Of a stretch of 64,000 nucleotides of DNA, positions 1 to 64,000 are shown piece after piece. How positions within the stretch are numbered: position 1 is the stretch's first letter; each line of letters begins with the position of its first letter. Source of the stretch: Bugula neritina (lineage: Eukaryota; Animalia; Bryozoa). The DNA is taken from contig OZ037773.1 of NCBI GenBank assembly GCA_964035545.1, positions 3,315,751 to 3,379,750 of the forward strand, given 5' to 3'. The notes under the pieces are model-generated. The model was not told the origin of the DNA, did no database searches, and was given only the letters and a program-made list of their open reading frames with translations. Both the position numbers and the translations under genes were made by a program.

Positions 1-533
1 ACTTTTAAATCATTGTTTTCAATTTTGTACTGCGAGAGTAAAATTTTAAGGGGAGATTTTAGCCAAATATATTTCTTTTACTGGTTTATTATATATAACA
101 ATATGTTTTTATGCTTTGTGTGATATTTTATTTTTTGCTGATATTTATTGGAATATAATGATTTATACTTGATAATTTAAGAATTATGCTATAAACCAGT
201 CTAATATCGACATGCCACTGGCTCACTGCGTATGCTGCAGCATCGTAATAATTTAATATAATCTGCGTCTAAACTCTAACTCATAGCGACACCTCAAATA
301 CGTGCATATAGGAAGGATTTGGCTGCACGGGTTGAGCTTTTCTCCGAGTCCACTCGGTGCCATGCTAGGTCTTTTTTTCAAGTAGGCTATAGTAATATTT
401 TATTTTAAAAATTTTTTAACGTTAGTAGATGTATTTAAACTTGATTAAAATTATAACTCTGATTGAAAAATTCTATGTTTGTTACTTTGATTGAATGTAC
501 TTTTTGGTGCATCACTTTTGGTTTCTTGTAATT

Positions 534-562
534 GGGCGGGGAAACGTGTTTCAGCCATTTTA
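534..562 (+). promoter_or_regulatory. Putative hnRNP U promoter elements (GC box GGGCGGG; YY1-like GCCATTTT)
   Basis: gggcgggg at 534-541 and cagccattttag at about 552-563, 125-150 nt upstream of the ATG. Motif match only. Confidence 0.35.
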
Positions 563-685
563 GTTGCTTACAAATTTTGCCGATTATCGATCGGACGATG
601 AAATTGAATAGAGCTGCACTAACTCCAGCCCTATACCTATATTAATAATTGTATTTCACTCAGATTGGTCAAGTAGCCTAAGAAT

Positions 686-3600
686 ATGAGTGATGTAGAT
701 TATTCCAAACTTAAAGTAACAGAGTTGAGGGAGGAATTGAAGAAAAATGGTCTGGATACAAAAGGGAAGAAAGAGCAGCTAGTTAAACGCCTGGAAAACT
801 TTTTCGCTAGCGGCGGCGCTGGTAAATATTAGTTAATTTATAGTGTGATTCTATTTGTATGATATTCATTATTCGTATTTTAATAATAATTAATATTCAT
901 AATAATGGAATTAAAACTCCCGTAGTCGTTCATCTTTTCCTTTGGGTTTTAGATGCTAGTTTAGGAGAAAATGATGCTGACTTGTCACAAAGTCAAAGTG
1001 ATGCTCCAAGTGATTTGGAAACATCAATGGCAGAAGAGAGCCAGCCACCAGCAGAGGCAGTTAAGCCTGCGAGTGAGGTATGCATTCAATATGAATATGG
1101 CAGTATTTGTTTAGAGGAAAACAGTTGATATGAAGCTGTTCTCTTTGCATGTTACTAAACCTTGACTGATGTACAAGTATCCTGTTAACTGTTAAGCCTG
1201 GCCAGCCACTCATTCAATTATGGGAGTTGTGTTGAATCTTCTAATTCAATTTCAACTATTTTCAGACTTTGACTGAGGAGCCAAGCGATACTGCGCCTGC
1301 TGTAGATGAAACACCAGCCGATGTTGGTGAAGCCCCAGCAGAAGTTACTGAAGCCCCAACAGAAGTTACTGAAGCCCCAACAGAAGTTACTGAAGCACCA
1401 GCAGCAGAAGTGACTGAAGCCCCAACAGAAGTGACTGAAGCACCAGCAGCAGTTATTGAAGCACCAGCAGCAGTTACTGAAGCCCCAGCGGAAAATCTTG
1501 AGCAAACATCTGAAGGGGTGAATGGAGTAACTGAGCCTGAGCCCATGGGTGAGTCTGTCTATCAGTATATCCGTGACATATGTTTTGTAGTGCAGGAACT
1601 TCAATCTGTTTTGATAGAGCTACTTTGTATTATCATCTCGTCTTGTTTTAGAGTCTGAAGAAACGGTAAAAGAGGCAGAACCTGCTGTAAAAGAGGAAGA
1701 GAATACTAGTACTGCAGCTGCAGGCGAACAAACCAAATCTGGTATGTTAGTTCTTATGATGATTTTGAATCTGCTCTCTGATCTTTTAACCGTTGGCTGC
1801 TAGCAACATATTGCTTCACCTTTACAGTTTTTTCAATTTAACTTATGTTGAGTGGCAACTAATAGGCTGCTGTTGGGACTTGGGACACATTTTTGCAGCA
1901 GTGGGCAACCAGTTCTAGTACAGAACTTTGAGCTAGTATTGGGCTGATAGTTGGGAATTCAAATTGGTGCCGTAGTGTCCCATTTTGTTAATTGAGGGGA
2001 TTTGATTATCCATATATTCGGTGTCACAAATAAATCTCAAAAAATTGAAATAACTTAGCAATTACATGTGGTTACTAGTTTGCCAATTGTGTCGCAACAC
2101 TGCATGTGAGCAAAGCAGAAACTAGAGTTGTATTGTACTTTACTCTGTGTTTCTAGTTGATGCTGGGGAGAAGAGAAAAAGGTCAAGGTCTCCTGAAGGT
2201 GACCGCAGACGGGACTCTCCAAGTCACAAACGGGAAAGGCGTGACGTATCTCAGTCCAGCATGGAGTGTAGAGACTGGGCGGAGAGTGAGGACGTGCAGC
2301 TTGACCGATACAACTGTGACCTCAATCTGGAGGTGCACTTTTACAAATAAGTCGAGTTCAGTGTGTTAACTAGAAAAGTTATATTATCAGCTAAAACAGT
2401 TGTCTTACCCTGGAGCACATGACTTGCTATGTACTATATGTCAGTTTAGTAAAAGTGTACCATTTCTCATCATTTCTAGACTGCTTCATAGAAGCGATCT
2501 ATTCACTGTCTGTTTGCTAAGCTGTCTCAACCCACTCATGCTTTTAGGTCATACACAACGGCTACACCATCAAACCCCAGAGCTTTGGAGGGTTCGGGTA
2601 CATGTGGGGTGGTTTAAGGGCCAACTATGGTGTCACAGATGGTAAAGTTGCGTTTCAGATGAAGGTGAGTCATAGCAAGGTTCACCTTCTAAGGTATATC
2701 TCTCACGGTAGTGTATATCTAGCACATTGTATGCCATGTGTTGAGCAACTCTAACAAAGTTTCTAGTTTATGTGATAATGTGGCATCATATCTCTTCATC
2801 GTGACCGCTTGTGTTATTTAGGCTGTAAAGAACTTGAGAATACAGATAGGCGAGGAGTCCTACGGAGCCAACCACGTTTCTCGTGTCGGTTGGTCTGTAG
2901 ACTGTGCCGACTTTCAGCTCGGAGAGTACCCAAAGTCCTGGGGCTACGGCGGCACAGCCAAGTTCTCTACTAACTCCAAGTTCAGTGACTTCAATGTGAA
3001 GTATTACAATACAGACGTGGTCACATGTTATCTGGTGAGTGTGTTAACTGTGTAACATCTTAGCTACTCTGTGGTCTGTCTCCTGCTTTATGCAGTGATT
3101 GTCAAACTATTACTGCATCTCCATGACTTCGAGTAGTATGGGTCAGTTTGTGGTTGGGGTTTCATTCAATGCAATTGTTTCCAAACATCAAATGAAAAAT
3201 CTATCCGCATAGTGTGCAGTTTGTAAGTGTAGTGTATAAGTATGCAGTTGGTATCTTTTGCCCTGGATTTCAGTGTTTACTAGAGGCTTGTATACCTGTT
3301 CACTGCTCACATACTACAAGGTAAAGCAAAATGTTCTGATAATAACGGGCAGGCCAAGCAAGGTGCTTGCACATAAGGTGTAGCACTGACACATTTGTGT
3401 GACTTTAGGACATGACAGGTGACAATGTCATCATGAGCTTTGCTAAGAATGACCAGCCTATGGCGAAGGCCGCAGAGTTTCCCAAGTCCGATCTGGACGG
3501 AGAGGCCCTGTTTCCCGCCATTGCCACTAAAAACCAGTTGGTAGAAATGAACTTTGGCCAGCTGGTAAGTATTCCTTCTGTACCCGTCTCAGTTGGTTTC

Positions 3601-6600
3601 CTGTCGGTGAGATAGTTGAGATTCTAAGATGTCTCCTACATATTGGTTGCCAAGTTACAGTTTATTATAGGAGAAGCCTTGGGTTCCTTTACTCGGCGAG
3701 GAGGGAGAATACACATTCATTGGTAAAGTTCCTGTGGAGGAGAGAGTGCGGGCAGCTAAGCCCCCTCTCTCTAAAGAGGAGTGCGAAGTCCTCCTTCTAA
3801 TTGGTCTGCCGGGAGCCGGCAAGTCACACTGGGCGGTCAGAACTCAGCGCGACCTGCCAGAGAAGAGATACTATGTGCTGGGGACCAATAACATCATCGA
3901 CAGAATGAAGGTGGGCAGTCCTTCCCCGCCCTATTTTATACTACCCTCACCCCCTCTCTCTATATTCTACTACTCTCTATATTATACTACCCTCTATGTT
4001 CTACTACTCTCTATATTCTACTGTGTACAGGTAGAAGGAGTACCCAGGAAGAACAACTACGCTGGCAGATGGGACGTGCTGTTTGACCAAGCCAATGACT
4101 GTCTGAGGAAGATGCTGGAAACAGCCACTCGCAGATACAAGAACTACATTCTGGATCAGGTGTGTGTCTGCTCTCAGTCTAACTATTCGAGTAGTTCTAC
4201 TAGTTAACAGTGCTGAGTGACTATTCCCAGCTAATTGCCAGTATATCAACAGCTCTCTTGTGTCTTCACTGCTCCTTGTCTCTGGGTATCCAGTCACTCT
4301 ATCAATCTGCTAAGCTGAGTGCTGGTTGCATTGCAGGTGTAAGTACGGAGTATACATTGTAGGTTGTGTAGGTAAGTACGGTCACAGACACGTCGTCTCT
4401 TCGGTGTAAGTATGAAGGTAAGTGTAGTAGTATAAGAGGGGTGGTTGAAGGTACATTGTGGGTTGTATTGGGGGACGGAAGGAGCTAGATAGTAGGTACA
4501 GTACATACTCTTAAGTCAATGCAAAGTATTATCTCTGTTTAAATGCGAGTCAATGGCAGCAAGCAAGCATTACACTCTGAAAGGACAGCTTGGATCTTGA
4601 ACTTCACAGAATAAATGCTAAGGCATTAGCTTCTCTTGAGTTACTAATATTATGTTCTTGAAACTGGCGTATTTCTCAACGTGTGTAAATAATAAATGCA
4701 TTCCAATATCAATCTAGTAGTAAACTTAGTGTGAGGCCCCTCAGTGAATTCTTGGCCCTGTTGTACGCTTGATTGTAGGTCACACGCTCTTCGGTACAAG
4801 GTAAGGTCTCACTGTTTCAAGAACACAGCCAGTTTTTATGCCCCGGCCGACCCAACTAGCTCTTGTATAGCCACTGCACTTGTCATACAACACTCACTAT
4901 AACTGCTCTTGTTTCTTCATTTGTTATAAACACGCAGACCAATGTATACGACACTGCTCAGAGGAGAAAGATGCGTCCTTTTGTTGGATTTAAACGAAAA
5001 GCTGTTGTTGTCTTGCCCACTGACAAAGTGTATCGTGAGCGAATTACAAAACGCACAAAGGAGGAAGGCAAAGAGGTGCCTGAAACAGCTGTTCTTGAAA
5101 TGAAAGGTAGACATATAGTTGAGCTGACAGTTGCTAGACCATAGGTGGGTGTGTGGCGCAGATTGGCAGCGTCTAACTGCTGCCGAACTGTGCACGCCAA
5201 CAGGGAGTACCATATTAGCTCTTTCTCTCTCAGCTTGTTTGCGGAAAGGCTGCGGTTATCTTGTTGCCGTTTCCTGTGACGTAAACAGCTGCTTTGTTCA
5301 GTAATATCCTATGCGGGTGGCTGCTGCCGAGCAGCCGGGGTCTTGCTGACTCCGGACAGCTCGCGGCGCCCCCTGGTTCTGTCGCCTGTCATCTTGCGTG
5401 TCTTATTTACAGCCAACTTCTCGCTGCCGACAGCACCTGTAGAAACAGTGCTGAACCCTGAGGCCAACGAGTTGGCAGCAAAGGAGGCAGAAGAGGAGCG
5501 GCTGGCCAAGGAGAAGAAGCAGCTGGAAGAGAAGGAGGCGGCTGCTGAGAAAGCGGAGGCTGCTGAGAAAGCGGAGGCTGCTGAGAAAGCGGAGGCTGCT
5601 GAGAAAGCGGAGGCTGCTGAGAAAGCTGAGGCTGGTGAAAGTGAGCAAGTCGAGTCAGCCATGGAAGAAACTGAAGAAAAAAAGGAAGAGGTGGAGGTAA
5701 AAACAGAAGCGGCAGTGCCGGAGACGAAAGAGGAGGAGACTGAAGAGAAAGCTTCTGCTGACGCTGTTGAGACAGAGAAGGTGAGTGAAGTAGCAGTAGC
5801 TCGTTACTAACCAGTCACCGTTACATGTTACCTACCTGAGGGCTCATCTGTCGAAGATCAAGTGGTTAAAACTAAATATCTCTGTGTGAACTCAAATTCT
5901 GGTTTTATCAAAACTGTTAGAAATTCCCTTTTGTAGCCGACACAGGTAAAAGAAGAAGCAGAGAAAATGGATGAAACTTCGTCGGAACAAACAGCAGGTG
6001 CTGCAGAGTCTGCACCAGCGGCAGCTGAAGAGAAAGACACAGGTGTGTTGTGTTACTATACACTATCATGTGTTACTATACACTATCATGTGTTACTATA
6101 CACTATCATGTGTTACTATACACTATCATGTGTTACTATATACTATCATGTGTTACTATACACTATCATGTGTTACTATACACTATCATGTGTTACTATA
6201 TACTATCATGTGTTACTATATACTATCATGTGTTACTATATACTATCATGTGTTACTATATACTATCATGTGTTACTATATACTATCATGTGTTACTATA
6301 TACTACCATGTGTTACTATACACTATCATGTGTTACTATACACTATCATGTGTTACTATATACTATCATGTGTTACTATATACTATCATGTGTTACTATA
6401 TACTACCATGTGTTACTATATACTATCATGTAAAGTCGCTGTACTGGTTTTCTTAGCCACAGAGTCTGAGAAAGCTGCCGAAGGAGACAGCAAACCTTCC
6501 ACCGACTCAAAAGAGGCTGAAGCTAAGACGGAAGAGAAAAAAGAAGAACCGGAACAGGTAGGCTGCAGCTTCATATTTCACAATCCAGCTTTATAGTCAG

Positions 6601-8580
6601 TTGTAAAACTTCATATACTTCACGTCTCATGTCACTCACTGCCCATCCCTGTCACTCACTACCTCCCCCTGTCACTCACTACCTCTCCCTGTCACTCACT
6701 ACCCCTTCCTGTCACTCACTACCTCACCCTGTCACTCACTACCTCTCCCTGTCACTCACTACCCCTCCCTGTCACTCACTACCTCTCCGTGTCACTCACT
6801 ACCTCTCCCTGTCGCTCACTACCTCTCCCTGTCACTCACTACCTCTTCCTGTCACTCACTGCCTATCCTTGTATCATGCAGGTGTTTGATGAGATAATGT
6901 TCACAGAGTTGAGTGGAACTGTAGCTCGGGATCTCTTAGCACAGTATGTGAAGGAAGGGCAGGCAAAGTTTCCCCCGGGAAGTAGAAGGTTCAGACGTGA
7001 AGACCGGCGTATTGGTGAGTGTCTTGTGCTCTGATGAACTGAACACAATCTGTATGTTTCCACGTGTAACACAGTCTGTATACATGTGTAACACAGTCTG
7101 TATGTTTCCACGTGTAACACAGTCTGTGTGTGTTCATATGTAACACAGTTTGTCTGTTTCCACGTGTAACACAGTCTGTATGTTTCTGTGCAGAGAGAGG
7201 GGGTTACCACAGAGGGAATGATTACCGGTACCACCAGCATCACTATGACAACAGAGACAGGAGAAACAGCTATGGCTACAACAACAGAGGCGGTGGAGGT
7301 GTGTATTACGTTGTGTAGTTCTCAGCACCTGCCTCATCCTTTTCATTCTGGCACTTCACCTCATTCTTGGCCCCTGAAATAATGATTTGTTTGTCTTCTA
7401 GGCTATGGTGGCAGTGGTGGATATGGCGGAGGAAACAGATATGGTGGCAGTGGTGGATATAACCAGAACAGAGGGTATGACAACAGAAATAGAGGCGGAT
7501 ATGGCGGAGTGAGTATCCCCTACTTAGCAAGGTTTTGCTAACTCAACACCTGCTTCAATTGAAACAACAAGATGTGTCTCACCGATATTTTCAACTGCGA
7601 ATGCCTTCAGTTTTGTGTGTATTTTGATATTTATCGTAATAGGCATGTAGACAGACAGTGTATTCTCGCCTGATTGTAGGGTGGTGGATACAAGAGTGGT
7701 GGTTACGGAGGGGGTTATGGCGGTGGCTGGGGAGGACAAGGCGGTGGCTGGAACAACCGAGGGGGTTGGAGTGGCGGAGGAGGGGGTAACAACTGGGGAG
7801 GAAACTACAACAGTGGAGGTTAGATTATTAGAGCATGTGATGTCACTAGTCAGCTTACATATACTCTGTAGTCATGTGCCTCCTCACTGATACCTTCTAA
7901 TGTTGAATGGTGAGTTAAACTTTCTACCTGTTGTGTCAAGTTTCTATGTGTACCGTGTGTTTTGGCTATCCATTAGGTTACGGTGGTGGCGGTAGAGGAG
8001 GATATGGTGGCAGCAGTCACGGCAGCGGCGGAGGACACGGTAACTATGGATACGGGAGGTGAGTCGGTCTGCATTCAATTAATGTGCTTATAGTAGATAA
8101 GTGTATGTATAACCGTGTACTCTCAAAGCATAGATAAATTCCTGTCTCATGTTACCAGTGTTTCAGGCCAGACACTATGCTAGACTGATCTGTCCAAAGG
8201 TCTTTATATAAGCACCGCATGGCCTACTGGCAGTAGGTGCACCTCAACCTCTTGGACACACCTCTCTAGATAGATAGACACACCTCCTTAGATAGATAGA
8301 CACACCTCCGCTGTAGCAACTACTCTGTGATGTTTTGGTCATACCTGGCTATCTGTTCTGCTTTAGTTACTCCATTACCTTCCGTTTCTGTTTTGTATTC
8401 ACTTTGACATGGCAGTTATCTGCACAACTGGTGTTTAATTGTAGTAAATATTATAGCGGCAGTGGTGGAAGCAGCAGTGGAAACTGGGGTAGTGGAAGCG
8501 GATCTAGCTCCTCGTGGAATCAAGGCAGCGGATATGGGAGTGGATATAACAATTACTCCAGTGGGGGTGGAGGTGCGTAA
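686..8580 (+). CDS. HNRNPU: Heterogeneous nuclear ribonucleoprotein U / U-like (SAF-A family), about 1036 aa: SAP - acidic linker - SPRY - P-loop NTPase (AAA_33-like) - RGG/Gly-Tyr tail
   Basis: Exons, all GT-AG with total length 3111 nt in frame: 686-821, 953-1077, 1266-1548, 1652-1741, 2157-2332, 2548-2664, 2822-3034, 3409-3564, 3671-3910, 4031-4159, 4938-5106, 5413-5780, 5937-6042, 6457-6557, 6882-7014, 7194-7298, 7402-7508, 7680-7818, 7977-8058, 8445-8580. Motifs: SAP domain [36 protein letters not shown]; [35 protein letters not shown]; Walker A GLPGAGKS; NYILDQ|[13 protein letters not shown]; EMK|ANFSLP; RGG/GY tail. HNRNPU versus HNRNPUL1 orthology is not resolved. Confidence 0.92.
4330..4425 (+). 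promoter_or_regulatory. Cluster of intronic 5' splice-site motifs (candidate decoy/poison exon) in hnRNP U intron 10
   Basis: GTAAGT at 4339, 4372, 4406 and 4418. Acceptor-like YAG ending at 4336, 4362, 4371 and 4387. Confidence 0.55.
5107..5412 (+). other. GC-rich, highly structured spliceosomal intron (hnRNP U intron 11)
   Basis: Three long imperfect hairpins (about 5145-5201, 5231-5291, 5315-5373), CATAGG/CCTATG pairing (5140-5145 with 5308-5313), and end-to-end pairing TGACAG (5125-5130) with CTGTCA (5386-5391). Confidence 0.65.
6045..6431. repeat. 20-bp minisatellite (tgtgttactata[c/t]actatca), about 19 copies, filling hnRNP U intron 13
   Basis: Direct 20-nt periodicity. It explains the spurious [20 protein letters not shown] ORFs. 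Confidence 0.95.
6629..6865. repeat. 20-bp minisatellite (gtcactcactacctctccct), about 11 copies, hnRNP U intron 14
   Basis: Direct 20-nt periodicity ending just before the 6881 acceptor. Confidence 0.93.
7050..7186. repeat. Degenerate 22-26-bp tandem repeat (ctgtatgtttccacgtgtaacacagt), hnRNP U intron 15
   Basis: About 5 visible units. Confidence 0.8.
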
Positions 8581-9423
8581 TATGTTGTGAAGACTAGAAT
8601 ATAGGGGCTAACAACCCTGCTGCCTACATGCCTTTCAAATATATTCTATACTTGTATTAAAATGGCTACAAGTTTGCTAAGATGGAGGATGTGTTAGTAA
8701 AGTGGAAATCTTCTGTGTGTTACAGGCTACTAGTTCCTGGGGAGAGAAAACTCTTTACGGATATCTACTGAAAGTGCCGTCAGACAGTCTAGACCTGATA
8801 TTATGTATTCACCTTTCATTCTCATACAGTAGTTATGAGGAATAGACAACTCTCATTTATCTTGTATATAGTACTCATTTTTCTCTCATATTCTGTTGTA
8901 TTGTCATGAAACAGTAAAATGTTTTTAAACTGTATTCTACCACTTTTGGTATAGAATTCAGTACATGTATGCAATGGCGTCAGCAGCTTGTAATATAATT
9001 ATCTTTTACTCCCTTAATGTATGCTTATTTTCCAAATGACAAAATGAAATTTTCTTGTTTTTCAATTTATATATCAAATGTGTCATTGTGATTATATCTA
9101 AAAAATATAATTTACCAGCTAATTAGTCACACTAGTAGTCTTCATTGCCACCTGGAGTTAGGTTTCATGTCAGACAAAGCTGGGGTTGTTCAAGTAGCAA
9201 AAAGTAATGTCACACCTGTGATAGACAAAATCCTAGCTCGATAATTTCGAAACAGCATTGCAGATGAAAGCATTAGGCAAAAATCCACATTACAAGTAGG
9301 CAATATAATATGGCTGCAATAAATGGGCAATCGAGACTTATAGGGGTAGAAAAACTTAGTTAATTAAATGATGGGTCAGTTCAATGTTAACGATATATTT
9401 AAAATCTACATCAGAACAGTTAT

Positions 9424-9462
9424 GAACTCTTTGAACACTATATGGTGGCCCTAAAAAGGGCC
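9424..9462 (-). terminator. Histone 3' stem-loop and downstream element (H3)
   Basis: Minus strand GGCCCTTTTTAGGGCC (9447-9462), then ACCA, then CAAAGAGTTC (9424-9433). Confidence 0.95.
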
Positions 9463-9486
9463 TTTGGGGTTGTTTGGTTACGTAAT

Positions 9487-10489
<1,003 letters not shown>

Positions 10490-10516
10490 ACTACAGACTC
10501 CCATTTAAACCCCAAC

Positions 10517-10558
10517 GGCCCTTTTCAGGGCCATCCATTTTTTACCAAAGTGTTGTTC
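10517..10558 (+). terminator. Histone 3' stem-loop and downstream element (H4)
   Basis: GGCCCTTTTCAGGGCC (10517-10532); AAAGTGTTGTTC (10547-10558). Confidence 0.95.
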
Positions 10559-11245
10559 AAGTTCTCTTCTCTCAATTAATTTGATGTGCATTAATGTATA
10601 TGATCATAGTGCGTTGTCCGCCAACTCTAATTTATATCTATTATAAACTCATTATTTAAAAATGCTGTTATAGAATGTGTGCCAGAAAAATAAGTAGATA
10701 GTGTTTGTAGTTGTGTTGTTTTGATAAGGTTATGAAGTTCTATCTTGCGTACAGAACTTGTAGTACAGAGAGTGAGACTGATAGCTAAATGTACTGTAAT
10801 GATTTCATAGTTTTATTAGTTGGAAGAACAACATTTTTCTGAATTGAGCATACCATATGATGGAATAATTGGATTGTAATGGTGCGTTAGCCCTAAGGAG
10901 TACGGACTGCAATACATCAATAAGTTTGAATACAAGGTATAGAACTATATTAACCGCTAAAATTGCTATTCAATTATATTTTATAAGGTTATGGATCAGC
11001 TGCACACTCCGGTACAGCACAGTTGGCTACTAGTATTAATTAGTACAACAACTAGTACAAGTTTCTGATCACTATGGCATTAAAAGCAATTGATTTCAGG
11101 CTAGGGCAAATCTTTACATGTAGCCAGGTTAAAATTACTCTTCAATAATGAAGGCTCAGTAACCTCAACAGATAATTCCAAAATCCAGAAGGGATTCATT
11201 GAATAGAAGCTTACAGAATTATTTAGAATAGTAATGATGCATAAA

Positions 11246-11285
11246 GAACACTCTTTGAGGGAAATTGGTGGCCCTGAAAAGGGCC
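11246..11285 (-). terminator. Histone 3' stem-loop and downstream element (H2A)
   Basis: Minus strand GGCCCTTTTCAGGGCC (11270-11285), ACCA, then CAAAGAGTGTTC (11246-11257). Confidence 0.95.
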
Positions 11286-11310
11286 GTTGGGTTTAGGTGG
11301 TTTTAGGTAT

Positions 11311-11688
11311 TTAGGCAGCAGCTTTCTTAGTCTTGCTGGGCAGCAGCACAGCTTGGATGTTGGGCAAGACACCACCTTGGGCTATGGTGACACCTCCTAA
11401 GAGTCTGTTCAACTCTTCGTCATTTCGGATGGCCAGCTGCAGGTGACGAGGAATAATTCTGGTTTTCTTGTTATCTCTTGCAGCATTTCCTGCCAACTCC
11501 AAAACTTCAGCAGCTAAGTATTCCATCACAGCTGCAAGGTAAACTGGTGCACCAGCTCCAACTCGTTCAGCGTAGTTGCCTTTACGGAGCAATCGATGGA
11601 TTCTTCCGACAGGGAATTGCAGTCCAGCCCTTGAGGACCTAGTCTTGCTCTTTCCCTTGGCTTTTCCTCCTTTTCCTCGTCCAGACAT
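11311..11688 (-). CDS. H2A: Histone H2A, replication-dependent
   Basis: [20 protein letters not shown]..; intronless; stem-loop present; no SQ[E/D]Y motif, so not H2A.X. Confidence 0.99.
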
Positions 11689-11998
11689 ATCGAATGTGGT
11701 AGTTATGGTAACAGTTGTAGTATTAAACAGATGCTTAATAGTGGGGTAAAGTATAGAGCGCGCGTTTTTATATGTAAATGAGGTAGTTAAAAACTATCCA
11801 ATCAGAGAACAGTATGTTTTAACGGACGTCTTAGTGGAGTCCATTAAAAAAGTCGCGCCTATTACTACCGTGAAGATTATTAAATTTTTGTTGACGAATG
11901 AAACGCGTAGAACTATCTAATTTGCATATAGTTTCATATATAAACTCACGCAACTGCGGTAGTTTGCATTCAGTGTTGATAATCACAAGCTATTCAAC
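11689..11998. promoter_or_regulatory. H2A/H2B bidirectional promoter with H2B octamer
   Basis: TATA for H2A (about 11765-11773, minus strand), CCAAT at 11798, shared 16-mer at 11821-11836, octamer ATTTGCAT at 11920-11927 immediately upstream of the H2B TATATAAA (about 11937-11944). Confidence 0.8.
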
Positions 11999-12367
11999 AT
12001 GCCTCCCAAAGTTAGTTCAAAAGGTGCCAAAAAAGCAGGAAAGGCTAAAGCAGCTCGCACTGGCGACAAGAAAAGGAAGAGGAAAAGAAAGGAAAGCTAT
12101 GGGATCTACATCTACAAGGTTTTGAAGCAAGTGCATCCCGACACTGGGGTGTCCAGCAAGGCCATGAGCATCATGAACAGCTTTGTCAATGATGTCTTTG
12201 AAAGAATTGCAGGTGAAGCATCAAGACTTGCCCACTACAACAAAAGATCCACCATTACTAGCCGAGAGGTCCAAACTGCTGTGAGGTTGATTCTTCCAGG
12301 AGAATTAGCCAAGCACGCTGTATCTGAGGGTACCAAAGCCGTGACCAAATACACTAGCTCCAAGTAA
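11999..12367 (+). CDS. H2B: Histone H2B
   Basis: [21 protein letters not shown]...[10 protein letters not shown]; intronless; divergent from H2A. Confidence 0.99.
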
Positions 12368-12391
12368 ATTCTGCAAGCTCCACAACCCAAC

Positions 12392-12432
12392 GGCCCTTTT
12401 CAGGGCCACCAAATTCAGTTTAAGAGTTGTTC
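12392..12432 (+). terminator. Histone 3' stem-loop and downstream element (H2B)
   Basis: GGCCCTTTTCAGGGCC (12392-12407), ACCA, then TAAGAGTTGTTC (12421-12432). Confidence 0.95.
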
Positions 12433-13026
12433 TTAAATTAATCTCGCAATTTGCACAAGCTAATTGCTTGTTTTTAGATGCATGCGTATACCATTGTATC
12501 TTAAGTTTTCCACATTTACTGAGATATTGCCAATAGCAGCTGGCAAACTTAAATTATTGCATTTTAGGTTTGCAATTTCTGCTTTTATTCTTGATACAAA
12601 TTATACAGCACTGAAACTAATTAATCATGCACTTTCTTAATTGACCCCTTGAGGGCTTCTGGGATTTTTGTAAACTTCATAACATTTACAGCCATCATCC
12701 GATGTATGGTAAATGGGTAGAAAATATCCACCCAATCGTAGACTAACGCACATCTTCATGCAGAATTTATACCCAGTAATTAGAAATGCTGCATAAGTAA
12801 GTTAATTTTGAAAACCTCCAAGCCTTAAATAGAATCTGTACACTCACAAACTAATGAATGGCTAAGCTAGTGCACACATAACAAAACCTGAGTTATATTT
12901 GATATTATTTTTATGGTATTACAATTGAGCAAAACATGATTAATGTACAAACTACAAGTATTACAAATATATTACATCGAATAATATACTGACAAGCCAA
13001 AAACAGAGTATTCAAAACAGAAAAAG

Positions 13027-14761
13027 TTACATAATACTACAGTCAAAACAGTTGAGAGAAGTGCTAGATTTGATTGGCTGGGACATATGTAGAGATTTCG
13101 AATTGGTTACATCATCAGGTAGATGAGCCCTGTGGTGCTTCTGATACGCTTCCATCATTTTGCGGGTGGTAGCAGTAAACGTCTCTTTCACATTGTCACA
13201 GAGCTTTGCGGAGGACTCAAAGTATGCTATATTCAGACTGGCTGCTAAAGACTGCAAGCAGATGGTAAAATATCAAAATAGGTTCTCTCTCTGGTATACA
13301 GGACACTTAGGGAGGAAAGGGTAACAAAACCTACCTGAGCTCGTTCCTTGGAGACAGCCCGTGTGTCGGCCATGTCTGATTTGTTACCCAGTAGTACCAA
13401 CACTGCGTCCTGCCGAGAGAGTTGCCTCGCCTCTTCGTACCACCGCAGTACGTTGGAGAAGGAATTCTGCAAACACAATGAACAAATGATGAGCTGAACA
13501 AACCAGCTGCTGGAGTGATGATTGTTGGCAAATGTATGGATAAAGTTCATAAAAACATATAAAAGATAAAAAAACTAGGACAAACATTGTCAAAAATATA
13601 CAATATATTATTATAATACAATGCTAGGAGCAGAGTTGTGCAACAAGTTTTATAGTGTTTAGAGTTGTCCTCTCTTATAACTACTGCCTTGAGTGAAATA
13701 GTTGTTAACAAGGCATTAGGAGTAGTTGCAATGAGATCAGCCAGTTACTATTCAGTTTCCAGACTGCAGCCGGTTTACAAATGGAAACCAATCAAATATC
13801 AGACTCAGTCCAATTGGTCAATAAAATCATGGAAAAGGGTCAGATAGGTTGAACAGCTCTCGTATCAAAGAGATAGAAAGGGCAGGCTGCCAGCTAATAC
13901 TAGCATCAAATGATTGAACAAAACTTCGTTATTAAAAGGAAGCCAAGTACAATTAGTGTTATTTATGTTAAATAGTTCTCCTTCTACATTTTTATCCATG
14001 ACTTGGGGAAGACAACTTCAACATTTGCATTGCACTGATATAAATTATTACTTGCAGCTGGTAATGAGAGTAACACAGGTTGGAGGTATCTGCCATGTGA
14101 CGCACTAAGTAGACTGTGAACTTACTTCACTGGTGACATCAAATACTATGATGATAGCCTCGGCTCCTCTGTAATAGTGACCGCACAGAGTCTTGAACCT
14201 CTCCTGACCCGCAGTATCCCACTAAAACGTGAAAGAGCACAGGCTAAACTGACAGTCCCAACCCGTACTATACCAAAGGTGTTCAAGAAACAGTATAATA
14301 CTCACCATTTGTAACTTCACTCTCTTGTCATCAACTGAGATTGTCCTTATCCGCTGCAAACAACAGAAAGCACTGTTTACAGGGAAAATTATATATGCAT
14401 ATACAAGTTATATAATCTATAATTAAAATAACTCTCGACTACTGAAGTACATAAAGAAATGAGTTCATATCGAGCAAGTAGAGCAGAACTCACCAGATCT
14501 ACTCCGATGGTGCACAAATAGCTTTCCTGGAAGAAGTCATCAGAGTATCTCAGTAGGAGGGACGACTTACCCACCCCGCAATCACCAATCAGCACAACTT
14601 TAAAAACATAGTCTCTACAAATCAAAATGATTGATTATAAGATGTTATGTTGCAAACAGAAGAACAGTGTGGTAGAAGTAGCTAAACATTGTAGTTATGT
14701 AAGTAGTGAATGCTATGCTTTAGATTCTAACTAACATGTCCTCATTTGATGAACTCTTCAT
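13027..14761 (-). CDS. Rab-family small GTPase, Rab1-like but divergent, 215 aa, CaaX end
   Basis: Exons 14761-14736, 14614-14494, 14353-14306, 14221-14126, 13466-13335, 13251-13027 (648 nt, in frame). Motifs [42 protein letters not shown]; ends CSIM. A probable 5'UTR exon has its donor near 15079. Confidence 0.9.
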
Positions 14762-17700
14762 AATCTGTGGAGAGTAGATCTTGATGTTTTAATTTATCAG
14801 ACCATCAACTTGGAAAGTAGTCAGCGTTGAAGCTGCAATCTAGAAAAGCCGAAAGTTAAAATTAGCAAACAAATCAGAACCAATAATTAATATAATAATA
14901 TGTAATACTAGAATATATATTAGTGAAATATCCATATATATGACATAAAAATTAACATTATAATAGAGTATTATATTCATAGACAGTTAATAAACAAATT
15001 TAAAAATATAATGCAAGGATCTGCAAGTGTCATTGAAATTAGTGTTACAAGAAACAGTCTCAGTCACACTTTGACTTACCATCACTGTGATTGTGTAGAT
15101 CAGTTTAAGTATCACTACTATTAGTATGCATCACAAGTTTCTAGATTTCGATTTTAATTTTAAACTTTTAAAATCATTAGATTAAAATATTTACATCAAT
15201 GCTAAACTTCAACTCAGTCTCAAGTGTCTCAATAATTTATTACTTTGATATTTATAATAATATAAATACTTACAGTTACGATAAATCTTATTTATTGGCG
15301 GATACTTATAGAAGTCGTTAAAGTTATACTAATATTAAAACTGAAAGTGAGATTTAAATCAATCTAACTATTACGGCATTACGGTTACCATAGGCATAAC
15401 ATTGAGAATGTGGTATTACCAACTTCCTGGCTTAGACTAAGGCTTAGAGTTAGGTTAATGAATCAAAATAGAATTATATAGTTTACTGTTTAGTGTTTAG
15501 TCACTTACTCTTCCTCACTAAGTTTATCATCTTGGTAGCCACCATTTATACTTATACTTATATCATACTCACAATGAGTAATCATTAATGTATTGAATTA
15601 TAAGCCAACGCATTTACAGTGAGTTGGAAGCTAGAAGTATAATTTATGAAGAAGTTTACCATAATCAATAATCATCATCATGACGCAATAATTAGAATTC
15701 GCATGTTCAACTTCGGGTTGATGTTATTGTTCACATCATCATGTTGTTTATTCTCCACAGGGAGTGAAACATGACTCATTGAATTTAGTAAAAGTTCGTA
15801 AAAAATTTCTTTACTATTTTATCAAGACTAGCTCTTCGCCTACCTAAATTATATTTGAATAATCGCCTCATAAGCTTGTTGAAAGACATTGTGATTGTCA
15901 CTTAGAGTTTGTGATAGATTTGGTAGCCATGGCAGAAATGACCTTGACTGCCTCTCAGATGCAAGTGTGAAAACAACTCCGATTTTGCATCAACATAAAC
16001 GATTATTATGCGCATTTCCTGTTAATCTGACTAAGCGATCACATTGGATCTAGATTGATAAAGCCGCCAAAAAGGTAATCCAAATCAAAATTGAAATACT
16101 TTTAGTTTTTATGCTTCAAGATAGTATTGATTAAAATTTGCATTGGCATTACTATTAATGTATCAGGCTCAATATTTATAAATTAAATTTAATTATAATA
16201 CAATGAATATTTATAATAAATATAATATTCGTATTCATATTGATATTCATATTGATATTGATATTCATATTGTCTTATAGTTTAAGTTATTGATTTAATA
16301 TTATTATTAATATTAATAATAATTTAATAATATTCATATTGATAATCATAATATAATAATTATAATTTAATAATGTAAATATTATTAATCAAAATGATAT
16401 TGATATTTGATGTTCATAATGATAATAATAATGGAAAATGTAATGGGATATAAGAAATATTAATATAGTCCTAATTAATAAATTTAAATTATACTCATTA
16501 TGTTTATGATTAATAATATTATTATTATTGTTTATATTAATATTATAATGATAAGAATAACTTTAACTGCTTAACTTTAAGTATTAACTCAAGTCAATGT
16601 CAATTGACATTTTCATACTCAAACTCATACTGAGTATCATACTCATAGTCAATGTCATAGTACGTCATTGTGATTGTCATACTGATACTGGTAGTAATAT
16701 TGAATTTAATTATCATAGTGATAGTCATAGTGATAGTGATTTTCAGCTTCATACTCTACTGATAGTGATAATCATACGGATCTTATTTTGATTAATATTT
16801 AGTAATTATTATTAATAAATGTAATGCCAATACAAGTAATTATACTTAATATTGTATTTATGATAATAATAAATTTAATACGTATAGTTATAGTTATACT
16901 AATACTAAACGTAATACTATTTTACTTAGTGTCACTATAACTATTAGTATAAGGATTAATACTCCTGTAGTAGTGATAGTGTAGTACTAGTAGTGTATTA
17001 GTATTGGTATCTAATTTGATATTATAATTATAAAGGTAGTAAGTGAGTGGGAGTAATACTGATGCTGATAGTATTACTATAACATTAACTATTGCTATTA
17101 GTCATAGTAAAAGTAGTACTCAATGATTCACTCTTGTGCATCATACTTGGGTCCACCAATTCGGCTTCAACCATCATGGTCATTTTCATAAAAAGTATTT
17201 ATGGTTACAGTGATAATGATTAATGCCATTATGGTTGTCACTAAAGTGTTGAACATATTATATGTTGTACCTGTATGAATAGAACTTGATATAATGTGTG
17301 TATCAACTTTAACATTTTCTACAGCTTAGTAGATCAGTGTTTCAGTAGGTTTTTGCTTGGCTGCTAGATTAGCTCTATCTCATATCTTAATATGTGATAT
17401 CCAGAAATATTGTTATGTTGGTTGTATGTAGGGTAAGTGAGACATCTATATCATAGTGCAAGCGTACTGGTTCTTTATAGTTCTGACCTGTAGGTTGAAG
17501 ACTCACTATCAGTCACACTTTACTGTACACACCCTTTCTACATAGGACTAGTCTCGTTCCTCTGTTCTCGTTTATACTGTATACGTACATATGTGTGCTT
17601 AAATATATGTATTACACAATCACAGTTGTCAAATGTAGCTAATTTCAGAATTAAAAAAGTTGGTACCAAAAGCATCTTTTTAGTTGTGAATTTTAGCAAT

Positions 17701-17998
17701 TGCGTCCAGTTTTGTAAAATTACATGAAAGTTGCTGACTGTGACATTCTCTCGGTTAATTGGTTTATACTGTTTCGTTCAAATTTGCAATTTTGAATTTT
17801 TTGTTCCACTTGAAAATAGTTCAACAGTTACTCTGAGTTTTTGGCCATATTAGCTTTATACATAATATTTGGATTTGGTTAGTTTTTTTTATAGTTTTGA
17901 GTGGTTGCATGTGCTTTGAATAATCAAGAGTATTTTCTGGGACTCAAAATATTTAGTTACATTATTGAATGTTGTAGACTGTACAACTCTCTGCAACT

Positions 17999-18622
17999 AT
18001 GTCGTCCACATCCCAGAAACATAAGAATTTTGTCTCTGAGCCAATGGGAGAGAAATTGGTCAGTGAACTAGCAGGAATAGGCCCTGTTCTATCGACAAGG
18101 TTTACTGAAAAGGGTTATGACATGGTAGGTGACGCGCTAGATTATTAGCAGGTTGCTGTAGATTAGTGGTTATACCGACAAGTAACTAGATTCTACTAAA
18201 GTTTTAGTTTCGGGCTGTATATATTTATGTCACAGATAACTGTACTCGTTTCCTGTGTATGTATGTCCAGAGTAATAGCTTTATTATAAAACACCAATGC
18301 ACGTTGGGTACAAGCTCCGAAAATGGTCTCAAACCGCTTTAGCAACATGCACTTTAGTACAAGGGCTACGTTATACATTCTATGTCAAAGTTAGCCCTAT
18401 GAATGCTACTCCAACTGTGTTGACTGTGTATTTGTTGTGATTGAAATTTTTGAACTCTATAATTTCTTATCACAGGCATACGTTGTGTTGGGACAGTTTC
18501 TGTTGCTAAAGAAAGACGAAGAAATGTTTATAGACTGGGTGAAGGACACCGTGGGAGCTAATGCTAAGCAAGCTAGAGATTGTAGTAACTGTATGAGAGA
18601 GTGGTGTCAAGCAAATCTGTAG
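17999..18622 (+). CDS. BANF1: Barrier-to-autointegration factor, 90 aa
   Basis: Exon 17999-18124 ([42 protein letters not shown]) and exon 18476-18622 ([48 protein letters not shown]). Probable 5'UTR exons have donors near 16075 and 17433. Confidence 0.96.
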
Positions 18623-19309
18623 TTACAGCAACTAATCTTTTACTCAGGTCTTTACATTATTTGCATCTGCTTTTGCCATCTTAACTCATTGCATATACAA
18701 CTGCTACCTGCCGCATCATACAACTTGACTGTAATAGCATGTACTGTAAAATATTTATATTTTGTTTAATCTAAACTCAAGGACTTGGTTTAATAACAGA
18801 CAGATAAATAATATTCAATTCTGTTAAATATTATTATTTAATTCATCAAAATATTATTTATAATTTTGTTAGCAATTCCACCAAGATATTGTATAGTATC
18901 TTTCTAAAATAAACTAATTTGATAATTATGTTATTTAAATTATGAACACTGAATTGCTAAACAACATTTTAGCTTTGACTGGTTCACTGAATATGCTAAT
19001 TTGAGGGTTGATTAGTATACCCCCTCCTCATACTGGTTAATGAAACAATATCCAACTACTAAATATACTGGAAGTTATGTTCTCACTCACACAAATAACT
19101 GCCTTGATTTACAACACATACCTATATACACTGAATTGAAACTGAGTTATATTCCAATACCCATATATCTATGCATTATTTGGAAGCCTCTTTATTCTCC
19201 CCTCCAGATAAAGCAAGTTCAGTTTGTCTGTTTAAATTCCAGTGGGTTTGGTGAAGAATTAATAAATTATAACATTTCTATCTACAAGTTGTTTTATTTT
19301 AATTAAAAT

Positions 19310-20045
19310 CAATATTTGTTATAAATGGCGAATTTGTTGATAAAAATTGAAATGTTCTGTACAACTTATTTAATTATTTTACTTGAAGAACATGAAAACA
19401 GAATAGTAGTGAGTTGTCACTCCTTATAAAGGGTGTAGATAACAGCTAGAGCATATATAGATCTATTGTAAAATCTTGCTGTTACATAATCATCTGTCTT
19501 TTCATTCCAAATACTTCTGCTAGATATATTTACTGCGAAGTTTTCATTCACATTGCCAATATGTACCAAATGTCACTATCTAAAACAGGAAGATATATAT
19601 AAAATATTTATTTTGCACACCAAAGTCAGGGTAGATGTGATTAAATATAGTTCAAGTAAAAATGGTACTTACTGTTGCAAATAACTTATATATAAGTCAA
19701 AGTTCAACTGGAATATGACAGGAACGATGTAAAAGATCCAAGTATGAGCATCAAAATGCTCAACACAATCAACAGACAAGTACAAAATATTTTTCCATTT
19801 TACAGTTTCTTAAAAGCCTAATTCATAATTGGATAAAAGAAACAGCTATAATCTGCATAGCAAAAATGGTGAAAAGTTCTTTCAAAAGTCAATAAAGGGA
19901 AGAAAGAGTAATGTAATTTCTCACCTAGCAATTCATTCAGTTTCCTAACTCTGTAATGACTTTGGCTATATCTTTGGACAGCTGTTTGCAGCGCCCACTG
20001 CCATAAAATTGTCTTTCAGATACAGCTCTAGGGTGGTTTGGTCTG
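19310..20045 (-). pseudogene. Decayed partial tandem duplicate of the Tctex1-domain gene (last two exons plus intron and 3' flank)
   Basis: Colinear with about 22790-23520. It has a 1-nt insertion (accaaatgtc vs accaatgtc near 19568), a lost acceptor, small deletions in the exon-3 copy, and no 5' exons. Confidence 0.85.
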
Positions 20046-22897
20046 TGGTAAATCCTTTTTCAATAGCGTTCATGAGAGCATGCATATGTAATAGCTTCAT
20101 AAGATTTTTACATAGTATAAGATGGAGTTTAACCTTTTTAAGTAGGCCTGTTTTGAGTCAAGACTCTAAAATTCAGGGTCTGGAAGTATGTCACGAATTT
20201 AAAAGGCAACATTAATACGAATCAATCTCAATAAAATTGGAAGTGGTTAATCACGATTTGGTAGGTCATCTTTTATTCTATGTGTAATAGATATATTGGT
20301 GCTTTCTGTGTTTTGTGGGGAATTTTTTTTTACTTATAGTGTCATTGCTACCATCTAAGCTTTCTCCATACTTTCTGATGTGATAGCAAAAATGTTGCCT
20401 AAAAGTAGATGGGAAATATTTTTTTATAATGCCAAAGTACATATACCCAAGTAACTTAAGCTGAAATGTGTCAGGCCTGCCATATTTAAACCTGTGCAGA
20501 CTTATGACTGTACCTGGTGATATAATACATTTCTGGTTCACCCAATCATCCTATAACAGCTTGTCCTAGTTTTTTAGTAGGAATTTTTTTCTTTTGTGAC
20601 AGATGACACACAAGAAAGAAGCATTTACCCATGATCTTTGAATAAGGCACAACTATGCAGACCAATTGTTTTTCTAAGGGGTGGCTGTGTTGCCCATAGA
20701 AAATTGTTGAAGTTTTGTGAGAAAAATAAACTGTTGGCATGAGGCAAAAGGTTGAGTTGTGACTTAGATCTGTGCCCTCCATCCATTCACCTTTCATTAA
20801 GTGAATCACAATTACACATAGGCATGCATCTGCGCCACACAGCATCCGTGCTGTCACAGTAACAATTATTGGCTGTCACAGTGGCTTAAACATATTTACA
20901 TTATATTATATACTTCAAGTTTGAGCAGAGCCTTAGGGTATTTCCTCTGTAGGCTACCTATAATTAACCTAAATTAATTTTGACTCTATAGTCATTATTA
21001 AAATACCTAGTATAAAAAGTGTGCATTTAACCAAGAGCATTGTTTTAGGAAAAAGGCCAATATAATAATATATAGTTCAATTTACATTTGTTGATGAGAC
21101 TCAATAGTTTAAGTTTAAAGCACCCTCCAGAGCCCAGACTAACCTGCTCATGCTGTTTATGCTGCTCATTATTTTTTGCAAAATTTTCATGTCATTTAAA
21201 ATCATGGAGATGATCAATATGATTATTATGATCATCAGCAACAATTTTTACGTATAAATAAAATAATAATTTCAAGATATTCAAATGATTTAAACAAAAG
21301 TTAAGGGAAGACAACTTTAGACTTATTTCAATAGTTTCAAGAGCATTAGTGCCTAACCATGGGTGCACAGAACATTCTAGAGCTTTCACAGATTAAATTT
21401 CTAAAGAATTATGTGGCCACCCTCAGAGTATAATGAGTGAAAAAGAAGGTTACTTCTAGACTAAATAGAATTTTATTTTAACTGGATAATGAAGATTCCA
21501 TTGTTGTAAGCTAGTACTTTGCTTGTTTTTCAACACTGCTAGAATAAAAGGCTGTATACCCGATTAACTTACATTGCTGCTTGGTATGCCTTCAGGTTTA
21601 ATCAATAGAACTTTTCAATGGAATATGTACTTGCAGTTGACAAAAAACAAACAACTTTTATATTCAGCATCATTTGTGCCTGCTAAAAATTGTAAAGTTT
21701 TCAAACATAAAGTATGAAACAATGTTTGGGTAGAGTAACAAGTTGGTAGGTTAAACTTGTGAGAACAAAGGCTACAAGCATTTCCATTATGTAATTTGAT
21801 GCCAGTGCAGCAGTTGCTAGGCTGAGAGATGTTTGTGTAATCTTTGCCTCCATATTCTTTCTTGCCTTGCAATCATAACTTTTATTGTTACTATACTTTT
21901 AATAAAGGGCAAGTGGTGTGTTCATATAAATTTATAAATATCTTCCCAAAAATTTGAGTTTAGACTCAAAACTGAAAATTGTCCACTTTGAAATTCTCAA
22001 AATTGAGACTATTCATGTAATTTTGTTTACAATAATAGTGCTCAGCACTGTAATAATATGTTGTAAATGAAAAGAAAACAAAAGTGATTTAAAACTCCAG
22101 GACAAGCTTAACTCATAACTAACTTGGTTTATAAAAGTTCCAGCAACTTATTCTATTTGTTTGGGAGCCATATGGTGTTCCTTTAAAAAATGGCTTTTGC
22201 TTGATTTAAAACTCTAAGTAATTTAGCTGTCTCTAACCATCATACTGTTTTGTAAACTATATATTTATTTACATGCAATGCTGTAAAAGATAGTATAATG
22301 TAGAATAAGCCTACAAGAAGCGTATCAGAACATTGCATAATGCCCTTTTCTTTTAACCATTTTAATTTCACACACGGAAAAGAACTCAAGGGCTCGAGTT
22401 GAAATTTAGTGTATGCTTAAATATGCTGCTTTTAATTTTATTGGCAATGATATTTTCAGCTGGCTTAGATATTTTCAACTACTACGTAAGATATAAAGCC
22501 TAGTTATCAACTTGCTGCTCCTCCATTTATAAGCAGTGGTGAAAAATTGGGTGAGCCTATAAGTTCAACTTTTTAATAAATTTTGGTTTGGAGTGAGTTT
22601 AACCTAGCAACCAGTTAAACATGGATACTGTTAGTTCTGGATACTTCATGTAAACACAAGGGCTGCAACTAAGACATGCTGAACTTAAACAATGCTGTTG
22701 ATCATGCTTTATTCATGCCTGGCATAACCTAAAATTGTAATGAAGGTTGGCATATCTCTACTAAGTTGCAGTTAACCACAATATTTTTATTTATAAGTGA
22801 TGAGTTTGTTATATTGATGAAAATTTGAAATGCTTTGTGTAATTTATTTTATTTAGCTGTGAGACTAAGAACACAAAAACAGGACAGCAAGGAGTTG

Positions 22898-25490
<2,593 letters not shown>

Positions 25491-28038
25491 GTGTTTCTGC
25501 TGATTTGATGCTTAGTTTTGACAGTTGATCTGTGCAGAGAATTACAGAAATCTAAAAGTTTCTATGATAAGCACAACTATAGTATGTTATTTATAACTTC
25601 TGCCGTGGGCATATAAAATATGAAATTAAGATTTTATAATAATATTGCGTTGTACCCACTGTATAACTTATTTATTATTATATATTCACATTACATAGTT
25701 ATAATTGTTCCACCAAAATAGCTTATACAGTGCTATGATATAATAAAGTATAAATAACCAATGAAATATATTAACGCAAAATGGTATAGACTACAGACTG
25801 TCTACTTTAGAGAAATTATATTAAAGCATATTATGAAACACATGGGAGTTTCCCCACTTAAAATAAAATGCAATACTTTTTGTAATTCGAAAACATCTCA
25901 TAATAGTAATGCACAGACACCATTATTTACCAAGCACAGTGTAATCATATGCTAATAATGAATAAAAGATCTCTCCTGATTCTTATTTAATACCGCCACC
26001 TGCCAGCAATATCCTGATTAGACAGAATAACAGCATTTCCTGTTACCTCTATTATGATCATGTGGCAGTTGGCTTCAACAGCCATGTCTTTCATGGCAAC
26101 CCCCCAATTTGAATTTAAAATGTTTGGTTACATATCTTATATATGCAGAAATTTAATTATGGTGGTTGTAAGCTGATGGCTAATGCTTTACGTCAGTGTA
26201 TTTAGTCAGTGTTCATCCACTAGGCATTCATAGCTCCTGTTGAACGCAACTTATTTTAGTAAATGCCACTTTTTATGTTTAGAGTCTATGAATAAATCAT
26301 ACCATTTGTTCCATTTTAAAGTTGATGTAAATAAATTGACTGATAACTATCTCAAAATAAATAAAAATAAAGTTATCAGCTGAAATAAAACTATAAATAT
26401 AAATATATTCACTATAGTATATATACTATTATGATCGTATCTGCCTTTTATTGGTAAATACAATATGTTTGATGTACGTACCTTAAGATGCTGATTTATG
26501 TCCAGATGTGTGAATCCTCTAGCTACCAGCCTCTCTCTTTAGGTCAAGTCACACCTCAGCCTTAGCAACTACTAAGTCTTAAGCTTATGCATAGAATAAA
26601 CAAAGCTTATTGTGCTGCCTTTTACTTAGAAGTTACAAATAGTAATATATTACATATTACAGTATTAGCTTTAGAATAAAGTAAACTCTAGGTCTGAGTT
26701 CAAGCTATTTACTGATATCGAATTCACAACTAGACAAGCACATGGTGGCAGCAATACAATACTAAGCATACTGTTTACAGCTACAAAGTTTAAATAGCAT
26801 GCAAAATAAAGTATGTCACACAGTGTTGGCAATATACTGTTTAGTCAATAGGCCAAGTGAATGGGGAAAAATTATATTGATGTAATATAAAACAAATAAT
26901 GGCATGTGCATGTATATTAGTGTGCGTCTGTGTATATTTTCATATATATCTGTGTGAGAAAATATATATTTATCATATATTATACATATCTACATAATAC
27001 ATGTATTTATTATATAGATATAACACATATGTAGGCTATATATATTTTAGCAACAGAATGTCTTCCCATCTCATTCTATAATTTTATTTCAAATTATACA
27101 TCTGAAATGTGTATTCTTGCATCTAGAGCCCAAGTTTGCATGATTCTAAGATGGTTTTTAAATTAAACAAATAATATTCTCTATAATTAGTCTAAAACAT
27201 GTAGGATGCTTATAATGCTACTGCATGCATAGCATACGTCATAACATCACAAGTTCAAATGAAAATATTAGCATTACGCATCCAAACATATAATAAATCT
27301 TTTAGCAGCGTAATCATATTTCATAATCAAGATTGATAGAACAAAAAAAATATACCGATTTCCTTAATATGGTTCATTCATTGCTCAGTTACCAGTTGAA
27401 TGATGCTATAACTATTTTACTTTTGAAAAAAGAAAACCTGTATACATGAGTAATTCATGATTCCGGACTCTAACCAGAAATGTAATTGTTAACATGCATT
27501 ACAGCCAATGAAATGTCACTGGAATCCTTATAAAACATGCAATATAAAAACAAAGAGTTTGAAGATTTAGGTTTCACAGTTCATGTAATTATTATTAGAC
27601 CTTTGATCACTACAAGTTATGTACAGGAATAGTACAGAGATTTATCCCACCAATATAACTTCCAATCACATGCATAAATATTTAAAAAATGTCAACAAAC
27701 TTGGCAACAAGTAAATTTAATTACTCAGTTCAAATAAAATACATCAATAGTGTCATAATACACATGAGCTGAGTGTAAAACTATAATTACCAACATTGAA
27801 ACAGAAGTACAGGAGTACCATTATAATGAATCTATAAGTATAACATTTGGCAGCAGGAAACCTCTTATTTTTAATATACTGCTAGTACCCAATAGCTGAC
27901 ACTTGCAGTGGATACACAGATGACACCTGCCAGAGTCAATTGACTGACACCTGTCAGGGTCAATTGACTGACACCTTCGGACACATATAAGATATTTCAA
28001 CAGGCTGCCATAAATCCACACACAGTAGTCAAGTGCTT

Positions 28039-31000
28039 TCAATGACTATGGTTGTGTCCTAGAGATATGCCCACAGGTAATAACGAGCCTATGATTATAG
28101 CTACTAGTTCTAGTTTTGTAAAGCCTTTGTGTTCCCTGACAATAACAGTCCCATCAGCTGATACGGAACGTGAACTCTTACTGGAAACTTCTGGGAGTAT
28201 GTGAACAGCTGACACGTAGAGAAAAGTCCCGGCACTGAACAGCATAGCTATGCCAGTGGCGTTATAGTCGGCTAAAGTCTGTTTGTTTTGCTGTAAAACA
28301 AATGTAATTCGTTAAACAACTCAAATCATACACTAATACATGCATGGACACTGGGTAAAGGGACTTCTAGTGCTGTACTCTTGCTGTAACAGTTGTTTTA
28401 TTACATACAGTGCTCCCTCTGTATCTCACTAAGCTGCGGGTCCCAAAACCTTAATTCATGACATAGTAGAATACCAGGTTTAGCTCCCAGATCCATTAAA
28501 TTCAGCCATTTTGTCCCTATACACAAAACAGGTGTCCAAGCCCTTCTTGGTGACCCATGGAATTTAGTGAGAAATGGAACCGTGAGATATGGAGGGAGCA
28601 CTGTATATTAGAGTGCAATATTGTTGGTGCTGTAATTTGGTGAAGCTTTGTGACAACTATCTATCAAGAAATAAAAGTATTTTTAAGTGACAACTTCAAC
28701 GAATAAAAAGAAGATAACTCCTAATAATTACTCACATGATTTAGTATAAAGAAAGTTAGTATAGCTCCAACAGGGGCAGCTGCAGAAAAAAGAAGGAGGT
28801 GCTTACGAATCCTCCCTCTATCCAGCCCATCGTGTAGAAGAAAAGATACTAGACCAAAGGCTGCAGGCGCCTAAAAAAATTGTCATGTTGAAATGATTAA
28901 ATTTTTATCAAAATTATATAACATAATTAGGTAGTTTAACGAAAGAATTCAGGCTACTTTGTTATGAAAGTTTGTAACTTGCACCATATAAAATATATAT
29001 TAAAAATACAGTTGATTTATAATCACATTAGCTAAAGAAGTGAATACAAATATGGCATAGAGGCATATCTTCTCTCTGTGTAATAGAAATCTACAACTGA
29101 GCTGCTATCTACAGCATGAAAAACGACCCCCTATTACAGGCTTGTTGGTGGATCAGAGAAACCAACTTAATACGCTGACAATAGCTCTTGTTGTAAGGTA
29201 TAGATGTCTTAGGCTATGCATCATAGTGGCAATGTGATTACCTTCAGTGAACGTATAAAGTGTAATATAAGCAATATAAGATCTAATGAACCAACAAAGT
29301 TATGGGTTCAGTGGTGTTGCTTATTGTCTTATCAGATTTTGATTACAGACTAAGGTGGGGTACTGGAGATGTTGTTAGTAGCCTCAGTAGTCACATCTCA
29401 ATACTCCAATACTCTGTCTAAACAGAGCTACCCTCATGTCAGAAGAATTTATAGAACCTGGTCTAGGGGTTTGATAGCTTGCCTAGTAATCACGCAGTCA
29501 TGGGTTCGAGCCCAGACAAAGGCCATTGGGGATGTTAGGAAGAGCATCTAGTCATAATTGCTCCTGTGCCCCATCTGAATAAGTCCTTAGCTCGATTTAA
29601 CAAAAAACCCTTCCACCAGGAGTTTTCTCACTTGCTTGGTTTTTTTATAAAACCTGACACATAGGATAGTATCTAGAGCACATGCTCACTCCTGCCACAG
29701 CACCAGCACCTACCTTGTGTAACATTATAGCTACAAATACTATTAAAGTTAGTCCAGTTTGTGACACACTAGTGGCAGCTCCCAGGGCTATACCATCAGC
29801 TAAAATACAAAACCGCACAATGTAGTAGAAGCACAGTGTTATGGGTACTATGCGTGAACCTGCTAACTCATGTGTAGTAGACCGAAATAACTCCGAGTAG
29901 TATTGCGCTGGTACACTACTGTAACAATTAACTGACCATCATACACGCTTTTGAGCTAAATTTACCACAACATCAGCTTATGCTAAAGCATCCAGGTTAA
30001 GAATAGACTGACACGTGTAATATATGACGGTTCCGATAAATGATAACTGGAGGTAAACAAACAGTTGCCATGGTTACAAGATTTCCTCATAAAATGGGAA
30101 GCATTTAATCACCAAAGTTACTACAGCTGGTATTAGCTGCAAATAGTAAAACAAAAAAAGTAAAAAGAAGCTTGTGATCCTCAGGAAACACATCACTGAT
30201 CAAAGAAATTATGATATTTAAATATTTTCAACTAAATAGAGTGACATAGATATACAAATTGCAGCGGTTACACACCAACGAGAGAATGTTATCTGTAGCC
30301 AGAAAAGATATATCTTAAATTGCAGTACTAATGCTTTATTCTTTTCATACTAAGGTAAAATGATACAAGTGCAACAGACAAAAAACTTTACCTGCAGCAT
30401 GAACGCATAGACCTAATGTAGCAGTAAACTTATTTCGGGAATGTGAATGGGAAGACAACTCCACATCTGAAAATAAAATAGAGCCAGTTTAATTTCCTAT
30501 ATACAATAGTGTGAATATGATTGGTGATGGAAAAGAGCAAATTCGTTGCTGTCTAAATTGGGCAAGTTTTAGTTTCGGAAGCCTCGTGGGGGGAAACAAA
30601 AATTGAAGTGTGTTTCAACCCAAAATATAGATGAAACTTTCTCAAGAAAATGTTGGTTTCTAAAATTACAACCTTTAGAGACACGAATCTCGGAAATTTT
30701 ACTTCTGTAAACTTCAGTCAGCTATACGAATAAAATTTCGGCAGATATTGAGTCATGAAAAACTGTTGGGAGTTCAAAAACAATATATACGTATGCAAAT
30801 GAAGACATTGATTAGCAAATGTAGAGCTGCTAGAACTTTCTAGAAATACCTGGTGATGAAGATCCACCGTGAGAGTGAGCTCCACCCAGCTGGTCTACGA
30901 TCAACATAAACACAAACCCGGCAACCAAAGAGACGCCGATAGCTTTGTGTCCAGATTCCTCGCCACTGTGACTGCTGTGACTGCTGTGACCATTGTGACT

Positions 31001-32015
31001 GCTGTGACCAGTGTGACTGCTGTGACCAGTGTGACTGTGTTCATCATGCTGGTGAGCAGCAGAATCTTCGTGGTGGTGCCCTTCGTCAGCGCCGTGGTGG
31101 TTCAGAGCAACGTCCGGCTTGGCAGCAGGAACGACAGCTGGCTTATTGTTGCTTTGCTCTATTTCTCTCAACTTGCGTAGCACCGGGCTCTTTACAGGAC
31201 CACTCATTACATCTGGGAATGAGTAGTTAATAACTATTAAACTAATACAAGTTATCAGCATTGCTGAGAGTATGGGAAAGATCTGTAATTATAGCTAATA
31301 TAGTTGGTGTACTGAGAAAATCAGCTAAAGAAAGAGCTACACATTCACATGAAGAATTGGAAATTACTCTGGTTACATGATGAAAAAACTGACGTTGATG
31401 TTTTGCGGTGCTTGTGTGAGAAGACCGGGATGTCTAAAGTGAGAACTACTGACCGAGGTGACTATGACCAGAGCTCTCCGAATATATAGCATTGATTCCT
31501 TCCGGTATAATAATAGCTAGAGCTGTGCCAACTAATAGACCTGCACCAAACACTGTCAGCAATTTCAACTTCTCCTACCAAATCAAATGCTTAGTACACA
31601 GGCTATTCGTTTAGACTGTGCTCAAGCAACTGTTGCAAGTAGATATATTAAATGTCACAATAAAGAAAAGGAAAATACAATGTTAACCTTTTTGCCAACA
31701 ACAGTTTAAGTATTCATATTTTATGAGGACTAAAAGTAAGAAATTTTTTTAATTTCTGTAGATATAAAATCAAATGTTAGCTGAGTATGTATTTTGATAG
31801 TTAGGAATGAAACGCTATTTCATTAAGATTTCTACTTCTACATAAAAAATTAGTGTAGATAATGTAAAATCAATGGCTATTAAATTTGCACCTCAACATC
31901 AGTCACTATTTAAACATACCTCTGAGAATGAAAATGCCAATGGTATACACCCAGCTAAATAGCAGCCAACCAGCATGGCTACAGACAAGCTGATGACAAT
32001 AAACCAGTCATCCAT
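28039..32015 (-). CDS. SLC39A9: Zinc transporter ZIP9, 375 aa
   Basis: Exons 32015-31920, 31574-31454, 31212-30850, 30466-30392, 29799-29714, 28870-28736, 28290-28039 (1128 nt, in frame). Motifs [58 protein letters not shown]; [18 protein letters not shown]; [17 protein letters not shown]; [12 protein letters not shown]. Confidence 0.95.
28408..28603. mobile_element. 196-bp Tc1/mariner-pogo-type MITE
   Basis: TIRs CAGTGCTCCCTCTGTATCTCAC and GTGAGATATGGAGGGAGCACTG (20/22 match), flanked by TA on both sides. Confidence 0.9.
29459..29677 (+). mobile_element. tRNA-derived SINE
   Basis: A box TGGTCTAGGGG, B box GGTTCGAGCCC, and a body shared with the copies at 24003 and 44619. Confidence 0.8.
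30053..30077. promoter_or_regulatory. Adjacent Forkhead (GTAAACAAACA) and RFX X-box (GTTGCCATGGTTAC) motifs in a ZIP9 intron
   Basis: Forkhead motif at 30053-30063 directly abuts the X-box at 30064-30077. Motif match only. Confidence 0.5.
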
Positions 32016-33806
32016 GTTGGCAGCACTTTGGGAAACAGGAAGTGCAGCTCTTTATCAATCTAACAGCACGGGAAAGTCATAGGTAAACTACTCCCTATCA
32101 TTATTAGCTCTGAAACAAATGGAATATTTGTACATAGAATATCAGAAAGTTATGCAAAATACGACTTCAAACATAGCTTGTGATTTGAATCAAATTTGGA
32201 GTAATTATACCCAGAAGTGGAATTACAAGCGAGCCAGTACAGAGTAGTTAGCAAGGTATTGCTAAATTTTGAGGAAGGTGACTAGGTTACTATTACATAT
32301 AATATTGCAGATACTTTGAATATAAGTTCTGGTCCTATTATAACTACTACCATCACTATGAGTGGTACTTAAATATCAGCACCATAAGCAGAATAAATAT
32401 GATGGCAATGTGAACATAAATTGGAATAGTGTCCGAGAACACTCAACAAATACCAAAGTTTAAGTTAATATACTTTTGATGACGTTTTCCATATACCTGT
32501 GAATTATAGCAGTAAAATACCGAATATAATATAAATCATGTGCAATATATGATTTATATTACTATATGACTGGTGCAAAGTCTGCACATTGCTGGTCTGA
32601 CTTTACAAACATGTAGCAAATGCTAACTATAAGTCTAAGTATTAAAGGACTGCAATACATTTTATTATTCAAAAATTAAAGATTAAACATTATTATTATG
32701 AATATTATTAACTCACAAGTTACAATTAATATTATTAAAAATAAAACTGTCTTACAGTTACTGTCAGTGACTCACTAAGTATTAGTACGAGTGCGGTTAC
32801 AGTCACAGTGTTGCCCGTGGGTCTAGAAATACAAATAGTAACACCATTATTTATTTATAAATTATTAGTATTATTCATATTCATATTGATATTTACTCAT
32901 TGATAATAACTTTTTGTAATACTTATATTATTACTTATTCATATTCATATTGTATTTGTTAAAATTATTATATTTACAATAATTATTTAATAATAATATA
33001 ATTTTATAACTATTAATTAATCATAAAGTTTAATAATCATCATTATGATTATGATTTTATTTATAATAATAATAATAATTATTATTATATTCAATTTTAT
33101 ACTAATATAAATATGTAAACTTAAACTTTGGAGTCAATCACAATCACAGTGTCATACTTATACTTATAGTTATACTAATAGTAATAGTAATACTAAGCAC
33201 TAACACAGTAACTGAGTAAGTGTAACAGTCTAACACAGTAACACTAACAGTAACTGTAAGTGCACCACTAACAGTATGAGTATGACTATGAGTAGTGCAA
33301 CACTTGAGCCTAAGGCCACACCGCTACAGTTAGAGTTAGTGGCTAAAGACCAACAGTAACACTGCACCAACACTGTAAGTGTAACAGTATCACTATCAGT
33401 ATGAGTAAGTGCAACACCAAGTCACCAACACAGTCACAGTAACACTAACAGTAACTGTAAGAGTAAGAGTAAGGTAACTAACTAACTTACAGTTTGAGTT
33501 ACTGTTAGAGTTACACCAAGTTCAAGTTGGTGAGCATAAAATTATATAGCTAAGTAATAGGTAGATGAACATTTAGTCATCACTGCAACTACGGCAATTG
33601 GTATCGTTCTTATTCACTGAGTTATTAATATTATAAGCTTAAAAATCAATGGGGCGCCACACTCATCACTCATCAGGGATTACTTTTTAATTTACAACGT
33701 TGCAAACAATGTTTTCATTGACATTCAGACGAGAACCAGGTGTCGCTCCTCGTTTCGCAATGCGTTTATTGGTTGTTTTCGGCTGTGAACTTTGGCAGTA
33801 TTAAAC

Positions 33807-36800
33807 ATGGCTGCCCCCTTAGATGATCTTCCGGAAAGTGAAAAATTGGTAAACTTTTAAAAAATATCCTCAATCAACTAACGTTTCTACCTAGTGCAAT
33901 ATGCAATGTTTTTTTAAATTGAAAACTTAATTTTGAATGAATACTGAGTAGTTAACTTCAGATTTATACTCTTATACATATAGTTTCAATTGTAATGAAA
34001 AATAATAATTTGAATTAATATTATATTCAATAATTTCAATTTATACTTGCTACAAAATATATTTTAATAATAGTAATAATTTAATATTATTTAATAGAAT
34101 AATTAATTAATTATGTTTTTTTGTAATTAATAATTATATTATAAATGAGCAACAAATAATAATTATAATGAAATTGAATGATAATCATGATGATGTTGAT
34201 TATGATTATCATTATAAATATGATTATTGATAATGATAGTGATGTTGAGATTCATAGTTATACTCCTAGAGTGTAGTCATACTCATACTGATTATTATAA
34301 TCATTATAACATTAAATTATTATATTCATTATAACATTAAATTATTATAATCATCATTCACATTATAATTTTAATCATTAAATAATGAAATATTCAGTAC
34401 TAATAAGCAATAAGTTAAATGTCATTTATCGTAATTTGTTATTGTATTAACTATTGAATTTTTATTAGTTATTTTTGTTTTTGTTTACAATTTCAAATCA
34501 TAATATACTCATGCTGAGCTGAAAATTAATACAATTAAACTATTATATTTGATGATATGATATGTATATATTGCTAAATATTATTGTATTGTAGCGTTTA
34601 GCAGAAGAAGCCAGAACTGCGTTTTTTCGACAATATGGTAAGTCAGGTATTTCTTACTAATTTTGAAGATACCTTGTATTGGTGATATATAACTGTCTTG
34701 GATAAAAAGCAAACTAAATGGCTTTTATGGCACCGTGAGTTTCAGATTACCACATTTATAAGCATAGATAACAATTTCCCATTTTATAATAATGTATTAT
34801 TGATTTTTTACTGTTTAGCCCTTTGCTTTGAAAGAAGTATTTTGTGTGATTTCAAAAAGACTCGTTTGAAATGCTTTAAAACAGCTAAAATGGGTTGTTT
34901 CAACCATGTGTATGAAATTTGAATAAATTTAGTAAAAAGAACCAAAACAGCCCAAAATGCGATTAAATGCAGTGCTTTGAAATTTGGGAAAAAATCCCAG
35001 AGTTCACTAAAATTGTGTTAACATCTTTTCAAGTTTGAAAAATTCTGAAATTTTTCTCCAGCAGCCTATAATATGAGCTATTTTATTATTTTAGACTTTT
35101 CAATCAAAGCTTTCTACATGTATTGGTCTAAAGTTTTGTGATATTCCAACTGTGCTTCTTTAAATTGACACTTGGGCAGCCCTGTCACAGTTGTAGATAT
35201 ATGTTTGCAGGCGCTGAAGCTGCCAGTAAGTATGACAGCAGAGATGTGGACAGGGTGAGGGACAGCGACACATGGCTAAGACATTTTCTGCTTCATCAGA
35301 AGTACAGAATATCGGATGCCATCAAAATGATGGATGTCACTTTGTCATGGAGGAAAGAGTTTGGTGTAAACGGTGTGTTGCCAGTTTATAGAAACTGAAA
35401 GATTTTCATCGCCTTAATACAATATAGCTAGATTGAACTTTGCTCTAACTAGTATTCATTTCTGATGCAGATATAACTGAGGAATCACTACCACTGTACT
35501 TAAGACAACGAGGTGCCGTCTATTTCCACAATAAAAATCTTTCCGGAAATGATATCTGTAAGTTGACAAATTTTTTCGTCATTTATTACCTCTAATTGTG
35601 TTTCCCATTGCTGTTGGAGTTAGGCTATAAGAGCTACTGACTGTAAGCCTATCCCGGGTAGATTAGAGGAACCCAGCTAATCTCAAATCATGTGATTGCA
35701 TGAAAATTTTGCCAACATCATGTGAAATTGAGCTCAGTTAGTATTATTGTCAGTTTTAACTGATCAGTAAATTTTGACTTTTTTGTTTACTCCTAAATGT
35801 TTTCAGTGAATAATCTAAACACAGATCTACAGTAAAGCTACTGTCACATTGATTAGATTACCACATAGACAGCTAGTGCAAACTGACAGAATAAGGCTGT
35901 TTTGTGTGCATTTCCTACTGTCAAAATGCTGCAACAAGTTTTTGAAGTAGGGATTTAATTCGAGCCCACTTTTTGAATTTCAGTTTTACTAATTATTATT
36001 TCATTAAATTGTACATTATTAGGAATGGCGAGTGAGATGTTATGTTGTGTTATTTTATAACAGTGCAGTAAAGCCTTTTGCCACTCTAGTCTTGCTCCTG
36101 CTGTCAACAAAATGTACGTGGTAGATAACTCCCGCAGCAGATGTTTGTGTGTACGATTTTGCACAAAAATTTCCTCTCTAGCCTAACTTGCCTTCTATAA
36201 TTTGTAAAGCCTACATTTATATAGATTTTACACATACAACTGCAGCTGATCAAACCTATTTGTGTACGTAGTGTACTTCAAGATTAAGTTGAACAACAAG
36301 TCAGATTCAGCTGCCGTGAAAGCCTCCCGTCTGCTAATTGCGTATCTACTTGACAACTACCAGAAGAGGAAACCTCTGCACAGAGTCGTAGCTCTCCTAG
36401 ACATGAGTGACGTCGGTTTAACAAATGTGGTGCGTATAACCCGTATTTCGTGGAGTTGTGTCATCTTGATGTTTTTAAACCTTCTCTTGGTTTACTTAAC
36501 AGCTATATGCATTGTGGAAATATATTCTAAGATTTAGATAATCAACCATGCGTAATGAATACTTTCTCTATGGTTTAATAGTGTATTTTGTCTCTCCTAT
36601 ACCATAGAATTTATTTCTATATGAAATGTATAGTTATGGTTTACCATTTTCTCTAGTGAATAAATTGAGAGTGTTTCACAGATTTTTTAGCTATTCAGAA
36701 AAACTCCCCATGAAGTTACTTGTATACTATTAAAACCCGGTCTGCTATATGGGAAAAGATCTTGTGTATTTTCATACTTGTTGTAGTATATTGACTGTAA

Positions 36801-39800
36801 GTGTGCCAGGGGGTCTCTAGTAGTGGTAGTGGTAGTGGTAGTGGTAGTGGTAGTAATATTAACACTGATCTAGAGCTGTATGCACAAGTATTTGATGAAT
36901 ATCTAAGCACTATAAAGCATATCTACTGCTAGCTAATGTCAGTACACCATTTATAAATACCAACCGCAAACTAAATGGAAAAGAATAAAAAATGCAATAA
37001 CATTTTACTTTATGTTGTCTCTTTTATTCTTTACCCACTGTAAGTGTACTCACTGTATGTACATATTCTAGTTCTGTATTACAGGATATTGATTTGACCA
37101 AATTCCTAATCACCTGCTTCACCACTTACTTCCCAGGGATGCTTGGTAAGTTGTTGTTGTTGGTGCACATATATTTATTTATTACTATTACTAATAGTAT
37201 ATTATATTAAATAGATTAGTTTTTAGACTTGATTGTAGTGTTGCATCAGATTTAGTAGCTATTGTACTATACTTTCACAGTAATGTTGCTGAACTATGCC
37301 AAAGAAGTATCTAGATTCTAGTATTATTATATTTTATCTTTTGGCAATATCTGTTTCCTCATTTGTGACTGAAGCTTTTATCTATTATGCTGCATGCATA
37401 CTGTATTTAATATTATTATACTCATCCTTGCATCTTTTATACTTACACTTCAAAATAGTATATGTATAAATTCTTCCTTGTTGTCTATCTTTACTCGCAC
37501 CATTATGATGGGCTTTATGAAAGCTCACATAAATAGCTACTACAAACAACAAGCTGCAGCTACACTCATAATCCCTTCACATACCATAACTGTACAGTTA
37601 AATATACTTACACCTACCTTTAGATATAATAGTATTCTGCACCACAAGTTTGGTAGATGTAATGTAATATATATGTGTAAGTATATGTAGTCTTATGCCC
37701 ACTTGTTACTTGTACTGTGAGTTAGTTGATGATTGCATCAAATTATGTTTGTAGAGTACCTGCTGGTGTTTGACATGCCCTGGATTATAAACAGTAAGTT
37801 TGTCACCTGTCTATCTTTCTGGAAATTCTGTCACATATATCTAATAATGGAACATCCTATCTAATATATGTTATATAGTTGTCTTCTCTTGCAGCTGTGT
37901 GGGCTGTTGTAAAGGTGATGTTGAGTGCAGAGGAACAGAAAAGAGTGATATTCTGTAAGAAGAACTCAGTTCAACAGTATATAGATAAGAGTCAGCTGTA
38001 TCACCACATGGGTGGATTAGTAAGCATTCCCAACATGTTGCTACACATGTGTCTTGTTTCTTAGTCTAATCTGTACTGCTTGTGTTAACTTATAATTTGT
38101 GTTTTATAACTTCAAGTACATTTTTTTTATATTTAAGCAAGGAAAGCTTATATCTTGATGTGTAATATGATGCTGCTAAGTTGCTAAACTTCCTACAACT
38201 ATTCAGTATTTCTCACATATGTTAGAAATATATACACAGGGTATATCTTGCCTAGAACCAGTAAGGTTGTGAAATAAAGCCTCTAGCCATACTAATGGTT
38301 GAGAAATAAAATCTGAAACTGCAGGAACTAGATTAAGTTCTCCCGGTTTACTCTGTTGCTAAGTTAGTTTGGGGCATCCAGTACTGTATTGGTCACCAGC
38401 CCACATTGCAATTGAGAACTGATGCTTATTTCAGGATAAGCACGTATTCCAGTACACTACGCTGTTAGAAGGTGTGGAGTTTGATGAGGTGGCGGCAGAT
38501 GAGGAGGAAGTGACTACCTTCCAGGAAACAGAAGACCACACTGAGCAGTCTGAGCAGGTGCCCTCTGACTCACCTGCTGGTGTCACTCCTCCTCTCCCTG
38601 ACATCACTCAGCATGTGCCTGCAGCCACTTCCAATAGCCATTCTAAAAAACAGGTATGTTTTGCTGCCAGAATATGTTTTGTTGAATTTACAGCAAGAAT
38701 GCTTGAAAATTAGATTGTGTTTTTGCTTACTAATTTGTTTCCTGAAAAGTCTGCCAATATTTATGATTGGTAAAACTTGAAGCTAATAGCTCTAAGATTA
38801 TTGCATCAGTATGCAATAACACTTGCTACCTTTTCCCTGTCTTCTGGCTTATTTATTCAAATATATTGAATAGAAAGATCTTGTAAATGTTTATGTTCCC
38901 AGCTTTAGTATATTGCAGTTGAATTTCTCACTTATATACATCTTAAAGTGATTTGACCACTAGGTAAATTGGGCAATCAGTCATGATGTGAAAGAGTTTA
39001 CACCGCCCTCAACCTCTTCTACTCCTCCAGAAAGTCCTCAGTCTAAGTCGGCTCCACAACATGAAGGAGAGAACGTTAGCAATTCAAATAGTAAACCACC
39101 ACTACACCACGTTACTGTTCTGTAAGTTACTGTGTATTAGTTTGTATTTACTATGTACTAGTGAGCAGTCGCTGTGTACTAATGAGCAGTCACTGTGTAT
39201 TAGTGTGTAGTCACTGTGTATTAGTGTGTAGTCACTGTGTATTAGTGTGTAGTCACTGTGTATTAGTGAATAGTTACTGTGTATTCAATACACACATATT
39301 GCACCCGCCAACTTTCTTTCCTTAGCCCTACATCTGAGCTACAGTTCACCAGAGCTGGTATCAATGAAGACGCACCCTGTTCACTCAAGCTAACCAATGA
39401 CCAGTCAGTTGTGTTGGCATACAAAGTCAAGACTACGGATCCTAAGAATTACCGAGTAAAGCAAGGGCGTGGTCTGTTGGCCCCATCTAATTCTGAAACT
39501 GTTCACATCACTTTACTAGCTGGTTAGTTTAGTAATCTATTACTTATTCTGTAGGTATCGTTGCTGCAATGTTTACTGATCCTCAAATATTCTGTAACAG
39601 GTTTTACTAGTCAATTCTTTCAATGTGCATGTCAATTTATTTTTTAAAGCGAAAAGTATATGTGGTATGTGTATTATTGTTTTAATGAACATCAATTAAA
39701 AGTTACAGGAACTTATTAACTAATTGTATATGCATAAATATTTCAGTCAGCTGCTATGAAACATCCTGCGCAGGAAAACCGTTTTTGCTGGCAGTTTTGG

Positions 39801-41173
39801 CAAGGCTTAAAATTTAATATGTTGTATAAAAACACTCTAATTTTCAGCTGTACCATTTGCTTTATTGGAAACCAACTGGTTCTCTACAATATTGAAGCTC
39901 TTCTAGGATTGTTACGTAAACTTGTTGTGTAAGTCGCACACTCGAGTTTGTATGTACGGAAGAACTGCATATATATGTCAAGAATTCTTGTAGGCAAAGA
40001 GATAAAAAGAGATAAATTTTTGGTACTTTCTGCTAAACTAGACTCAGCCGACTTGACTCAAAGCGAGTTGGCGGCCACATGGAAGACATTCTCTAAATCA
40101 CAGGTTTGTTTGTAGACCCTCAGGCTAATTTATTTATCCTCAGGCTATTAATATCTTACAGACAGAGTTGATTTCGAAAACATAGTATAGTTAAAAACTA
40201 ATAAGCTACATACAATTCAGCTTCAGCAGTTTCAGTTTTTTTTTCAATTTTATCAACCAAATTATCCCAATTTAAATGATAAGTTTACTTCATGCGTTTA
40301 ATTATAAATTTATTTTTTGATGACTTTATGAGAGCAAGTAGGAAGTTGTGCTCACTTTGTCATAGCTATGAGCCCTTCCCGCAGCAAAGCAACAGGTTGC
40401 ATCTAGCGCATAGTATAAATAGTTGTCGTCTTTTGCATTTCATAGATTTACGAGCACAAACTGAGGTGTCACGAGGCGGCGCTAGACCTTAATAGCTCCG
40501 TGAGTCCGGTGATGCTCACCAGTAACCCGTCTTTCAATTCCAGCAGTGCTTCAGGACTGATGGCTAATGCCAAGGTTGGTGTCTTTGCCCTATGGTGTTT
40601 TTACTAGTAGAAATTTTTAGGACTTCTTTGGGTAAACATTTTTTTTAGTAGGTGCATGTATTGGAGTTACTCTCTTTTGTAAAATAAATGAAGAATTGGA
40701 CAAAAATGTGTTATTTCGGTTCTACACATCCTTATTGTAGTTTTTTCAATAATGGTGATGTTCTGAAATAGTGAAATATGTCTGTTTAGTTCAGCAAATT
40801 TCCTTTATCCACAATAATGATTTAAAATCAAAAATTTCAATCACAGAAAGTGTAAGAGAAATCATATTGTGAATTTCGTAACTGACTTGAAGTTAAATTT
40901 GGATTTAGCCTCTTGTTTGTATGGCTATGATTATTTGTCTATATTAATGTATCTATTAAATATTCTTTTGAAATAAGCTCATATCTGTATAGAATCGAGA
41001 AATATTAGCTAATGAATGATATTTTCTGTTTAAAGAGTACCACTCAGGAGCAGACAACTTCAGTAGAACTAAGATTAGAAAAACTTCAAGCAGAACAGGA
41101 CCAGGTGAAGCTCCTACTTAAGATTATAATAGCTTTGCTTATGCTGATCATCAGTTTGATGTTTGTAAGGTGA
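33807..41173 (+). CDS. MOSPD2: Motile sperm domain-containing protein 2 (CRAL-TRIO + MSP + coiled coil + C-terminal TM)
   Basis: Exons 33807-33848, 34595-34637, 35211-35372, 35471-35557, 36272-36429, 37085-37145, 37755-37793, 37895-38019, 38435-38653, 38964-39121, 39326-39522, 39994-40103, 40446-40574, 41036-41173. The last exon either stops at TGA 41171-41173 or splices at 41169 to about 41648. Motifs: YDSRDVDRV..DTWLRHFL; WRKEFGVND; LDMSDVGLTNVDIDLTKFLITCFTTYFP; FDMPWII; AYKVKTTDPKNYRVK; RDKFLV; EHKLRC; hydrophobic tail. Confidence 0.9.
39130..39285. repeat. 21-bp tandem repeat (agtcactgtgtattagtgtgt) in a MOSPD2 intron
   Basis: About 6-7 degenerate units starting just after the 39122 donor. 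Confidence 0.85.
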
Positions 41174-43346
41174 GTGGTTTCTGTCAAGTAGTGCTGACTT
41201 TAACTCACTAGGCAATCAGCGTACTCTAAATGTTCTAGCATTATAGTATATATTCCAGTGCCATATATTTTTCTATTGTTGAAATTTATGTTTCTTCTTT
41301 TGGGATGTGATTTATATCAACTATGAAATAAGATTTTTCTTCGGTTGTGATTATGCATTCATCAAGTGTAATTTTGCAAATCATTTGTCCTCAAATTGAG
41401 GGTTTCAACTTTGTCAATTTTATAAGTTAGGATCATGAAAATTTAGCTTCTTATCTACATATTTGAAGATATGTATTAAGAAATTAAATTTTTGTGACTT
41501 GGTAAGAGAATAATATTTAGTACTATACTTCTGTCTGTTTCCACGTGTACTTCTGTCCGTTTCCACATGAATGTTCAAGATATGCGCCTTTTTATATTCA
41601 TTGCTGCCAACACCACATGCCATCTTTTCTTGTCATTCTTCTTGTAGCTTATTAATTTGCTCAAATTATTTTTGTCGCATTATGTTGTATAAATTATATT
41701 TTAATAAAATATCTACTCGTATTGCAGTATTATTTTTATATTACTTTGTAATATGGACTCAAAATAGTATATTCTCAGCTTTATTTGGTACACCACAAAA
41801 TTTAAAATTAATCCAAATCTGGCCAGACCTGAGCCTATAAGCAATTACATTTTTTTCCCTTTCCATATCAAAGCCCCCAGTCTGTTGCCTTCACGGTGAC
41901 GCCAATCAAACATGGGCTGTTATTATTGAAAGACACCATTATAGTTGGATTTAATGCATGGAAAGACAAAGCAGTTTTGGAGGAATTGAAAATGGCCCTT
42001 GTTCTAGATTAAAATGTAGCATAAGAAGTTGTGCTCTCATGAAAATTTCAACCATGCCCCACGCCAAAATTTATAAAGCAAATTGAAGAACTCGGGCTGT
42101 TAAAATTTCTCCACTATTGCACCTAAATAAAGACCGGGACATAGTATACATTTACTATTTATATCTGTCCAGACATTTCTTATTAGTTCTGAATCAATCA
42201 ATACTTGCAACTCATTCAGATGAAATATTATAATCCGTTTATTTTGTATAATACTAAGAGCTAAGTTTAACAACCTTTGAGTTATGATGATAGCATACCC
42301 TCTTCTCAAGTATGGCCTAGTATACATAAACAGCAATATTATAATAGTTGATTGAATGGTTTTACAGCACCATAAACTTTGTATACAATAAACAATTCAG
42401 TCCTGCAGTTTAGCAGCTTGCTGCTGCGTTATATTTGCAAAGGTTCTCCATAAGTTCTGAAGAGGGGGGTGAAGTTTTTAAATCAAAATGGTTGTGTTTA
42501 TTTCTTTTCAAAAAGTTTTTTTTCCAATTTCCTTTTTGTAATTCTTAGGTTTTGGCAAAAAATTATCTTAATAATTTATATTGTACATGATTGGATAAAG
42601 CCTAGAAATAGAACTTATAAAGTTTGGGTTGTGTACACTGCCCCCCTCCTAATTTTACTAGATGCATAGATGATATCTGTGCATGCATCTCCAACAGCTT
42701 TACTACAGGGGAATTTATTTGAAGGGAGTGCATCTGTGCACCTTAACATTTGGAATCAGGTAATTTACACAGCTTTTACTTTATAGGGCATCAGTTTTAA
42801 TAAAATATTTTTCTTAGTTAACTATTGCTTGCAAATAAATCAAGCAAATAATCAATGTCTTGTAATTAATTTAATCTTTTTGAAAGTATATAGACCTATT
42901 TACTAGTTTCATTAAATAATTAACTATTTTTTTAAATTTGAAAGGATTTAATTAAATGCGCTATACTGGTTGAGTCAATTTTGTTAGCAAGATACAAGAA
43001 GTAAGAGTGTACTTTATCATTATACTGTCTCTATTTAAGTGCAGTAAATGTGTTGCCATTGATTCAAGTAATACTTAGTAGCAAAAAGTTGATGCATATC
43101 CTTGATGTTTTGAGATAATGGTAATTGTAAAGTATAGTAAAGTATACTATGCAGTCAAGTCTACTATACAGTAAAGTATATTACATGTACATTAAGATAT
43201 TCTATACAGTAGAGCATACTATAATATAGTAAAATATACTATAGTATATATGGTAAATTATACTACATGGTAAAGTATACTGCAGTCTATATAGTAAAGT
43301 TATACTATTTATATTTGGTTAATTTCTCTCAGCAGCAGGCGAGGTG

Positions 43347-59145
<15,799 letters not shown>

Positions 59146-60180
59146 AGAACCCTTGGCTATATCATGGGTTTACATGAAATATTTCATGATCATCTGCACC
59201 TGACTTAGTATTAGGTGGCAAGTTTGTGGTGTGCTTCTAGTGTGAACTTATTTATATAAGAAATTAGGAGTTATTTTTCATGTGGGTAAATTGTTTTGTA
59301 CAAGCTATAGGTTAAAGTGGTAGAGTAGCAACAATGAATGTGTATTTTCATATATCAGGTTTTAGATAGTTTCTCAGCTTTTGTCTTTCTATATTATATT
59401 TTTTCATTAATTAACTATTAAACTCAATTAAATCTTAGTCTATGGATGCTTGGAAATTTTCAAGACTGCGAACAAATGTATTATCATTTTTTTATTTTTA
59501 TTTTGTTTACGAGTGTTGAATTGTTTTCTTCTTTATTTTAATAATCTATAATTATATATTGTGCAATGTGTTATATAATATAAGAATAGAATGACGTAGT
59601 TCCATATTGTAGTATTGCTATACAATAATACAGAAATATTTCTGTAAAAACGCATCTGCTTACTTAAAGCATTTAAAATATACCAGCCTCATTGAAATTC
59701 TTCATAAAATGCAGAAACAAGATTTAAATATCGCCATCTACATCAAATTACCTGATCGTTTTTGATCTCAATCTGGTGATGTGTGATTTTTATGTGTATC
59801 TAAAAGATGTATTTGTACGCTAGATAGCTTATAAACGTGTTGTGGAATAACTAATTCATTGCAAATAGAGGTTGAAAAAACTGTTTCTATCAAAAGAATG
59901 TCGTTTTTTAAATGCTGACTTAACCAATTATTCAAATTTATAGAAAATTTTCTCTTAAAATAAAATATGATAGCTGTAAAACCATCAGAACTACAAAATT
60001 AATAAAATACACTCCCGCTGCTTTTCTTATAGTAGTACCTTATATCTAACCTTATATCTAACCTTATCTATAACCTTATATATAACCTTATATAAACTAA
60101 AGTTTGTTGTAATGGCCTTTGAGCAATACTCAAACTGTGACCATATTTGGCACAGCATTTGGTTTCTGCACTGAGCATGC

Positions 60181-61064
60181 TCAGTTGTAGCCCTTCCAGG
60201 CGTAAGAGTTCACTGATCCCATCTCTCTGTATATAGAGTTACGCTGAGTTCGGTTGGTATCTGGCGTTTTCTCAAAGCTGTTCTGCATGAGTCGTCCAAC
60301 CTGCATCATAAGAAAGGAAAGATAATTCCGCATATTTTGAAACTTTGCAGTGTTATCTTCACCCGCATCAGTACGTGAAATATGAATTTCAATAGCTGAT
60401 ATCTTTATCATATAGGATGTAAAGCCAAACTCACTTTCAAATTTCTGCATAAATAATATCATTATTGAAAATTTCATACAATATAGGCCTAATAATAATA
60501 TAATAATGGTAATATATATATATAATGAAAATATTATACAACCTATAAAAATAATGATAACTAATATGATATTTGAAATTTTCTGCCGATTCTGTTGGGC
60601 ATTTAGATAAAATTATTTGTATAAGTTGTATTCAGTAGTGTGTCTTTCTATTCTCCATGCTGTTTGTAGAGAGCTGGAAGGCTTACCCTCAAGAGGGTGG
60701 TAATTACCTTACCACCTGTTTATAAGGTTACCCTATATGAGATTTGTATTCAACATAATACTTGTGAAGAGGATTACCCTATATGAGGGTTGTAGTCAGC
60801 ATAATACCTGTTAAGAGGATTACCCTATATGAGGGTTGTACTCACCATATCGTTTATCTGTGTAGAACTGAGAGGTCTACCCTCATGGCGATGGTGCTCT
60901 CTCTCCCTGTACTTCTTATTCACATGCAGTCTGCTCACGCTCTGATCTACTTCGTATTTCGTCATCTTCTGATACCCTAAACCAAAGTTTGGCTTTAGAA
61001 TCGTCCCCCATGGCTGCTTTGAGCTCTTCGGCCTCACAGATGATCTTATAGCAGCTGAAGACAT
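60181..61064 (-). CDS. Uncharacterised small basic protein, about 112 aa, two coding exons
   Basis: Exon 61064-60846 (MSSAAIRSSVRPKSSKQPWGTILKPNFGLGYQKMTKYEVDQSVSRLHVNKKYREREHHRHEGRPLSSTQINDM, donor GTGAGT) joins in phase 0 to 60300-60181 (VGRLMQNSFEKTPDTNRTQRNSIYREMGSVNSYAWKGYN*). An acceptor lies about 30 nt upstream of the ATG. Confidence 0.7.
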
Positions 61065-63168
61065 GACCTCTTCTCTGGTCTCTCAGTGTTCTTCTAAAGG
61101 CAATGGTTTTTATTATTTTTAAAACAGAGGCTTGTAGACTAGTTTTATATGCAAGTAGTTTTAAAATATAACTATAATATGTAGGCTCTATGAAATGTTC
61201 CTTGAAGCAAATTTGAAATAAAATTTGCCTTAGCAAAGTGCCAGCTTGCTCTTGATTGAATAAGAAAACATAAATACTTATAAGTTCCATATAACTTTTA
61301 ATGAAAGAATGGTATATATAAAACCACTATAGTAATACTGTTCTATGCTAATTTCGAGTTGACTATTAACAGCAATAAATTTCCTTATCTAAGAATACAA
61401 AAGTCAAACCCATGCCTCCATACTCACCTGTCTTATTAAAGCTGTTAGCAATGACAATCTAGATAGATTATACAGCATACCAATGTGACTTTTCAACAAG
61501 TTAGCTTTAATAATCGATTTATTATTTGTATTTAAAGCAAATTTAATTCTAATCGGCTTTCCTATTTGATGTTTAATCAATTGTTTAATCAATACTAAAG
61601 CATTTGTTTGGATTGGCACCAGAAGGGGTTATTAATACCTAATAACTCTAACTTAATCAAGTGAGTTTGAATAACCACAGCCAGGTATTATTGTATTTGA
61701 GTTAACTATAAAACTGAATGATGCAAGGCCTGCGAATCAAATCGTTGGGCAGTCTAGGAGTTTGCAAAAATAATAACAAGAAGGAGTTTACTTTGAAGCA
61801 AGATCAGTCCAAAGGATATTAAATGTCTGCCTTTGAACCCTTTTGTTGGAATATTTTCTTGTTTCAAATATCAATCATACCGATATTTTGCTTTCAGAAT
61901 GCTATATATAATAATAGACAGTTATATTGCATCATAGATTGAGGCTGTAATAATATACAATATGTGACCAGTATAGTACACTCACATATTATAATAATAG
62001 TATAGTAAGTATAATTAGCTATGTACACTAACTATACTTGACTATAATTATTATAATGGATATTAATATTAGTGTTATGCTGAGTATATACCAACATATA
62101 ATATATAAATAACATAACAATAGGTACTAACATATATATTTATAGTATATAAATACTAATAACTAATATGATACTTTAATATAACACATAATTGTACCTT
62201 TAGCAAATAATTGTAGCATTTACAGTTTCAACTAGTATACCATAACCAAATTAACAAATAATGCTCTTAATGCTTAGGTCTCACTCTCTAAAGCCTAATT
62301 AAAGGTTTCACTTGGCAGCCTTTTTTTACAGGTTCATACCTGGGCTTCACTAATTATTGATCTTAGCCCAGTTTCCTAAAGTAATTGCAGCATCTGCCTG
62401 AGCTATTTAGCATTTGCCACTTGCCTGCACATAAATGCAGCTTCTACTTGTTAGACAACACTTACACACTCACTCAAGTTTATAGCAGTTATCCCTGTAA
62501 GAAACCGATGTGATTGAAAGGGCATTTTAAAGCAGGCTAAGGACTCATACACTTACAAACTAGCATAATAAATATCAAAACACAAAGAATGGCAAATTGT
62601 GCTCATGAAAGGTGCAGAAGCAAACTAACTAATAACTATCACACTAGCACCTACCTTTCAATTGGTGATATTGGCCTTCCTATCAATCACACAGACTGAA
62701 ATATAGAATTTATAATTCAAAGGTAGTGCACACAGCATATGCTGTCAATCTATTATAATGTCATGATCAGCAAATATCAATTCTTTATCTGCAGGCTTAT
62801 AAAAACATACAAACCCTATTGACCATCAACTACTCTGATTGAATCTATGAAAATCAATATATAGCCTACTTGTAGGCTGTTGAAATATTCCTACCATACT
62901 GAGTATATACTTGTTCCACATTGCAAACTCATGAGAGCTAAGGCTATATTTTCCCATGTCAGAATATCCCAACATAGAGGACCTTTACCTCTATCCCTAA
63001 CTTCCATTATAATATATTACAGAGCTGTAGATCTAACACACCTCACTACACTTTACATAGGATAGCTGTACAGGAATGTAGATCTCTCCATTTCTATCTA
63101 CGCCAGAATATATTTAATATGCCTACTATTTTATATACATATATAACATTATATATATATTTTTTTTG

Positions 63169-63202
<34 letters not shown>

Positions 63203-63307
63203 GTATATATATAATATATATATATATATAATATTATAATATAATATTATTATCAAAAAAAAATATATATATAATGTCAAAGATAAGATAACTCTATTTT
63301 CATCATT

Positions 63308-63491
63308 TATCACATAATATATTAACATAAAATCTATTCTAACTACCTATCACATGTTATATTAACATAAAATCTATTCTAACCATCTATCACATGGTAT
63401 ATTAACATAAACTCTATTCTAACCATCTATCACATAATATATTAACATAAACTCTATTCTAACCATCTATCACATGGTATATTAACATAAA
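63308..63491. repeat. 40-bp tandem repeat, about 4.5 copies
   Basis: Unit atcacataatatattaacataaaatctattctaaccatct. Confidence 0.92.
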
Positions 63492-63807
63492 TGAAAAAAT
63501 TAAAGCTTTGGTAAGTAGTAGTAATTAGAAAGTGCAAGTATTACCAAGAACCAAGAACTAGATATGACGAGGTTACTAAAAAATTAGAACTATGTAGAAA
63601 CATAGCTATATACGTACAGACGTCAAGAGTATGATAGAAATAAGTGTAAATGGGTTTAAATAATCAAACAAATAAAAATTAATCTGGAACTACAAAACAG
63701 CTCAGACATAACGTAAACTATAGTAGAAAATCTAGCAATTGTGTTTCATTAAAAAGTTGCTAATAAAATTTGCATAATACTAATGTTACTTTGGAAGTGT
63801 AACTAAT

Positions 63808-64000
63808 GTGTTGCCAAGGAAGCATAACTTTCATGTTGCTAAAGAAGTATCACTTTCATGTTGCTAAGGAAATATAACTTTCATGTTGCTAAGGAAGTAT
63901 AACTTTTTTGTTGCTAACGAAGATCAATCTTTATGTTGCTAAGGAAGTATAATCTTCATGTTGCTAAGGAAGCATAATCTTCATGTTGCTAAGGAAGTAT
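63808..64000. repeat. 25-bp tandem repeat (tgttgctaaggaagtataactttca), at least 8 copies, runs off the window edge
   Basis: Direct periodicity. Confidence 0.92.

Follow-up and report, generated by a model that had tools for sequence, protein, structure and literature searches.

Intron 11 of the hnRNP U gene of Bugula neritina is kept in part of the otherwise spliced message, and it looks like a site of dosage control by intron retention rather than by a hidden poison splice site. We put at slightly better than even (about 0.55) the chance that it is a clade-conserved retained, possibly detained, intron that controls the production of productive hnRNP U mRNA. The intron combines an exceptional predicted fold, selective retention in two lineages, a conserved weakness of the donor and a conserved CAGGNAGUA element.

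Structure and composition of intron 11

In the window (the whole 64-kb stretch of DNA that was analysed), intron 11 occupies positions 5107-5412 of the forward strand. It is a 306-nt GT..AG intron in phase 1, separating exon 11, which ends at 5106 (..GAA ATG AAA G/GT), from exon 12, which starts at 5413 (AG/CC AAC TTC). The resulting EMK/ANF joint was found, exact, in RNA contigs from three studies. Upstream, exon 10 (4029-4159) ends ..LDQ in phase 0 and was placed from its translation and from the joints 3908>4029 and 4159>4938, both present in RNA contigs of the three studies. It is followed by intron 10 (4160-4937, 778 nt), which is also retained and carries four copies of GTAAGT at 4339-4424, and by the 169-nt exon 11 (4938-5106, TNVYD..LEMK), covered in three runs by a unitig spanning 4935-5106. 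Exon 12 (5413-5697, ANFSLPTAP..) encodes an acidic repeat region; its start is set by the joint 5106>5413 and is the only one of its borders supported by RNA, the end at 5697 being read from the GT at 5698. Further exons follow at 6882-7012 and beyond. All of these features lie on the forward strand.

The contrast with the AT-rich or repeat-filled neighbouring introns, on which a first-pass annotation of this DNA had remarked, was borne out: the GC content of intron 11 is 0.54, as compared with 0.37-0.43 in the other introns of the gene. The intron is single-copy in the 216-Mb genome, and its 25-nt terminal arm likewise occurs once in 216 Mb. An origin as a transposable element, or as a MITE with terminal inverted repeats, is ruled out by the single copy; the helix that joins the intron ends also contains G-U pairs, 16 in the minimum free energy (MFE) fold.

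Retention in B. neritina RNA

Intron retention was found at intron 11 in three studies. The productive joint 5106>5413 was present in RNA contigs at depths of 338, 470 and 542, and a contig across the whole intron (5077-5437) was present in the same studies at depths of 96, 110 and 58. This corresponds to retention of roughly 22, 19 and 10%, figures that derive from unitig depths, which are poor measures of abundance, and from junction unitigs with only 27 letters on the shorter side. The contigs over the intron were continuous with both flanking exons. Introns 8 and 9 were cleanly removed, with no contig at all in the three studies, so that DNA contamination and general pre-mRNA could be ruled out as the source of the intron 11 signal. 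A further RNA run (X18), with a slightly higher word share, matched the exon 12 repeat only.

The surrounding region was also variably processed. Contigs retaining intron 10 covered 4130-4964 (runs X6 and X1) or 4200-4964 (X4), alongside the spliced joint 4159>4938, and a joint that skips exon 11 (4159>5413) reached a depth of 69-80. Skipping shifts the frame, as 169 is not a multiple of 3, and by our reading by hand gives Q/PTSRCRQHL and then a stop. When intron 11 is retained, translation stops at an in-frame TAG at 5142-5144 (open reading frame 4863-5144), 12 codons into the intron, with 16 residues read before the stop. This stop precedes the acidic and RGG tail, and lies upstream of further exon junctions.

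Predicted fold

Intron 11 folded better than its dinucleotide shuffles, with z of about -4.3. Its MFE was -126.5 kcal/mol, as compared with -105.3 +/- 4.8 kcal/mol for the shuffles (z -4.4; 0 of 100 shuffles folded as well), and repeat shuffle runs gave z -4.3 and -4.1; the antisense strand gave just -2.4. Across the 64 kb, 105 segments of 306 nt had a mean z of -0.23 (sd 1.28), and the two that fell below intron 11 were both AT-repeat sequence. Six sister introns of the same gene gave z of -0.1, +0.7, -1.1, +0.2, +0.1 and +3.2.

In the MFE fold and the partition function, three hairpins stand between the intron ends: H1 (5145-5201, 22 bp, -30.3 kcal/mol; core 5156-5193 at P 0.94, loop UCUAAC), H2 (5231-5291, 20 bp, -25.2 kcal/mol, P 0.96, range 0.95-0.99) and H3 (5315-5373, 24 bp, -40.5 kcal/mol, P 0.89), which includes the shorter stem 5328-5363. 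The tip of H3 holds a branch-point-like CUGAC (5346-5350), 63 nt upstream of the AG. A 26-bp helix between 5109-5141 and 5374-5403 (mean pair probability 0.77-0.89) joins the ends of the intron; its 5' arm covers the donor from +3 to +8 (P unpaired 0.25), and its 3' arm extends into part of the pyrimidine tract.

The first-pass annotation had drawn the same three hairpins, all of which are in the MFE fold with high pair probabilities (0.89-0.99), and its pairing of TGACAG with CTGTCA across the intron ends lies within the 26-bp helix. Its CATAGG/CCTATG pairing, drawn as enclosing H1 and H2, was absent from both the MFE and the centroid. Nor did the intron resemble the two-state switch that had been proposed: one architecture dominates, the centroid is near the MFE, helix probabilities are 0.77-0.99, and the partition function revealed no pair of mutually exclusive, well-populated conformations.

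End-bridging stems are an established aid to splicing in yeast introns. The end helix and hairpins of intron 11 might similarly bring a weak donor, a distant branch point (CUGAC) and the acceptor closer together, retention then being a residue of imperfect splicing. Consistent with such a role, direct reading of the window intron found no good branch site within 40 nt of the 3' splice site, and in the MFE folds of the window intron and of four related lineages (L009, L013, L016 and L024) the last 1-18 nt are paired with bases close to the donor. However, this end pairing is described from MFE folds without statistical control and is absent from the MFE of L014, L011 and L040, and in the window the helix sequesters bases +3 to +8 of the donor and some of the pyrimidine tract, where it would be expected to hinder U1 and U2AF. 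We regard a structure that assists splicing as distinctly improbable.

The proposed acceptor at 5233

The central mechanism of the first-pass annotation was a poison 3' splice site hidden by a hairpin: H2 would mask a strong acceptor, CTTTCTCTCTCAG (5221-5233, AG at 5232-5233), and unfolding would yield an NMD-targeted or truncated isoform (..ACLRKGC..CFVQ, then a stop). The acceptor and the TAA at 5302-5304 read as described, and the AG is indeed paired at the base of H2 (P about 0.95). However, no 5106>5234 joint was present among the contigs of X6, X4 and X1, which display four to five other joints, the weaker exon-skipping joint among them; contigs can miss rare forms, and very low use of the acceptor is possible. 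The acceptor is also missing from the orthologous introns of relatives, and T5230G interrupts its pyrimidine tract in the common haplotype, which every public RNA and DNA run except the reference carries. These results largely refute the model, and we consider it extremely improbable that H2 guards a functional acceptor. Two parts of the earlier proposal stand on other ground: the retention contigs demonstrate unproductive processing of an RNA-binding-protein gene at intron 11, and the message is truncated before the RGG tail by retention rather than through a 5233 joint. Retention, the outcome observed, was among those that the first-pass annotation had suggested looking for.

A weak donor and an internal U1-complementary element

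The donor of intron 11 (GTAGAC, 5107-5112) lacks a G at +5, and its predicted duplex with the U1 5' end of this genome, at -6.5 kcal/mol, is the weakest of the four measured (introns 8, 9 and 10: -13.2, -8.8 and -11.3 kcal/mol). The position of the intron is identical in 26 relatives, and the GTAG donor, reading EMKG[RS], is kept in 24 of the 26. A weak donor, short length and high GC are by themselves typical of retained introns. Intron 11 has this usual profile, and it could be an incidentally slow intron whose structure is a by-product with no role and whose retained transcripts are noise cleared by NMD.

The interior of the intron argues against so simple an account. At 5201-5209 lies CAGGGAGTA, which resembles a 5' splice site and has its sole copy in the 64-kb window here. 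The 9-nt clade consensus, CAGGNAGTA, recurs in intron 11 of six lineages that cannot otherwise be aligned, and a seventh has it with one base fewer; it lies 23-118 nt into an intron of 200-340 nt. Its predicted U1 duplex is -9.5 to -14.0 kcal/mol, in the top 2% of 18-mers, making it a better predicted U1 binder than the authentic donor in every lineage tested. Conservation of this element within a fast-evolving intron counts against the incidental account. The element contains GU in one lineage only, and no paired conserved decoy acceptor was found upstream of it. The possibility that CAGGNAGTA is a duplicate co-evolving with the authentic donor was rejected, similarity within lineages being no higher than that across lineages (permutation P 0.30). 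In six lineages, clusters of GTAAGT precede exon 11 by a similar distance.

Retention and folding in related lineages

Retention of the same intron was observed in a second lineage. A JGI metatranscriptome contig of 4057 nt (L049) runs from the start of the SAP domain through exons 1-11 as one 633-codon frame, continues into a 291-nt orthologous intron, and then reads from exon 12 to the end in a single 439-codon frame. It aligned with the window and with genomic L009 in exon blocks, and at intron 11 its match to L009 was continuous. Contig L041 has the same form, with a 295-nt intron kept and all other introns spliced, the pattern search behind L049 and L041 being one that could recover unspliced forms only. 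Introns 10 and 11 were both kept in L014 and L042. The retained intron 11 of a relative reads GRPPQTTTSHPPLVI and then a stop. The presence of this intron in fully spliced mRNA of a second lineage is a further point against mere splicing noise.

Strong folding was found in five of eight lineages (z -2.9 to -5.7). The orthologous introns gave z of -5.5, -5.7, -4.8 and -3.2 in the L009 group, -2.9 and -3.0 in the L014 group, -3.1 in L011 and -3.8 in L016, and the second B. neritina haplotype gave -4.8; in most lineages the sense strand folded more strongly than the antisense. The other three lineages were not unusually folded (L013, z -1.3; L024, -0.6; L040, -0.5), as would be expected if the structure were incidental. 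Against this, five lineages with introns beyond alignment share a z of -3 to -5.7, while sister introns of the gene stay near 0. The window, L009 and L014 share the same order of elements: hairpin, CAGGGAGUA, hairpin, hairpin. Outside the L009/L014 clade, global alignment of the orthologous introns failed except at the motif, and covariation analysis was therefore confined to that clade, which excludes the lineage of the window.

Conservation of base pairs

Within the L009/L014 clade, all of the changed consensus pairs (16/16) still pair, six of them via changes on both sides, and the consensus energy has a z of -6.8 (200 column shuffles), a value that counts against the fold being a by-product. 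The compensatory-pair count, which comes from effectively two lineages, was not above that given by RNAalifold on shuffled columns (P 0.29); it therefore fails as proof of structure, which favours the incidental account.

Comparison of the two B. neritina haplotypes gave a similarly divided picture. The 14 substitutions of the second haplotype leave an MFE of -124.4, as compared with -112 +/- 5.6 for random mutants of the same type (P 0.02); the reverse test was not significant (P 0.15). Eight of the 11 substitutions at paired sites break pairs of the reference MFE, and 51 of about 101 pairs are common to both haplotypes. H2 is re-registered but kept in the second haplotype (24 bp, -28.4 kcal/mol). 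C5328T and G5363A, a pair in H3 as first drawn, were rejected as a compensatory change, since each is a CpG transition and the two positions have other partners in the reference MFE. Between the haplotypes, stability is kept; the exact pairs are not, and their loss again suits a structure without a role. Taking both sides together, we consider it unlikely, if still a serious contender, that intron 11 is simply a slow intron with an idle fold.

The hairpins might instead belong to a product or element independent of hnRNP U splicing: a snoRNA, a miRNA or mirtron, a stable intronic RNA, or a DNA element (a CRE-like TGACGT). The stability of the hairpins (38-60 nt), the conservation of TGACGTCA in the L009/L014 clade, the presence of TGACGTAA at 5279-5286 and the partial folding of the antisense would be compatible with this. 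However, no Rfam family matched intron 11 at the gathering score or at E 10, where only noise was returned; the best match, mir-449, scored 17.9 bits against a threshold of 60. A mir-449/34-like string in H1 was discarded, as it runs across the loop and the hairpin is shorter than a pre-miRNA requires. C/D and H/ACA boxes were both lacking, and the hairpin arms carry five haplotype substitutions and are not conserved in relatives, unlike the arms of a miRNA. The continuity of the RNA contigs with both exons and the stronger folding of the sense strand in most lineages point the same way, and an independent product is very improbable.

Interpretation

In the reading that we prefer, retention controlling productive output, intron 11 would be removed more slowly than its neighbours, or less completely, and a substantial share of otherwise mature mRNA would keep it in consequence. 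With several exon junctions downstream of the retention stop, such a message would stay in the nucleus, fall to NMD or undergo translation; the translated form would contain the SAP, SPRY and NTPase domains without the acidic or RGG tail. The exon 10-12 region as a whole, through retention of introns 10 and 11 and skipping of exon 11, would set the productive output of hnRNP U.

We infer from the predicted structure that the fold may hinder or time splicing, the end helix lying across the donor from +3 to +8 and over some of the pyrimidine tract, and H3 holding the CUGAC. The element complementary to U1 inside the intron may serve as a decoy donor. Feedback of the hnRNP U level, or of another factor, on splicing of intron 11 is speculative. 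A more elaborate and rather improbable scheme is that the fold and CAGGNAGUA form a sensor, at which hnRNP U (through its RGG tail) or a partner would stall a U1-engaged, non-productive complex and so hold its own mRNA as an unspliced reserve; the arrangement would be conserved in the bryozoan clade, with the GTAAGT clusters of intron 10 and exon 11 skipping as parts of the same module. If true, hnRNP U would have a kind of autoregulatory detained intron not described for it before.

Comparison with known systems

hnRNP U (SAF-A) is dosage-sensitive in vertebrates, and to our knowledge the way in which its level is set is poorly described. A search of the open-access literature found no report of self-retention or poison exon control of hnRNP U.

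Detained or retained introns, with nuclear retention or NMD, occur in genes for RNA-processing factors, for example OGT intron 4 and CLK1 (PMC5602073, PMC7261177). The hnRNP U case resembles these in that one specific intron stays in transcripts of polyadenylated type from which the other introns have all been spliced, in that the intron is short and GC-rich with weak sites and brings a premature stop, and in that the host gene encodes an abundant nuclear RNA-binding protein. It differs in coming from a lophotrochozoan, in being known from assembled contigs and in its very strong predicted fold, which is not what defines the class.

Retention can also be controlled by decoy exons or decoy splice sites, as in SF3B1 intron 4 and OGT (PMC6097662, PMC7373989, PMC12017769). 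Intron 11 likewise has a conserved splice-site-like element, with stronger predicted binding to U1 than that of the real donor, and conserved clusters of perfect GTAAGT lie in intron 10 next to it, which is also retained. The described decoys, however, consist of entire cryptic exons, and most of their host introns exceed 1 kb, whereas hnRNP U has a lone predicted pseudo-donor, usually without GU and without a paired conserved acceptor upstream.

In BRD2 and BRD3, complementary regions control a poison exon, as tested by mutagenesis (PMC10789245). There, and by proposal here, base pairing in the pre-mRNA would set the ratio of productive to premature-stop isoforms, with structures that differ between lineages but would serve a common purpose. 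Intron 11 of hnRNP U differs in being, by prediction, compactly folded throughout, and in that the outcome is retention.

In yeast RPL30 and RPS14B, a structure in the donor region of the gene's own pre-mRNA is bound by the protein and blocks splicing, giving dosage feedback. Intron 11 also has predicted structure over the donor region, and feedback by hnRNP U would be the hypothetical counterpart.

The hnRNP U locus thus offers a compact case, in which one strongly folded intron of 306 nt is selectively retained in two lineages and carries a short conserved U1-like element. It also illustrates that public assemblies alone are enough to follow, in a non-model invertebrate, an intron retention in which foldedness is conserved while the pairs change fast. 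Should the structure or the element prove causal, the catalogue of detained introns and decoys, which is mostly mammalian, would gain a lophotrochozoan, and there would be a handle on whether RNA structure, beyond splice-site strength, times the removal of an intron.

Results

Intron 11 has an unusually stable predicted fold

The hnRNP U-like gene encodes a product with SAP, SPRY, P-loop NTPase and acidic regions and an RGG tail. Its intron 11 (5107–5412; GT..AG, phase 1) separates exon 11 (4938–5106) from exon 12 (from 5413) at LEMK|ANFSLP. The minimum free energy (MFE) of intron 11 was −126.5 kcal/mol, and its dinucleotide-shuffled versions averaged −105.3 ± 4.8 kcal/mol (z −4.4); independent shuffle repeats gave z −4.3 and −4.1, far beyond chance. 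The three hairpins described in the first-pass annotation, H1 (5145–5201, core 5156–5193), H2 (5231–5291) and H3 (5315–5373), were all within the minimum-energy fold together with the pairing of the intron ends (pair probabilities 0.77–0.99). The CATAGG/CCTATG pairing said to enclose the first two was absent from that fold. The antisense strand gave a z of only −2.4 and 16/101 pairs are G-U, which places the signal in sense-strand RNA. In 105 non-overlapping windows of 306 nt taken across the 64 kb, z averaged −0.23 (sd 1.28), and the only ones below intron 11 were two that consist of AT repeats. Six other introns of the gene (three with approximate boundaries) gave z values of −0.1, +0.7, −1.1, +0.2, +0.1 and +3.2. 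The unusual folding of intron 11 is confirmed as a real observation.

The two lower-scoring windows, 46513–46818 and 63037–63342 (GC 0.16–0.17; z −4.7 and −5.8), are probably palindromic AT repeats.

A sense-strand fold of this kind might belong to an RNA or DNA element hosted by the intron, which we regard as very improbable. An Rfam search of intron 11 matched no family, and a transposon is ruled out by the copy number, which is one in the 216-Mb genome.

Directly downstream of the gene lies a histone cluster, marked by four histone 3′ stem-loops that alternate in strand (9422–12433; RF00032, 35.7–39.6 bits), and a tRNA gene occupies 50320–50391 on the minus strand (Rfam, 42.3 bits). Exon 12 contains five copies of an 18-nt unit encoding AAEKAE (5530–5620); a contig of the second haplotype, L003, appears to be ∼54 nt (three units) short in this repeat, as judged from the offset between BLAST segments.

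Intron 11 is retained in RNA from three studies

Splicing was assessed on assembled contigs of public RNA runs from three studies (X6, X4 and X1), all of which agree. The productive joint 5106>5413 had depths of 338, 470 and 542, while a contig (5077–5437) spanned the whole of intron 11 from exon to exon at depths of 96, 110 and 58. Retention, which the first-pass annotation had raised beside an alternative acceptor, was therefore found in all three, at roughly 22, 19 and 10% by contig depth, a poor measure (on their shorter side, junction unitigs extend over only 27 letters). The same studies gave zero contigs for introns 8 and 9, so that the intron 11 signal is neither DNA nor bulk pre-mRNA. 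The retained intron reads 12 residues and then a TAG stop (5142–5144). Intron 9 (3909–4028; 120 nt) is in frame and stop-free, so ORF-style gene callers run through it (P0001, 147 aa); no contig retaining it was seen in the RNA.

Intron 10 (4160–4937) was likewise spanned by contigs in these runs (depth 259, 159 and 44). The joint 4159>5413, which omits the 169-nt exon 11, had depths of 80, 75 and 69, roughly 10–18% of junction depth; skipping shifts the frame and leads to a stop nine codons into exon 12. Exon 11 skipping makes a clearer case of unproductive splicing than the form first proposed, in which H2 hides a poison acceptor (AG 5232–5233). Use of that acceptor would give a joint 5106>5234, which was absent from the RNA contigs of X6, X4 and X1, and a masked acceptor is, on this evidence, hardly credible.

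In a related lineage, that of L014, four JGI contigs (L049, L041, L014 and L042) are transcripts. L049 (4057 nt) has a single 633-codon frame that extends from the 5′ UTR and SAP domain to the end of exon 11, then a 291-nt intron with an early stop, a single 439-codon frame that begins with exon 12, takes in the RGG tail and closes with the stop, and a 3′ UTR. It aligns as separate exon blocks with genomic contig L009 and with the window, but its match to L009 is unbroken over exon 11, intron 11 and exon 12. L041 has the same organization, with an intron of 295 nt. Intron 11 is thus the one left in an otherwise finished mRNA in a second species. The L014 and L042 contigs also keep intron 10. 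No retained:spliced ratio can be derived for this lineage, because the search pattern could match only unspliced forms.

Orthologous introns and possible selection on structure

Protein databases, which include ORF-style gene calls from genomic and transcript contigs of related animals, were searched with the ORF covering exon 11 (41 matches, 26 aligned). All 26 aligned relatives agree as far as ..LEMKG and differ from there on, which means that the phase-1 position of intron 11 is common to all; the next codon is R or S in 24 of them, indicating a GTAG donor. Complete orthologous introns from eight lineages, obtained by contig retrieval and one pattern scan of metagenome contigs, are 201–344 nt long and can be aligned only within the clade formed by the L009 and L014 groups. 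Sense-strand z was −5.5, −5.7, −4.8 and −3.2 in the L009 group, −2.9 and −3.0 in the L014 group, −3.1 in L011 and −3.8 in L016; folding was unremarkable in L013 (−1.3), L024 (−0.6) and the distant L040 (−0.5). Two other L009 introns gave z −2.4 and +0.1. The window, L009 and L014 have a common layout: a 19–26-bp hairpin, a short splice-site-like element, and two more hairpins of 20–26 bp.

Sixteen consensus pairs of the L009/L014 alignment differ from one group to the other; every one of them still pairs, six through double changes. For what are effectively two lineages, the consensus energy is far below that of 200 alignments with shuffled columns (z −6.8). Compensatory pairs were as numerous in RNAalifold on shuffled columns (P 0.29, with effectively two lineages).

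The second haplotype of the locus (L003–L005, L050–L053) is carried by all public DNA and RNA data except the reference's own, X1, X4 and X6 included; JGI contigs with it are named AY690838_*. Its presence in every other public data set may reflect cryptic lineages within a species complex. It differs from the reference at 14/306 positions of intron 11, with zero substitutions in exon 11; the first 78 nt of the intron, its last 34 nt and the element are free of differences. By primary sequence, intron 11 is no more constrained than intron 10 (divergence 4.6% versus about 2.7%). Of the 11 substitutions at paired sites, eight disrupt pairing in the reference fold; the second haplotype takes up a new fold, and only 51 pairs are common to both. 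Its MFE is −124.4 as compared with −112 ± 5.6 for random mutants of the same substitution types (P 0.02); the reverse mutant test gave P 0.15. The evidence for selection on intron 11 structure is mixed: the recurring strong folds, the L009/L014 consensus and the maintained MFE speak for it, and the shuffled-column count, the reverse mutant test and the broken pairs speak against it. A compact, hairpin-rich fold, rather than a fixed pair set, seems to be kept.

A conserved element resembles a donor site

CAGGGAGTA has a single copy in the 64-kb window (5201–5209). Six lineages have CAGGNAGTA within intron 11, and L013, a seventh, has a version shorter by one base; it lies 23–118 nt from the donor and, in the window, L009 and L014, directly after the first hairpin. 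The element resembles a 5′ splice site in which position +2 is altered, and L024 has a genuine CAG|GTAGTA there. The U1 of the window genome begins AUACUUACCUGGC; for its pairing with the element, energies of −9.5 to −14.0 kcal/mol are predicted across all lineages, within the top 2% of window 18-mers. The authentic donor, GUAGAC, has a predicted U1 duplex of −6.5 kcal/mol, the weakest of four donors checked. A U1 match as good as that of the element is expected by chance somewhere in 306 nt; what is notable is its conservation. Modelled in this way, CAGGGAGTA/CAGGNAGTA would fit a decoy donor, which is not proof of one.

A GU-containing pseudo-donor, CATAG|GTGGGTGTG (5140–5155), just past the retention stop codon, has the best U1 complementarity in intron 11 (−13 kcal/mol); no junction from it was seen in RNA contigs. 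In the L009/L014 clade, a block TTTTATGACGTCACTG with a CRE-type palindrome TGACGTCA (L009:2520–2545, L014:903–917) is invariant except for one T in L009, and is the 5′ arm of the third hairpin; in the window, TGACGTAA (5279–5286) lies in the 3′ arm of H2.

Intron 10 contains GTAAGT at 4339, 4372, 4406 and 4418, and six related lineages (L009, L011, L013, L014, L016 and L024) also have a cluster of perfect GTAAGT/GTGAGT sites at about 400–650 nt before exon 11. Such recurrence suggests conserved decoy donors or else a poison micro-exon; there were no junctions from these sites among the listed RNA junctions.

Discussion

Intron 11 is most likely a retained or detained intron, with a probability that we put at about 0.55. 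The weak donor, the fold and perhaps a U1 decoy would slow its removal. The fold is predicted to bury donor positions +3 to +8 (probability unpaired 0.25) together with a portion of the pyrimidine tract; CUGAC at the H3 tip, the sole good branch-like site, would be buried too. Part of the mRNA is then left with a premature stop, and, through retention of introns 11 and 10 and skipping of exon 11, the region of exons 10–12 is a source of unproductive isoforms. Retention might instead be noise from the weak donor, the fold being irrelevant; with the donor's poor U1 match on one side and the strong folds of several orthologous introns on the other, we think this unlikely. Less probable still is a fold that aids splicing by bridging the splice sites, for which the paired intron ends speak and against which stands the burial of donor positions. 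That hnRNP U feeds back on the splicing of a retained intron 11 is a guess. Our literature search found no paper on control through intron retention for hnRNP U; the C. elegans homologue, hrpu-1, is described as a regulator of AS-NMD in other genes (PMC5563511).

Intron 11 does not qualify as an alternative-acceptor NMD switch, as a transposon or as a member of an Rfam family. It has the testable features of the retained-intron class, and the locus behaves like those introns of RNA-processing genes that are retained or detained (PMC5602073, PMC7261177). There is a resemblance, too, to the model in which decoy sites bring about retention (PMC6097662, PMC7373989) and to structure-controlled unproductive splicing, as in BRD2/BRD3 (PMC10789245).
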